Position numbers and translations under genes: made by a program. Below the pieces are notes generated by a model, which was given only the letters and a program-made list of their open reading frames with translations, ran no database searches and was not told where the DNA came from. 64,000 bases of DNA from Candidatus Heimdallarchaeota archaeon (GTDB lineage Archaea; Asgardarchaeota; Heimdallarchaeia; Heimdallarchaeales; Heimdallarchaeaceae), in NCBI GenBank assembly GCA_019057815.1, contig JAHLWR010000013.1:1-64000 (forward strand), written 5' to 3'. Below are positions 1 to 64,000 of this stretch, one piece after another (position 1 is the stretch's first letter; the number at the start of each line of letters is the position of its first letter).

Positions 1-88
1 AGACAGTAAAAAGGAAGATTCTGTTTCCTCCAAAGACAGTAAAAAGGAAGATTCTGTTTCCTCCAAAGACAGTAAAAAGGAAGATTCT
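1..88. repeat. 33-bp perfect tandem repeat, at least 2.7 copies, truncated by the window edge
   Basis: AGACAGTAAAAAGGAAGATTCTGTTTCCTCCAA at 1-33 and 34-66, partial at 67-88; no spacers; unit length is a multiple of 3. Confidence 0.95.
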
Positions 89-106
89 ACTTTATCAAAA
101 GAGTAG
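2..106 (+). CDS. 3' end of a gene running in from the left edge; C-terminal tail made of 11-aa repeats (DSKKEDSVSSK)
   Basis: Frame starting at nt 2 reads DSKKEDSVSSK DSKKEDSVSSK DSKKEDSTLSKE then TAG at 104-106, followed by T-rich tracts. Confidence 0.6.
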   Translation, partial: DSKKEDSVSSKDSKKEDSVSSKDSKKEDSTLSKE

Positions 107-129
107 AGTATTTTCTTTATTTTTCTTTT

Positions 130-816
130 TCAATTGTCATTTTGACAATAAAAAGTTCCTTTTTCTTTTATATGTCCCTGTTCAAATTTCGTGTCTAAGT
201 ATTTTTGATTATATTTGTTTGCTTCAATGATAACAGGAATTCTTTCCCTCACATCTACTCCACTATTACAGAGTTCTGATACTTTGTCTGGGTTATTAGT
301 TAGTAGTTTAATTGATTTTAGTTTTAGAGCTTTTATTATATCAATCGCAATTAGATAAGATCTTTCATCATCTTGAAAACCTAATAACTTATTAGCTTCA
401 TACGTATCATAACCTAATTCTTGCAGAGTATAAGCTTTAAGCTTGTTAAATAAGCCAATACCTCTACCTTCTTGTCTTAAATAAACTAAAACACCCAAAT
501 TGTTGTTTTGAATGTATTTCAATGCATATTCTAGTTGTTGTCTACAATCACAACGCAAGGAAGTAAATGCATCCCCTGTTAGACACTCAGAATGTATTCT
601 TAATGGAATATTATCTTGATTGATGGGATTTCCTTTTATTATGACAGTATGCTCTTTCATATCTCTGTAACTATAGATACCGATAATTTGAAACTCTCCA
701 AAGCTTGTAGGTAAAGCCGCTATTGATCCAAAGTGAACTAACTCTGTGTTTTCTATTCCAAGTTCGTTAATTTTTTTTCTTATCATTTTATGTAATTTGT
801 CAACCATTTTTTTCAA
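130..816 (-). CDS. ribA: GTP cyclohydrolase II
   Basis: RIHSECLTGDAFTSLRCDC zinc motif, YLRQEGRGIGL, LLTNNPDK. Confidence 0.95.
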   Translation of the reverse strand: MKKMVDKLHKMIRKKINELGIENTELVHFGSIAALPTSFGEFQIIGIYSYRDMKEHTVIIKGNPINQDNIPLRIHSECLTGDAFTSLRCDCRQQLEYALKYIQNNNLGVLVYLRQEGRGIGLFNKLKAYTLQELGYDTYEANKLLGFQDDERSYLIAIDIIKALKLKSIKLLTNNPDKVSELCNSGVDVRERIPVIIEANKYNQKYLDTKFEQGHIKEKGTFYCQNDN

Positions 817-858
817 CCTGAAAAGGACTTCAATATAAGAGAAGAAAACTAATTTTTG

Positions 859-1158
859 TTAATAAACAATTCTAAATTGCGAAAAATCCTTTTTTGGCTT
901 TTCCCACTTAACATTTAAATTGTATACTCGCGCTGATGAGGGACCTTTTCTAGCATATTTTATTAGTTTCTCCAGATTTTCCTTGTTTCCCTCTGCAATA
1001 ATCTCAACTGCCCCATTAGGTAGATTTCGGACAGTTCCTCCCACTCCAATCATATATGCAAAATCACGAGTTTCAGCTCTAAAACAAACTCCTTGCACAA
1101 TACCTGTAACAACAATTTCTACTCTCTGGATTTTATCATTTTCTGACATGATACTCAC
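859..1158 (-). CDS. acyP: Acylphosphatase
   Basis: VTGIVQGVCFR and GTVRNLPNGAVEI signature motifs. Confidence 0.93.
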   Translation of the reverse strand: MSIMSENDKIQRVEIVVTGIVQGVCFRAETRDFAYMIGVGGTVRNLPNGAVEIIAEGNKENLEKLIKYARKGPSSARVYNLNVKWEKPKKDFSQFRIVY

Positions 1159-1916
1159 TATATTCCCATTTCTTCAAATAACTTTCCAATGAACTCTGGT
1201 AATGTTTTCTCACAAGGTCCGATAATTGAATAGTCACTAATCGAGGATATAGGTGTTTCCTCTATATTAAACTCAACAACTTTTGCTCCTATTTGTTTCG
1301 CAAGATGTGGTAATGATGCAACAGGATAAACGATTCCTGAAGTACCAATCACTAATAACAAATCAGCTTTTTCTACATAATTCTGAGCTTTGTTCCATTG
1401 ATCGGGGTTTAAGGTTTCATGGAACCACACAACATCTGGTCTTAATGGGTTGATCTTACATTCAGAACAATAAGGTAGTTCTCCAACATTTTCTGCAAAT
1501 TCACTATTGTCCCATCTTTCATAGTGATTACATGAGATGCATCTTGCATAGCGTATTCTTCCATGAACTTCTACAATATTTTGTGTACCAGCAATCTCAT
1601 GTAGCCCATCAACGTTCTGTGTAACTACTCCGATTCCTATCCCCTTCACTTCTAATTCAGTAAGTGCTTGATGAGCAGGATTGGGTTTTGCTTTCAGCAA
1701 AATTCTCATTCTAGCCCTATACCAATCCCATACAAGTATTGGATCTTTCTGAAATGCAAAAGGGGTTGCTAAATCTTGAGCTTTATAATTGTTCCACATA
1801 CCATCTTCACCTCTAAACGTAGGCATTCCAGAAGCTTTTGAAATTCCAGACCCAACAAGTGAGGTTATTTTGAGATTTGATTTAACTACCTTCTGAACAA
1901 TAGAATCGATATTCAT
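1158..1916 (-). CDS. cobB: NAD-dependent protein deacylase, Sir2 family
   Basis: GSGISKASGMPTFRG, TQNVDGLH, HG, CxxC...CxxC, LRPDVVWF, GTSGIVYP. Confidence 0.95.
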   Translation of the reverse strand: MNIDSIVQKVVKSNLKITSLVGSGISKASGMPTFRGEDGMWNNYKAQDLATPFAFQKDPILVWDWYRARMRILLKAKPNPAHQALTELEVKGIGIGVVTQNVDGLHEIAGTQNIVEVHGRIRYARCISCNHYERWDNSEFAENVGELPYCSECKINPLRPDVVWFHETLNPDQWNKAQNYVEKADLLLVIGTSGIVYPVASLPHLAKQIGAKVVEFNIEETPISSISDYSIIGPCEKTLPEFIGKLFEEMGI

Positions 1917-2058
1917 TATTATCTACTTACAATCTCAGAATATTACTATTATGGTTCCACTTCTCTTTTTTAAGAAAATAAAGATTTAGCTGGTTGTGCT
2001 CCAGTTAATCTATATCCTATTTAGTGATAAAAAACAGGAAAAAGCAAATAAAAACCAC

Positions 2059-3159
2059 TTATACTTCGAATTTCCTTTTTTTACCCGTTACTTCAAGATA
2101 TAACTTATCGATGCTATTTCTGTATTCAGGGTACCTTAGCAACGCAATTTGAAAAGATATGTCTTTTTCAGAATCAGTTAATTTGGCAAATTGTTGTTTA
2201 GGATTTGTAGTGAGAGCATAATATTGAGATATCATACTTGTACCTGAATAACGGATTATTTTTACGACTTCTTCTTCTATTTTTCTTAAAGAATCATCGA
2301 TATATTTTTTGTAATTAAGTCCTCCACTTTCAGCATCTACTTGCAATTTTTCTAGCATTTCTTTACTAAAATCACTTTCCTGACCATTTTTAGCTGATCC
2401 TGTGGTTAGATCTACAATAACATTATCGGGATAGTTTGAAAGTAAATCTGGTGTTGCAAACAAAACATCAAACTGATTGGGGGGAACATAATTTGTTGGA
2501 TACAGAGAAACTAGCAACTCCCTTCTTGGTTGAAATGATTGCATCGATGAAAGGAATGGTTTAACCATCTCTTTTGAACATACAACAATTATGGGTTTTC
2601 CTACAAGTAAAGCATAAACTACTCTCTCCTCCCCTTTATTAACTAATCGCATGAAGAAATATGGTGCAGCTACCGAACGATCAATATCAATTGCCTGAGC
2701 TCCTGTAACCCCTTCTTGTGAGGTTTCAAGTACGGAAGCTAAATTTTTAGCCCAATTGAAAATTCTTCCTTTCATATTTTCATCTAGTTCATAACCAGGT
2801 TCATACAAAATTAAACCTGAAATTTGCTTTGCTGTATTTGAACTGTGATAATTGAATACTGGGACCTTGGCATATAGTTGTGATTGCATCTGTTCGGGAA
2901 GAATGAAAGTTAAACAAGCCATTGTTATAGGTGATCTTTTGCTTTTAGATGGAACACCAAAAAAGAATGAATATGCAACTCCACCCAGATCATGTAAGGG
3001 CATTACTGCACTGTCTTCTCGAAGAATATCCGTTGCTGCCGCACCACTCAACATTCGAATCGAAACTTTCTGAGATTCTTCTTCTGTTAAATCTTGATAA
3101 TAAAGAGCCCTAGTCCCTACAGTGTCATCAAAAATACTAAAGCATACCTTATGTGACAT
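2059..3159 (-). CDS. Folliculin/SMCR8-like longin(uDENN)-DENN protein
   Basis: N-terminal FSIFDDTVGTRALY longin strand; DENN-core pattern VVYALLVGKPIIVVCS...FLSSMQSFQP...YPTNYVPPNQFDVLFATP...VIVDL; helical tail. Confidence 0.65.
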   Translation of the reverse strand: MSHKVCFSIFDDTVGTRALYYQDLTEEESQKVSIRMLSGAAATDILREDSAVMPLHDLGGVAYSFFFGVPSKSKRSPITMACLTFILPEQMQSQLYAKVPVFNYHSSNTAKQISGLILYEPGYELDENMKGRIFNWAKNLASVLETSQEGVTGAQAIDIDRSVAAPYFFMRLVNKGEERVVYALLVGKPIIVVCSKEMVKPFLSSMQSFQPRRELLVSLYPTNYVPPNQFDVLFATPDLLSNYPDNVIVDLTTGSAKNGQESDFSKEMLEKLQVDAESGGLNYKKYIDDSLRKIEEEVVKIIRYSGTSMISQYYALTTNPKQQFAKLTDSEKDISFQIALLRYPEYRNSIDKLYLEVTGKKRKFEV

Positions 3160-3352
3160 TGTTTTACCAGTTTTTTTATTTCTCTTAAACTTATCTGTAT
3201 AGGGAACCTCATATGTGAGTTAGAAGAGCTAAACACATCGAATTTTCTATTTTCTAATTTTTTAAAAAGAGAAATTTTTCAAATATTAACAAGCACTCGA
3301 AATGTTTTTTAAAGCATTTTCTGATATTAATACATTAGGTCTATGCAATTAG

Positions 3353-3661
3353 GTGGTTGTAGTGAGTAGAAAAGATGATATCCCTAGAAGTATACTAGAA
3401 CGATTGGGAAAGAGCAAACGCCTGATTCTTATCGAGATATCCAAGGGTGAGCTAGGATATAAGAGACTATCAAGAAAACTTGGTCTTGGATTAGATACTA
3501 TTCGATCACATATTAGAACAGGTAAGCATTCTACTTCATTATTCCAATTAGATTTAATTTTACATGATCAAGAGAGATGGATTATTTCTGAATTAGGAAA
3601 GAAAGTTCTAGAATTACTAAAACAAGAACCTGAGTATTCAGCCCATTTCTATGATAAATAA
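3353..3661 (+). CDS. Small winged helix-turn-helix protein, probable transcription regulator
   Basis: ILIEISKGELGYKRLSRKLGLGLDTIRSHI helix-turn-helix and WIISELGKKVL wing; GTG start. Confidence 0.65.
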   Translation: MVVVSRKDDIPRSILERLGKSKRLILIEISKGELGYKRLSRKLGLGLDTIRSHIRTGKHSTSLFQLDLILHDQERWIISELGKKVLELLKQEPEYSAHFYDK

Positions 3662-5317
3662 CTAGCTATCAATCTTGATAGTTAAACATTTCAATGCTTT
3701 TTTCATGAACACTATTACCTCGTTCTTACCTATGGCATCAACAAGTGTTCCTGCTCTTGGACCAGATTTTCTTCCAATAAATATTAGATAGATTAGTTGG
3801 AAGAACTCTTTAGGTTTGATTTGCTGCTTTTTAGAATATTCATACAAGAATTGAGTGATTTCGTCTCCTTTGAGTGTATCTGGTAGTTTTTGTAAAGCTT
3901 CAAGTAGATGATTGAATATTGTTTGGTCTATACTTTTCACAATTTCACAGTCTGGATTTTCGAAAATCTTAAATTTTATCTTATCATTGGCATAATTTTC
4001 TATCCAATATTTTACTCTTTGAAAACGTTTTGATAAGAATAAATTAGTTAAATCATCTGGTTCTTGTGGAATGATTCCTGTAGATTTTAATCTATCTATT
4101 ATTTTTTCTTCATCAAATAAACACACTTGCATAACTGTAGCTAAGTGACCGTAGTCCACTCTTATTGCTTTATTTGAAGAGGGATCTCCAATTAATGCCA
4201 ATTCATAAGCTTTGATCGTTTTCTCTCTAGATTTTTTATGTTCTAGACTTAATTTTTGATAGAATAATTCTTCTGCTTGGTCAAACTCTGATGCGATGTT
4301 TGGAATATCTAAATCGACTCTGAAATCGAAATCTGTTCTAAGATTGGTTCTATAGATTTTGTACAGGAATATAGCTGGTTCTAGAATTTTTGGAAATTCA
4401 GTTACTGGCATCCCGCTTCCTGAACTTCCGCTAAGTTTTCTTCCTCCAAAAGTGAGAAAACCATGCTGAATTAGCAAAGGAAGTTTTGCTTTGTTGAATA
4501 TTTTTTTATGAATAGCTAAAGATGTATCAATTGATCCACCTGCTACACCATGGTCTTTTCCTGAAGATTCTACTGTTACACCAAAGAAATCTTGTCTAGC
4601 TGCCCAATCCAATCTCCATTTTAGTTTCCATAATGTTTCTCCCATCTTTATTGTCGATTTCTCTCCACATCCTTTTTTCTCTCTTTTGCAGTGAATGTTA
4701 ATAATAATCTCGTTACTCTCAATTCTATAATCCGTAATAAATGGCGCTGCAAAAATCTTGCATTTTGGGCACTGTACGAGAAAAAATTCTTCCATTCTAG
4801 AACCAGTTATTTCTTCAGTGAGTTGAGATGTTTCCTCTCTCTTTTCAATAAAGAGTTTTGCATATTTATCATACTTTCCTTGAGCATACATTTCTGAGGT
4901 TTTTATTGGTTCAGGGTGAACATCAAACTCGTCCATAATTTCAATAGCATTAGAAATAAAATGATCTGCATAAGAAGAATGACAACCAAGTGGGTCTGGT
5001 ACATCACAAATAGCATGACCTAGATATTTATGTAATAACTTTCCATAATCCTTCTTAAAGAAGGCTGGGATTTTGTCAAATGGGTCAATATTATCAATAT
5101 TAAGTATATAACTAGATTCAGCTTCTAAATTCAAAAGCTCTCTATGAATGGCTCGACATGTTACTGCTTCTTTAAAATTCCCAATATGATAATAACCACT
5201 AGGAGCCCATCCAGTCGCAACAACCTGCTTTTTATCAAATCTTTTAATAGCTTCCTCACTGACAACTGTTGCCCAATGTTTGTATTCTCGATCTTCTCTC
5301 TCATCTATGTGAGTCAT
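3662..5317 (-). CDS. lysS: Lysine--tRNA ligase, class I
   Basis: HWA N-terminus, PSGYYHIGN, KLKWRLDWAAR, GKDH, KLSGS (KMSKS-like), GPRAG anticodon-binding domain. Confidence 0.95.
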   Translation of the reverse strand: MTHIDEREDREYKHWATVVSEEAIKRFDKKQVVATGWAPSGYYHIGNFKEAVTCRAIHRELLNLEAESSYILNIDNIDPFDKIPAFFKKDYGKLLHKYLGHAICDVPDPLGCHSSYADHFISNAIEIMDEFDVHPEPIKTSEMYAQGKYDKYAKLFIEKREETSQLTEEITGSRMEEFFLVQCPKCKIFAAPFITDYRIESNEIIINIHCKREKKGCGEKSTIKMGETLWKLKWRLDWAARQDFFGVTVESSGKDHGVAGGSIDTSLAIHKKIFNKAKLPLLIQHGFLTFGGRKLSGSSGSGMPVTEFPKILEPAIFLYKIYRTNLRTDFDFRVDLDIPNIASEFDQAEELFYQKLSLEHKKSREKTIKAYELALIGDPSSNKAIRVDYGHLATVMQVCLFDEEKIIDRLKSTGIIPQEPDDLTNLFLSKRFQRVKYWIENYANDKIKFKIFENPDCEIVKSIDQTIFNHLLEALQKLPDTLKGDEITQFLYEYSKKQQIKPKEFFQLIYLIFIGRKSGPRAGTLVDAIGKNEVIVFMKKALKCLTIKIDS

Positions 5318-5386
5318 GCTAACAGAAGATTTTTACTTGTAACTTAAGAGTTGTTGTCATTAACATTTGTAGAGTAAGTAGTTGGT

Positions 5387-6742
5387 TTAAGTAAATAGAT
5401 TATAGATATTTTCAATCGCGTTCTCCCACTTTCTAAAATTTTCTGGCGAACTAGGATATTCTACAAATAAGTCCGCTAGTTTCTTATTTGCATCCATGGC
5501 TTTCTTCATTAGTAGCAACAAACCTATTTTAGGGAAAGACCTAACCACTCGCATAAGCATTGAAAATAGGTTTTCTTTTTTTAAGACGCCAGCAGAACTT
5601 AAATCAGACTTTTTAATCACTTTCCGCTTTAAGAGAAACTCAAGATTTTTTGCTCCTAACTTTTCTAGAACTAAAGTGAGTATTTTATATCTCGCATTTT
5701 CTTCACCAAATTTTTTCATTACTTTAATATTATATTCCCATAAATCTTTAGTAGAATAATTCTGCTCTTTAGCAGCTTTTATTGCGACTTCTGCCGCAAA
5801 ACATCCTGCAAATAAAGCTGGTCCATGCCCTTCAGCTGTTAGAGGATCAGCGTGGAAAGCTGCATCCCCTGCTACTATCAACCCAGGAGCAACCGCATTC
5901 CAAAGCGGTGGCTTTACTGTTACAACATCACCTCTACTATCAAGAATCTCATAAGAATCAGGAGAATAGTACTTTTTCATTGCTTCGTTATATATTTTTT
6001 TTACACTCTTTTTCTCATTTTTACCTTCTTTAACGAATCCGGTACCACAATTTAATTTCTTTTTACCAATAGCAAAAAACCAAATATAACCTGGTTCAGG
6101 AACATCCTTAACATATTGAAGAACAATTTTACCATCTAATTTGTGAGGTTTCTTCAATTTGATTATTTCTCTGAAACATGAGGCATAATCGCTTTTTGAT
6201 AAATTCTTATTTAATAATGGTTCAAAATTTTCAGGTAAATTCGTTCGTACCACAGCCATTGTACCACTGCAATCAATTACAATTTTGCTTCTAAACTCGA
6301 AAATGCTTCCATCTTTTTTCTTTACTTTTACACCGCTCACTTTATTGTCCTTAATAATAGGATTTAGAACTTTAGTTTCGCTTTCTAAAAGTACACCTCT
6401 CTTTAAGGCTTCTTTTAACAATCTTTGTCCGTATATGTGTCTGTTTACCATATAACCTATAGACGGTAGACTAAGGTTGATTTCAGGATTTGCGGTCTGG
6501 ATAACAAGGGTGGAGATATTAGTATTAATTTCGTCTCCCTTGGGTGGTTCAACATTCAATTTTTTAGAAACATTGATAACAGTTTTTTTAGATATAGCGT
6601 CACCACACACTTTGTTACCAATTTCTTCCTCTGTTTTTTTGTCTATTAGAAGAGTTTTCATTTTATTGTTTACACACAATATTGCAGCCGAAATTCCCGC
6701 AGGCCCTCCCCCTACTATAACTACATCATATGTTTCAGACAT
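5387..6742 (-). CDS. Geranylgeranyl reductase family (digeranylgeranylglycerophospholipid reductase-like)
   Basis: GGGPAG FAD motif, KVCGDA, PGYIWFF, AGDAAFHADPLTAEG. Confidence 0.88.
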   Translation of the reverse strand: MSETYDVVIVGGGPAGISAAILCVNNKMKTLLIDKKTEEEIGNKVCGDAISKKTVINVSKKLNVEPPKGDEINTNISTLVIQTANPEINLSLPSIGYMVNRHIYGQRLLKEALKRGVLLESETKVLNPIIKDNKVSGVKVKKKDGSIFEFRSKIVIDCSGTMAVVRTNLPENFEPLLNKNLSKSDYASCFREIIKLKKPHKLDGKIVLQYVKDVPEPGYIWFFAIGKKKLNCGTGFVKEGKNEKKSVKKIYNEAMKKYYSPDSYEILDSRGDVVTVKPPLWNAVAPGLIVAGDAAFHADPLTAEGHGPALFAGCFAAEVAIKAAKEQNYSTKDLWEYNIKVMKKFGEENARYKILTLVLEKLGAKNLEFLLKRKVIKKSDLSSAGVLKKENLFSMLMRVVRSFPKIGLLLLMKKAMDANKKLADLFVEYPSSPENFRKWENAIENIYNLFT

Positions 6743-6874
6743 TCAAACAAAAATGCAATAGCTCTATAATAAGACTTTGCAATACATCCCAAATTATGGG
6801 ATTATTATTTAGGTGCTTATTAGAAAACATTTAGCTAACTTGGATGATAAAGTAAGAAAGGGAGTTAAATCTAC

Positions 6875-8443
6875 TCACCAAGAAAGATTTGTCATCTCTC
6901 TAGCAATAGAACTTTCTTTCTTTATTATCTCAGTTTCTTTCTTATCTCCAATATAAATTTTGAATGTTTCAAAAAGTGGCGGAGTATCACCTGATATTTT
7001 AATAATTAACAGTTTTTCTTGCTCTTTTGCAGGTGGGTTGGCTATCCAAGTAATAATTCTCTTTCCTTTATCGTTTGTTTGTTCCATTACTTGATCATCT
7101 GGAGGGTCTTTTGTAGTAATAACATGAGATATTGGTATTGCATCTTCAATAGAAATAATATCCTCAACATCTCTCACGCATTTTAGTACATATACAAGTC
7201 TATAACCTATCTCATTATCAATAGATTGGATGAATTTTGCTGCTTTTAATATGATGTTTCCTTCAGCATCTTTCACTATTTTCTTTCCTCTAAAAAGATA
7301 GGGGAAATAATCTAAGGAGTATGTTTTTTCCAAAATCTGTCCTTGATTGATGTTTTTTTGTTGCCATCGAATAATAACTCCTTTTAATCTGGCTTTCTCA
7401 ATGATTCCACGGGGTGGCATTGCTTCTGGATTTGATTTTAAAACATCAAATTCTGGTGGTAACTCATCCATAATGTGCAATTCTTCTACTCTCTTTTTAT
7501 GCACATTAATATATTTTATATCTGCAACAAATTCCAGACCAGAAGGAACTATTTCTTCGAATGTATTAAGCACAGTAATTTTATTTTCAATTATTTCAAG
7601 AATTGTACGATTGATTTTCTGTTTCATCTTATATTTGATTTCTGCTTCATTTCCAGGTGCAATTTCAGGTATTTTCCATTCAATTTCGAGTATTTTCTCT
7701 TTTTTCTTCGTGACTGGTTTAATATCTCTGCCTTCTATTGTCATATCATCTATGCTAAAACAATAAGGTATTTCATCTACAATTTTAATATCTGTAATTG
7801 CTTCATTGTATTCATTCTTTAGTCTTGAAGAAACTGTAATATCACCTATTGAATCACCAATATCAATGCTGTTGTTAGTATCGATATTCTTTGTTTCACC
7901 ATTCGCTAATTTGAATTGTTTTCTGCTTTTTACTTCATTTGGGACTTGATATTTATTGTCCTCCATTAGTTTTTGAACTAACTCACTCTGAATATATATA
8001 TCATCAGGGATATGAGTAGTTGAAACCTCAACTCCTATGATTTTACTTTTTTCCTCTGTTTCAAAGACTTCTTCAAAATGAGCAGTATTTATAATTGTAG
8101 TTTCTAAGATCAAATCTTCAATTCTTTGCTCTAGAAGTTCTTCTGACTTGATTAATCTTAAAATAATATTATAATCACTTTGTATTCCTAATTCTGTGAA
8201 ATACTCTTCGACCCATCTAGCAACACGTGTCTCATGCGGAGGTAAGATAGTAGACCAAAACTCTTGTACTGTTCTAACAATTTCATGAAGATTATTGCAC
8301 TCCCTATGACTAATCAAACCACCTGTATCATAAAAGGATACTAAACCATCCATAGAAGTGCTAAATAAATTTGTGTTTGGTTCAATTCGTATGAAATATC
8401 GAGTAGATCCCCAAATTGTTTTTCTTTCTACCATTTTACTCAA
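6875..8443 (-). CDS. Soluble protein with three tandem beta-sandwich (DUF11/Ig-like) repeats
   Basis: Repeated I.DE(I/L)P..F ... I.W.....PG pattern (IVDEIP...IEWKIPEIAPG; IMDELP...IRWQQKNINQG; IEDAIP...ITWIANPP); no signal peptide or TM segment. Confidence 0.6.
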   Translation of the reverse strand: MSKMVERKTIWGSTRYFIRIEPNTNLFSTSMDGLVSFYDTGGLISHRECNNLHEIVRTVQEFWSTILPPHETRVARWVEEYFTELGIQSDYNIILRLIKSEELLEQRIEDLILETTIINTAHFEEVFETEEKSKIIGVEVSTTHIPDDIYIQSELVQKLMEDNKYQVPNEVKSRKQFKLANGETKNIDTNNSIDIGDSIGDITVSSRLKNEYNEAITDIKIVDEIPYCFSIDDMTIEGRDIKPVTKKKEKILEIEWKIPEIAPGNEAEIKYKMKQKINRTILEIIENKITVLNTFEEIVPSGLEFVADIKYINVHKKRVEELHIMDELPPEFDVLKSNPEAMPPRGIIEKARLKGVIIRWQQKNINQGQILEKTYSLDYFPYLFRGKKIVKDAEGNIILKAAKFIQSIDNEIGYRLVYVLKCVRDVEDIISIEDAIPISHVITTKDPPDDQVMEQTNDKGKRIITWIANPPAKEQEKLLIIKISGDTPPLFETFKIYIGDKKETEIIKKESSIAREMTNLSW

Positions 8444-9041
8444 TCCTCACTTCCTCAGTTATAGATATAACTTCATATTCATCTAATTTTTCTGTTGATA
8501 TTTCAGAATCTTCGCTTGTGTTAGTCTTTAGGTTAAACATTTCAACCTGAAAAGTTCCCTCTGGTAGTTGATTTTCAATATATTTTCTAATTTCTGAAAC
8601 TGTGTTAAATTGGAGATTAGGACTAGCTAAAATTGTAACAAAATCACCAAAAATGTCTCTTTTTCTAATTTGTATGATTTCTCTTTTTGTTGATCCTTTT
8701 GATCTTCTCTCGAAAATTGTTTTTGCAGTATTCAAATGGAAGCTATCTAACTTTTGCTTTAATGCCTTGTCATAGAATTCTTTTGCTTTTTCAATGTTTT
8801 CTATATACAGATATCTTGTAATTACTTTACTGAATGCATAAGATTGAAAATCCTCTTCTTCCAACTTTTCCATAGTTTCAGCAAAAAATTGCCATACTAT
8901 TATAGATTCTAGGTATTTCTCTTTTTTTTCAAGATCTAGAGTTTTACTTTCAATATATTTTAAGCCTTCATCTACGGATTGGTTAACAATTATATTTTTA
9001 GCTTCTTTTATTATGTCTTGAACAATTGCACCACTACTCAA
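8436..9041 (-). CDS. Hypothetical protein with TPR-like helical N-terminus; overlaps the downstream gene by 8 nt
   Basis: Amphipathic helix pairs (KYLESIIVWQFFAE, ENIEKAKEFYDKAL); operon-like overlap. Confidence 0.55.
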   Translation of the reverse strand: MSSGAIVQDIIKEAKNIIVNQSVDEGLKYIESKTLDLEKKEKYLESIIVWQFFAETMEKLEEEDFQSYAFSKVITRYLYIENIEKAKEFYDKALKQKLDSFHLNTAKTIFERRSKGSTKREIIQIRKRDIFGDFVTILASPNLQFNTVSEIRKYIENQLPEGTFQVEMFNLKTNTSEDSEISTEKLDEYEVISITEEVRIE

Positions 9042-9204
9042 TAGTACACACCAATAGCAAATACTGTTACAATTATAATTTCGAGCTCTTTAAAATTATT
9101 GGTCAAGTGTAAGCAACAAAAACTAAAAAAGTTATGTTGATTCCTCTTCTAGTCAATTAAGACTTGAGCCGATAGAGTTAAAAAACCTCTTTTTTTCTGT
9201 TCTT

Positions 9205-10224
9205 ATGGTTGAAATAGAGAGAGATGAATATTGTGCATTCCATTTTACAAATAGATCAGATGGAACTTGTGCCAGTTGTGGACTTCCAATTTGCGCTTTA
9301 GATCAAAGCATAAGTCTTACTGGAGAAAAAATTTGTCAACTCTGCCAGAACATTACAAAAACTAAAAAAATCTCACGTTATTTTCAAATAGGTATGCTTG
9401 TGGTCGTTGTAGGTTTAGTTTTTCTAGTTTGGCAATTAACGAAGGGGTTAGAAAATGGTGGGTATTATATTTTCATTCCTCTTGTGTTAATGTTTATTTT
9501 TCCCTATTTCATTAGACCTTATCTTATGAGACTTTATTTCAGAGGTATAGAACCTAAAGAATCTGTTTTACCAATATTGCGTTACTTTGAAGCATCAGGT
9601 AGTCAAAATCATTTTAAGCTATTTAACAAATTTTTGAAGCAACTTACAGAAAGAGAGATAGATGAAATGAGAAAATCCCTCTTCTCATATCTCATTCCAG
9701 CTATAGCCTTTAATTTTTCCAAACTACCTGTAGATTGGGAAGTAGGATTATTAGAAAACTTAAAGATTTCATTTGAAGATTTCGCAAGGGAAATCGCAGA
9801 AAATTATCGAACTATTATAATACAGAGCGCAGTTCACAGTTCCCACACAAATATTTCCGAATTTATTTTCTATATAAGCGAAGTTGCAGAAAGTAAAGAT
9901 TTTCTTAAAGATTATATTATTGCAATTACATCGTCTGAGATTATTTCGTTAGGAGATGAAGAGTTGCAGACAATTTACGGAAAGCTACTTGAAGATTTAT
10001 ATCTATATGAAGAGAAATTTACCGAAATATGTGATGAACTAGGATTAAAAGAAGAAAAAGCAAAAATACAGTCTTTACTAGCAAGATATGTACCTCCTCC
10101 TGTCCCTAAAACTAGAATGGAATCAGTAATGAAACCAGAACAATTGCGTGAAAAACGAAGAAAAGAACAACAACAAAATGTGGAGTTAACATATACTGAA
10201 CCTAGAGATGGGGACAGAAGTTAA
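9205..10224 (+). CDS. B-box-like zinc finger membrane protein (2 TM, helical C-terminal domain)
   Basis: CAFH-x7-CASC-x4-C-x2-D-x9-CQLC, then two hydrophobic helices. Confidence 0.65.
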   Translation: MVEIERDEYCAFHFTNRSDGTCASCGLPICALDQSISLTGEKICQLCQNITKTKKISRYFQIGMLVVVVGLVFLVWQLTKGLENGGYYIFIPLVLMFIFPYFIRPYLMRLYFRGIEPKESVLPILRYFEASGSQNHFKLFNKFLKQLTEREIDEMRKSLFSYLIPAIAFNFSKLPVDWEVGLLENLKISFEDFAREIAENYRTIIIQSAVHSSHTNISEFIFYISEVAESKDFLKDYIIAITSSEIISLGDEELQTIYGKLLEDLYLYEEKFTEICDELGLKEEKAKIQSLLARYVPPPVPKTRMESVMKPEQLREKRRKEQQQNVELTYTEPRDGDRS

Positions 10225-10343
10225 GTTTAAAGAAGAGTAGTGCTTTATTTAATTTTCTAACAGAATCGAAACGAAAACTTGTTTTTTTCTCTATTTATGT
10301 TTAAAAAGGGAAAGGATTTATTTCAGTGCATTAATGTTCACAA

Positions 10344-10416
10344 GAATAACGGACATGATGAAGAATTACAACCGCTGATTTTATGATGAGCCTAGCTCAC
10401 ACTGATTCCGTTATTC
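10344..10416 (+). ncRNA. C/D box guide sRNA
   Basis: 10-bp terminal stem GAATAACGGA/TCCGTTATTC; C box ATGATGA 10355-10361; D' CTGA 10375-10378; C' ATGATGA 10383-10389; D CTGA 10402-10405; guides of 13 and 12 nt. Confidence 0.93.
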
Positions 10417-10486
10417 ACTAACTTTTACAGAAATCCTTAATAGAAATATTAATACTCATTTGTTATAGCCCGAATGGTTAGAACTT

Positions 10487-12106
10487 ATGCAATTGAAATC
10501 AGAAGAGAAAAACTTCAACCATTATATGTGGAAAACTTTTGGTGTTAGTTTACATATATTTTCAGTTGCTGTTTTTCTTGTTGGAATCGTATACCTATTA
10601 TGGTCTACAGTTATAATCATTAAGTCTACTAATGCCACAACTGTTGTACAAACCATCCTTAATTTCTTGGCTTTGTTTGTTGAAGTACTAGGAATTCTAT
10701 ATACAGTTATGCTCTTCAAACAAATGGGAACAACATGTAAATATCCACCTTCACAATCTAGATTATCTATCCCTAATTTGGAAGATCATCCTCTTGTAAG
10801 TATTATAATACCTATTCATGAACCAATTCCCGTGATTCTAACAGAGACTCTGGAATCTATTATAAAAAGCAATTACCCGAGAGAAAAAATGCAAATAATG
10901 CTAGCTGATGACACTATTTCATCATATCACTCTTTTAAAGAAATAAAAAATTTAGTAGAAAAATATGAAATTGAACATATTTATGACTCTTCTAATATAC
11001 TTTTTAAAGCAGGAATGCTAAACATCGCTTTAAAACACGTTAAATCTGATTTTGTTGTGTTTTTGGATTATGATCATATAGTAACACCTAATTTTTTGAT
11101 AAAATCTATAGATATACTTTTGACGAATAAAAAAGTAGCATTTGTTCAATCAAAAGTCAGTTTTCGAAACATCCAATCAAAACTTCAAGTCTGGGAAAGT
11201 GTTATGTATTCTCAGTTTTTCGAAGTATTTGCTAGAGCTAAAAATAGACGATCTACTGTTATATTTAATGGATCAACTGCATGTTTCCGAAAAGAAATTC
11301 TAGAAAAAACTGGAGGCATCCCTACTGCTACTTTCACAGAAGATGTTGACCTTACTATACAAATTCTAACTGAAGGTTATAAATCTATATTAATCGATGA
11401 TTATGGGAGTTTTGGGTTGGTTCCAGCAACTTTTTCACTCTTGCTCTCCCAGATATTAAGATGGGCAAAAGGAAGCATGCATGTTTTCAAAAAGAGGTGG
11501 TTAAAGATATTAAGAGCTAAAATTCCTTTAATTGACAAAATTGATTTATATTTTAATATTTCACTTTTCTTTATTGCTTCTTCCATGTATATAGCTACAT
11601 TTCTCTATATTATAATGTATTTTACAGAGAGCCAAGTTATTCGCTTACCGATGCAAGCATTTCCTCCACTAATTATTATGCCTATAGCTTTAGCTGTTTC
11701 CTATCAAATATCTGCTTTTATTGCAGTTGTGTTTGCCAGAAAAAGTGATCTAAAGAGCATGAAATTAATTGATCTTCTGTACTTTTTCGTTATTGCATTA
11801 GCCCTTAATCCTTTTACAGTTTATGCTGTAATCGTAACTCTATTCCGAAAGAGAGCTCCAAATAGAGAGCAAGATCAATGGAATGAGAAAATAGCTTATA
11901 TCCCCCTATCCTTTATAGTAACTGCTTTTGGTATTCTTTCTGTTGTTCTAGCTTACTTTGATTTTTTGGCTTCTGGAACATTGTGGTTAGCTCTTAGTAT
12001 GTTGGGTTTGTCTATGGTTGCGACATTCCCTGTATGTTTATATTTCCATTTCAAAACTTACAATAAAAAACCTTATTTGGCAGTAAAAGATATCGCAAAA
12101 CATTGA
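10487..12106 (+). CDS. Processive GT2 glycosyltransferase, cellulose-synthase-like
   Basis: DD, FKAGMLN, DYDH, FNGS, TED, QILRW motifs; flanking TM helices. Confidence 0.9.
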   Translation: MQLKSEEKNFNHYMWKTFGVSLHIFSVAVFLVGIVYLLWSTVIIIKSTNATTVVQTILNFLALFVEVLGILYTVMLFKQMGTTCKYPPSQSRLSIPNLEDHPLVSIIIPIHEPIPVILTETLESIIKSNYPREKMQIMLADDTISSYHSFKEIKNLVEKYEIEHIYDSSNILFKAGMLNIALKHVKSDFVVFLDYDHIVTPNFLIKSIDILLTNKKVAFVQSKVSFRNIQSKLQVWESVMYSQFFEVFARAKNRRSTVIFNGSTACFRKEILEKTGGIPTATFTEDVDLTIQILTEGYKSILIDDYGSFGLVPATFSLLLSQILRWAKGSMHVFKKRWLKILRAKIPLIDKIDLYFNISLFFIASSMYIATFLYIIMYFTESQVIRLPMQAFPPLIIMPIALAVSYQISAFIAVVFARKSDLKSMKLIDLLYFFVIALALNPFTVYAVIVTLFRKRAPNREQDQWNEKIAYIPLSFIVTAFGILSVVLAYFDFLASGTLWLALSMLGLSMVATFPVCLYFHFKTYNKKPYLAVKDIAKH

Positions 12107-12116
12107 GAGGTTACTG

Positions 12117-13796
12117 ATGAAGTGGAAGAAATTATTTTGGTATATTTTGACAATTCTACTTTTTATGTTCTTGGCTTACTATGCTATTCAAAGTATTAGG
12201 GAAATAATTACTGTCTATTCTTCAGATTACACTATTGGGGAAAAATTTTTAGGAATAATGGGTAATGTTTTTATTTTAATAATAGAACTGCTTTCCGCTT
12301 TCTATTCAATCTTTATTTATTATTATATTGGCTCATCTTCAACATATAAGATAATTAAAGACGAAAACAATCGGTTCTTACAGCAAGACCCTCTTCCATT
12401 TGTTGTAATAGCTCTACCTCTTTATAAGGAACCATTAGTGGTTGTTTCAAAAACAATTGATGGTGTTCTGAATCTTGACTATCCAAAAGACCGTTTTCAA
12501 GTTGTAGTCTGTGATGATAGCCCTGAAGGGTATTCTACAGACATAGAAGAGTACTGCAGAGAAAATGGTGTTAAGTATATCCAAAGAAAATCTAGAAAAG
12601 GCTTCAAAGCTGGAGCTTTAAATAACGCTCTTAAGCTAGTCGAATGTGATTTTTTTGGCATTTTAGATGCTGATCATATCCCTACACCCAATTTTATCAG
12701 AAGCTGTTTATCTGGTTTTACAAACGATAAAACCATGTTAGTTCAGGGAAGACCTTTGTTTGTAAATCAAGACAATTTTATGCAAAGAAGCAGCGCATAT
12801 ATCCACACCCAGTTCTTTCACGTTTATCAGAAAAGTAGGGGTACTCGAGGAGCAGCTATATTTGCAGGAACAACAGGAATTTTTAGAGCTGATCTTTTCA
12901 GAGAAAATGGAGGATTTTTAGAAGATACATTAGCAGAAGACACAGACACATCTTTTTACATGATGTCAAAAGGGTACAAGTTTCAGTATGTTAACGAGGT
13001 TTGCTCAAAGGGTCTTGTTCCTTGGGGTCCAATAAGCATGGTAAATCAAATATGGAGATGGACAAATGGTATCACTTCTATTTTGCGTAAACGTTTCTGG
13101 AAAATACTTAGAGGAAAAAACTCTTTGATCAACAAAGTTGACATATTCAGTTCTATATTTACACCAGTAATAGGTGTTACTATGTGGCTAGTTTATATTT
13201 TGCTACTAGTAATGTTTTATTTGGACAAATATGTAATGAATTTACCATTTGCTCGACCATCTCCAAGCAATATACCACTGTTACTCCTTGCGCCAGTGCT
13301 TATCTCTTTCGCGAGCCTTATCATGGCATTTATATCTTGGTTGCGCGAAGAAAAGGAAGATAAAATGATACGTTTACGTGGGTTTAAAGGGATGGTATGG
13401 ACCATTTCAGTTTTTTACTTATTGATACTTACAGCTCAATCATTTTTAGTTTGGGCTGTTTTGAGCGCGTTGTTTGGAGTGAAAAAAGATTTTGACAGAA
13501 CAATAAAAGAGAAACAGAAAACATTGGGCAGTATTAATCAAAAACTTAAGTATACACTTTGGTCGATTGGACTTTTGCTATTAGCTGTAGTTTTCTGCAT
13601 CGCAATCTATCATGCAATTATTGTAGGAAACGCTCTTTATGGTTGGTTCATTATGGCAGCTTTATCAGGTACTATCCCAATTATAATTGTAATTTTATAT
13701 TTTAAAGAAATAGAAGTATTCAAGCAATTTGCTTCGACAAAAACAGTAGTAGATGTGGAAAAAGAATATGAGGAACAATTAGATGACAGGAGTTGA
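12117..13796 (+). CDS. Processive GT2 glycosyltransferase, cellulose-synthase-like (second paralogue)
   Basis: CDDS, GFKAGALN, DADH, FAGT, AEDT, QIWRW motifs; TM helices. Confidence 0.9.
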   Translation: MKWKKLFWYILTILLFMFLAYYAIQSIREIITVYSSDYTIGEKFLGIMGNVFILIIELLSAFYSIFIYYYIGSSSTYKIIKDENNRFLQQDPLPFVVIALPLYKEPLVVVSKTIDGVLNLDYPKDRFQVVVCDDSPEGYSTDIEEYCRENGVKYIQRKSRKGFKAGALNNALKLVECDFFGILDADHIPTPNFIRSCLSGFTNDKTMLVQGRPLFVNQDNFMQRSSAYIHTQFFHVYQKSRGTRGAAIFAGTTGIFRADLFRENGGFLEDTLAEDTDTSFYMMSKGYKFQYVNEVCSKGLVPWGPISMVNQIWRWTNGITSILRKRFWKILRGKNSLINKVDIFSSIFTPVIGVTMWLVYILLLVMFYLDKYVMNLPFARPSPSNIPLLLLAPVLISFASLIMAFISWLREEKEDKMIRLRGFKGMVWTISVFYLLILTAQSFLVWAVLSALFGVKKDFDRTIKEKQKTLGSINQKLKYTLWSIGLLLLAVVFCIAIYHAIIVGNALYGWFIMAALSGTIPIIIVILYFKEIEVFKQFASTKTVVDVEKEYEEQLDDRS

Positions 13797-16554
13797 CATC
13801 AGGGTTTTTTTGCCCATTATATCTGTTCTTTCATTTGGTGCTTTAGAAGTAGATATACTAAAAAAGTGGATTTTAAAGATAAAGCACTCTGATTCATTGC
13901 TCGTTTATCTGTTAGAATCTCTTATCTTTGGAAGTGTAACATTAGTTGCACCTATGATTGGTTTAGCCTTAATTGCAAATCGGTACAATAAAACTATGCT
14001 TTTAGAAAGGTTTGTTTATATCTATTTTTTCATAGCTGTAGCATATCTGATATACAAGATTATTCTCTTCATAAGGAAAAAACTACCTGAGTTCGTTTTA
14101 TCGCCCAGAAAAAAACTTCATAAGTCTATGGAAATACTCGTCATTTTAGTTATCGTAGTGATGTTACTTGGTTATATAATTCAAGCTACGATCTATCCAT
14201 TAAGAGGGTGGGATTTCTTACATTTCTACCTCCCAAATTCCTTTCGGATATTTGTTACAGGGCAATTAGCAAAAATAAATGAGTTCAATTTCCTTCCTCA
14301 GTTCAAACCACCACTCAATGTGTTTTTGTATGCTTATGGGTTTTTTGTTACACAATCTGAAATGATTAATTATATTCCTATCTTGTTTCTTTTAGGATGT
14401 ACATACTTATGCTATAAGATTGCTAGATTAGAAGAGTTATCAAAAAGAACCTCCATAATCGCAACCGTAGCCTTTTTAGCCACTCCTTTTACTTATTTTT
14501 TAGTTTATGAATTTCAGTACTATCAAGAAGTATTTGTGCTATTTTTTACAGCAGCAGCATACTATGGTTTAAGGAGAATCCAGAAAAGCGAGAAAAAAAA
14601 GTCGCAAATATATTATGCACTAGTAACCTCAACTGCGCTTACTGGTTGTGTTTTAAGCAAAATAAGTGGCTATATTCTTCTTCTTGTGATTTTTATTTCG
14701 ATTCCATCGGATAAAATGGGTAAGATTCTGCGATCTGTAATAATATTAGGTTTAAGTGTTCAATTAGTAAGAAAATCGATTTTTGAAGTATATATCGGAA
14801 CAGGCATTTTTATTGCTCTTCTGTGCGTTTATTGTCTTTACTTAGTTATATCAAGTTCAACTCTTTCTTTTTCCATTTCACGGTGGATTATCACAATTTC
14901 TGTGTTTGCTATTCCATTATTTGCAGGTATAATGTGGGCGCTTCATATTCTTACTATCCCTGGTGTAGATACATTTCTTGTTGATCTTTACGTAAATTTG
15001 GGTAAACAAACGTTAAGTTTAGCATGGCCCGGAATCTCTTTACCAGAAACACAAACCTACCTAGAAAACGCTCAAAATGCAACTTTCTTAACCTCTTCTC
15101 TTTCAATTCTAATAGCTTCAATGTTTGCTGGAACGTGGTTTATATTTAAGATAGTTGGTTTCATAAAAGCAACTAAAAGACATAAAGAGCTTTTATTATG
15201 GCTAGTTTTCTTTTTTGCTATTTGGCAAGGTTTCTTTTCTTTAGGTTCAATCAGATACCTTTCTCCAATCTTAGTTCCTTTATCTATTGTTTTTGCTATA
15301 GGTATTGAAAGTGTAATTGATTTCTTCAATAAGCGGGATAATCAAAAACGTGATGGTTTTTTTGCAACACTGCTTCTAATAGGTTCAGCTTACCTTTTTC
15401 TTTACCCTTTCTTCCCATTTGAAATAATCTTTGAAGATTTTCATCTAAGATTATACCATGCACATACTCACATATTTTCATTAATAGGTTATGCAATTTT
15501 ATTCAACCTGTTAGTGCTGTTATTAATCTGGAAAGAAAAAGTACTCAAATTAAGTTTTCCAAAAGTATTTTCAAAAGGTTTCAATGTCCGAAAAATACTG
15601 ACTTGTTTTCTTGTAGTAATTGTAGCTTTTGTCCCCATTGGTGCACAAACTGGAATGCTCATTTCGACAAACTTTGACTTACAAACTTTCCAAGAAACCT
15701 ACTCTTGGGATGCTCGAAAGAACTATCAAGAACTTATCGACGCAATTAATGGCTTAGGGTATGCAGATAATCAGATTGTTCTCTCTCTGAACACGCCAGG
15801 GTTAGAATACTATACTTCTCAACCAGTAATTGATATGTTTATGTTAGGATTTATTGAAAGTTCGGGTTTCGCAAATACTTCATTCCCCCTTCGTACTCAA
15901 AATGTGACACATACAAACGATTTCTTCAGTAAATATGGGATTACGATTTTTGTAACATTGAACAGTAGTCATGAGTGGTATGACGTTTTTCTAACTGACT
16001 ATTATTGGGATTTTTTCATTTATAAGATGCTTTTCAACAGTAAATATTTTAAGTACAGATTTGGAAATGAGGAATTTATTCTTTTCACAATAAAAAACTC
16101 AGATGCCTTCATAGATGTTATTGATGTTCAACTAATGGGAGAGAATCACAGTGGTAGCCTTCTTGCAAGAAACCCTAATGATATTATTATAGAAAATAGT
16201 GCATCAATAGGTTTGGAATTAGATTTAACAGCTGTCCCCACTGTAGATCCTGTGCGCATAGAGGTAATCACAAAGTATTCCACATACACTAATGAAACTC
16301 CTGTATTCTTGGAAAATTCATATCTATTAAATTGTCCATCAGTGGAGCAATTTACTTATCTAGATTTACTTGAACTAGAGGAAGAAACAATTATTATTCA
16401 TTCAATTAGCGTTTCAATTGTTTACCAACATATTAATGGATATGAAGAAACAATAACTTCCTCCTTCTATTCTCTAATTGATCAGGGAGTAATAATATCG
16501 TACACTGGAATTTCATGGATATATGAAGGTTATAATGGTTTTGTTACATATTAG
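13783..16554 (+). CDS. Polytopic GT-C-fold (ArnT/PMT-like) glycosyltransferase with C-terminal extracellular domain
   Basis: More than 12 TM segments, loop motif PLRGWDFLHFYLP...KPPL, LSKISG, IRYLSP; overlaps the upstream GT2 gene by 14 nt. Confidence 0.7.
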   Translation: MTGVDIRVFLPIISVLSFGALEVDILKKWILKIKHSDSLLVYLLESLIFGSVTLVAPMIGLALIANRYNKTMLLERFVYIYFFIAVAYLIYKIILFIRKKLPEFVLSPRKKLHKSMEILVILVIVVMLLGYIIQATIYPLRGWDFLHFYLPNSFRIFVTGQLAKINEFNFLPQFKPPLNVFLYAYGFFVTQSEMINYIPILFLLGCTYLCYKIARLEELSKRTSIIATVAFLATPFTYFLVYEFQYYQEVFVLFFTAAAYYGLRRIQKSEKKKSQIYYALVTSTALTGCVLSKISGYILLLVIFISIPSDKMGKILRSVIILGLSVQLVRKSIFEVYIGTGIFIALLCVYCLYLVISSSTLSFSISRWIITISVFAIPLFAGIMWALHILTIPGVDTFLVDLYVNLGKQTLSLAWPGISLPETQTYLENAQNATFLTSSLSILIASMFAGTWFIFKIVGFIKATKRHKELLLWLVFFFAIWQGFFSLGSIRYLSPILVPLSIVFAIGIESVIDFFNKRDNQKRDGFFATLLLIGSAYLFLYPFFPFEIIFEDFHLRLYHAHTHIFSLIGYAILFNLLVLLLIWKEKVLKLSFPKVFSKGFNVRKILTCFLVVIVAFVPIGAQTGMLISTNFDLQTFQETYSWDARKNYQELIDAINGLGYADNQIVLSLNTPGLEYYTSQPVIDMFMLGFIESSGFANTSFPLRTQNVTHTNDFFSKYGITIFVTLNSSHEWYDVFLTDYYWDFFIYKMLFNSKYFKYRFGNEEFILFTIKNSDAFIDVIDVQLMGENHSGSLLARNPNDIIIENSASIGLELDLTAVPTVDPVRIEVITKYSTYTNETPVFLENSYLLNCPSVEQFTYLDLLELEEETIIIHSISVSIVYQHINGYEETITSSFYSLIDQGVIISYTGISWIYEGYNGFVTY

Positions 16555-16566
16555 ATATAAAAAACA

Positions 16567-19500
16567 TCATCTTCTAGTGTAAGCTATTCTCATCTTTTTT
16601 GTTTTACGAGCAATAAGGAAAGTAGAAACAAAAACAGCAAACATCATAAGAGCTAGATTTAACAAGAATATTTCCCAATTAGCATTTGGTGTGAAAGTAT
16701 GCCCAAAGAACACATTTTTGTTTGTTTTTGCTAAAATAATCAATACAGCTGCACCAAGACCATATCCTATAATTGATGCACCAACAGCTACTATAGCTAG
16801 TCTTGAGAATATGCTTATTATTGTGTGGAAATTGGTACCTCCTATGGTTTTAATAATCACTGTTTCCCTTCTACTTTCACTATACACATTTCTTAAAATT
16901 GTGAGCATATTTACAATTACAACTACCAAAATCAAGATTATTTCTGTATAAACTAAAGTATAGGTAAATAATAGTGAACCCTTTAGATAATAATCCATAT
17001 ATTCAAATGATAGCGAAATTAGAATGTCGAAGTCACCTATTGGTTTAAACGGTATTATAATGTATTGTGATTCTGATACGCTTCTAAGGACGATTTCAAT
17101 GTTGGCTATGCCGGGTTCGAAAATTCTTCTGAAAGTGACTAATTCTCCATTTTTCATCTCGACTGTAATATTAATATTTCCATAAGCTATGTGAAGTGAT
17201 ACACTAGATTTTAAGCCTGTAGAAGTTACTATTGTCCCTTCCAATAATGTATTAAATTCGATAGGCAGATTGTAAACTAAGGTTCCATTATCATACTTAA
17301 AACTGAATGTAATGTCTGTTTTAACAGAAGGAATATTAAAAATAACTGTTTGATTAAACAAGAAAACTTCAAATGGTAATGCTAAGATTTCATCATTTCT
17401 TGAAAAATAGCACACATATTCCCCAATCTCTATTACTGTTTGTACCATTCCATTTACATTGGTTCTCAATGACTGCAATCTTTGTCCATCATGATTCCTA
17501 ATTATACAGTATTGATTTCTTATTGGTGAATCAGAAAAATAATCTTTAACAAATATGGTTAAATTCGCAGTTCCAACAGTTATGGTCTCGCTCATGGTTT
17601 CAGCGCTATTTAATGTAAAACTGTGTGTCCTACTTTCATATGTGAAATTAACAAGGAAATCACCAGGTAATATCAAAAACTCTAGATTTCCATTGTCGTT
17701 TGTCTGCCCTTTCCATAGGGTTTTATTAAGGACACTTTGTATTGATATATTAAGATTTTTCACAGGCTGTGGACTTCCTGCATCCCATAATTGGAATGTC
17801 AAATTGAAAGGAACATAATCTAGTCCTGTTGTGAATCTATAAACAATTGTTTCGTAATTATAGTACGCATCTATCAAATAAAATGTTAGTTTATGTGTTT
17901 CTCCTGGTTTTGAAAAATTAAGTAAAACAGTCCCTGAATAAGTGTAAAGATCGGGTAAAGTGTCAAGTTTCAAATAAATTTCTGTTGCATCACTCTCCAA
18001 TATAAGAAACACATCAATTTCATTTTCTCCCTTATTAGGAGAAATAACTGTTAAAATTGGAGGTGTTGAGTCGACTAAGAAACTTATTTCTGATGTGCTA
18101 TTAGAAGAACCAATTAGATTAGTAAAGCAGTAATAATCGCCATCCATTAAAAACAAGGTTTGGCTGGAAGTTAAAGTGTAATTTACATCAAAATATGGAA
18201 ATTGAATGAAAAACTCTCCCTCATAACTGTCATTTATGAGTGAAGATTCAAAATATGAAACATTTAATCCTTCTGGGATAATGAAATTCCAAACTCTAGT
18301 TTTTGTATCCCAAAAAGTTAACCAGAATTTTACTGTTAATGTATAAGTTCCTGGGTGGAGATATAGTTTCATATTAGTTGTATAAGTTCCCGATTTATTT
18401 GTCACACCTAGAATTTTGTATGTAATAGTAAAACTTGGTTGAGAGCTTATTAGAAATAAATCGATAAAACTTTGATTAATAATACCGCTGTATTCATGTG
18501 AGAGGAAGAAGTCTATTGGCACTCCTGTGAAGTTTTCTACTTTAAAAGAGTACAACGATAAGTTTTGGTTACCTGAAAGGTCTTCTACTAATATTGCTAG
18601 TGTATGGTTTCCATTTAATTCAGGAACGAGAATCTTATTTTCATATGCTTTTGAAAATATGTTATCATCCCAAGAGAAACTTAATTTCGAGAAATTTTCA
18701 TTATAATAACAATTGATAATACTTCCAGAGTTGACAACTGAATTGTTCAAAACATCTAAAAATATCAGTGGAGGAGTGTTATCTATTTTTATTTCATATG
18801 TCTTGTTAAACCATTCTGTAGAATCCTTACCAGCTAGAGTTAAAATATGAATGCCATCACTCAAACCTTGTGCTAAGATTTCATTATTATTTGTTAATTC
18901 TTGTTCAGTGTTGTTATCCCAGTAAAAGAAAATCTCTTCAAATGAATTATCATGCCATATTTTTATGGTGTCATTATTTTTTAGACATTTATTTGATTGC
19001 ATTCCTAAGACGCCTAATTTTTCAGGGTTATCAGTAACGCTGAAATAATATACCCATTCCTTATTGACTGTTCCAAAAGACGCGTGTAGAAATAGTTTAT
19101 GTAATCCTATTTCAGATGGTACGTGAATATATTGATTCATAACATTCCATTCTGTTTTGTCCCACTTGTACATAACATCCTGAGAAAATTGTATTGATGT
19201 GTTTACAACAATCAAAGTATTAGGTCTCAACTGAGTCCCATTCATTGCATTGTAAAATATACCCATTTTTGTAAAATCATCAGTAACGGTAAAATGAACT
19301 TCCGCTGTCCCATAATTTTTTTCTTTTCCTTCTCTCCAATTATAATCTGAATTAAACACGATTACTGTGAGCGAATGTTCTCCATTCTCAAAGGGTACTA
19401 TAAATTTTGTGGGTTTGATTTCTCCTTCCTCTGCTCTAAAATACTCATGAACATCTAGAGTATTACCATCTATATAATAGAAAATAGAATATCCTTGAGT

Positions 19501-20760
19501 TACATCTATTGAAATATTGAGCTCATTACCAATAATGTCGCTATTATTTAATGGGCTTTTAACATAAATTAGAGGATGTCTTTTGATAAGAATTATTTCT
19601 AGATTTGTTTCTTCTTGAGTTGCAAATGTAATCCTTTCTGAATAAAGACCATATTCAGCTATTGCAACATAGTTCCCATCATTAATTGTCTTGGTAGCTT
19701 GTCCAGTACTGTTAGTTGTTAAATGATAGGTGTTTTTTTCCACAAAAAATTCTTCTTGTTCTTGACTATAAATTGTGATTTTAGCCTCTTCAATTGGTTC
19801 ATCTTCATCTGTAATTACTCTGAAATTCACTTCTCTCCGCATAAAAGGAACAAAAAGGATTATATCAGTATCATTATTTTGAATAATTAGTTTAACAGGA
19901 TTAGACAATATTCCTTCTATGTTTGCTTGGAATTCATATTCACCGAAAGGAAGAGTCGTTGTAATTTTATCTGTATTAATTAATATTTCTTCTCGGAAAT
20001 CATCTCCCTTGCTTGTCTTAACATAAAGAGTTGAATTCATTGCCGATGGCGTTTCATATGATAGAACTTGAACTGTAACCGTGTATTTGTTAGTAACTAG
20101 TTCCCTAATATATTCTTTTGATTCAATGACATTCAGATCTATTTTCACACGAATATGAGATACATAATCGAAGGTTTCAAAAGATAAAAATTGACCAACC
20201 CAGAGAGGAGCAATTATTTCATCATCTAAAAGTGTCCCTGTGGTTACAATTGATTTGACTTTTAGTTCAAGAGCTGAATCAGATCTTGTTGAGAAAACTG
20301 TTAAGAAATCTCCTAAATGTAGATGATTTCTCTCTGCGAAGTTTACCCCTAAACTTACTTCTGTTGTATCATTAGCGTTTAATACCTTGCCGATAATTTG
20401 AATAATATCCGTGAATTCCCAAAATTCGTTTACATCAATACCTCTAAAATAAACAGCGCTAGTTTTGTAAACAGCTGCTGTCATTACTTCTGGACTGACT
20501 CTGAGAACTCCAGGAATTTTGCTTATTGTCTCAGCTAAATCCAATGGTAAAATGCTTGTATAAGGGGTTGAAGCGTAAGGATTTGAAATAACAACTACAT
20601 CGTCAGTTTCTCCAAGATACGTGCTAGTTGATTCTACAATACTAATCATTAAAAGTGCCCCCCCTGAAATAATTGTGGAGCTTATCAGAAATCCAATAAA
20701 CGCTATTAAGATTCGTTTCTTTGGAAGTACATTGTAGAGAAAAAGCTGTCTGTAGTCCAT
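16567..20760 (-). CDS. FtsX/MacB-like ABC permease with ~1200-aa extracellular region
   Basis: N-terminal TM, MacB-type periplasmic core, Ig/prealbumin-like repeats (DNTPP, DSTPP, TNxxG), C-terminal ESRRETVIIKTIGG plus 3 TM. Confidence 0.8.
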   Translation of the reverse strand: MDYRQLFLYNVLPKKRILIAFIGFLISSTIISGGALLMISIVESTSTYLGETDDVVVISNPYASTPYTSILPLDLAETISKIPGVLRVSPEVMTAAVYKTSAVYFRGIDVNEFWEFTDIIQIIGKVLNANDTTEVSLGVNFAERNHLHLGDFLTVFSTRSDSALELKVKSIVTTGTLLDDEIIAPLWVGQFLSFETFDYVSHIRVKIDLNVIESKEYIRELVTNKYTVTVQVLSYETPSAMNSTLYVKTSKGDDFREEILINTDKITTTLPFGEYEFQANIEGILSNPVKLIIQNNDTDIILFVPFMRREVNFRVITDEDEPIEEAKITIYSQEQEEFFVEKNTYHLTTNSTGQATKTINDGNYVAIAEYGLYSERITFATQEETNLEIILIKRHPLIYVKSPLNNSDIIGNELNISIDVTQGYSIFYYIDGNTLDVHEYFRAEEGEIKPTKFIVPFENGEHSLTVIVFNSDYNWREGKEKNYGTAEVHFTVTDDFTKMGIFYNAMNGTQLRPNTLIVVNTSIQFSQDVMYKWDKTEWNVMNQYIHVPSEIGLHKLFLHASFGTVNKEWVYYFSVTDNPEKLGVLGMQSNKCLKNNDTIKIWHDNSFEEIFFYWDNNTEQELTNNNEILAQGLSDGIHILTLAGKDSTEWFNKTYEIKIDNTPPLIFLDVLNNSVVNSGSIINCYYNENFSKLSFSWDDNIFSKAYENKILVPELNGNHTLAILVEDLSGNQNLSLYSFKVENFTGVPIDFFLSHEYSGIINQSFIDLFLISSQPSFTITYKILGVTNKSGTYTTNMKLYLHPGTYTLTVKFWLTFWDTKTRVWNFIIPEGLNVSYFESSLINDSYEGEFFIQFPYFDVNYTLTSSQTLFLMDGDYYCFTNLIGSSNSTSEISFLVDSTPPILTVISPNKGENEIDVFLILESDATEIYLKLDTLPDLYTYSGTVLLNFSKPGETHKLTFYLIDAYYNYETIVYRFTTGLDYVPFNLTFQLWDAGSPQPVKNLNISIQSVLNKTLWKGQTNDNGNLEFLILPGDFLVNFTYESRTHSFTLNSAETMSETITVGTANLTIFVKDYFSDSPIRNQYCIIRNHDGQRLQSLRTNVNGMVQTVIEIGEYVCYFSRNDEILALPFEVFLFNQTVIFNIPSVKTDITFSFKYDNGTLVYNLPIEFNTLLEGTIVTSTGLKSSVSLHIAYGNINITVEMKNGELVTFRRIFEPGIANIEIVLRSVSESQYIIIPFKPIGDFDILISLSFEYMDYYLKGSLLFTYTLVYTEIILILVVVIVNMLTILRNVYSESRRETVIIKTIGGTNFHTIISIFSRLAIVAVGASIIGYGLGAAVLIILAKTNKNVFFGHTFTPNANWEIFLLNLALMMFAVFVSTFLIARKTKKMRIAYTRR

Positions 20761-21917
20761 TAGATTTCCTCTTTAATCACTTTTATTTGTGCAGCTTTAA
20801 GCGATGGATATATACCTGAGATTACTGATAAAACTAATGAAAAAAAGAATATTATTCCTATCAATTGAATCTCAATTTGAAGTGCAATAAATGGTAACCC
20901 TGTGGATGCTGATATAATTGCAACAATAGCACTCACTCCTAAATAGCCAATCATTAATGAAAGAAGAGCACTAATTATACCTATTAAGAGTGCTTGAATC
21001 ATAAAGAGTGACACAATTCCTGTTTTTGTTGCACCTATTGATCTCAGGATAAAAATAGTATCTTCACTTTCTCTAACTAATGAATAAATTGTATATGTTA
21101 TCGAAACCAACATTAAACCGAAGAACATTATTACAAGTAATGTTAGTGTTTGAATCACTTCATTTGTTGCATAAATGATGAAATTCTGTGTCTGCTTTTC
21201 CTCAAAAACATCTAGATGCGGATAATGGTCTTTAATTTCTTTTTTTATCGTATCTATTTCTCTTGTGTCTATTATTTTTAATTCTACAAAAGAATAGTAC
21301 TCAATAGTAAGAAAACTTTCAATGAACTCAAATGAAGAAAGTATTTCAACATCGTATTCCTGCCCAGATTCTATTATATTGTGAACATCAACCGTTTTAT
21401 TAAGAATAAGTGAGTTTTCAGTATTATTCTTTATTAGAAGTAAATCACCAACGCCAGTAAGCATGAGAGAAGAAAGATGTTGTCCAATTATTACTTCTCC
21501 CTCTTCTGGAAATCCCAGATTGTAAGTATATTGATGATGTTGGAGATGTTCAAATTTCTCAAAATCTACTATCCTTAAGAACGTGCTCCGCGTCTCACCT
21601 AGATTGTTTTCAACACTTATAGGGACATAGATTTGAGGAAGAACGACTTCAATATTAGGTGTTGTTTTGGAGAATTCTTCTAAAAATTGCAGAACCTCTA
21701 AATCGATTCTACTTCCTGAAAGTGTTTCACCTTCTTCTACTACTAATAGTAGATTTGAACGTTTAACAATTGATGCCATACCACTTATATTGGATGAATA
21801 TCCTGATACTAGCAATGTTGTAGCTAGATAGATGACTAATGCTAATGTGAGTGCAAAGATTGCTTGAAAAGTTCGTTTTCTGTTATGGAAGAAAAATTTG
21901 AAAGCAAAATCTAACAT
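20760..21917 (-). CDS. FtsX/MacB-like ABC permease
   Basis: 1+3 TM topology, ESEDTIFILRSIGAT, GIYPSLKAA. Confidence 0.88.
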   Translation of the reverse strand: MLDFAFKFFFHNRKRTFQAIFALTLALVIYLATTLLVSGYSSNISGMASIVKRSNLLLVVEEGETLSGSRIDLEVLQFLEEFSKTTPNIEVVLPQIYVPISVENNLGETRSTFLRIVDFEKFEHLQHHQYTYNLGFPEEGEVIIGQHLSSLMLTGVGDLLLIKNNTENSLILNKTVDVHNIIESGQEYDVEILSSFEFIESFLTIEYYSFVELKIIDTREIDTIKKEIKDHYPHLDVFEEKQTQNFIIYATNEVIQTLTLLVIMFFGLMLVSITYTIYSLVRESEDTIFILRSIGATKTGIVSLFMIQALLIGIISALLSLMIGYLGVSAIVAIISASTGLPFIALQIEIQLIGIIFFFSLVLSVISGIYPSLKAAQIKVIKEEI

Positions 21918-21994
21918 CTTACACTCTCTTTGTAACTCTAACTAGTCTAATAATATAAAATTTCTTCTGTGTTAGCTTAATTTAAAATTCTTCA

Positions 21995-23302
21995 TCAGAC
22001 TACTGGAGCCCAAACCTGGAAGAAAATTCTTTGTGATATTAAAGTTAAGTATATTGACACCCATATTGCTAAGAGAGAAGACACTTTAGTTTTCTGCGGT
22101 GTTACTCTATTTATTCCAATACCCATAAACAGTAGAAATCCATAGAAGAAAATGTTTAGTGGCATCGTGACAGCAAGCTGATAAGAAATTAACCCCGGTG
22201 TTGGATTTTGAACATCAAATCCAAAAGCTTCCAAATATTTTACTCCACCGATTGTTAAACATCCATATAATAGTATAATGGAAATTGAGGTGATGAAAAC
22301 TGAGTTTTTGTATGTTACAATCCATTTTTTTTCTCCAAGCATTAGAGAATATATTAGTGGAAAAATTATTACCCAAGTGAACCATGTAATAGAACCGATA
22401 AGAACTTGATCACCTAGATCTGATGCACCGATGTCTGTGAAACTAAAGGGTTTATTGTATTGTTCACCCAATAGTCCACCTGCGTACAGTGGATATGCAC
22501 GTATTTCAGTGAAGTACCCTTGTGCAAAGACCATGAAACTGAAGAATACAGCAAAGGAGATAAGAACTTGGACCAAGAAGTAGTTGGGTAGTACTAGTGC
22601 ATAACTTGCTCTTGTAGGTCGGGTTAAATAATCTTTGTTGAACCTGAAAATGTTTCCAACTTGTGTGTACTTGAATAAGACAAACAATACCAGTATAGGA
22701 AGCGCTATTACACCTATCAAAAAAAGCAATTGTAATATAAAATCACCAACAGAAGGGAGTTGATCTATTAATCTATGCCAAATAAACGTTGGAATGTTAA
22801 AAACAACATATATGTACCAGCATAAAATTGCTGTTGTAACGATTGTTGCTAAATAATCATAATACTTGAATTTCTTTTTTTGTATCCCAAAGTACCATAT
22901 CTTTTTGTTGACAATTTCAGTTACATCCTCTTCAAAATCAGTAAGAACTAACCCATCTATTCGTACCTCTCCATATTTTTCGAAGAAACGTTTAGCAAAC
23001 ATAGAAAGTAGTTCATCAGTATCCTTAAGATCCATTCTTTTATCCACAGTTAATACAAAAAGCAAGTCATTTCTTTCTTCCTTAAAGAGAATTCTAGATG
23101 TAACGAGTTCGAATTCAGAAATTTTTTCTCTCTGAGTCTCTGAAGCCATCGAATAGATCGCACTCATTAGACCTCCTGTGAGAGCTATATCAACTGTCTC
23201 TTCTGCTTTTTCAAACTCTTGACTATAAAATATTTGTCCGTATGTTGTTAGAATTAGCAAGTGCTTTAACAAAGTAAATTCCTCTTGGCGTATATCACAC
23301 AA
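21995..23302 (-). CDS. Longin-domain protein fused to a ~7-TM membrane domain (last five TM Yip1-like)
   Basis: LLILTTYGQIFYSQEF...LTGGLMSAIYSMASE...LLFVLTVD...FFEKYG longin pattern; seven hydrophobic helices. Confidence 0.7.
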   Translation of the reverse strand: MCDIRQEEFTLLKHLLILTTYGQIFYSQEFEKAEETVDIALTGGLMSAIYSMASETQREKISEFELVTSRILFKEERNDLLFVLTVDKRMDLKDTDELLSMFAKRFFEKYGEVRIDGLVLTDFEEDVTEIVNKKIWYFGIQKKKFKYYDYLATIVTTAILCWYIYVVFNIPTFIWHRLIDQLPSVGDFILQLLFLIGVIALPILVLFVLFKYTQVGNIFRFNKDYLTRPTRASYALVLPNYFLVQVLISFAVFFSFMVFAQGYFTEIRAYPLYAGGLLGEQYNKPFSFTDIGASDLGDQVLIGSITWFTWVIIFPLIYSLMLGEKKWIVTYKNSVFITSISIILLYGCLTIGGVKYLEAFGFDVQNPTPGLISYQLAVTMPLNIFFYGFLLFMGIGINRVTPQKTKVSSLLAIWVSIYLTLISQRIFFQVWAPVV

Positions 23303-23378
23303 TAATGTAATCTAGGCTAAAAAGATTACGGATAATTTTTGAAAAAATGCATAAACTGAAGTAAAAGGATATGGAAGG

Positions 23379-24632
23379 TTATGTTCCTTCAGAATATTTG
23401 TCTAGATAAGCTTCTTGTTCTGGAGTTAGATTGTCAATTTGGAACCCCATTAGAGAAAGCTTTAGTGATGCAATGTATTCGTCTTGTTCCCGTGGAATAT
23501 CATAAACTTTGTTTTCAAGATTTTTACCTTTTTCAGCTAATTCTATAAGACTTAGAAGTTGATTTGCAAAAGACATGTCCATTACTTCTGATGGGTGACC
23601 TTCAGCTGCTGATAGATTAACTAATCTTCCTTTTGCAAGCAAGTAAATTCTTCTTCCATTCTTCATAGTAAACTCTTCATTGTTAGTTCGAATTTCTCTA
23701 GAAGAGACAGAAATTGTTTCAAGTTCTTGTATGTTAATCTCTACATCATAATGTCCTGTATTGCATACAATAGCCCCATCTTTCATCGTCTCAAAGTGTT
23801 TACCTCTAATTATATCTCTCATTCCTGTAGCAGTTATGAAAATATCTCCTATTTTAGCAGCTTGTTCCATAGTCTTAACCTTGAATCCATCAAGTGCAGC
23901 TTTTAAAGCTTGTATAGAGTCCACTTCTGTCACGATTACATCAGATCCTGCACCAGAAGCGCGTTTTGCCAAACCTTTCCCACATTGACCATAACCTGCA
24001 ATAACAACAGCTTTACCTGCTAGTAGAATATTCGTTGCTCTAAGGATTCCATCTAACGTAGATTGTCCTGTGCCGTAAACATTATCAAAATCACGTTTTG
24101 TCTCAGCATCATTAACTGCAATTATTGGATACAATAGTTTTCCTGCGTTATCCATAGCTCTTAATCTATGAACACCTGTTGTAGTTTCCTCTGTACCACC
24201 AAGAATATTTTCTGCTTGCTCAGGATATTTTGAATGAACAACAAAGATAAGATCTGCACCATCATCCAAAGTAAGAGAGGGTTTGTGTTCTAGAACTTTA
24301 TCTATTGCCCAGTAAAATTCTTCTTTGGACATGCCATACCAAGCATATATTGGTATCTCATTTGCAGCTAATGCTGCTGCTATGTCATCTTTCGTTGACA
24401 AAGGGTTGCAACCACTCCAAGCGACCTTTGCACCAACAGCCACTAGGGTTTCTACTAAAACTGCTGTTTCTTTAGTAACATGTAAACATCCACCAACAAT
24501 TATGCCTTCAAGTGGTTTTGTTTCCGAAAACTTCTTTTTTAGGTGCATCAAAACAGGCATTCTAGATTCAGCCCAATCAATTTTCCTTCTTCCTTCTGCA
24601 GCAAGGTCGATATCTTTGATTTTAAATTGCAT
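23379..24632 (-). CDS. ahcY: Adenosylhomocysteinase
   Basis: GCLHVT, SGCNPLST, DDGADL, EETTTGVHRL, GRLVNL, GHPSEVMDMSF. Confidence 0.97.
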   Translation of the reverse strand: MQFKIKDIDLAAEGRRKIDWAESRMPVLMHLKKKFSETKPLEGIIVGGCLHVTKETAVLVETLVAVGAKVAWSGCNPLSTKDDIAAALAANEIPIYAWYGMSKEEFYWAIDKVLEHKPSLTLDDGADLIFVVHSKYPEQAENILGGTEETTTGVHRLRAMDNAGKLLYPIIAVNDAETKRDFDNVYGTGQSTLDGILRATNILLAGKAVVIAGYGQCGKGLAKRASGAGSDVIVTEVDSIQALKAALDGFKVKTMEQAAKIGDIFITATGMRDIIRGKHFETMKDGAIVCNTGHYDVEINIQELETISVSSREIRTNNEEFTMKNGRRIYLLAKGRLVNLSAAEGHPSEVMDMSFANQLLSLIELAEKGKNLENKVYDIPREQDEYIASLKLSLMGFQIDNLTPEQEAYLDKYSEGT

Positions 24633-24693
24633 GATTTACGCTTTGGTTTGATTTTAAAAAGCTGTCTTTTTCAACGAAGGAAAATATTAATCA

Positions 24694-25428
24694 GTGAAGA
24701 GTACATTAGCTGAAATAATGAAAGAATACTTCCCAGTGATTATTGCGCATAGAGGAGCTTCAAAAGAAGCCTATGAAAATTCTTTCGAATCGTTCAAGCT
24801 TGCTGTTGAACAAAAGGCTGATATGATAGAACTTGATACACATCTCACGAGTGATGGATATTTTATTGTCCATCACGATGCTAGTGTACAATATAACGAT
24901 AGATCTTATGTTATATCTAAAACACCATTGGAAATAATAGAGGATTTGAATCTACCAAACGGCGAAAAAATTCCACTCTTAGACAATGTGCTTAAAAGAT
25001 TCCTTCCTCAAATTAAATTCAATATAGAAATAAAGTGCCCAGTTAAAAAATCAGAATTTGATGAACTACTTTCTTCTATTGAATATAAAGGAAACAGAAT
25101 AATTGTGAGTTCGTTTCTAAGAGAAACGTTGTATGAAATGAAAGATTCAAAGCATAACATCCCCCTAGCATTTATTTACCTTTTCCCCGGACCTAACGCA
25201 ATAAAAATGTTTAAGGTTGCTCACATTTCTGCTATGAATCCTTATTATAAACTCTTGAGCAAGAAATCAGTGAGAAAATATCATAAAGCAGGGAAAAAAA
25301 TCTACCCATGGACAGTGAACAATTACAAAGACATTGAGAAATTGGTAAAAAGAAGTGTCGACGGAATAATAACCGATAGTCCAAAGAAAACTAGAAAAAT
25401 TGTTGAAAAATGCTTAGAAATTTTTTAA
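24694..25428 (+). CDS. Glycerophosphodiester phosphodiesterase
   Basis: IAHRGAS, ENS, IELDTH, VHHD, NIEIK, WTVN, DGIITD. Confidence 0.93.
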   Translation: MKSTLAEIMKEYFPVIIAHRGASKEAYENSFESFKLAVEQKADMIELDTHLTSDGYFIVHHDASVQYNDRSYVISKTPLEIIEDLNLPNGEKIPLLDNVLKRFLPQIKFNIEIKCPVKKSEFDELLSSIEYKGNRIIVSSFLRETLYEMKDSKHNIPLAFIYLFPGPNAIKMFKVAHISAMNPYYKLLSKKSVRKYHKAGKKIYPWTVNNYKDIEKLVKRSVDGIITDSPKKTRKIVEKCLEIF

Positions 25429-25443
25429 GAAATGAGTATACAA

Positions 25444-26154
25444 CTAATAGTGTGTTAATTTTACTAAAGAAAAGTTGTATTCTTGCCATTCAGTTATACT
25501 TTTGATTTTGTTAACAAATGATTCAATGTCATCAATATTTATATCAAAAAGGACACTTACAATTTCAGGTGTGAAACCTTGTTCTAGAATTGATTTGTAA
25601 TCTTTAGGTTCTTCAATGACTTCAAGATGAAAAGCATCATTCTTTGACACCATAACTTCAATTAATTCAGGTTTGAATTCATTTATAGTTTTTGTATATA
25701 TTTGGACAAATTCTGTTTTTTTGGCTAGTTCTTTGCTTACTCTTACAGATGTACTATCATAGTTTCCTTCTTTTCTGAATATTCCAACTAACCAAAACGA
25801 CTGGCTAGGTAATGTTACTTCAATATATGAACAGCTGTTTTTTTTCGCTATTTCTTCTATATTTTCAATGATTTCCCTTGCTAGTTCTATTGAACGATGT
25901 TTTAATGAACAAACAATTTCGTCGACAACTAAAGTATATTTTCTCTCATCATCATCTTCTATTGGTTCTTCATCAACAAACCAAATGATATACCCCATAC
26001 TTTGAGCCTTAAATTCTATCATACTAATTATTGCTTTTTTTGAATCTAAAAGCGCATCCACTAAATCTTTATTAGAAACTTGATTTCCGTAAAGGGTCTT
26101 GAGTAAACTATTTAACTCCTGTGAAGTCTTAGGATTTTTTAAGTCTCTAAACAT
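25444..26154 (-). CDS. Hypothetical protein, N-terminal GNAT-like fold
   Basis: GYIIW...VVDEIVCSLKHRSIELAREIIENIEEIAKKNSCSYIEV resembles GNAT motif A with a degenerate acetyl-CoA loop. Confidence 0.45.
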   Translation of the reverse strand: MFRDLKNPKTSQELNSLLKTLYGNQVSNKDLVDALLDSKKAIISMIEFKAQSMGYIIWFVDEEPIEDDDERKYTLVVDEIVCSLKHRSIELAREIIENIEEIAKKNSCSYIEVTLPSQSFWLVGIFRKEGNYDSTSVRVSKELAKKTEFVQIYTKTINEFKPELIEVMVSKNDAFHLEVIEEPKDYKSILEQGFTPEIVSVLFDINIDDIESFVNKIKSITEWQEYNFSLVKLTHY

Positions 26155-26238
26155 AATTAGACGTTTTTTAGCTAACTTAAATAAAGATGTTTTGTTTGTT
26201 TGAATTATAAAATAAAAAAGAAATAAAAGAAAAAAAAG

Positions 26239-26655
26239 TTATGCTGTTATAGTGATATCTTTTGCTATATTGTCTTCACCTGAAGTGAATGAGAACGTAA
26301 ATGTGTATTCAGTTCCCACTACAAAAGCACCTTGGATTTTCAGCGATACTGTAGATTCTGCAACTATAGCTTGCCCTATCATGTTACCATCCGTTGAATT
26401 CAGAACAGAGATTGTTAAAGTTGGTGCTACTGCTACTGCCTCGACAGTTAATACACCACCACTTGCTTTAACGTCCACTATGAACTGTCTAGTTCCATTA
26501 CCAAGATCTGATGATCCGTCTTGATATGTAAAAATTGGTACAGCAGCTGGTTGAAGCATTGGAATTACTACTAGGAAAACAATTGCCGCAGCAGCTGTTA
26601 CTAGAGCAATGAGCAATACTGTTGCTATTACTGGAGAAACTCCTCGTTTTTTCAT
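26239..26655 (-). CDS. Archaeal type IV pilin-like protein
   Basis: Class III signal peptide KKRG|VSPVIATVLLIALV. Confidence 0.9.
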   Translation of the reverse strand: MKKRGVSPVIATVLLIALVTAAAAIVFLVVIPMLQPAAVPIFTYQDGSSDLGNGTRQFIVDVKASGGVLTVEAVAVAPTLTISVLNSTDGNMIGQAIVAESTVSLKIQGAFVVGTEYTFTFSFTSGEDNIAKDITITA

Positions 26656-26804
26656 TTTTTTTCACCTTATTAATTCACAAATGTGATGTTAAAAATATTG
26701 CTTGTTTATTTAAAAAAGTAGCGGTGGTACTGGTACTATACTATTTGTTTCTACTAATAATTGCTTATTCACAATGGTTTATATTGTGGTGTGTCTCTTA
26801 GACA

Positions 26805-27509
26805 TTGAAGGAAATGGATACAGCAGCTAACATTCTATTCCAATCTATAAGTGCTATTTATGAAGGCACTATTAGTGGAAATTCTTTGTATCCAGATCGC
26901 TACTTTTCGGAAAATAACAAAAACAATTATTATTACGGTTTTAAACTACAAGGATTAGCTTTTTCAAGAATCATTGCAAGATTCTACAAACTGAAAAAAG
27001 CTGTGTGTTTAGATATTTTATGGCTAGTCGATGACTCAAATATAAATGGAAATGGAATAGTCACTATATCTCAGAAATCAGGTGAAATAAGGATAGACGG
27101 TAGCCCTAATGAATATATTAGGGGTTTAAAAGAAGACGCGATGATTCACTCTTGTTATCTTGATTTACTCAATCTTAATGACTTTTTTGATAAAATAATT
27201 GTCGGATCTAAAGGATATATTAGTACAAAAAAGATGAAAGAAACAGATTTAAAATTAGCTGACCTTCCTATGAATCTATTTGGTTTCTCGAGAATTTTAT
27301 TAAAGTCCAATTCTTTGACAAATGAGAAATATATAGATTCTGCCACAAATGGATTGATTGCTATTATCGATTTAGTACAAAGATCTTTGGAGAAGTTGTA
27401 CTATTCTGAACCCAAAAAAGAAGATGCTAGTGTCTATTGTGTGAGATGTGGATACAAATTACCAAATGATTCTTATTATTGCGCTTTTTGTGGAAGTAAA
27501 CAAAGATGA
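26805..27509 (+). CDS. Hypothetical protein with C-terminal zinc ribbon
   Basis: YCVRCGYKLPNDSYYCAFCG at the C-terminus. Confidence 0.7.
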   Translation: MKEMDTAANILFQSISAIYEGTISGNSLYPDRYFSENNKNNYYYGFKLQGLAFSRIIARFYKLKKAVCLDILWLVDDSNINGNGIVTISQKSGEIRIDGSPNEYIRGLKEDAMIHSCYLDLLNLNDFFDKIIVGSKGYISTKKMKETDLKLADLPMNLFGFSRILLKSNSLTNEKYIDSATNGLIAIIDLVQRSLEKLYYSEPKKEDASVYCVRCGYKLPNDSYYCAFCGSKQR

Positions 27510-27530
27510 ACTACCTCCACCTAAACATGG

Positions 27531-29293
27531 TTGTTTTTCCCCACTTTTACCACATTTTAGTTAGCTTTTTATAGGAAAATCTAATAGAAATAATGATTCC
27601 GGAATGACGAGAAGTGGGGTGAGAACGACTGTAAAAGTGAGAATTAAAGCAGAAGTAATCACAACACGGAAAAGAAGAAGACTAGAGCAAATTACAGGGA
27701 GAGATACAAGAATAATCAAACAGTACCTCAAAGTAATCTATCACAATGAAGAGCGATTATTAACAAAAAAGAAGGTGAATAAAGCAAAACTAGACCATCT
27801 TACTCTTACCAAATATAAGAAGAATAAACTACACAATCGACCTACAGTTAGACATGATTTGAAAAAGAACTTTCCCCGCTGCTCCCAGAATGAGTTGCAG
27901 GAATGTAGAGAGAATGCTGTAGCCATCTACCACAGTCAACAGGCGAATAATTCTGCTCCTGCTAAAAATCCTCCACTAAAAAAAATCCCTCGCACACAAC
28001 TAGCACATGCTAAAAGGTTTATTCTTACTTGTTCTCCTTCCAACTCTATTGCTCGATGGTGGGTGGGGATAAGAAACTCCTTAGATACAAAGAAGAACAA
28101 AACTAGTAAACACGAGAAACTGTGGTTACCTCTCGCTTGTTCCCCTTATCATGAACATAACCTAAACCTAGGGAAATTACAGGCTCTTGAAGTGCTCTAC
28201 TATCCCAAGAAGAAGGAGTGGTGGGTGCATTTCATCTTGCTTCATGTTCCAGAAAAGTATGCTTCTTCTCGTCCTCCAGCTGTGCTGGGGATAGATCTAG
28301 GAATCAACAAACGTGCAGTAAGTGCACTCTTAACTCCAAAGGGAGTCATCAACCGTCATGAGATCAGATTCTGGTCTGATAAGACACGAAAAAAATTACA
28401 AAAGGAAACAGAAAGAAAAATCGCTAAATTACAGAATTTTTTAGCTAAAACTAGCTTGAGTGTAAGTAATATAAACAGTCTTCTCCACCAACTTAAATCG
28501 CTCAGAAAGAGCCAAAGAACGGAACATAAGCTAACCGACCACACCTATGTCAACAGGTTAGTAAAGTATATACTATCGGTTGGAAAGAGATATGATCTCT
28601 ATGTGGTGGTAGGCTTTCCCATTCATATCCGTAAGAGTCATTATCGAGGTAATTTCCATCCCTATTCCCGTAAAAGTATCCACAAATGGAACTACAGGAG
28701 GGTGACAGAATTGCTCAAATTCAAGCTCTCTTTACACGGATGGGAGGAGTACAGGATACTAGCAATCAGTGAATCGTGGACATCTTCTTGTTGTTCTCGT
28801 TGTGGATCTTATCATACTATACGTCCTAACCAACCCACATTCATCTGCCATACTTGTGGGTATAACCTTAATGCTGACTTGAATGGAGCGAAGAATATAG
28901 CTAGAAGACTGATCAAATATGTTCTGCAACCACAATATACTTCAATAAAAGATCAAGTTAGTGGAAAGTTTTTTCCACTCAGTTCTTTTCGTGTCTTCCC
29001 TGTCTTGAGCCAATGGCTACAGACAAAGCAAAATCATCTGCTTACCCCCGGAGCTGGAGTGAGAGCCTAAGGTTCTCAATAACGCTGTCTCCAGTAATGA
29101 GTCCCGGTGAGGAGATGAACCCCCTCACCTCCGCTAACACTGTGTGTTGGAGGTGTAATCCTAGAGCTTGAAACATCCTACACTACTGCTGTAAGCTACG
29201 CTACTACTTTCTACGTTCTTGGGTTGGGAAGAGTCCTCAAAATTATTTCCACTTTCCTTCAATCTGGGAAAAGTGGGGAAAATAACTCATGGG
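27531..29293 (+). mobile_element. Non-autonomous TnpB-only insertion element, IS607-like ends
   Basis: tnpB without tnpA; imperfect inverted end motifs (27526-27556 vs reverse complement of 29261-29291, 25/31, 14-bp perfect core TTTTCCCCACTTTT); CATGG at both boundaries (27526-27530, 29288-29292); more GC-rich than flanks. Confidence 0.7.
27604..29070 (+). CDS. tnpB: TnpB RNA-guided endonuclease with rearranged RuvC-II
   Basis: RuvC-I GIDLG; canonical Glu position reads VVVGFP; alternative Glu in AISESWTS; zinc finger CSRC...CHTC; RuvC-III NADLNGAKNIA. Confidence 0.9.
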   Translation: MTRSGVRTTVKVRIKAEVITTRKRRRLEQITGRDTRIIKQYLKVIYHNEERLLTKKKVNKAKLDHLTLTKYKKNKLHNRPTVRHDLKKNFPRCSQNELQECRENAVAIYHSQQANNSAPAKNPPLKKIPRTQLAHAKRFILTCSPSNSIARWWVGIRNSLDTKKNKTSKHEKLWLPLACSPYHEHNLNLGKLQALEVLYYPKKKEWWVHFILLHVPEKYASSRPPAVLGIDLGINKRAVSALLTPKGVINRHEIRFWSDKTRKKLQKETERKIAKLQNFLAKTSLSVSNINSLLHQLKSLRKSQRTEHKLTDHTYVNRLVKYILSVGKRYDLYVVVGFPIHIRKSHYRGNFHPYSRKSIHKWNYRRVTELLKFKLSLHGWEEYRILAISESWTSSCCSRCGSYHTIRPNQPTFICHTCGYNLNADLNGAKNIARRLIKYVLQPQYTSIKDQVSGKFFPLSSFRVFPVLSQWLQTKQNHLLTPGAGVRA

Positions 29294-29313
29294 TTAGCAT
29301 TAATGTTTGATTG
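29050..29313 (+). ncRNA. Predicted omegaRNA (scaffold ~29050-29293, guide from 29294)
   Basis: Dense GC-rich stems after the tnpB stop: GAGAGCC/GGTTCTC, CTGGAG/CTCCAG, GGTGAGG/CCTCACC, CACCTCC/GGAGGTG, terminal hairpin 29243-29285; position matches known TnpB omegaRNA loci; boundaries approximate. Confidence 0.65.
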
Positions 29314-29362
29314 TCTTCATATCCTGAAGGAAGGGAACTTCTGCTATGTTTTGTTAAAAGCT

Positions 29363-29698
29363 TCAAGTATGGTATAAAATTTCAGCTCTTGCGATGAGTT
29401 CAAGCGTATTTGTGGTATCAGCCAGTTCTTTAGCATTTGGTGAAAAATTATTTGAAAGAACAAAGCCACCATTCAGGTTTGATCTCTGAATTATTCGTTC
29501 AATATGTATTATTTTATCTGTACCAACACTTCTTTTCCAATCAAGTACCCAAACTCCAACTAACATGTCTTTAATAATTATTAAAAACTCAATAGAGTGT
29601 TTAGAAGGTCCTTGAATTAAAGACAAGTCGTGTGATATAGTTCCAAAACTCTTTAGATATTCAAGGGCTAGTTCAACAAGAGGTGTTTCTTTATCCAT
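29363..29698 (-). CDS. Small Mrr-like restriction-endonuclease-fold protein, probably inactive
   Basis: DWKRSVGTDKI...GFVLSNNFSPNAKELA resembles Mrr_cat; catalytic D...ExK not evident. Confidence 0.55.
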   Translation of the reverse strand: MDKETPLVELALEYLKSFGTISHDLSLIQGPSKHSIEFLIIIKDMLVGVWVLDWKRSVGTDKIIHIERIIQRSNLNGGFVLSNNFSPNAKELADTTNTLELIARAEILYHT

Positions 29699-29806
29699 TA
29701 TGTACCGACAAAAATCCTTTGTAGTAATATTAAAAGATTTGTATGATATGTTTTTCTTGATACATCAGAAAAAAATCTTGAAATAAAAACTCGTTATCTT
29801 TAGTTT

Positions 29807-30199
29807 TTAGCTTTTTACTTCAATTTCTTCAGAAATATTGTTACATCTAACTAACCATTTGCCAGAATCTGGAAAAACTAGATTAATTTCCTTCTTGAAA
29901 TTCTCAATAACTTGCATAGCCAGCTGATTTGAATCTCTATGAATAGGGATTTTTAAAAATAAAACCTTATTATCACGATCAGTTTGAACACTTTCTTCGC
30001 GTAATTTCCAAGCAGAATCACGTAAGAATCCTTTGACTATAAGCGTGACCTTCTTTCCAATCAATGGTTCTTTTGCGAAGCTAATACTCGTAATATCAGC
30101 TAAACGTTTAGTTTGTTTCATAAGTATAAGTAAATCAGCAGGTAATTTTAAACTTTGAGAAATGAACCATTTCCCATAAAGGAAGCGTACTTCTACCAT
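29807..30199 (-). CDS. Hypothetical protein
   Basis: 130-aa ORF filling the gap between neighbours; no motif recognised. Confidence 0.55.
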   Translation of the reverse strand: MVEVRFLYGKWFISQSLKLPADLLILMKQTKRLADITSISFAKEPLIGKKVTLIVKGFLRDSAWKLREESVQTDRDNKVLFLKIPIHRDSNQLAMQVIENFKKEINLVFPDSGKWLVRCNNISEEIEVKS

Positions 30200-30287
30200 T
30201 TTTGGTTAAAAGTAAATCTAAATAAAAGACTGCATGCAAAATATCAAGACGAAAATATTTTAAACTGCTCATAAAAGTTGTGTAATA

Positions 30288-31481
30288 ATGTCTTCAACGC
30301 TAAAAAAGTATATAGCAGGAATAAGTTGGAAAGATTCAGTGGTCATGCTTACGATTGGATTAATTCTGTTCTTTGTCATCAAATTGATGTTTGGAGGAAT
30401 TTTTGGTATTTCTCTAGTTGTCATTGAAAATGGCCCTTGTCCCAATTCTTCTATGTGTCCAACCTACGATAAAGGTGATTTATTCATTATTTACAAATCC
30501 AATCCTGAAGATATCCAAGTGGGAGATGTAATTGTCTATGTATCTCATCGATTCACTAATCAAGGAATGCTGATAATTCATCGTGTTGTTAATATAACAA
30601 TCATTGAAGATTCAAATGGGAAACATTATTATTACCGTGTTAGTGGTGATAATCCTAACACCAATAGCAATTTAGATTGGTTCAATTCTACATCTACCTT
30701 GATTCCATTTGAGGAAGTTCAAGGAAAAACAACTCTTATGATTCCAAAACTAGGTTATATTCGTCTTTGGCTAACAGAAAATCCCGGACTCCGATATCTT
30801 GTGATTGGTTTTCTTGCTGTTATTGCTATTTACTTGCTTTTTGCGCCTGATAAGAAAAAGGGAGAAAAAGAAGATGAAGAAACTAAATCTGATACAATTG
30901 AAGCAGCAAAAGAGTCGAAGAAATTTTCATTGAGTAAAGATTCTGTTAAATTGTTCTTCATTACTCAATGGAATGCCTTTCTAGCAGGTTCAAAAAGTCT
31001 TTTCACTGATAAAAGGAAGAGAATTAAGCTAATTATAGCCGTTAGTTTGATTCTGTTGATTATAGTTTCAGTTCCAATCATTGATTCCCTCATAAAATAT
31101 CCTAACATCTCAACTGTTGGGATTTATAATTTGGAAGTTGGAAAAATTAATGAAGGTTATTTATCATCTGAAGAAATAACTTTCTTACCTTTCGAAATAT
31201 ATATCCAACATGATGGTTCATGGAATAAAGTTCTAAAAGCATTTGAAGTAAAAGGAATGCAAGAAGGAATCGTTATAGCATCGATGACTTGGAACTCTTA
31301 TTACCAAAAAGAAGGAAATTTCACTGTTGGTGGGTCTTTTGTCTTCCCTAATAGCCTTCTCGATAAAACGAAAAATCTCACTATTAGCGTTACATATCAA
31401 GTTCATCTAAGATTCGGTCAAGATTATCCAGTCGCAACTTATGAACAAACTTTCACTCCCTTTGAATTTGCTTTTACATGA
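30288..31481 (+). CDS. Signal peptidase I (S26B/SEC11-like) with long C-terminal extension
   Basis: SSMCPTYDKGDL (catalytic Ser), VGDVIVY, IIHRV (His), SGDN; extra TM and ~130-aa beta domain. Confidence 0.88.
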   Translation: MSSTLKKYIAGISWKDSVVMLTIGLILFFVIKLMFGGIFGISLVVIENGPCPNSSMCPTYDKGDLFIIYKSNPEDIQVGDVIVYVSHRFTNQGMLIIHRVVNITIIEDSNGKHYYYRVSGDNPNTNSNLDWFNSTSTLIPFEEVQGKTTLMIPKLGYIRLWLTENPGLRYLVIGFLAVIAIYLLFAPDKKKGEKEDEETKSDTIEAAKESKKFSLSKDSVKLFFITQWNAFLAGSKSLFTDKRKRIKLIIAVSLILLIIVSVPIIDSLIKYPNISTVGIYNLEVGKINEGYLSSEEITFLPFEIYIQHDGSWNKVLKAFEVKGMQEGIVIASMTWNSYYQKEGNFTVGGSFVFPNSLLDKTKNLTISVTYQVHLRFGQDYPVATYEQTFTPFEFAFT

Positions 31482-31519
31482 CATTGAAATAAAACAAAAA
31501 GAGAAGAAGAAAAGAGATT

Positions 31520-32386
31520 TTAGAGGTTGTTAACTATCAATGAAGGTATTTCACCTGGAGTTTGAGCAGTTGCAATCCCTGCTTCAGCAAGAATCCTCAT
31601 TTTTTCCTTAGCTGTTCCTGATTTACCATGGACTATGGCTCCAGCATGTCCCATTTGTTTTCCTAGAGGAGCTGTTTGACCAGCTATAAAGGCAAATACA
31701 GGTTTAGTTATCTCCTTTTTCACTAGATTGGCTGCTTCCTGCTCTCCTGTCCCACCTATCTCTCCAACCATAACAATATACTTAGTTTGTGGGTCTTGTT
31801 CAAACATCATAAGGCACTCATTGAAACCTATTCCTTTAATGGGATCTCCTCCTAACCCTACACATGAGGATTGTCCCAAACCATTCATTGAAAGATTTTG
31901 GATAATTTCATAAGTTAAAGTTCCACTACGGCTAACAATACCTACATTACCCTTTGAACATATTTCCCCTGGGATGATACCGATTTTACTCGCCTCAGGA
32001 GTAATAAGTCCTGGGCAATTAGGACCCACTAAAATAACATTATTATCAATAGCTTTTTGTCTGATTCTGGCTGTATCTTTAACTGGAATACCTTCAGTGA
32101 TTATTGTGAGAAGTTGGACACCTGCGTCTATAGCTTCCATTGCTGCCGAATAGGTAAACTTTGATGGAATGAATATGACAGAAGCAAGTGCTTGAGTGTC
32201 ATTTACAGCTTCTTTCATAGAATCAAATACAGGAATTCCTAGAGTTTCTTGACCGCCCTTGCCTGGAGTAACCCCAGCAACGATTTTTGTGCCATAATCT
32301 ATCATAGATTTTGAATGAAAATTTCCTTGCTTTCCCGTGATTCCTTGAACAATTACTTTAGTTGTTTCATCAATTAGAATAGCCAT
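31520..32386 (-). CDS. sucD: Succinyl-CoA synthetase alpha subunit
   Basis: QGITGKQG, GPNCPG, SRSGTLTYE, MGHAGA phospho-His motif. Confidence 0.97.
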   Translation of the reverse strand: MAILIDETTKVIVQGITGKQGNFHSKSMIDYGTKIVAGVTPGKGGQETLGIPVFDSMKEAVNDTQALASVIFIPSKFTYSAAMEAIDAGVQLLTIITEGIPVKDTARIRQKAIDNNVILVGPNCPGLITPEASKIGIIPGEICSKGNVGIVSRSGTLTYEIIQNLSMNGLGQSSCVGLGGDPIKGIGFNECLMMFEQDPQTKYIVMVGEIGGTGEQEAANLVKKEITKPVFAFIAGQTAPLGKQMGHAGAIVHGKSGTAKEKMRILAEAGIATAQTPGEIPSLIVNNL

Positions 32387-32387
32387 T

Positions 32388-33530
32388 TTAATTTCCTCCT
32401 TTAACTAATTCAACAATCTTCTTAGCTGCAGGTACCATTTCTCCATAAGCTTTGATACCGTTTTCATCTAAGATTTGAATGCCTCTTTTGTCATTTGTAC
32501 CTACTAATCTGATTACTACAGGAACATCTATATTGTATTTTTTTGTTGCATTAATAACTCCTCTAGCAACATCATCACATCGAGTGATACCTGCAAAGAA
32601 ATTTATGAAAATTCCTTTGATATCTTGATTTGAGAGAATTTCAAGGGATTTTTCAATCTTTATATCACCAGCTCCTCCTCCTACATCCAAGAAATTTGCT
32701 GGAGAACTTCCAAAGAACTCAAGAATATCACATGTTGCCATGGATAAACCTGCTCCACCTGCGATAATACCTATCTCTCCGTCAAGTTGGACATAACTAA
32801 TGCCAGCTTCATCAGCTTCATATTCCAAATCGGTGTGTCTATCACGTTGAGATTTCAATGAAGCTATCTTTGGTTGTCTATAGTATGCATTACCATCTAT
32901 AACTACTTTAGAATCTGCTGCAATAATCTTTTTATCAGGTGTTAAAATCAACGGATTGATTTCTATAAGTGTAAGATCGTTCTTTATTGCCATGTTAACC
33001 ATGTTTGTCATAAGGCTTGTAAACTGTGTTAATGTTCGAGCTACGAATCCCAATTTTTTTCCTAATTCCATGAACTGATATGGAAATGGTTCAGTAAGTA
33101 TAGGTAGAGTCTTTCGAAAAATCTCATCAGGATAATTTTCTGCAATATCTTCTATATCAACTCCTCCTCTTGAACTTGCAAGAGTGAGATACTGACCAGA
33201 AGTGTTGTCTAACATAACAGCCAGATAATACTCCTTCTCGATTTCTAGTGGTTCTTCAAGCATTACAAGCTCAATTGGTTTTCCCCGGTGGTATTGACCA
33301 AGAATACTCTGAATGTAATCTTCAGCTTCATCAGTTGTTACTTTTTTGATTAAACCTGCTTTCCCTCTTCCCCCAGAAAGAGATTGACCTTTAGCCATCA
33401 TTACATTGCTGTTAAGCTCTTCAGCAAAAGCTTTGATACTATCACTATCAGTATAAGCTTTAAATCGAGGAACAGGAATTTTACTATCCTTAAATAATTG
33501 TTTTCCTTCTATCTCGTAAAGCATGCTCAT
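32388..33530 (-). CDS. sucC: Succinyl-CoA synthetase beta subunit
   Basis: GGRGKAG, EINPL, GAGLSMAT, PANFLDVGGGA, GITRCD, RLVGTN. Confidence 0.96.
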   Translation of the reverse strand: MSMLYEIEGKQLFKDSKIPVPRFKAYTDSDSIKAFAEELNSNVMMAKGQSLSGGRGKAGLIKKVTTDEAEDYIQSILGQYHRGKPIELVMLEEPLEIEKEYYLAVMLDNTSGQYLTLASSRGGVDIEDIAENYPDEIFRKTLPILTEPFPYQFMELGKKLGFVARTLTQFTSLMTNMVNMAIKNDLTLIEINPLILTPDKKIIAADSKVVIDGNAYYRQPKIASLKSQRDRHTDLEYEADEAGISYVQLDGEIGIIAGGAGLSMATCDILEFFGSSPANFLDVGGGAGDIKIEKSLEILSNQDIKGIFINFFAGITRCDDVARGVINATKKYNIDVPVVIRLVGTNDKRGIQILDENGIKAYGEMVPAAKKIVELVKGGN

Positions 33531-33620
33531 GATGAGCTTGTGATTTAGACCATTATTTAAGGTCTTTGTAGTATGCTTAAAGCGAAAAAAACATCAAATA
33601 AAGTTAAACAGACTCTAGAC

Positions 33621-33929
33621 CTATTCTTTCTTAACCATTTCAACGCGTCTTGCTCTAGGGTATGACAAAACCCACTTTTTACCACAATCAGGACAAGTAA
33701 GGCGCAGATCCACTTTTTTAGAAGTTTTAGAAGCCATTTTTGTTTGAGTTACTGGTCGTTTGCTGTATTTTCCTAGGTTTCCATATCCTCTTCTTCGGAG
33801 TTTTTCTTTTCTTGCGGTAGCGCTAAATCCACCTTTTCTTCTAGCAGATTTCTCCTGTTTCACTTTCATTGTTTTATGTTTTCCGCATTTAGGACAGTAT
33901 TTAAACATCGTCTCTGGTATCTTGGCCAT
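33621..33929 (-). CDS. rpl44e: 50S ribosomal protein L44e (eL42); start set at the ATG of MAKIP
   Basis: YCPKCGKH...GYGN...KTSKKVDLRLTCPDCGK. Confidence 0.93.
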   Translation of the reverse strand: MAKIPETMFKYCPKCGKHKTMKVKQEKSARRKGGFSATARKEKLRRRGYGNLGKYSKRPVTQTKMASKTSKKVDLRLTCPDCGKKWVLSYPRARRVEMVKKE

Positions 33930-34009
33930 TCTAGTAACTTCCACTTACTTTTTGCAATGATGTGCATATTTAATTATTTCTCTAGATGAGAATTCTCAGT
34001 CTTCAATCT

Positions 34010-34321
34010 TTAAAATTCTCTGAGAGCTTGAATGTCTCGTAATTTTTGGATTGGGATTATTTGGTAGTCTCTACTAGGTCTTTCTCTTGTGATACTGATA
34101 GGTAAAACCTTGCTACGTAATTCAAATTCAGCTATAACGATAGGCGATTTCCCTTCGAATGCTTCAGCTTGTATTAGAATAGGCGCACCCAGACTGAGTT
34201 GCAGTGCTCTAGCTCCAACAATTCGAGCTCTTTCAAAACGTGTAAGGTGGTCAGGACCTATGATTATCTTTTTATCAGAAATCATTTCCTGTGGGATGTA
34301 ATCCTTTTTCTGGTCTCTCAT
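34010..34321 (-). CDS. rpoK: DNA-directed RNA polymerase subunit K (Rpo6/Rpb6)
   Basis: LTRFERARIVGARALQLSLGAP. Confidence 0.96.
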   Translation of the reverse strand: MRDQKKDYIPQEMISDKKIIIGPDHLTRFERARIVGARALQLSLGAPILIQAEAFEGKSPIVIAEFELRSKVLPISITRERPSRDYQIIPIQKLRDIQALREF

Positions 34322-34659
34322 AAAAAATCACCAAAATATAGCATGAAATTACATCCTCCCGTCAAAACTATATCTTAAAAGTGTTTAGATTAACGATATG
34401 TTTTAACCTGTTTTTATATCTTCTAAAGAATAGTAAATGAATCTGATAAAAAAATTAGGATTTTAGGAGTAGACATAAGTATAACAGTTACCTTTACAAT
34501 AAATATTTTAAAGAAAAACGCAAGTGTTATATTAGATACTTTGCATATCTGAAAAAACTTTAATAAGAGATATCTTACAAACACTTGATTAAGGAAAAAG
34601 TATAAAAACGCTTATAAAACGACTTTAGAAATTTAATATAACCGACGGATTGAAAAAAA

Positions 34660-35220
34660 ATGCTTGGGTCATTCTCTTCATGGTTAAGAACGAAGATGAA
34701 AAAGGAACAAAAAGCAAAGATTCTAATTCTAGGATTAGATGCTGCGGGAAAAACAACTTTAACCCGTTACATGCGTTTTGGTACCTTTACAGAGAATTTA
34801 ACACCTACAATCGGTCAAAATATAGAAAGTTTTGAATTTGAGGGATGGACAATAACTGCAATAGATGTAGCAGGACAATCACATTTCAGATTCCTATGGG
34901 AAGCACACTATCCAGGGACAGAGAGTGTAATATTTGTAATGGATGCAGCAAATATTGAAAGACTGCCAGAGGCAAGGGATGTATTAAAAACACATGTATT
35001 CAATAATCCATACTTGGAAAACGTCCCTATCCTTATTTTAGCCAACAAACAGGATCTTCCAGGAGCTGTTGAGGCTCCACTATTGATTCAGATGTTAGGA
35101 CTTCATCTTGATTTGAAGGATCGAACCTTTGCTGTTTTTGATTGTTCTATTTTACATGGAAAAGGCGTTAAAGAAGCTTTTATTTGGCTTATTAATGAAT
35201 TAGAATCAAAAGGACTGTAA
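34660..35220 (+). CDS. Arf-family small GTPase
   Basis: GLDAAGKTT, PTIG, DVAGQ, FRFLW, ANKQDL; N-terminal amphipathic helix. Confidence 0.93.
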   Translation: MLGSFSSWLRTKMKKEQKAKILILGLDAAGKTTLTRYMRFGTFTENLTPTIGQNIESFEFEGWTITAIDVAGQSHFRFLWEAHYPGTESVIFVMDAANIERLPEARDVLKTHVFNNPYLENVPILILANKQDLPGAVEAPLLIQMLGLHLDLKDRTFAVFDCSILHGKGVKEAFIWLINELESKGL

Positions 35221-35250
35221 AATACAAAACGTTTTTTCTCTATTATGTTG

Positions 35251-36528
35251 CTAGTTTTCTATTTTCTTTGGAGTAAATTTAAATTTGGCAATAAACCCTC
35301 CAGTATTTTTGATCTTTAGTGGGTCTAGAAAAATCGTGGATGTTTTTCGTTCTAATGCTATCTTATCTTCTTCTACCGGTTTGATGTATCTAGCTGAAAA
35401 ATCACCTTTATTTTGATATTCTCTTATTTCCTGCGGAAAACTTTGGCTTTTATAGTAGGATTTTGAAACAAGATTCTCAAAGATTTTCTCGTTTTCAAAG
35501 TTATCTATAGAATGTGTTACATATGTAATTGAAGCTTGGTTATAAAGACATCTGAAGAGATTGCTAGTTATTCTGATTTGTTTTTTAACCATCTTTTCTA
35601 GTAAAGAAATTGAAAGGTTTGATCTAAACGAAGGAATTACAGAAGAGCGAGAATTTTGAAGTTCAAGATAAACACTCGTAAATTTTATTTCCTGATTTAT
35701 TCTTACAAACTGAGGAAATGTATCTACCAATAATCTCACAGATTTTGATTTTGTTCTAGCAAATGTTCTCTGAAGAACTCTAGAATGCTCTTTATTTTGT
35801 GCAATAACTGTAATTGGAACTTTATGATGAGTCAACTCAGATAGATAACTTGCTGCCTCACCATTATCTGTTGACATGACGAGGATGTTATCTTTTATGC
35901 TGTGATACATTGATTTTATTCCAATTGCTTGAACAGGAGTTAGAATATTAAAAAAACCCCTTCGATAAAACTCAAGTTCAGCTAATGGTGGTGCATAAGC
36001 AAGAGAACTAGTATTTTTTGCGATAACTCTCTGTGGAGCTGTGGGTATAAGTTCACTGCTGATTTCTGCTTTTCCTAACGCTAATAGTTTTTCTCCCTTG
36101 TATACTATTCTTAAAGTATCCCCTGTTTCGAACTTATCATAATTGATTATATCAGCAGTAAGAATATCTTTTCCTAGTGCAGCACTTGGTATTGCTTCTC
36201 TATCAACTATAATTCTTGGGTATCTAATTCCATCATCCTTTAACTCTCTTTGTTCAACTTCTACTTCTAGAAAATCCTCAAAATAACGGTGTTTCTTAAC
36301 TTTAAAATCCATTTCATCTAGCTTATCTCTTACTGTATCAATATCTACTCTAGTAGTATTAACTTGAACCCACAATGTTTCAAGAGGTTTTCGAAGATTT
36401 CTGAGTAAGTTCTCTGTATACTCTTTGCCAAAAGTTTCTATCCAGTGATAGAGTAAACTAGGTTTATAATCATATATTGAAGCTATTCTTTTTGCTTCTT
36501 CAATAATTTCTAGGCGTGTCAAACTCAT
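35251..36528 (-). CDS. PUA-containing RsmB/NOP2/NSUN6-like protein, catalytically degenerate
   Basis: QVNT N-domain, PUA (IIVDREAIPSAALGKDIL), ENE and GGFIAKF motifs retained; catalytic motifs altered. Confidence 0.7.
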   Translation of the reverse strand: MSLTRLEIIEEAKRIASIYDYKPSLLYHWIETFGKEYTENLLRNLRKPLETLWVQVNTTRVDIDTVRDKLDEMDFKVKKHRYFEDFLEVEVEQRELKDDGIRYPRIIVDREAIPSAALGKDILTADIINYDKFETGDTLRIVYKGEKLLALGKAEISSELIPTAPQRVIAKNTSSLAYAPPLAELEFYRRGFFNILTPVQAIGIKSMYHSIKDNILVMSTDNGEAASYLSELTHHKVPITVIAQNKEHSRVLQRTFARTKSKSVRLLVDTFPQFVRINQEIKFTSVYLELQNSRSSVIPSFRSNLSISLLEKMVKKQIRITSNLFRCLYNQASITYVTHSIDNFENEKIFENLVSKSYYKSQSFPQEIREYQNKGDFSARYIKPVEEDKIALERKTSTIFLDPLKIKNTGGFIAKFKFTPKKIEN

Positions 36529-36670
36529 CTGCAGTGAATGTGCTGTTCTTTAGAGCTTTAAGAATATTTTCACTAACGAGAGAACAAGTAGTCAATTGAA
36601 ATATCTCCAATAAAAGTATTTATCAAAAACTTGAAAAATCTAAGTCATAACACACAGTTAGGGTTGTAAA

Positions 36671-37150
36671 ATGGAATCTCCTATCTCAATTCGTCAAGCT
36701 GAACTTGGAGACATAAATGATATCATTAGAATAAATAGATTGTGCCTTCCTGAAAATTATTCGTTTGATTTCTTCTATAGAATAATCAGTGAAAATGGTT
36801 ATGGTTGTGTTGTGGCAGAAATTAATGAGAAGATTCAAGGATATGTTTTATCAAGAACTGAACGACCTCTTTCTTCATTTATAGGTATTCAATCAATCAA
36901 AGGTCATATTATCTCAATAGCAGTATTACCTCAATATCGTAGAAGCGGACTAGGCACAAAGATGATGAAATATATAATGAATAAGCAGATAGAGCACAAA
37001 ATTGAGATTGTTTATCTGGAAGTAAGAGTTTCAAATATTGCAGCCATAGAAATGTACAAAAACTTGGGTTACTCAATAAAAAAGGAGTTAGGGAATTATT
37101 ACAGAGATGGAGAATCAGCTTTTCACATGGAATGGGGAAAAGAAAAGTAG
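36671..37150 (+). CDS. N-terminal acetyltransferase, Ard1/RimI family
   Basis: CLPENY, GHIISIAVLPQYRRSGLG, LEVRVSN, YYRDGESA. Confidence 0.93.
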   Translation: MESPISIRQAELGDINDIIRINRLCLPENYSFDFFYRIISENGYGCVVAEINEKIQGYVLSRTERPLSSFIGIQSIKGHIISIAVLPQYRRSGLGTKMMKYIMNKQIEHKIEIVYLEVRVSNIAAIEMYKNLGYSIKKELGNYYRDGESAFHMEWGKEK

Positions 37151-37216
37151 GTACAGCTGTTTTCTGCACAGTAATGTAACCATTTTATACTCAAATCTGA
37201 ACATTGAAATGACACC

Positions 37217-40200
37217 ATGACTCTCTATTACCTGGATCAACCTTCTTCTAGCTCGTCAATATATTCTTTCTTAGCTGATGAAATAAAAGATTGGTTCACT
37301 ACAAAATTCCACGCAGGTTTTACTCCACCACAGCTATATACGATACCTTCAATTCACGATAGAAAAAACACATTAATTTTCAGTTCAACTGGTTCTGGAA
37401 AAACTTTTGCGGCTTTTTTAGCTGCTATCAATGAACTATTTGTTGAAGCTAAAAAAGGTACATTAAAAGATCAAATTTATGTTTTATACATCTCTCCTCT
37501 GAAAGCTCTTGGAAATGACATTAAAAAGAATCTAGAGGAGCCTTTACAAGGAATACAAGATTTAGCAGCTTCTAATAATCTCATCACACCAAAGATTAGA
37601 GTTGGAGTAAGGACTGGAGATACACCTCAGTCTGAAAGAGTTAAGATGCTGAAATCTCCACCTCAAATATTAATCACCACTCCTGAGAGTCTAGGTTTAA
37701 TTCTAACATCCCCCAAATTTTCTTTGCATCTTAAGAGTGTTCGTTGGGTAATAATTGACGAGATTCATGAAGTAAGTAACAACAAAAGAGGAACTTTTCT
37801 TTCTTTATGCATTGAGTACTTACAAGCAGAATTAGCAGAAAAAGAATTTACTCGAATAGGTTTAAGTGCCACTCAAGCACCAATCGAGGAAATTGCTCGG
37901 TTTTTAGTTGGACGTAATCTTGATGGGAAAGAGAGGGATTGTTATATAGCTAACCTTCCACCACTAAGAAAATTTGATTTAGAGGTTATAAGTCCTGTTA
38001 AAGATCTTCTTCATACTCCCTATATTCTTGCTCAAGAAGGGATTTATACACTACTCGCGGATTTAATTCTAGACCATGAAACATCGATTGTTTTTACAAA
38101 TACGAGGAAGGGAGCTGAGAATATTGCTTTCAAATTAAAGGAATTTCTAGGTCCAGAATATTCTTCCTCTATAGCAGTTCACCATTCAAGCCTTTCACGT
38201 GAGATTCGTCTAGATGTAGAAGATAAGCTGAAAAATAACGAGTTATTAGCTGTAATATCCTCTACTTCGTTGGAACTTGGGATTGATATAGGTAGTGCCG
38301 AAATAGTTTCGCAAGTTGGTTCCCCGAAATCCGTAGCTAAATATCTTCAAAGAGTGGGAAGAAGTGGGCATAGCATCGATAAAATAGCTAAAGGAAGATT
38401 ACTAGTAACCGATCGTGATGATGCTTTAGAGTGTTCTGTACTCACAAAAAGCACATATATTCGAGATATTGACAAGGTACAAATTCCTGAGAATTGTTTA
38501 GATGTTCTTGCTCAGCTCCTTGTAGGTTTTTCTATTGTTAAGAGATGGAATGTCGATGATGCTTATAAGATGATTCGATGTTCATATAGCTACAGAAATC
38601 TAAATTACGACGATTTCATTAACATTTTAGAATATCTTGGAGGGTATAATTTAGAAATAGAGGAGCGAAAAGTATACCGAAAAATCTGGTATGACCATCA
38701 GGAAAAGGCATTTGGAAAAAAGAGAAACACTCGATTGCTATTTTATACAAACATAGGGACAATACCAGATAATGCTGATTTTAGTGTAGAGCTGGAAACT
38801 TATAGAACTAGAATAGGTAGGTTATCTGAAAGTTTTGTTGAGAAACTTACGACTGGAGATGTTTTTGTTTTAGGAAGTCATACTTACCAATTCAAACGAA
38901 CTGTAGGGTCGAGAGTAATAGTATCTGAAGCTTTTGGACGAAGACCTACAGTTCCCAGCTGGGTAGGAGAGATGCTACCTCGTTCTTTTGAGCTTTCTCT
39001 ACAAATTGGAAGATTCATCGAATTAGTAGCTGAAAAAATCAAGAAAGAAAATCATGAAGAAATCAAAGAATGGATTATGAGCTCTTTCAAAAGCGATGAA
39101 GTGATTGCTAAAACAATAATACAATATATTAATGAACAAGTTTTGTTTTTGAATGCAGTACCATCAGATAAAATGATGCTAGTTGAATCCTTTATTGATC
39201 CTCAAGGAAGAATGAATATTATTTTTCACGCGTATTATGGACGAAGAGTTAACGATACACTCTCTAGATCTTATGCGTATACCATAGGTAAAAAGATTGG
39301 AGCTGATGTTGCTTCAGCAGTTAATGATAATGGTTTTATTCTCATTCTTCCTTCAGATAAAATCATAGATCTCACAGTAATTCCTTCCATGGTCACTTCT
39401 GATAACCTTGAAACTTTGTTAAAACAAGCAATAGTCAATACAGAACTTTTCCAGTTAAGATTTAGACATGTAGCAAACAGAGCATTAATGATTTTAAGAC
39501 ATAGCGGTAATCGTCCAATTCCTGTGTCTAGACAATCACAAAATGCAAAGAGAATTCTCCCCACGATTAAACATGACGAGAACTTCTGTGTAATAAAGGA
39601 AACGTACAGAGAAATACTTCAAGATTATATGGATATAAAAAACTCTATTAGAGTAATAAAAGGACTTGAAAAGGGCGAGATTGACTTCCATATTGCCCCC
39701 TTCTCTGATTTCCCAAGTCCATTTGCTCATGGTATAGTCCTACTTGGAGTTGCAGATGTAGTACAGATAGCTGATAGAAGTGCGTTACTCAGAGAGCTTC
39801 ACCAACACGTTTTACAGAGAGTATATGGAAAAGAAGGGACAAAGGAGATTCTGTTTAGTAAAGAGCTTGTAGAAAGAATTTTCAATAATCGTAGTTATAA
39901 GAATCCTGAATTCCCTATTTCTTCACCGAGGTATTTAAGAAACGCAATCAAAGCTTTAGCTCCTCTTAGGGTAATAGAAAGCCTTCCTCCAAGCATATAC
40001 CATCTAAGTATAGTAGACCCGGAAAAAATACGCGCTTGGACTTTAGATTTGTATAATAGCGGAGATTTAGTCTCAATCCCTATTTCCAGAGACGATAATA
40101 GATCCATTATAATGTTAGATTTTCCATTGTTTTGGAATATATATGTTAAATCTACTGAGTTTGATGATTTAGGTCAAAGTATAATTGTTCTTCTTAAAAA

Positions 40201-42943
40201 GAATGACAAACTATCTTCAAGAGATATTACAAATATCCTTAATGAAACAGATATTCAAGTATTTTCTAGTTTATACAAACTAGAACAGAATTTTCTAATA
40301 ACAAGAATAAATTTTGAATTTTATAGAGGAAAGGTTCAATGGAAGTATACACTAATCGAGAACAAAATACCGAAAGAAATTCTTAACCAAACAAAGAATC
40401 TTGATCCTGAAGAATGTCTTAAAAGAGTTTTACTGAGATATCTAAGGGTTCATGGACCTTCTACAAAGGGTCAGATAGTAGAATATTTGAAAATTGAAGA
40501 AGAAAAAGTAGATAGATCTTTATCAGAGTTTGAGCAAGACACCAAGATTCTGAAAGGTCAATTTGTAGAGGGTACGGTCGACCACCAATATATTACCTTA
40601 GAAGACAGAGAATTGCTAAGAAATTTAAGTAATAGAAGTATAGATTCAATAATACTATCAAATGAAGATTTGAATTATGTGAGGTATCATTTTATTATTG
40701 AGCAATATCTTGACAGAAAAATAACTGGGAAAGAAGCTGTTCTTAATATTTTAGGTGATTTTGGTTCGATAGAAGATTTAAGTTCATTGAATATACGAAT
40801 ACAAAATTTTGATCTGGATTGGTTAAGAAGCTTGATTGGACAGAATGAATTGATTCGTGGACGTTTTGGTCATAATAGATTAGCTTATGTAAGCAGAGAA
40901 GTGTTTCCTCATTATTATTCATCATATGGTGACAAAATTCAGTTTACAAGTGTTGAAAATAAAGTATTATCTACGATTAAAAAGTATGGATCACTGACTA
41001 AGAGAGAAATCAGCGAATATGCAGAACTGGATAGTGATATAACGCAAGAAAGCATAATGTTATTGGATAAAACGTTACATCTAGTTAGGAAGTCGTTACA
41101 TTTTGAGTCTTTTGTTCCTAAGCGTTTCACACCTAATGTATATGATATTTCGACTAAATATCTAAATATAGACACACTACCATCGTACAAAGAGAGTCAA
41201 AAGTTCATACTTTTGAAACATATTCATTCGTTAGGACCCGTTTCAGTTGTGGAGCTTACTCAAGTTTCTGGGTTCAGATATAGTGATGTTGAAAGCATAA
41301 TAAAACAACTTCTAAAAGCAAAGAATGTCACAGAGAAAAAACTAACTGAAAGGGATACAAACTACTATCTAACCAAAGAACGTTATGAACAAATAGTGAA
41401 AATTAAAGCTAATTTGATTAATAATATACAATCAACAAACGAAAGGATAGTGATAATACCCAGAAATGATCCTTTTGCGAAACTCGGATTAAGGATGCAT
41501 CTCCGGGACATCTATGGAGAAGGTCACATTGACCCCATACTCTTGGATGGTTCAGTCATTGGTTCGATTGAATACAAACTTCATCCAGGAAGATATTTAC
41601 AAGTGTATGATTTAAAAATTGATGAGGATATAATTTTTGACTTCTCATTGCTTCAGAAAATCGCAGCAGAATTAACGTCATATATAAGGAATGTTCATAA
41701 AGTTCTAAGTCTCCAAATTGAAGATATTAATGGAAGGTCGATATTATCCAAGAGTAATGGAATAATTCGTGATATTTTCATTAAAACAGGCTTTCGTTTG
41801 ATTCAAGATACATTAGTGGGAGGAGAAACAATCACTCGTGTTTTCAAGAAGGATCTAGTTGAAAAATTCATTATGGATATTTTGTGGCTTAGAATTGATT
41901 ATCCTGCGTTGAACTCTGATAGTTTACTTTCGCTAATTAATCAATTTGGTTGGTTAAGTTTGGAAGGGATATTTGCAAGATTTCCCGACAATATCTCTTC
42001 AGTCACATTATATCTTCTTAATAAATTACTGGAAGAAAAGAAAATAATCTATCTGAGTAATGCTTTCTACTCATTACGCTTTGCTCGTTATAGAAAAAGT
42101 GGATTGAGACGAAGGAAACAAATAAAACAAGAGCACGTGTTAATATATAAACTGATACAAAAAGGGAATTCTACAATAGCTCAACTTACAAATAAAACCG
42201 GTGATTCAATTGTTTCTGTGAGAACAGCTATTAATGCTCTTGAGACAAATGTACAAATAGGTGTTAGAAAGCTTAGTACAACCTTTAAACCCCAAGAATA
42301 CTGGGATTTACAGCATTTTATTCCTGAATTAGAAGGGGAAAATTTAGAGCTGCGTACAAATTACATTTATGATATAGTCAAAAGTTTTGGTGTAGCAACA
42401 GAGGAACAAATTATAGAAAGGGCGTCAATTACAAGTGTTTTGTCAAAAATAAGAGTCAAAGAAGCATTAGCTAAACTTGTCGAAGAGGAAAGACTCTTAG
42501 CCGGAAGATTTGTTGAAGACACCATTCATTTCTTTTATATTACTAAAAAACATTTTGAGGAGTTAGAAATGCTTGAGAAACAGGAAGAATCGCTAGTCGA
42601 ATACATTCCTAAACTAGCTAAAGAGAAATACTACTTACTTCCACCACATGACATTGCAAATGTAATTTTGAGAGATTTGCTTCCAGAACAGTTTGATATT
42701 ACACTTGAAAGCTATAATGTTGTAATAAATCAGAAAATTGCAGCACAATTTAGCTTAGATGATTCTAATCATAAACAGTTCAGAATAAATAACCTGAATC
42801 TAGCTTCTTGGGTTAATACAGAGATGACATTCAATTACATAATAAATGCAGTTCAATCGCTCCCTTCATTTTATCCACTGGAAGTGAAACATATAGTGAT
42901 TGAACGAATTAATGGAATTTCCGTGCTTTCGTTGGTGAAATAA
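37217..42943 (+). CDS. lhr: Lhr-family SF2 helicase with duplicated C-terminal winged-helix (HTH_42/AlkZ-like) modules
   Basis: TGSGKT, SPLKAL, DEIH, GLSAT, LELGIDIG, QRVGRSGH, PSWVGE, PSPFA; ~1000-aa tail with two wHTH-rich modules. Confidence 0.92.
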   Translation: MTLYYLDQPSSSSSIYSFLADEIKDWFTTKFHAGFTPPQLYTIPSIHDRKNTLIFSSTGSGKTFAAFLAAINELFVEAKKGTLKDQIYVLYISPLKALGNDIKKNLEEPLQGIQDLAASNNLITPKIRVGVRTGDTPQSERVKMLKSPPQILITTPESLGLILTSPKFSLHLKSVRWVIIDEIHEVSNNKRGTFLSLCIEYLQAELAEKEFTRIGLSATQAPIEEIARFLVGRNLDGKERDCYIANLPPLRKFDLEVISPVKDLLHTPYILAQEGIYTLLADLILDHETSIVFTNTRKGAENIAFKLKEFLGPEYSSSIAVHHSSLSREIRLDVEDKLKNNELLAVISSTSLELGIDIGSAEIVSQVGSPKSVAKYLQRVGRSGHSIDKIAKGRLLVTDRDDALECSVLTKSTYIRDIDKVQIPENCLDVLAQLLVGFSIVKRWNVDDAYKMIRCSYSYRNLNYDDFINILEYLGGYNLEIEERKVYRKIWYDHQEKAFGKKRNTRLLFYTNIGTIPDNADFSVELETYRTRIGRLSESFVEKLTTGDVFVLGSHTYQFKRTVGSRVIVSEAFGRRPTVPSWVGEMLPRSFELSLQIGRFIELVAEKIKKENHEEIKEWIMSSFKSDEVIAKTIIQYINEQVLFLNAVPSDKMMLVESFIDPQGRMNIIFHAYYGRRVNDTLSRSYAYTIGKKIGADVASAVNDNGFILILPSDKIIDLTVIPSMVTSDNLETLLKQAIVNTELFQLRFRHVANRALMILRHSGNRPIPVSRQSQNAKRILPTIKHDENFCVIKETYREILQDYMDIKNSIRVIKGLEKGEIDFHIAPFSDFPSPFAHGIVLLGVADVVQIADRSALLRELHQHVLQRVYGKEGTKEILFSKELVERIFNNRSYKNPEFPISSPRYLRNAIKALAPLRVIESLPPSIYHLSIVDPEKIRAWTLDLYNSGDLVSIPISRDDNRSIIMLDFPLFWNIYVKSTEFDDLGQSIIVLLKKNDKLSSRDITNILNETDIQVFSSLYKLEQNFLITRINFEFYRGKVQWKYTLIENKIPKEILNQTKNLDPEECLKRVLLRYLRVHGPSTKGQIVEYLKIEEEKVDRSLSEFEQDTKILKGQFVEGTVDHQYITLEDRELLRNLSNRSIDSIILSNEDLNYVRYHFIIEQYLDRKITGKEAVLNILGDFGSIEDLSSLNIRIQNFDLDWLRSLIGQNELIRGRFGHNRLAYVSREVFPHYYSSYGDKIQFTSVENKVLSTIKKYGSLTKREISEYAELDSDITQESIMLLDKTLHLVRKSLHFESFVPKRFTPNVYDISTKYLNIDTLPSYKESQKFILLKHIHSLGPVSVVELTQVSGFRYSDVESIIKQLLKAKNVTEKKLTERDTNYYLTKERYEQIVKIKANLINNIQSTNERIVIIPRNDPFAKLGLRMHLRDIYGEGHIDPILLDGSVIGSIEYKLHPGRYLQVYDLKIDEDIIFDFSLLQKIAAELTSYIRNVHKVLSLQIEDINGRSILSKSNGIIRDIFIKTGFRLIQDTLVGGETITRVFKKDLVEKFIMDILWLRIDYPALNSDSLLSLINQFGWLSLEGIFARFPDNISSVTLYLLNKLLEEKKIIYLSNAFYSLRFARYRKSGLRRRKQIKQEHVLIYKLIQKGNSTIAQLTNKTGDSIVSVRTAINALETNVQIGVRKLSTTFKPQEYWDLQHFIPELEGENLELRTNYIYDIVKSFGVATEEQIIERASITSVLSKIRVKEALAKLVEEERLLAGRFVEDTIHFFYITKKHFEELEMLEKQEESLVEYIPKLAKEKYYLLPPHDIANVILRDLLPEQFDITLESYNVVINQKIAAQFSLDDSNHKQFRINNLNLASWVNTEMTFNYIINAVQSLPSFYPLEVKHIVIERINGISVLSLVK

Positions 42944-45310
42944 ATGACAAAGGAAAATGTTAATTTGTCTCTTGAACAATTAGCAAGATATCTCGCTGAA
43001 AAACAAAACCTAACAAAACAATATATGGGTGTTAACTACAAGCATGCTATATCGATTTCTAAGAATCTTGCGTTTTTCCAAGATTCAGAATCACTTTATG
43101 CACGTATGAGAACTTTTTCCAGTTCTCTTATTCATTCTTTAATTAAGAATAAGCTTATAGTCCAGGCTCCCTTTATCGAGAAAAAGCTTACATATGTTAG
43201 CAAAGATTTGCTTCCATTTTTTTATTTCAGCAATATAAAAGACAATATTGAATACAAAATGCCTGAAACTAGATCAGTTTTGGAATTCATTAAGGAGCAA
43301 TATATTACAACACGTCAGAAGATTGTGAGTAGATTTGGTTTACAAAGAGAAACAATTATGGAAATACTTGCTGAGTTACGAGAAAACTACCAGATATTCA
43401 TGTATTACGATGGTTCAAGGTGGACAATAAACGATTCTGAATCACTTCTACATAAAGGTACTATGAGTCGTTCAACAGCAATAACTGAATTGGTTTTTCA
43501 AATTATCAAAAGTTTTGGACCGATAACTGTACCTCAAGTGATGAAAGTTTTAAATCTCTCCGGAGGTAGAGTAAGTACCAGTTTGATAGATCTTTATGAA
43601 ACAGAGAGAGTAATAAGAGGGTATTTTATTGAAAATTCAAGTTATGAAGCTTTTATAGCAACAGATGAACTGGCACATCTAGAACAGTATATTGAATTGT
43701 ACGAAACGAAGGAAAATGTTGAGTTTCAACTTTTGCCAGCTAATGATCCACTAGTTAGATATTGGTCTTCCGCTGATTTTGCTGTAATGGATGACACCAG
43801 AAGAATATTAATAATGATATCAGGATTACCTATCTGTTCTTTTGATTATAAGGTTATTAATGACAATTTACACGTTCAGAATCTTCTAAAAACAAGTCAA
43901 TATTCTTATTATGAAGAAGAAATAATCAAAAAGGTAAAAGAGTTTGCAGAGAACCAAGGGAAAATACTGGTTTTTCCAAAAACACAGTCAGAAGCTTTAG
44001 AAAATCAAGCTAAACTTTTCTATGAACAACTAAAAAAGAGAAGTTTCACTTCAAGAGGGTCTGAGTTAACTACTAGTCTATCCCACATTAAAGTTCCTCA
44101 AGACACAAGCAAAAGAATATCTTGGATAGATGTTTTTCCATTTATTCATGACCTTCAATATCTCAACAGGAAAAGTGAATTTAAGACTAAACAAGAGCTT
44201 ATCAGAGGTATAAGAAATATAGGAGTCCCTCTTCCAATAAATTCACTTAAAGTTAGGACAAGTAGAGGAAAAGAAAATATCATCACTGATCTTCAAATAA
44301 GTAAACAGATTGCCATAGGAAAATTTGGAGGATTCTCTCGAGGTTTAATCTTGGCATCAGACTATATTTTATATTCCCGATTACGTGCTACAAAATCGAT
44401 TGGTGTTTTCGAGGAAAAAGCCTTAAACTTCATACAACAAAAAGGTAAGGTAAATTTTAAGCAACTTAGAGAAGGATTGAGATTATCAGATAGAGTGATT
44501 TTAGCAACTTTAAGTAGACTTGAAGGTGCAAATGAAGTCATACAAGGTAAAACCTCATCTAATCAAATAGTGTGGTATCCTGTTTCAGACTATCTAAAAA
44601 ACACACAAGTAAAAAGTATCTCTTCTCAAAGAGATGCGTGGTTAGAAGTTATTCACAGAATTCTTTCTACAAATTTACCTTTATCCATCAGGCAAATTGC
44701 AAACATTACAGGTTTATCAAACACACAAGTTGAAATTTATTTGAGGGAGCTTATTGCATCAAAAGGAGTAAGATCAGGTCGTTTTATAGAAGAAAATGAT
44801 ACTCAATACACTACAAAAGAAATAGAGGAGAGTTTAATAGGTTTTCTTTACAAAAAAGAAAGTGAGGTTCCAGAGATAGAAGGAAATGAGGTTCCAGAGA
44901 TAGAAGAAAGTGAAATAATCTATTTACCAAGAGCTGATCCTTTGCTAGTATTATATCGTTCTTTTGTACTTCAAAAATTTAAAACAAGGATTCTGTTTCA
45001 AAGGTCTTTACCTTCAGAATATGGCGAACTAATGTTAATTAATGGGCTTCCCTTCGCAGCAGTGCATATGAAGAAAGTAGAGGGAATAGAATATATTAAC
45101 AACATAGAACTTTTGGCAGGATATGAAGACAATCATACATTAATGCTAATGTTGACTGCAATTAATGATTTTTACAATAAGACAAAGAAAAACGGTGAAA
45201 AGACTATACAAATTAAACAAATAAATGGAGTTCATCTGAAATCCAACGGAGCAAGACACATAATCGCTTTAATGGATGATATGAAAATTGACTATCACAT
45301 TATTCCATGA
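42944..45310 (+). CDS. Winged-helix repeat protein paralogous to the Lhr C-terminal region
   Basis: IIKSFGP, RGYF/SGRF, LPANDPL and LPRADPL, IKQING motifs shared with the Lhr tail; no helicase motifs. Confidence 0.75.
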   Translation: MTKENVNLSLEQLARYLAEKQNLTKQYMGVNYKHAISISKNLAFFQDSESLYARMRTFSSSLIHSLIKNKLIVQAPFIEKKLTYVSKDLLPFFYFSNIKDNIEYKMPETRSVLEFIKEQYITTRQKIVSRFGLQRETIMEILAELRENYQIFMYYDGSRWTINDSESLLHKGTMSRSTAITELVFQIIKSFGPITVPQVMKVLNLSGGRVSTSLIDLYETERVIRGYFIENSSYEAFIATDELAHLEQYIELYETKENVEFQLLPANDPLVRYWSSADFAVMDDTRRILIMISGLPICSFDYKVINDNLHVQNLLKTSQYSYYEEEIIKKVKEFAENQGKILVFPKTQSEALENQAKLFYEQLKKRSFTSRGSELTTSLSHIKVPQDTSKRISWIDVFPFIHDLQYLNRKSEFKTKQELIRGIRNIGVPLPINSLKVRTSRGKENIITDLQISKQIAIGKFGGFSRGLILASDYILYSRLRATKSIGVFEEKALNFIQQKGKVNFKQLREGLRLSDRVILATLSRLEGANEVIQGKTSSNQIVWYPVSDYLKNTQVKSISSQRDAWLEVIHRILSTNLPLSIRQIANITGLSNTQVEIYLRELIASKGVRSGRFIEENDTQYTTKEIEESLIGFLYKKESEVPEIEGNEVPEIEESEIIYLPRADPLLVLYRSFVLQKFKTRILFQRSLPSEYGELMLINGLPFAAVHMKKVEGIEYINNIELLAGYEDNHTLMLMLTAINDFYNKTKKNGEKTIQIKQINGVHLKSNGARHIIALMDDMKIDYHIIP
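44862..44908 (+). repeat. Two copies of a 24-bp in-frame repeat (EVPEIE)
   Basis: TGAGGTTCCAGAGATAGAAG repeated at 24-bp spacing; protein ESEVPEIEGNEVPEIEESE. Confidence 0.85.
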
Positions 45311-45356
45311 ACTGCCGCTACCTAAAGAAGGGGGACTTCTGCAACGTTCAGATAAA
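45308..45356 (-). mobile_element. IS200/IS605-end-like miniature remnant (PATE-like); a second, interrupted copy lies at 27507-27525 plus 29329-29358
   Basis: TGAACTGCCGCTACCTAAAGAAGGGGGACTTCTGC is 29/35 identical to the rejoined copy; on the minus strand it ends in TTCA and is preceded by TTTA in both copies. Confidence 0.55.
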
Positions 45357-45407
45357 TCAAAACTTAGAGGGATAGATTTTTTATTGAGAAAAATAAAGTT
45401 ATTGTTG

Positions 45408-46250
45408 ATGATACGACATGCTCAAGTTGCTGGAACTTTTTATTCTAGAGATGAAGATTCTTTAATAAAAGAAATAGAATCGGCTTTTACTTGCCCTTTA
45501 GGACCTGGAGAACTTCCAAAGAATGAAAAAAAAGAGGGACTTACACCTTTCTTTGTAGTTCCACATGCAGGGTATATGTATAGCGGATCTGTTGCTAGTT
45601 GGAGTTATTTGGAACTAAGCAAATTCCAACAACCACAGACAGTCATCATTCTTGGACCAAACCATCATGGGATCGGACCAGATATTGCTTTTCCTGAAAA
45701 GGTTGAAACGTGGGAAACTCCTTTTGGTTCAGTAGAAATAAATCATAAACTCATAGATAAAATCTCAGATATTTATCCTTCTGCAAAAAGAAACGATTTA
45801 GCTCATCAAAGAGAACACTCAATTGAAGTGCAATTACCATTTTTACAGTATATTTATAGTGAACCTTTCAAGCTTATTCCAATTGGTTTAAAAAACCAAA
45901 ACTACGATGTCTGCTTAATACTGGGTGAAATATTAGCAAAAGCGTGTGAAAAAGAAGATATTGTGATTATTGCTTCTTCGGATTTGACACATTATGAGTC
46001 TCATGATAAAGCAAAAGAAAAAGATTTGCAAGTTCTTCAAGCTGTAGAAGAAATGGATACGAAGAAATTATATGAAATAAAATTAGATTTGAATGTCTCA
46101 ATGTGTGGTCATGGGCCAATTGGTGTAACAATTGAATCAGCAAAAAGAATGGGAAGATCTTCTGGAAAAATCTTGAAATATGCAACATCGGGAGATTCTT
46201 CGGGAATTAAAAACCAAGTAGTAGGTTATGGTTCAGTAGTTTTTTACTAA
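45408..46250 (+). CDS. MEMO1-family protein (AmmeMemoRadiSam protein B); start moved to ATG 45408
   Basis: IRHAQVAGTFY, PHAGYMYSG, GPNH, EHSIEVQLPFLQ, ASSDLTHY, SMCG, VVGY. Confidence 0.93.
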   Translation: MIRHAQVAGTFYSRDEDSLIKEIESAFTCPLGPGELPKNEKKEGLTPFFVVPHAGYMYSGSVASWSYLELSKFQQPQTVIILGPNHHGIGPDIAFPEKVETWETPFGSVEINHKLIDKISDIYPSAKRNDLAHQREHSIEVQLPFLQYIYSEPFKLIPIGLKNQNYDVCLILGEILAKACEKEDIVIIASSDLTHYESHDKAKEKDLQVLQAVEEMDTKKLYEIKLDLNVSMCGHGPIGVTIESAKRMGRSSGKILKYATSGDSSGIKNQVVGYGSVVFY

Positions 46251-46319
46251 GAACCATTAAATAGAGATAGATATGTTCATTAACATTAATAAATAAATAT
46301 CTGTGTGAGATAAACAATT

Positions 46320-46835
46320 ATGAAAAGTCAAACCATAAAAAAAGTAGTCTTAATCGGTGATGCAAGGGTAGGTAAAACATCGCTTATTAAACGCTTTGTG
46401 ACAGGACTCTTTAACCCAACATACCAAATAACCTTAGGAACAACCATAATGAAAAAAGATGTTGAGTACGCAGATAGAACTGTTACACTAAGTTTATGGG
46501 ATGTAGGAGGACAAGAAGTATTTAAACAAATAAGGAGCAAATATTATTATGGTAGTGAGGGAGCTTTAGCAGTTTGTGACGCTTCTAAGAAGATTACATT
46601 CGAAAATCTCACATCTTGGGTTGATTCTTTTAGAAAAGTTGTTGGTGATCAACCTATTGTTTTTATTGCTAATAAAAACGATTTAGCAGGACTAGAAGTC
46701 ACGGAAAAAGATATGAAACAAATAGTTGAACAACACAAAAATGCAACTTTTCTTTTTACTTCGGCAAAAAGTGGAAATAATGCGGAAAAGGCTTTCCAGA
46801 CCATAGTCAATCTGATGATTGAAAGAGAGGAATAA
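46320..46835 (+). CDS. Rab-like small GTPase
   Basis: GDARVGKTS, TLG, WDVGGQEVF, NKND, SAK; no C-terminal prenylation cysteines. Confidence 0.93.
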   Translation: MKSQTIKKVVLIGDARVGKTSLIKRFVTGLFNPTYQITLGTTIMKKDVEYADRTVTLSLWDVGGQEVFKQIRSKYYYGSEGALAVCDASKKITFENLTSWVDSFRKVVGDQPIVFIANKNDLAGLEVTEKDMKQIVEQHKNATFLFTSAKSGNNAEKAFQTIVNLMIEREE

Positions 46836-46852
46836 TAACGCTTTTAAAAGTT

Positions 46853-47326
46853 TTATTCGATTTCTTTTCGTATTAGATAAAGAGATAAAGTTAGTTCTCC
46901 AATACAACCTATTTCACTAATTTTTTCAAAATAGATAGCTGCACCATGATCTAAATCTTTCTTTGATAAACCCGGTTCAGCTCCCCCAAAAACAAGAAGA
47001 ATGGTTTTTCCATCTGAGTATGATTCACTTATGGACTTGGAATCAAATATTTCTTTGGAAAAGGGGCGACGTATGAAAAGATAAACTTCATCAGGAGAAA
47101 GCAACTCAATAGTATCCGAAATATCTTGAAGGTAAAGAAAATTAACTTTCTGAGAGTAAGCAATTTTTTGAGCAATGGGGACACCTGAAGAGGAAGCAGC
47201 GCCACTTGCTTTAGAAAAGACAATATCACGAGAACCTAGACCAGTCGCACTTCTCATAAAATCGCGACAAAGCTGAACACTGCTAAAATTATGCAATTGA
47301 ATAATTAGTTTACCTGATGACATCAA
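46853..47326 (-). CDS. DUF2122-like (SPOUT-fold) archaeal protein
   Basis: LHNFSSVQ, SKASGAASSSGVP, LVFGGAEPGLSK. Confidence 0.65.
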   Translation of the reverse strand: MMSSGKLIIQLHNFSSVQLCRDFMRSATGLGSRDIVFSKASGAASSSGVPIAQKIAYSQKVNFLYLQDISDTIELLSPDEVYLFIRRPFSKEIFDSKSISESYSDGKTILLVFGGAEPGLSKKDLDHGAAIYFEKISEIGCIGELTLSLYLIRKEIE

Positions 47327-47465
47327 AAAATGTAAAGAAGTTCAGTATTTAAAAATCTCCCTTAAGGAGAACAAAAAATAAGCATAACAACGTCACTAAT
47401 GTGATGTTTCAAACAACAAGTCTTAAAAAGAAAAGAAGAACAAATAACAAAATAAAAAAAGGGAG

Positions 47466-47486
47466 ACTATTTTAAATTAAAATAGT
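47466..47486. promoter_or_regulatory. Perfect 10-bp inverted repeat overlapping the presumptive TATA box of tRNA-His
   Basis: ACTATTTTAA-A-TTAAAATAGT, 8-28 nt upstream of the tRNA. Confidence 0.4.
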
Positions 47487-47493
47487 AAAAAAC

Positions 47494-47583
47494 GCTCCGA
47501 TAGTATAGTCGCAGAATTGAGGACTGTGGTTCTCTTTGAGCAGACATCCTTAGGCGCCGGTTCAAATCCGGCTCGGGGCACCA
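47494..47583 (+). tRNA. tRNA-His(GUG) with 16-nt canonical intron (47530-47545) and encoded CCA
   Basis: Acceptor GCTCCGA/TCGGGGC; anticodon stem GAGGA/TCCTT; GTG at 47526-47528; BHB (helix CTGT/GCAG, bulges GGT and ACA); T-arm GCCGG-TTCAAAT-CCGGC; discriminator A; weak D-arm. Confidence 0.85.
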
Positions 47584-47680
47584 ATTATTTATTCTCTAAT
47601 GAAATTAGAGTGAATTTGATGCTTTTTTAAATGGCGTAAGAATTGGACGTAAAAAATTCTGAATTCAAAAACTTCTGCAG

Positions 47681-47686
47681 AAAAAG
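47681..47686 (-). terminator. T-tract terminator of the permuted 5S transcript
   Basis: Minus strand CTTTTT shortly after the 3' arm of the terminal helix. Confidence 0.4.
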
Positions 47687-47706
47687 TTCGTCTTTCTCTC
47701 AACAGT

Positions 47707-47831
<125 letters not shown>

Positions 47832-47905
47832 TCCTGTGCATCCGGAACGCGTCCAGATACTTACTGACATCGTTGAGATGTGACTAACTGGGAGAAAGGT
47901 TGTTT

Positions 47906-47923
47906 CCTTAAAAACATTTCTTT
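47906..47923 (-). promoter_or_regulatory. Putative BRE/TATA promoter of the permuted 5S gene
   Basis: Minus strand AAAGAAATGTTTTTAAGG, implying a start near 47885, just ahead of the new terminal helix. Confidence 0.45.
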
Positions 47924-48062
47924 TAACACTATTTAGTGCAAGAGTTTAAAGCTATTTTTAGACGATTCTAAGAGAATTTAAGTTAGTATTTCACTTTTCG
48001 AACAATACAACATCAATAGCGAACATTTAAAGACACGAGCAATTTATTTTAAACCAGCTTAG

Positions 48063-48545
48063 GTGTTTTGCATGACTTGGTTAGATGAAGTTATTCTTGG
48101 AGGAACATTTGATCATCTTCATCTTGGTCATAAAGCGGTATTAGAGGCAGCAATAAGTATTTCTAAATATGTTAGAGTTGGAGTAACATCTGATATTTTC
48201 GCCAGAAAAATGCGTAGAAATGATAAATTTATTCATCATCTTCAGCCTTTTAAAAAAAGAGAAAGAAATGTTCAACTATTTCTTGAAGAACGAGGATGTC
48301 AAAAACATCGAACAATGAAAATTCATGATAGATATGGTCCTGCTTTAACAGATCCTTATATAGAGGCTATAATAGCTACAGAAGAAACCTACCCTACAGC
48401 AGTAGAAATCAATAAACTGCGAAATTTAAACGGCCTAGATCATCTACTAATTCTTGTAGTACCTTTTGTTTACGATGAAAAAGGAATTATAATTAGCTCT
48501 AGAAGAATTAGACAACAGCTTGGAGAAAAGGCTAAAAAAGAATGA
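48063..48545 (+). CDS. coaD: Phosphopantetheine adenylyltransferase, archaeal/eukaryotic type
   Basis: GGTFDHLHLGH, GVTSD, IHDRYGPA, ATEET, INKLR, ISSRRIR. Confidence 0.9.
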   Translation: MFCMTWLDEVILGGTFDHLHLGHKAVLEAAISISKYVRVGVTSDIFARKMRRNDKFIHHLQPFKKRERNVQLFLEERGCQKHRTMKIHDRYGPALTDPYIEAIIATEETYPTAVEINKLRNLNGLDHLLILVVPFVYDEKGIIISSRRIRQQLGEKAKKE

Positions 48546-48609
48546 AATTCTAGGGAATAATTACCCAACTAAGATAAGGAGTATTCTGAAAAGAATTCTA
48601 GAAGATTTA

Positions 48610-49143
48610 TTAAGCAATCTTTTTCTCAATGCTTCGTAAAATAGCTTCACCCATGGATAAAAATGCATTAGGAACATTGTCTCCGGTCTTAGCAGAAGTT
48701 TCGATAAAACCAATCATACCATTGTCTTTAGCAAATTTTTGGCCTTCTTCAGTAGAGACATCACGAAGATCCTCAAGATCGATTTTATTACCAGCTAACA
48801 TAAGCATGATGCGAGGGCTTTCAGAGCGAGCTTCGTTGATCCAAGTTTTAAGGTTGTCAAAAGATTGACGACGAGTAATATCATAGGTAACTAAGGCACC
48901 CAAACTACCTTTAAAGAAAATTTGGCGCATAGAAGCAAAACGATCTTGACCAGCAATATCCCAAAGTTGTAAACAAACCTTAGTGTCACCAATATCAGCA
49001 AAAAACGAATATGGCTCCATACCTATGGTCATTAGGTATCCTGACTGAAATTTTCCATGTATAAATCTCTGCACTAGTGATGTTTTTCCTACTGCTCCAT
49101 CTCCTAGTAGTAGCATTTTGAAAGTATATTTGTAGCTTACCAT
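48610..49143 (-). CDS. Rab-like small GTPase
   Basis: GDGAVGKTS, TIG, LQLWDIAGQDRF, YDIT, GNKIDL, ETSAK; no prenylation motif. Confidence 0.95.
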   Translation of the reverse strand: MVSYKYTFKMLLLGDGAVGKTSLVQRFIHGKFQSGYLMTIGMEPYSFFADIGDTKVCLQLWDIAGQDRFASMRQIFFKGSLGALVTYDITRRQSFDNLKTWINEARSESPRIMLMLAGNKIDLEDLRDVSTEEGQKFAKDNGMIGFIETSAKTGDNVPNAFLSMGEAILRSIEKKIA

Positions 49144-49371
49144 TTTTTCTTCCTACTGAGTTCTTATCTTGCATTAGTTCTTTATTGTTTATTAGTTTTT
49201 CTTTGTTTTCTGTTCTTTTTATCTTTTTTCCTCTCAGCCTTCTTTTTTACTGAGCTAACCAGTGTATCACTAAAAGTATATTTTTCTGGGAGATTTTGTT
49301 CTCTCTCCCCCTTACCTCAATTCTTGTTCTCTCTCTTCTTTAAACGTGACATGTTTTTCCTTTTTTTTTCT

Positions 49372-52300
49372 TTAGATATAATCTCTAATCACTTTACGGA
49401 AGTTTATACATGCTGCAAACATTCGAGCAAAGTCTATATCTGTGTTATAATATCCTTCTCGCACTTCCTTCATCAAATTATTAATGAAATTTCTGACACT
49501 TTGTCTCAATTCTAACCTTGTTGTTAGTCCTCCTATTTCCATGATTGTTTTGTATGCTGTTATAAGACTATATTTTGCATATAACTTTACATAATCCACA
49601 TGATCTAATGTATATATCCTATCTATTTCGACTTGTGTAGAAATTATATCATAGAGTTCTCTGAATATCTTTTCTTCTTCTTTTATGGATATCAAGTTTC
49701 CATTTTCATCTTTTTTCACTGTTAATGGAACTGGCATTGCTTTTCTGTTTTCAATTATGTCTTTAATGACGCTTAAGACTATTTCTTCAATACTTCCGTC
49801 AACTATTTCTCCCTCGTTTTTCATTTTTGTTATGTAGTTTTCAATAAATGCTTCTGTTATCACATTTACTTCTTGATTCTTACTTTTCTTGTTTCTTGTA
49901 TTTATCATCCATTCAGTATGGAGTTTGTCCCAGATTTTTCTATAATTTGCAATAGATGAAGGTAAAGTGAAAATGAAACGTTCAAATTTATATTTCGTAT
50001 AGTCTACTGGTTTTATTTGTCCGTAATCTGTCATTATTTCAAAAAGTTCTAAAGCGAATTTCATAATTACAGTCAAAATATCATTTAACCCTTGACTTCT
50101 ATCATTTTCCGCTACGATACTCCTTGTAATATAGGTTAAACTATTAATTCTTACTGTTCTTGACTGTTGAAATACAATTTTTAATACATCTACTAAATCA
50201 TTTATTGATATTATCTTATTAATTCGATTATTAGCTCTTTGATAATTGATTTTATTTATATACATACATCCTTCAATTAATGCTTCTTTTAGTTCTGGCA
50301 TTGATTGTAATAATATTCTTCCACCGTCAGGACTCTTTAAATTAACTAGCTCTAAGCCATATTTAATCTGTAGATTTTTGTTCCACAAATTTTGTAAATC
50401 AACTCGATATTCTATACTATTCCTTTTACCTATCAGGGTTTCTAAAGCGTTTATTAGAGATGAAAGAGATAAGTATAAGGCTTTATTACCCTCACTATCT
50501 TCTGTAAATCGTACTGCTAGGAATTTTGTTGCATCTTGTTTCGGTGTCAAGTTTTTTATTGTGCCATCTTCTTTAATTACATCTTTCCCTACATCCAAAT
50601 TTTGTTGAATAAGTTTATTGATAGCTTCTATTTTCGACTGATCTATAAGACTGTTGGATTGATATTTTAATATATCATTAATATATATTATTGTAGTCCC
50701 ATCTGCCGATTCACCTATAGAATCTTTGAAACTAAGTTTATTTATTGCTGTTATAACATTTGTTAAATCATATTTGTAATCTCCTTGGGGACTCGCTCTG
50801 AATGTTACTTCTACGACAAATCCCCTCCCGTTGGAGTTTTGTATTGTATTTTGTATTGAGAAGACATAACTTACTTTTTCTTGTCTTATGTTTTTATAAT
50901 AAAGTACCATATTCTTGATTATTTGAACAGCTGAATGTATAGCAGAACCTACTATTCTGACATTAGTCGTATCTTTGAATCGATTTAAAGTATTACTCTG
51001 ATCTGAATATGCTTGTGAATATTGTTTTTCCATTGGTTTTGTTAACATGTCACTTTCTAGCAGTTCAATACTCGGATTTATCACTGTTCTTTCAATTGCT
51101 CCCATTAACATTTTATATTTTTGTTCGCTGTTTTCCATTGTTTTTATATCGTCTCTTATTGATTCGTATTTACTGTTACATATATCCATATACGTTCTGA
51201 AATCGTCTATTTTTGTCATTGATGTTAATATTTCCAAATAATTGCTAATGTGTGGGGAATAATTTGGATTAGATTTTGGTAACAATGCTGTGTTAAAAAT
51301 TTCTAATTCAAAATTAAGACACACATCACCTAGAGGCTCTGTTGTTTCTCCATTCAATAGCTTGTCCTCTAATCCCACTGCTAGTGTTTTAATAATATTT
51401 CCTTCGTTTGTGTCTTTAAAGTTCCCGTTACTCTTTTCATAAAATACTGACGCTATTGGTGGATTTGTTAATAGATCCTCTTCATTTTTGTATTCATTTT
51501 TGATCTTATCTTTGAGATCTGTAAAGGTATTTGCTACTAATGTAGTTCCATCCTTTTTAATGATGTAGTATCTGTTGTATTTTACTCCGTCTTTGTTAAA
51601 CTGTGCATGAAAAATGGATGAACTTAACCATATTTCTTTGTTGTTCGGATAATGTAAATCTACAATGTTTGATTTAGCTACTGACGATGAAAACATTCCT
51701 GTATATGCTGAGAGTTTTATTGTATCAGCTACTTCTTCTCCTGTGCCTGTGTCAGTAAAAGTTATTGTCTTTTTATATTCTATTGTTCCATCTCCTTTTA
51801 CGATCTTTATTCCTTCAAAGATCTCTATTTCTGCAGTGTGTTTCATCTGTTCCGCTACTTGTTTATGGTTAAAGTACGATAAACTATCTTTCTCTGATTT
51901 TATACTATACACCACTTCTGTTCCATCATCTAGTTTAAAAACTATAAACCCATTTTCATCTACTTGTACACTTGGTTCTTTCTGGAATAAAGCTATTATA
52001 CTTTGTTTCAAAACCCATTTTTTAAGGAGAAGACCTAAATTAATATTTAATTCATCACTTTTTTCTTCGATTTTTCTCTTAAATTCATCAACTGTAAAAC
52101 TCTTTGTAGAATCTGGATATATTCCAAACGTTTTTTGGAAAGATTCTACTATTCTTCTTATTCCTGCTGTTCCTCCTAATGGTATATCAAAAGTGGGAAC
52201 ATAGTCAACACTGTCTATCTTATCCATTACTCCTAATTCTTCGAAAACCTTTCTTGCCTCCTCAGTCATTCTATCTGTAGTAACGATGTTTGTAGCTTTT

Positions 52301-55300
52301 TTATTAAACCTTAGATGATCTTGTCTCACCTTGTATTCATGGACGATTAAACTGTCTACTTGTAAACATTTGTAGGAAAATACACCTTCATTTTCTTTTA
52401 TAATGAAGAAATACGTTTTTCCCTCACTTGTAGCGTCTGCTCCTGTTGGTGATAATCTTGTTTCTGACTGTGATTTGAATAGTTTGTTAAGTATGTTTTC
52501 TGTATTTATTTTACTTTCTCCTATTAAATTATTTTTTACATCTGTTACTTCTCCCGTCACAGGATTGAGTTCTAGTGACAGAAACGGGTTTCCTATTCCA
52601 GCTATCACTTTTCTTTGTCCTTGTTTGATAATATTACGTATTTGACTTGTCATTCTCGCTTTATAATTCTCCTTTGCTTGGGGACAGTTCATAATGAATA
52701 ATGCCCCTATTAAATCGAGAGTGAGTTGTTGGGTTTCTGCCAAAGCCTTATGACCTATTAAGTAGTTTCGTATTTGTGTTAGTATATACATTCCAAAATC
52801 TAGCATAGAGTGCTCAAAGAGTAGTTGATATTGTTCATTACCAATAGAATTTCCGTCTGCAAAGACCGCATCATTATCGATTTCTTTTTCCATCTTTATA
52901 AATTCTTCAAGTAATTGGTATATTGCTGTATCTTTAATTCCCTCAGATATTGCTATCAATTCCTCTAATTCATCACCACAGATTTTCTTATTGATTGACC
53001 CATCATCATTTAAAGCTACACCTATTGTTGCTTTAGCAAGTATTTTCTTAATATTATCTTGGGCATTAATTAGTAACAAAGTCTGGTAAAATCCTGATTC
53101 TTGTATAGTATCAGGATCTATTTTTAGATTGATTTCTTCTGAACCCATTTGAATTTTGAGAAAGGTATCTCCGTTTACCTTTTCCAGTTTCATTAATTTA
53201 GTCAATTTTTCAGCGTTATTTTCACCATCTAAAAATTTAATAAAATTAGTAGCAAATCTATTCACAGCCTTAGCTGGTTTTAACAGGTCGTCTACGGTAA
53301 TCTCAAAGTAATCTCGTATTATTCTGACATCTTCATCTGATAAATTAGTTATTTCACCAGATTTCACTTTATTTAAAAGATCAATTCCGTCTTGTTCTGT
53401 AATAAGGTTGTGGAAATGTGGTCGTAATTGTAACATTTCCATTTTAGCTTTGAGTTCTAATTCTTGTGCTATCCGATTTCTATTATCTTCGTCGAATCTA
53501 AATTCGTCTAGAGTAGGTTGTCTACCGTTTGTTGTTAGTAATAGTTTTTGTACAAGTGATTGTGTAACAGGAGGTTCATAGTGATCTAAATCCTCTAAAG
53601 ATTCAGCTCCACCATAATAAGCTAAATCATTTAATATGTCGGCTGCAGGACCTAAATCATACATCCATTCCATCATCGAATGGAACCAATAATTGTGGGC
53701 AAAAGCTTGTAAGAATTTGTAAGAGCTGGTTCCTTGAGTTTTTTGTGTAATGAGAACAATTCTTTGTGAAGACATCCCTTTAGCTTTAAGTAAGAGAGAC
53801 ATAGCACTCCACATGAGTTGTTCTTTCAAACCCATTACAGTCCCTAAAAGTGTTGTATAGATCGTTTGAGGCCAAAATATTCCCCATTGTAGAAAACTTC
53901 CAACAAGTTTTGTACCAAACTCCAATAACTCTCTAGTACCAAATTTGAAAGTATTACCTAATTCTAAACTACTAAGAGCGTTTTGAGGGCTAAGTTTTTC
54001 GATATATTCTAATAACATTCTGTCAGATTGTGACCATGATGAGGGATTATCAAAATCAATATTTTTACCAACAGCCTCTTTCTTCCAGAACTCCCATTCT
54101 TTTGTGTTTTTGATTTTTTTGCTTAAAAGATCTTGAGCTTGATGTGAGGGTTCATCGATGTCACTTAAGACCATTAATATGTCCCCAGGAATTTGAGAGA
54201 TAGCCAAACCTCGAAAGAAATTGTTAGGATCGAAAATAGCGTCACGAACATCTTGCCATAAAGCTGTAATTGAGAAACGAGCAAGAAACATTTCCATAAT
54301 TGTCATGAAAGTAGATTCTTTAAGACCTGTGCCTAAATTAATTCCAGGGATAACAAAGTTGTCACTCATTCCAAAAAACATTTCATAACTAATTTCATCT
54401 TCGGCACCTATCACTTTGTAAATAACAATATCAGCAGATTGATTCAAAGAGTCGGGGTTTCGGACATCATTAGGGTTGGTAACACCTAATTTCTTTGTGT
54501 TAGGAACATAAACAGTGGAAATATTTGCACCTAGACTATCCGAGATTACAACACTAAAACCTGTTTTTCTTAGAACTTCAGCAATATATTTGACTTGGGC
54601 TGCCTCATTACCTCCAATGGCGACACCTTCAGATTTTGCTATTTCGTTAGCAATAGTCTTTAAATAAACCATAAAGAGGTTCTCACCACCAAAATTATAA
54701 TTTTCGCGGTTATGAGCTCTATAATTTAGATGAAGTAACATATCAGCGTTGGATTGAACATAGGGGTATTCTTCTTTGGAAACTATCCCAGTACAACCTC
54801 CAATATGAAATACCCATTCTAGTAAGAGAATAAAACGGAGTAAGTAATAATATTTTTTCTCTGCCCAATCCGTAAAGTCCCCTTTTAATAATGAACCTAA
54901 AGTGCGCATGAAGTCATTAAAGCTTAATTCTCCTGTCAAAAACGATTTTAATAAGTTAAAGATTGCTGTGATTTTTTGCCAGAAATTAATGAAAGAAGTC
55001 TTAATTCTATTACCCCAACTAATGAGGAAATCTTTAGTTTTACTAAATACTACTTTAGCAGAAACAAGAACGTTTCTAAAGAATTGTAAAATGTATTTTC
55101 CAGGATTGCTAAAGAACTCTACAATTTTAGCTTTGAGTGTATTAAACATTGCACTTAATCCTGAAGCTATCCAGTTTGGTCCTCCTGTCATATCTAAGAT
55201 GACCATCCCAACGAGCATTATTCCCGCAATAATAAATGTTTTCTTGACTATGAAGGTTAGAAAACGACCTTGTATGTTACCGTATAACATGAGTCCGCCT

Positions 55301-58300
55301 GTGAGTAACATTATTGAACCGAGTATAGCATATATGTGGAAGTGTTCGTCCGCGTTTTCTATCCATCTATCTAATAATTCTCCGCTCTTAAGAACATCGA
55401 TAAATTGTTTAAGAGGACAGTAGAAGTTGTATCTGAGATAGTTGATAAAGTTGTTCCAAGATGATTTAACAAACTGTAGAAAAGCACCTTCCCAATCATA
55501 ATTAAGAAGATAATCTTCTAACGTTTGTTGAGCATAGAGTAGACTTTGAGGAGTGACAGTTCTTTCATCTGGAACGACATAATCGTAAGAGAACAGTTTG
55601 AGCAAAACTTGTGAAGTGAAAATAAAGTTACCATCATAATGATTGTTAAATTCAACACTAAGAGAATTAAGGAAATGAGCAATATACATTCCATTATAAA
55701 GCACATGTAATTCTTTAGTAAGAAGGTTAATAGTAATAACTCTATCTTGTAAGGTGATACGAAATTGTGTAGTATTAAAACCTTCTACGTTGTTATCAGT
55801 GATATTAAGTACTAAGTAATCGATTGGACCAGTGTTATAGTGTTCATCAAAGAGATTCCAATATTCTATGTTAATAACATCATTCAATTCTAAAGTTGTA
55901 CCAACAGAAGTGATTTCCATTGTATAACTGTTTTCTTGAACAGCGAGTAGGTCGTGGTTAATACTAGTGTCTCCAGAGGTTGTTGCAGTGTATAATTTAA
56001 TATTTTCTAAATCCTGTGTTTGAAGGTTTTTAACTTCTAGATTGTTAATAGATTGATAATTGCTTTGTGTTGTTGTAGAACATGGTACCATCTCTTGTAG
56101 CTCTACTTTTTGTATTTGGATTTCATGGTATTCATGAGCAGTATTTTGATCGTAAATATATCCAAAGACAGCATAACCTATACCATCCGTTTCATCATAA
56201 TCAGCAACACCTATCCAGACGATTTTAACAGTGTGAATAGCTAAACCATCACAATAAAAATAGGACATGAGATATTTTTTACTAGAGTATGAACGACGGG
56301 CAATATCTACAGGAGCATAAGTGAAAGTGTTTGTTCCTCCCGTGTATTCGTCAAGAGCGAGAAATATTCTTCTTTGTCCTAATTTATCCATAAGATCTAT
56401 GTGATAATCTGTAGGTTGAGCAACAAGTGAGATAAATTCATTGATACCTTCGATAGAAAGGGTGAAGTTGAGAGAGTTGTAAGCATTTAAGTCATTTAAC
56501 ACAAAAACAAACGTGTGGAATCCAGCTGTGTGCCATGTGGTAGAAATATCATCGCCATTGTATGTGTTTGTTAAATCATAAGGTTTCATAGTAAACTGGA
56601 AATTACCATTTGCATCAGCTAACAAAAGTTCATTTCTGAATGATGAAGCATTGAAATCGTTAGGTTGACGAATAAGGAAACCATCAATGTAAATTGCTAA
56701 GAAACTAGAAAGATTGAGGTTGGAATGTAAAATATACTGCAAATCGGGAGTGATTTCGGTTAAATGTCTAATTGTTGTGCTTACAACAATCTGAGTATCG
56801 TTAGAGTAGAAACCTGAATCTATTTGTCCTAATTCTTCTATTGTACCATAATCTGTGATGGAGGAATATCCAAGTGCCATGTCATTGTAAGTGATGTTGT
56901 TAAAAATTACATCGCCTGCTAAAGGAACAGCTTTCTCGAACCATTCTGTCAAGAAGTAAGACATGGAATAGTTACTATAGATTGGGATATATTCTCCGTT
57001 CCACTCTGGAATATCTATATCTCCATTTCTGAAATATTCTCCTGTTTTATCGATATAAATATCGGGATTAGAGACCGTCCATTCAGGAATAAATGTGAAG
57101 TTGTTCGAATCCAATACTGTCTTCATCGAATCTTTGAGTAGGGTAAAGGATTTGTCAAGAACAATGTTAACTTTGAAGAAGGGTTGATAATCGTTGAAAG
57201 AACTATCATTGAAAGTCGTGTGATGGATTCTAAAAATAAAAGTATGATAACCACCGTAAAGATTGTTTAAAGGTATCTTAATTTCCTTTTCTTCATATTT
57301 ATTGGCAACATCATAAGAAAATTGATAAGAAACAGGATTATCTATGCTAAATTCAACATTAGTATTGATAATTAACGTTCCTATTGATTCTTTTTCTGTT
57401 AGTACAGTGAAAGTCATATCGAATGCAAAAACGTCTGCAAAAGTGAGGTTAAGTCTCTCTTTGAGATTAATGTACCCCAAATCATCTGAAAGAATAGGTT
57501 GCCATGTACTATCAGTATTGAGTAATGCACTTGGCGTGTTTTCAGAAGGATTGATAGTTGGAAGTATAGCATATAGATTAAAGCCTTTTAGTTCACTTGA
57601 TCCTGCAGAACAGGAGAGAGTATAATGTGTACCATCAACATAGAAATCTTTTACTTTTACTACACTATAGAAATTACTTATGTAATCATAAGGATTAGTA
57701 ACATCTAGTAAGTTTAAGGATTGTTCTGTCCCTACTTGTGTTGCACTAATGTATGCAATAAGGTTCATAAAATTCAACGAGAAATAATGCCAATCATTGT
57801 CATCTTTAATAGGTACAGCATATTCAATATGATGATAACCAGAATAATTTGTATCGTTTAAATCATAAGGATCGAAATTTGTAGATGTGAAATATAAATT
57901 GGCGAGAATTATCTCTAAATTAAGATTCTTCTCGTAATAGTTATAATCTTCCATATATGAAGCTTGGAGAGGTAAAGTTACTGTAAGTACATCTCCTTCA
58001 GCTATCTTATAATAGAATTCCAGACTATTTACTAGTGTAACATCGACACTTTCAACTGAAGGTATATCTATTAGATCCACTGAATATTTGGCATCAGATG
58101 GAAGAATATCAGGATTTGATGGGCTTGTATAGAGGAAGTTTGTTATCGTTTTGACTTTTCCTAAAGCTATTTTATCGAATTCTACTATATTATCGAAGTG
58201 GAGAGTGTATTTATGTAATCCTACAATGGAAAAGTCATCTAAGATGATAATAACAGGATGATTGGTTGTAAAAGCGTTATAATCTATGCAACGATAACCA

Positions 58301-61300
58301 AGGAATTGATCATCATCTCCATATACAGAAATATTAACAGGACCATAAAGAGGGTTAACAATTAATTGTAAGATTCCTTTACGTGCAAAATAATCCTCTG
58401 AAAAGGTGAAAAGGCCATTATCATCAACATTGTATGACCACCCTTCTAAGTCCTTATACGAAAAGTCCGAATTAATTACACCTATACTAACTTCTAGAAG
58501 GTAAAGAGTACCCGTGGTAGTTGACATAGAAACATGATAAGTATAACCTATGTCTATGTTAATGGTAGTTCCATCATACTCCCACTTTTCTTCTTTTGTA
58601 CCATCGTCTATGAATAATACTTGATAAGAGGAGTTGAAGTTGAAGGTGAGAGTGTAAATGTGTCCTGAATAGATTTGATAGTCAAGTGATTGATTATCAA
58701 AGTATAAAATGTTGTCCCTTATTTCAATATTAAAGAGTTCATTATCATTGTGAGTTGTAGTAAATACAGCATTTGTTGTATCATTGGCTATGAATGTTGT
58801 TGTAAAGGTTCCTAAACTTTCTGTATAATTACCCATAATAAAGGAGTTGCTAATGGAAGAATTGAACATTTTAAGACTATATTCTGTTTCTCCCTTTAAC
58901 CAATAACTGATCTCTCCAGCACCTTGTAATCCTCTTCCATGAGAATAAGTAAGAGGAGAAGTGTAAAATTTCCCGTTTCTAATCTCTTCAATGTAAACCA
59001 TGGTGTTTTCTGTCTGTATGAAAAGTTTGACTTTTGTACCACCATTAAGGTGAGGTTTCATGAAATTATTATGATAAAAGATTTCTTCAACTATAGATTG
59101 TCCCATATCATCTTCACTATATATACTGAAGACTACATCAGAATTTTCTTTTATTTCAATACGAATCTTAAATATCTCATCATTTTTACTAGCTTGATCA
59201 TCAAAGTAAACATGAGCAAACTCTCCTAAAATATCATAACCAAATCCACCTAAATCCCAAGCGAGAGCACATGTATGACCTAGATCGTTCATTACACCAA
59301 TATATACTCTTCGGGTGGTCTGGGTGTCCCAAACATTTTGGAAAAGATTTGATAAGGTAACAAGATAATTAACATCTTTCATATCAATATAATTTGTGCT
59401 AATTTGTCCATCGACCCATAAACCGTCTATTGACATGTAAGTATGACCTGAATCTAATGAAATATAATCACCTGTTTGTTCAGGACTGGTTGGATATATA
59501 ACTAAACTATTATAGAAGAAATTAGTCCTATTAGAATAAAAACCGATATTTGATGCTTGATAACCTTGAACAGTTACACTAGTACTCGTTGCGAACCATC
59601 TTGTAGCCATACCATATTCTCCATCATTAGCTTGTTGCATGGCTCTAACTTCATCCCATTCGCTTATACCAAAAACTCTGTAACATTTGGCATAGATATC
59701 ATATCTTACTTGCCCACTAGGGGTAATAGTTTTAACAATAGTAAGTTTGAGAGGTTGTAGATTCATGTTGTCTACAGAATTAGGTCCAGGATCTATACTA
59801 TTACCTAAATTAACTATTTTTTGCTCGAAAAGGAGTGAATAAGTGTCACTAGCACCTTGATATTGCATTATAACCAAATAAAGAGGATAAGTATAATCGA
59901 TGTCTTCTACAACTTTGAAACCTATGAACAAACCATCATAGAATGAATTAGCTATATTTTCAGTAGGTAATTCCAACATCATTCCTGCAACATCTGTTCG
60001 AATATCTCCTTCGATCCAAGTACTTGGTTGCACAGACATTTCTAGTTCGAAAATAGTATTTTCATATGGGTGTGTGTCGAGGAACGCTGCCCCAGCACCA
60101 CGTAGCATGTTATATGCATCACTATAGGAAAAACCGCCTTCTATCATTTGTAAATAAGTGTCAATATTTTCTTCAGGTGAATCGAAATAATAGACTTCTC
60201 TTTGCATATCAGTATTTTTTTCTATGAAACTTATACCATAAATTGCAGTAAAAGTCTCGTTGAGTTGGAGGATAAATCCATTTATGCTGTTGTTTACCCC
60301 ATAATCTGCTAAGCATTTTTCATCATATATGTTAAAATCAATAGTTTCATTGTCAATTATAACATTAATATAATTTGAAGCAGACAAACTTATTTGCTCA
60401 TATTCTTTAGAGAAACTGAAGGTTTTTTGTAATGTGATTGGACCATGTAAGAGTAAGGCTCCAAATACATTATCAAATGAGGGAGGTTCTAAATAGAATT
60501 GCATAAAGATTTGTAGTAACACAGAACTGTCAATAGTGTTAATAAAACTAATAGGCGAATCTACAAAACCTGAAATCCAATAGTTATTAAACATTAATGG
60601 ATTTGTTAGTTCTAAACCTTGATGTATTGTAATATTATACTCTACACCTTCTTCATTATGGTAATATGCTAACAATTTTCCACCATATCGTGGCATGGCT
60701 GTGTAATTCACTAACCATGAAGGATTGTAGGGTTGTAATCCAACCATTTCTCCCTCGGTTGTTATGTTAGTTTCTATATCTGTTGGGATAACGTCGGGAA
60801 CTACGGTGTTGTTGATAACTTCTCCAAGATATTTTCTAACAATGTCTCCATCAATCGGATTGACAATTCCTTGGTCATCTATTCCTTTACCAAAGGGTTC
60901 TGAACCAGCCCAGAATAAATTATTACCTCTCTCTATCCATTCTTGGAGCAGATATTTTTCAAATGGACGTCCATAATCATCATAGTAATAATATTTCTCT
61001 AGGAGTTTAGTAGGAAGTTCATCAAAAACTACCAAAATGTACTTTTTACTACTAGTTCGTAAGGTGTTTTTCATCCAATTCGGGAAATTTGCATCTTCAG
61101 AATAGTAATAATAAATAGGAACATCAGGATATTTAGCCTTGAAAAAACTTACAGCATTTAGTTCTTGCTGTTCTCGGGTAGGAGTGATGGCAGAACCTAT
61201 AAGAAAAACAATAGCTGTATCAATATTGTTCGCATAACCAATATCTGCATAGCTGTTTTCGTTACTTTCTTCAGTATGTAAATAATTGTACTTAGCTATC

Positions 61301-64000
61301 TTATAGACTTCTATTTTTCTAATAGTGAAGGTTGTAGGTTTATCGAAAGATATTACTAATTGTCCAACTGACTGATCGTTATTGGGGTATAATATCTCAT
61401 ACATGTTTTTATGGATTGTAACAAATCCTTGTATACGGTTAGTAAACGGTGTAATATCGTAATACTGGTTATTAACACCTAAAGATATTGAGTTATTTTC
61501 TTCTATATCGTCTGTCATTATATCAATTGCTACAAACGGATATTCTGTTACATTTACGGGGTTGAAATTGATGTATAGTCTTCCTTCATCATAACTAGTA
61601 TGGTTTACTCTTAAGATACCGTTTTCAAAACTGACATTTGTGTTAAAGGCTATTACACGTTTATCATCAAAAACATACATACTAAAGTAATATTCTTTAG
61701 TAAAAACATTTTCTACCCAACGTTTAGTAGTTGAATATTTATCAAAGTCTTCAGCCCATCCAAAGTCTGATGTAGAATACTCATAATCTTCTTCAGCTTC
61801 GGAATGACTAGTAATATCTGTTGCTTGTAAGGATAATAATTGTATTGGAATACGTCTATCAATCATTATTATAACTTCATACAGTCCTTCATATCCTATT
61901 ATAACGAGAGAATGACTATGGAAATCAAAATCATTATCTAAGAAAATAATTGAACCTACATATTGTGCGTCGTCAAGATTAAATATTCCATCGATTTCTA
62001 ATAAGAAAATGTGGAAAGTAAGTCTTTCTGTTACGTTCTCTCCAACATAATAATTTGCGAGAGCAGTTAAATATAATCGTGTTTCGTTTTTTAGAAACAT
62101 GTCATATGATGCTATAAAGTTTAGATCTTCAGGTGTTTCTCTTGTAATTATTGAACTGTTATCATATGAACTACTGCTACCCAAATCTAGATATTTGAGG
62201 CTAATAATGTTGGGGAAGATTTCATTAGTATAAATTGCAGATTGTGTGATTCTTAAAGCGAATACATCAGAATTATGGCTTACGGGAATCTCATTACTGA
62301 GTACAATAAGAGGGGCAATAGGGATATAATAATCTCCACGATATAATCCCAACAAGAGTTCAGAATCTTTTCTTCCAAATCTGAACCATATATCAGCATC
62401 GATAATACTATCATCAACATATTGAATGACTAAATACTCACCTATATAGACATTAATGGTTAGAACATCAGTAGTAATTATTTCAACCTTAAACGCTATG
62501 TTGTAGGCGTTATCTAAGAATTCAAAAGTTAGATATCCTATACAATTATAACTAATTGTTGTGTTAATATGAGCGGTCATTAAAAAGTCGTCTACAAGAA
62601 CCATATCTTTCCAGAATGTTCTTCCTTTTGGTACATAGGTAAACTGTGAGAAATCAAAGAGGGTTTTTAATCCTTCATTTAGTACATAAGGTATTTCATT
62701 AGTTGCTACATTTCCATAAGCATAAGTTGCAAAATCATCAATTGTTGCAAAATCAGTACTATAATCAGGGGCTACAAAAGATGTGATAGCATTGAAAGGA
62801 TGAGGATTATCAATAGGTAAGCTTTTTGTACAAACATATATTGCATTAATACCCATTGTGTTCGTAACCGTGTTATTTCCCAGTGAAAGTTCTTTGATTT
62901 TTATCCTATCAATATAAAGCTGTTCAATCTCATTGGTATATGTAAAAATTGTCTCAAGTTGGTTGGTTCCAGTTATGTCAGATAAAACTGACAATGTATT
63001 ACCTTCTCTCATTATCCTGAAGACATTGTTATTTATATCATTAGAATGTGAAAAACTATCTACAAGAACACGATTGATGAATAATGAGATAGTGACATGT
63101 CCTTGTTCTTCTCCTGTGAATCTAAGTTCAAAGAGATCAAGATACTGCAAATGATCTTCTAAAATAATTGAAATTATTCCATAATTTTTATCTAACAAGT
63201 AAGTAAGTCTTGTATCTAAATAAAAATCTGTTTCAAAGGTATAATCATATGCATAGACGTTTCCGTACCAATCTGTGCCATCTTGGAAAGGACGTTCAAA
63301 GTTAGTAGTAAGGTAAGTTGCATTTTGTAGGATGGTTTGAGAAGTATAGTAATTTATTCCTTTTATTTCCCAGTTTGAAAGATCAGAAAAGTGGTCATTT
63401 AAGATTACATATTCACTTTCCCACGGCGCATCGTATTGAGTGACAAGAGCATCTTTTAGGGTTATATCTCCTAACATCATTAATAGTGGTTCTGGGGACG
63501 CAAAATCAAAAGTAGTAATAATGTCAATGTTTTCAATTCTATAAGGTTCGATGTTTAAACTTAGATGAGGTACTAAAATGTCTACACTGTTAATATTACT
63601 ATAGAAAGTGAGTGTATTCCCTTCTTGTATCAAACGTAAGGAACTATATTGCAAAACTGTTTTTTGAATAGTAATAATGTCTGTTCCACTAGTAGAGTGT
63701 AAGCTTATTATTATTGAACTTCCAGTAAATTCTAGATGTAAATAACTATTCATATTATTAAGCGAAATTGTCAGACTTCCAATCTTATCGATTGATTCAA
63801 TATTTACACGGAAATCAATCATAAAATCATAATCGGAAGAAACATTTCTAGAAAACGTTATCGCAATATTTTGTGTAAGAGTGTTTAAAGGAGTTATTTT
63901 CATGTAATTGTTCTCATTTGTTATCCCTATATCAGATACATCACAGCCATCATATGATGTTAACCAGTTTCCTGCAATATATGAATTGTACATATTTTCT
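49372..64000 (-). CDS. Giant membrane-associated protein (>4873 aa); frame stays open to the window edge, so the N-terminus is probably missing
   Basis: Uninterrupted 14.6-kb frame; ~2800 aa of acidic beta-rich, NxS/T-rich sequence; two TM helices near 55190-55345; K/E-rich helical C-terminal region. Confidence 0.85.
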   Translation of the reverse strand, partial: ENMYNSYIAGNWLTSYDGCDVSDIGITNENNYMKITPLNTLTQNIAITFSRNVSSDYDFMIDFRVNIESIDKIGSLTISLNNMNSYLHLEFTGSSIIISLHSTSGTDIITIQKTVLQYSSLRLIQEGNTLTFYSNINSVDILVPHLSLNIEPYRIENIDIITTFDFASPEPLLMMLGDITLKDALVTQYDAPWESEYVILNDHFSDLSNWEIKGINYYTSQTILQNATYLTTNFERPFQDGTDWYGNVYAYDYTFETDFYLDTRLTYLLDKNYGIISIILEDHLQYLDLFELRFTGEEQGHVTISLFINRVLVDSFSHSNDINNNVFRIMREGNTLSVLSDITGTNQLETIFTYTNEIEQLYIDRIKIKELSLGNNTVTNTMGINAIYVCTKSLPIDNPHPFNAITSFVAPDYSTDFATIDDFATYAYGNVATNEIPYVLNEGLKTLFDFSQFTYVPKGRTFWKDMVLVDDFLMTAHINTTISYNCIGYLTFEFLDNAYNIAFKVEIITTDVLTINVYIGEYLVIQYVDDSIIDADIWFRFGRKDSELLLGLYRGDYYIPIAPLIVLSNEIPVSHNSDVFALRITQSAIYTNEIFPNIISLKYLDLGSSSSYDNSSIITRETPEDLNFIASYDMFLKNETRLYLTALANYYVGENVTERLTFHIFLLEIDGIFNLDDAQYVGSIIFLDNDFDFHSHSLVIIGYEGLYEVIIMIDRRIPIQLLSLQATDITSHSEAEEDYEYSTSDFGWAEDFDKYSTTKRWVENVFTKEYYFSMYVFDDKRVIAFNTNVSFENGILRVNHTSYDEGRLYINFNPVNVTEYPFVAIDIMTDDIEENNSISLGVNNQYYDITPFTNRIQGFVTIHKNMYEILYPNNDQSVGQLVISFDKPTTFTIRKIEVYKIAKYNYLHTEESNENSYADIGYANNIDTAIVFLIGSAITPTREQQELNAVSFFKAKYPDVPIYYYYSEDANFPNWMKNTLRTSSKKYILVVFDELPTKLLEKYYYYDDYGRPFEKYLLQEWIERGNNLFWAGSEPFGKGIDDQGIVNPIDGDIVRKYLGEVINNTVVPDVIPTDIETNITTEGEMVGLQPYNPSWLVNYTAMPRYGGKLLAYYHNEEGVEYNITIHQGLELTNPLMFNNYWISGFVDSPISFINTIDSSVLLQIFMQFYLEPPSFDNVFGALLLHGPITLQKTFSFSKEYEQISLSASNYINVIIDNETIDFNIYDEKCLADYGVNNSINGFILQLNETFTAIYGISFIEKNTDMQREVYYFDSPEENIDTYLQMIEGGFSYSDAYNMLRGAGAAFLDTHPYENTIFELEMSVQPSTWIEGDIRTDVAGMMLELPTENIANSFYDGLFIGFKVVEDIDYTYPLYLVIMQYQGASDTYSLLFEQKIVNLGNSIDPGPNSVDNMNLQPLKLTIVKTITPSGQVRYDIYAKCYRVFGISEWDEVRAMQQANDGEYGMATRWFATSTSVTVQGYQASNIGFYSNRTNFFYNSLVIYPTSPEQTGDYISLDSGHTYMSIDGLWVDGQISTNYIDMKDVNYLVTLSNLFQNVWDTQTTRRVYIGVMNDLGHTCALAWDLGGFGYDILGEFAHVYFDDQASKNDEIFKIRIEIKENSDVVFSIYSEDDMGQSIVEEIFYHNNFMKPHLNGGTKVKLFIQTENTMVYIEEIRNGKFYTSPLTYSHGRGLQGAGEISYWLKGETEYSLKMFNSSISNSFIMGNYTESLGTFTTTFIANDTTNAVFTTTHNDNELFNIEIRDNILYFDNQSLDYQIYSGHIYTLTFNFNSSYQVLFIDDGTKEEKWEYDGTTINIDIGYTYHVSMSTTTGTLYLLEVSIGVINSDFSYKDLEGWSYNVDDNGLFTFSEDYFARKGILQLIVNPLYGPVNISVYGDDDQFLGYRCIDYNAFTTNHPVIIILDDFSIVGLHKYTLHFDNIVEFDKIALGKVKTITNFLYTSPSNPDILPSDAKYSVDLIDIPSVESVDVTLVNSLEFYYKIAEGDVLTVTLPLQASYMEDYNYYEKNLNLEIILANLYFTSTNFDPYDLNDTNYSGYHHIEYAVPIKDDNDWHYFSLNFMNLIAYISATQVGTEQSLNLLDVTNPYDYISNFYSVVKVKDFYVDGTHYTLSCSAGSSELKGFNLYAILPTINPSENTPSALLNTDSTWQPILSDDLGYINLKERLNLTFADVFAFDMTFTVLTEKESIGTLIINTNVEFSIDNPVSYQFSYDVANKYEEKEIKIPLNNLYGGYHTFIFRIHHTTFNDSSFNDYQPFFKVNIVLDKSFTLLKDSMKTVLDSNNFTFIPEWTVSNPDIYIDKTGEYFRNGDIDIPEWNGEYIPIYSNYSMSYFLTEWFEKAVPLAGDVIFNNITYNDMALGYSSITDYGTIEELGQIDSGFYSNDTQIVVSTTIRHLTEITPDLQYILHSNLNLSSFLAIYIDGFLIRQPNDFNASSFRNELLLADANGNFQFTMKPYDLTNTYNGDDISTTWHTAGFHTFVFVLNDLNAYNSLNFTLSIEGINEFISLVAQPTDYHIDLMDKLGQRRIFLALDEYTGGTNTFTYAPVDIARRSYSSKKYLMSYFYCDGLAIHTVKIVWIGVADYDETDGIGYAVFGYIYDQNTAHEYHEIQIQKVELQEMVPCSTTTQSNYQSINNLEVKNLQTQDLENIKLYTATTSGDTSINHDLLAVQENSYTMEITSVGTTLELNDVINIEYWNLFDEHYNTGPIDYLVLNITDNNVEGFNTTQFRITLQDRVITINLLTKELHVLYNGMYIAHFLNSLSVEFNNHYDGNFIFTSQVLLKLFSYDYVVPDERTVTPQSLLYAQQTLEDYLLNYDWEGAFLQFVKSSWNNFINYLRYNFYCPLKQFIDVLKSGELLDRWIENADEHFHIYAILGSIMLLTGGLMLYGNIQGRFLTFIVKKTFIIAGIMLVGMVILDMTGGPNWIASGLSAMFNTLKAKIVEFFSNPGKYILQFFRNVLVSAKVVFSKTKDFLISWGNRIKTSFINFWQKITAIFNLLKSFLTGELSFNDFMRTLGSLLKGDFTDWAEKKYYYLLRFILLLEWVFHIGGCTGIVSKEEYPYVQSNADMLLHLNYRAHNRENYNFGGENLFMVYLKTIANEIAKSEGVAIGGNEAAQVKYIAEVLRKTGFSVVISDSLGANISTVYVPNTKKLGVTNPNDVRNPDSLNQSADIVIYKVIGAEDEISYEMFFGMSDNFVIPGINLGTGLKESTFMTIMEMFLARFSITALWQDVRDAIFDPNNFFRGLAISQIPGDILMVLSDIDEPSHQAQDLLSKKIKNTKEWEFWKKEAVGKNIDFDNPSSWSQSDRMLLEYIEKLSPQNALSSLELGNTFKFGTRELLEFGTKLVGSFLQWGIFWPQTIYTTLLGTVMGLKEQLMWSAMSLLLKAKGMSSQRIVLITQKTQGTSSYKFLQAFAHNYWFHSMMEWMYDLGPAADILNDLAYYGGAESLEDLDHYEPPVTQSLVQKLLLTTNGRQPTLDEFRFDEDNRNRIAQELELKAKMEMLQLRPHFHNLITEQDGIDLLNKVKSGEITNLSDEDVRIIRDYFEITVDDLLKPAKAVNRFATNFIKFLDGENNAEKLTKLMKLEKVNGDTFLKIQMGSEEINLKIDPDTIQESGFYQTLLLINAQDNIKKILAKATIGVALNDDGSINKKICGDELEELIAISEGIKDTAIYQLLEEFIKMEKEIDNDAVFADGNSIGNEQYQLLFEHSMLDFGMYILTQIRNYLIGHKALAETQQLTLDLIGALFIMNCPQAKENYKARMTSQIRNIIKQGQRKVIAGIGNPFLSLELNPVTGEVTDVKNNLIGESKINTENILNKLFKSQSETRLSPTGADATSEGKTYFFIIKENEGVFSYKCLQVDSLIVHEYKVRQDHLRFNKKATNIVTTDRMTEEARKVFEELGVMDKIDSVDYVPTFDIPLGGTAGIRRIVESFQKTFGIYPDSTKSFTVDEFKRKIEEKSDELNINLGLLLKKWVLKQSIIALFQKEPSVQVDENGFIVFKLDDGTEVVYSIKSEKDSLSYFNHKQVAEQMKHTAEIEIFEGIKIVKGDGTIEYKKTITFTDTGTGEEVADTIKLSAYTGMFSSSVAKSNIVDLHYPNNKEIWLSSSIFHAQFNKDGVKYNRYYIIKKDGTTLVANTFTDLKDKIKNEYKNEEDLLTNPPIASVFYEKSNGNFKDTNEGNIIKTLAVGLEDKLLNGETTEPLGDVCLNFELEIFNTALLPKSNPNYSPHISNYLEILTSMTKIDDFRTYMDICNSKYESIRDDIKTMENSEQKYKMLMGAIERTVINPSIELLESDMLTKPMEKQYSQAYSDQSNTLNRFKDTTNVRIVGSAIHSAVQIIKNMVLYYKNIRQEKVSYVFSIQNTIQNSNGRGFVVEVTFRASPQGDYKYDLTNVITAINKLSFKDSIGESADGTTIIYINDILKYQSNSLIDQSKIEAINKLIQQNLDVGKDVIKEDGTIKNLTPKQDATKFLAVRFTEDSEGNKALYLSLSSLINALETLIGKRNSIEYRVDLQNLWNKNLQIKYGLELVNLKSPDGGRILLQSMPELKEALIEGCMYINKINYQRANNRINKIISINDLVDVLKIVFQQSRTVRINSLTYITRSIVAENDRSQGLNDILTVIMKFALELFEIMTDYGQIKPVDYTKYKFERFIFTLPSSIANYRKIWDKLHTEWMINTRNKKSKNQEVNVITEAFIENYITKMKNEGEIVDGSIEEIVLSVIKDIIENRKAMPVPLTVKKDENGNLISIKEEEKIFRELYDIISTQVEIDRIYTLDHVDYVKLYAKYSLITAYKTIMEIGGLTTRLELRQSVRNFINNLMKEVREGYYNTDIDFARMFAACINFRKVIRDYI

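Follow-up and report, generated by a model that had tools for sequence, protein, structure and literature searches.

A 33-nt inverted copy of a winged-helix gene in the predicted guide position of an archaeal TnpB element: possible capture as break-repair filler DNA

The 64,000-nt stretch of Candidatus Heimdallarchaeota DNA analysed here (the window) contains a TnpB-only mobile element of 1766 bp (27526..29291, + strand), which has CATG at both ends and belongs to a family with five full-length and six MITE-like copies in this genome and further copies in relatives. The termini of the element are 31-nt inverted repeats (27526..27556 and 29261..29291, both listed on the + strand) that are 81 % complementary to each other, and its sole gene is an intact tnpB encoding a protein of 488 aa (27604..29070, +; Pfam PF07282, 50.4 bits against a cut-off of 26.3). 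On either side lie a zinc-ribbon protein gene (26805-27509, +) and a small gene with an Mrr-type restriction-endonuclease domain (PF04471; 29363-29698, -), both of which are undisrupted. About 16 kb away, directly downstream of the gene for a 1908-aa Lhr helicase, is a single-copy gene for a 788-aa winged-helix/AlkZ-like protein (42944..45310, +). The present study concerns a short sequence that this gene shares with the DNA next to the right end of the element.

The boundaries of the element were fixed by aligning the junctions of all 11 copies in the genome, as the preliminary description of this DNA had proposed, and are CATG (27526) on the left and CTCATG (29291) on the right. The same ends were found in about 20-30 copies from eight related genomes, the last invariant base being the T of CAT. 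That description had itself taken CATGGG as the right end; however, the 11 genome copies and those of the relatives give ...CTCATG at 29291, and the two G residues that follow (29292-29293) lie outside the element. When the window copy was compared with the genome by BLAST, the four other full-length copies proved to be about 1.77 kb long and 88-90 % identical to it. An intact tnpB gene was found in the window copy and in those on contigs C40 and C10; in those on C26 and C30 it is broken. The six non-autonomous derivatives, of about 355 bp, have kept about 70 nt of the left end and about 290 nt of the right end (C24:90131-90486, C37:10258-10612, C1:149572-149925, C38:45773-46129, C9:56170-56526 and C36:57194-57550) and retain the presumed omegaRNA gene without tnpB; they would be guide-RNA-only passengers, with TnpB and a transposase supplied in trans. 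No TnpA gene was present in any of about 30 copies. Six resolvase-domain genes, two Y1 genes and three Cas1 homologues are encoded in the genome, all of them away from the element ends, and no Y1, serine-recombinase or Cas1 gene adjoins any copy of the element. A search of the literature for a CATG-targeting TnpB element or its transposase returned nothing specific.

How the family normally inserts could be read from a sister genome of the same genus (G001), which is about 91-93 % identical in the regions compared and from which several element copies are absent. In G001 the empty alleles of four copies (C37, C1, C38 and C10) read flank-CATG-flank (CATT in one case), and the occupied alleles read flank-CATG-element-CATG-flank with no extra bases in all four pairs. 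The family inserts precisely into CATG, a rule that is backed by these empty sites. It follows that a potential guide flank begins directly after the second CATG, and that the motif preceding the target in an emptied site includes CATG. The IS607-type TAM ending in GG that had been suggested earlier is not supported for this family, whose target or TAM-like motif is CATG according to the four occupied/empty pairs. The left CATG of 14 independent canonical copies was preceded by G in seven, C in four, A in three and T in none (background 35 % T; P about 0.002), and the right end of the element reads T-CATG. The TAM is likely to be VCATG, i.e. CATG preceded by any base other than T, which would tell the emptied site apart from the T-CATG of the element's own end. 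In other copies, k-mers of the left flank turn up again 15-70 nt beyond the right end; these were considered as displaced target duplications and rejected, the empty sites being simple CATG insertions.

Comparison of the window TnpB with 118 Asgard homologues showed that D231, E390 and D425 are invariant, as are C397, C400, C415 and C418, which form a C4 zinc finger. At the canonical RuvC-II position the protein has Gly337, in agreement with 99 % of the 118 homologues, and the invariant E390 lies just before the zinc finger. The combination of a RuvC-II glycine with an invariant glutamate preceding the zinc finger is shared across an Asgard clade that includes Heimdall-, Thor- and Lokiarchaeia, and an N-terminal region is also conserved among the 118 homologues, with invariant R33, D34, E97, E100 and C101. 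A rearranged catalytic site of this sort ('RIIr'), in which the glutamate has been relocated, has been described and its activity predicted (Altae-Tran 2023, PMC10691335). Because the residues of the window TnpB match this rearranged RuvC-II state, we do not regard the protein as a dead, TldR-like derivative; judged from its sequence, its catalytic set is complete though rearranged and the nuclease is apparently active. The closest solved structures are TnpB/Cas12f chains (E 6e-11 to 1e-7), and the NCBIfam model guided_TnpB gave 77.3 bits against a cut-off of 100.

In the TnpB-omegaRNA (OMEGA) systems of IS200/IS605 and IS607 elements, e.g. ISDra2, the guide is taken from the flank of the right end and the TAM lies at the left end, and such elements home on the emptied donor site. 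The corresponding part of the window copy is a non-coding right end of about 250 nt (29040..29291, +), the predicted omegaRNA scaffold, which is kept in the MITE derivatives, hardly varies among 20 copies as far as the last T, is more conserved than tnpB and extends to the element boundary. Its 3' end is predicted to pair with the upstream ATGAGTCCCG; one compensatory pair only was seen in the 20 copies, so the omegaRNA structure stays a prediction, and Rfam holds no match to the right end. Both the conservation and the predicted 3' pairing fit an omegaRNA scaffold. Just 3' of it, where the preliminary description had expected the TnpB guide, lies a 33-mer (29294..29326, +), separated from the element end by GG (29292..29293, +). 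The host gene has CA in place of this GG, which is not in the empty allele and is not conserved past the ends of other copies. Since the 33-mer directly follows the right end, this copy's omegaRNA would be expected to include it as a guide, and by position the predicted guide would be GG and then the 33-mer, the latter forming its nt 3-35.

The 33-mer is the sequence shared with the winged-helix gene. Positions 29294-29326 on the + strand and 45117-45149 on the - strand agree at 32 of 33 nt, with an inverted orientation and a distance of about 16 kb between them. This match, first noted in the preliminary description, is real and well beyond chance: none of 100 shuffles of the window gave a comparable one. 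In the 3.7-Mb draft genome (48 contigs) the 33-mer recurs once only, namely at 45117-45149, and is not a multicopy repeat. The single mismatch at position 14 of the 33-mer and the location of the target inside the single-copy 788-aa gene were likewise confirmed, and a winged-helix paralogue that might have been the source does not exist in the genome. When the flanks of all 11 copies were compared with the genome, a second match was found for the flank of the window copy only; the right flanks of the other ten copies gave none, and those of about 20 copies in relatives are unrelated, so that a host-matching flank was rejected as a general property of the family. Two further similarities were examined and set aside. 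The sequence CTGAAGGAAG, shared about 33 nt past the right end of the C40 copy, belongs to a purine-rich region before a start codon and was put down to chance, given that the search was made post hoc; the complementarity of 13 out of 15 nt between the start of the 33-mer and tnpB (28864-28878) was at the noise level of the list from which it came.

The gene, rather than the flank, is the original. At 45117..45149 (-) the sequence covers the codons for ...GYEDNHTLML..., coding sequence that is conserved in 29 orthologues and identical in G001, and the one change in the flank copy turns a conserved His codon into Gln. As the host site is conserved coding sequence while the mismatch destroys a conserved His codon, the flank copy is derived from the gene, and the origin of the 33-mer in the host gene, as originally proposed, is borne out by this direction of copying. 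The accompanying idea, that the host gene had lost a TGG, and with it a Thr codon, does not hold. The 29 orthologues (38-100 % identity) align without gaps at HTLMLMLTA, an extra residue being found in none of them, and the gene in G001 does not differ from that of the window within the 33 nt or in the sequence to either side. The supposed in-frame difference of 3 nt, a TAM or one codon, rested on an arbitrary element end; with the true end the difference is 4 nt and out of frame. What stands is that the host site is without the element's adjacent motif, as it reads CAACA and not CATG. Being without CATG at the match, the host gene is implausible as a former canonical insertion site, and no footprint of a former insertion was found in the 29 orthologues or in G001.

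The window copy itself does not obey the CATG rule. In the empty allele of G001 the two flanks abut within an intact intergenic repeat that contains no CATG, element or 33-mer, and the same empty allele was found in contigs of metagenome runs X16 and X3, which represent relatives of about 94 % identity. All three read CCTAAAG(A/G)AAGGG and contain neither CATGG nor TTAGC, so that the empty site reconstructed in the preliminary description (AACATGG^TTAGC) was wrong. The empty allele joins 27523 to 29327 and skips 1803 nt, which comprise the element with both its CATGs (1766 nt), the GG, the 33-mer and two ambiguous A residues. Accordingly, 2 nt are ambiguous at the left junction; at the right junction CCT(G/A) is common to the end of the 33-mer and the repeat (29323-29326), giving a 3-nt CCT microhomology. 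The left half of the target repeat now occupies 27507..27525 (+), beginning with the TGA stop of ORF 26805-27509, and the right half 29327..29360 (+), its first bases overlapping the end of the 33-mer; the repeat is intact in G001 and has about 50 copies in intergenic DNA. Because the empty alleles are without both, the 33-mer arrived together with the element, and the window copy was placed outside the normal precise reaction of its family.

Both junctions were recovered independently. In runs X1/X2, which probably represent the source sample, contigs produced by another assembler run across the left junction (a 27.5-kb contig at 47.4x) and the junction of right end, GG, 33-mer and repeat (a 19.8-kb contig at 45.7x, over 29261-29600), in each case with 0 differences. 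No empty-site joint was found in X1/X2, and the arrangement looks fixed in that population. The public collections yielded no contig that carried the T-variant 25-mer or spanned the joint of right end and 33-mer or that of 33-mer and repeat, and neither these collections nor the run contigs contained an intermediate, i.e. the element without the 33-mer or the 33-mer without the element. The target repeat belongs to a family of intergenic sequences of about 50 nt whose termini (TGAAC...GTTCA) are short and inverted and whose core is rich in purines, with members at 45309-45360, at 27507-27525 plus 29327-29360, and at about 50 other places in the genome (e.g. C46:27485, C1:170977 and C40:77103). 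Its start often coincides with, or is close to, a stop codon, the TGA or TAA being the stop of a long ORF in 5 of 38 copies only, and Rfam holds no match to it. A break at the hairpin tip of the repeat was considered and rejected, as the repeat folds no better than shuffles.

We favour, with a probability of roughly 0.55, the explanation that the window copy integrated by a non-canonical reaction of the break-repair type, in the course of which 33 nt of the host gene were copied as inverted filler DNA. A non-CATG insertion that retains both CATGs and a foreign 33-mer coincide at one nucleotide, which is best explained by one complex event. A single 1803-nt block was inserted into the intergenic repeat, which has no CATG; the element would have been excised or copied and then captured at a double-strand break, or repair synthesis would have switched templates. 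The element could have come in as a linear molecule, excised and with its CATG overhangs filled in, or repair synthesis could have copied it from a donor locus; the genome contains no candidate donor above about 90 % identity. The 33-mer, an inverted copy of part of the winged-helix gene 16 kb away, would then be templated filler, and it would have fallen by accident into the guide position of an apparently active TnpB. From the anatomy of the locus, namely a templated inverted segment, a GG of unmatched template, a 3-nt microhomology and a 2-nt ambiguity, we infer break repair: the empty allele is without the segment, whose template lies elsewhere in the genome and whose joins show GG and CCT(G), and the whole departs from the normal product of transposition. 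The microhomology, at 3 nt, is short and could be due to chance, and as the event is single and confined to one population, the mechanism is read from one scar.

Insertions of this nature have been described in eukaryotes. Fillers of 1-123 bp accompany transposon-related break repair in rice (PMC4423477), and templated insertions, some of them inverted, have been accounted for by the SD-MMEJ and MMBIR models (PMC2943611; PMC2621351). The sequence at the window locus resembles such filler DNA, whether formed by SDSA, SD-MMEJ or MMBIR (PMC4423477, PMC2943611, PMC2621351), in that a short, inverted, templated segment is accompanied by few unmatched bases and a short microhomology at a non-canonical transposon event. 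It is unlike the eukaryotic examples in that the host is an Asgard archaeon and the filler lies in the guide slot of an RNA-guided nuclease; no archaeal precedent for filler capture of such a kind was found in the literature. The 33-mer would thus be a repair scar of a known kind, with the twist that the guide of a nuclease has, on paper, been reprogrammed to a host gene.

What the predicted guide would do in the cell can be considered from its register. Pairing with the host gene begins at guide position 3, with a further mismatch at position 16, and canonical double-strand cleavage of the host gene is not expected. The host site is without CATG and the match is 2 nt out of register, and the self-matching guide may be tolerated for these reasons; the survival of the cell would be due to the missing CATG motif. 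The guide would still serve retention of the element, because a precise excision would bring this flank to lie behind A-CATG, and the site would be re-cut. The likeness of the flank to the host gene is itself most likely a functionless scar.

An alternative that we consider unlikely is flank transduction, in which the element earlier resided beside the winged-helix sequence, possibly in a different lineage or on one of the several chromosome copies of a polyploid cell, and moved with about 33 nt of its right flank. The 33-mer did arrive with the element, and it is contiguous host sequence at the right end, where read-through would fall. However, the host gene reads CAACA and then TTAGC, with no CATG near the left edge of the match, although the family used CATG in four of four clean cases; the segment is separated from the element end by the GG, which is not from the winged-helix gene. 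Transduced bases were present in none of the four canonical pairs, and the new site is also without CATG, hence the move was in any case not made by the normal transposase reaction. The lack of a footprint in orthologues or relatives also speaks against such a residence.

Distinctly unlikely, in our estimation, is a functional guide acting in trans, the omegaRNA binding and modulating the winged-helix gene, or its mRNA, to which the guide is antisense, as an early step towards a TldR-like system. TldRs are nuclease-dead TnpB derivatives that repress host genes through a promoter-matching guide, and are recognized by a degraded RuvC domain, a stable non-transposon neighbourhood, a conserved guide and a cognate TAM in the target promoter (PMC10705468). 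As in TldR systems, a TnpB-family protein is here accompanied by an adjacent guide that matches a host gene elsewhere in the chromosome; the stretch complementary at 32 of 33 nt coincides with the guide position of a TnpB that is intact and whose catalytic set is complete, though rearranged, and TAM-independent action on single strands appears among the activities reported for TnpB (PMC10278001). Unlike TldR, however, the nuclease residues are undegraded, the element is an ordinary mobile family of many copies, ten of which have unrelated flanks in this genome, and the guide is not conserved in relatives, being present in one genome only, whereas G001 and two other populations have the empty site. 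The target, moreover, lies in a coding region and not in a promoter, has no CATG and is 2 nt out of register.

A fragment of some 33 nt could also have been inserted at the right end by an integrase, e.g. one of the Cas1 proteins of the genome, in the manner of spacer acquisition, which we regard as highly improbable. A length of 33 nt is typical of spacers, and three Cas1 homologues are encoded in the genome. Asgard TnpB transposons linked to Cas1, with a hypervariable region after a conserved T, have been described (PMC10691335). Against this, no gene for Cas1, Y1 or a serine recombinase adjoins any copy, no conserved motif follows the variable flank in about 30 copies, and the 33-mer is bordered by 2 ambiguous nt rather than a duplication of repeat length; spacer-like acquisition would also leave the non-canonical placement of the element itself unexplained. 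An assembly chimera, which a metagenome-assembled draft of 48 contigs and a multi-copy repeat might lead one to suspect, is very unlikely, as the contigs of the other assembler cross both junctions at chromosomal depth with 0 differences, and for a 33-nt piece with a mismatch to be set wrongly between sequences unrelated to it, an assembler would have had to make two joins with no k-mers in common.

The element appears to work as a homing element like those of the OMEGA type, with which it shares a TnpB domain, a conserved non-coding right end that runs to the boundary, a variable flank next to it and a fixed CATG before that flank. It is unlike them in having no TnpA, 31-nt terminal inverted repeats and the palindromic CATG on both sides, and the flank of the window copy is a copy of a distant host gene and not original target DNA. 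IS607 elements have a serine-recombinase TnpA, asymmetric ends and a core or TAM of the GG type; here there is no TnpA in about 30 copies, the ends are 31-nt inverted repeats with CATG, and the IS607_TnpB model scored 28.8 bits against a cut-off of 350. IS200/IS605 elements have a Y1 TnpA, subterminal hairpins without inverted ends and a target of 4-5 nt on the left flank only; here the Y1 genes are elsewhere, the element has inverted-repeat ends with CATG to the left and to the right, and the IS200_TnpB model scored 24.9 bits against a cut-off of 425. The replacement of the RuvC-II Glu by Gly337, together with the invariant alternative Glu E390, is like that of the RIIr TnpB clades and of active sites of the Fanzor1 type (PMC10691335). 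Its closest counterparts are the TnpB branches of Altae-Tran 2023 whose catalytic site is rearranged and which have no transposase.

If break-repair filler is the correct explanation, the locus shows an accidental guide change at base resolution, with the empty allele to hand: 33 nt of a conserved host gene have come to lie in the guide slot. Because the event is single, we regard the locus as a lead and not as a discovery. That filler capture at the right end is a route to host-gene guides, and that the omegaRNA of this copy already influences the winged-helix gene, or its transcript, while leaving it uncut, is a very doubtful proposition; if true, it would be a natural first step from a selfish homing nuclease to a host-directed RNA-guided regulator, or to spacer-like guide acquisition. 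To our knowledge, how the domesticated relatives of TnpB (TldR, Cas12) first came by guides against sequences other than their own insertion site is an open question. For the Asgard-wide TnpB element itself, a set of rules is now in place, consisting of inverted ends, precise insertion into CATG, a relocated catalytic Glu and a predicted VCATG TAM.

Two other sites in the sister genome are of interest with respect to CATG. At G001:C7 (about 3896-4312), the CATG that is occupied by a 357-bp derivative on C9 of the present genome holds a different element of 417 nt, with its own CATG-bounded inverted ends, which differ in sequence; this suggests that several element families share one CATG-specific transposition machinery or hot spot. 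At G001:C45 (about 8398-8416), the site of the frameshifted full-length copy on C26, there is a 26-nt CATG...CATA relic, which represents either a near-complete internal deletion or the footprint of an imprecise excision.
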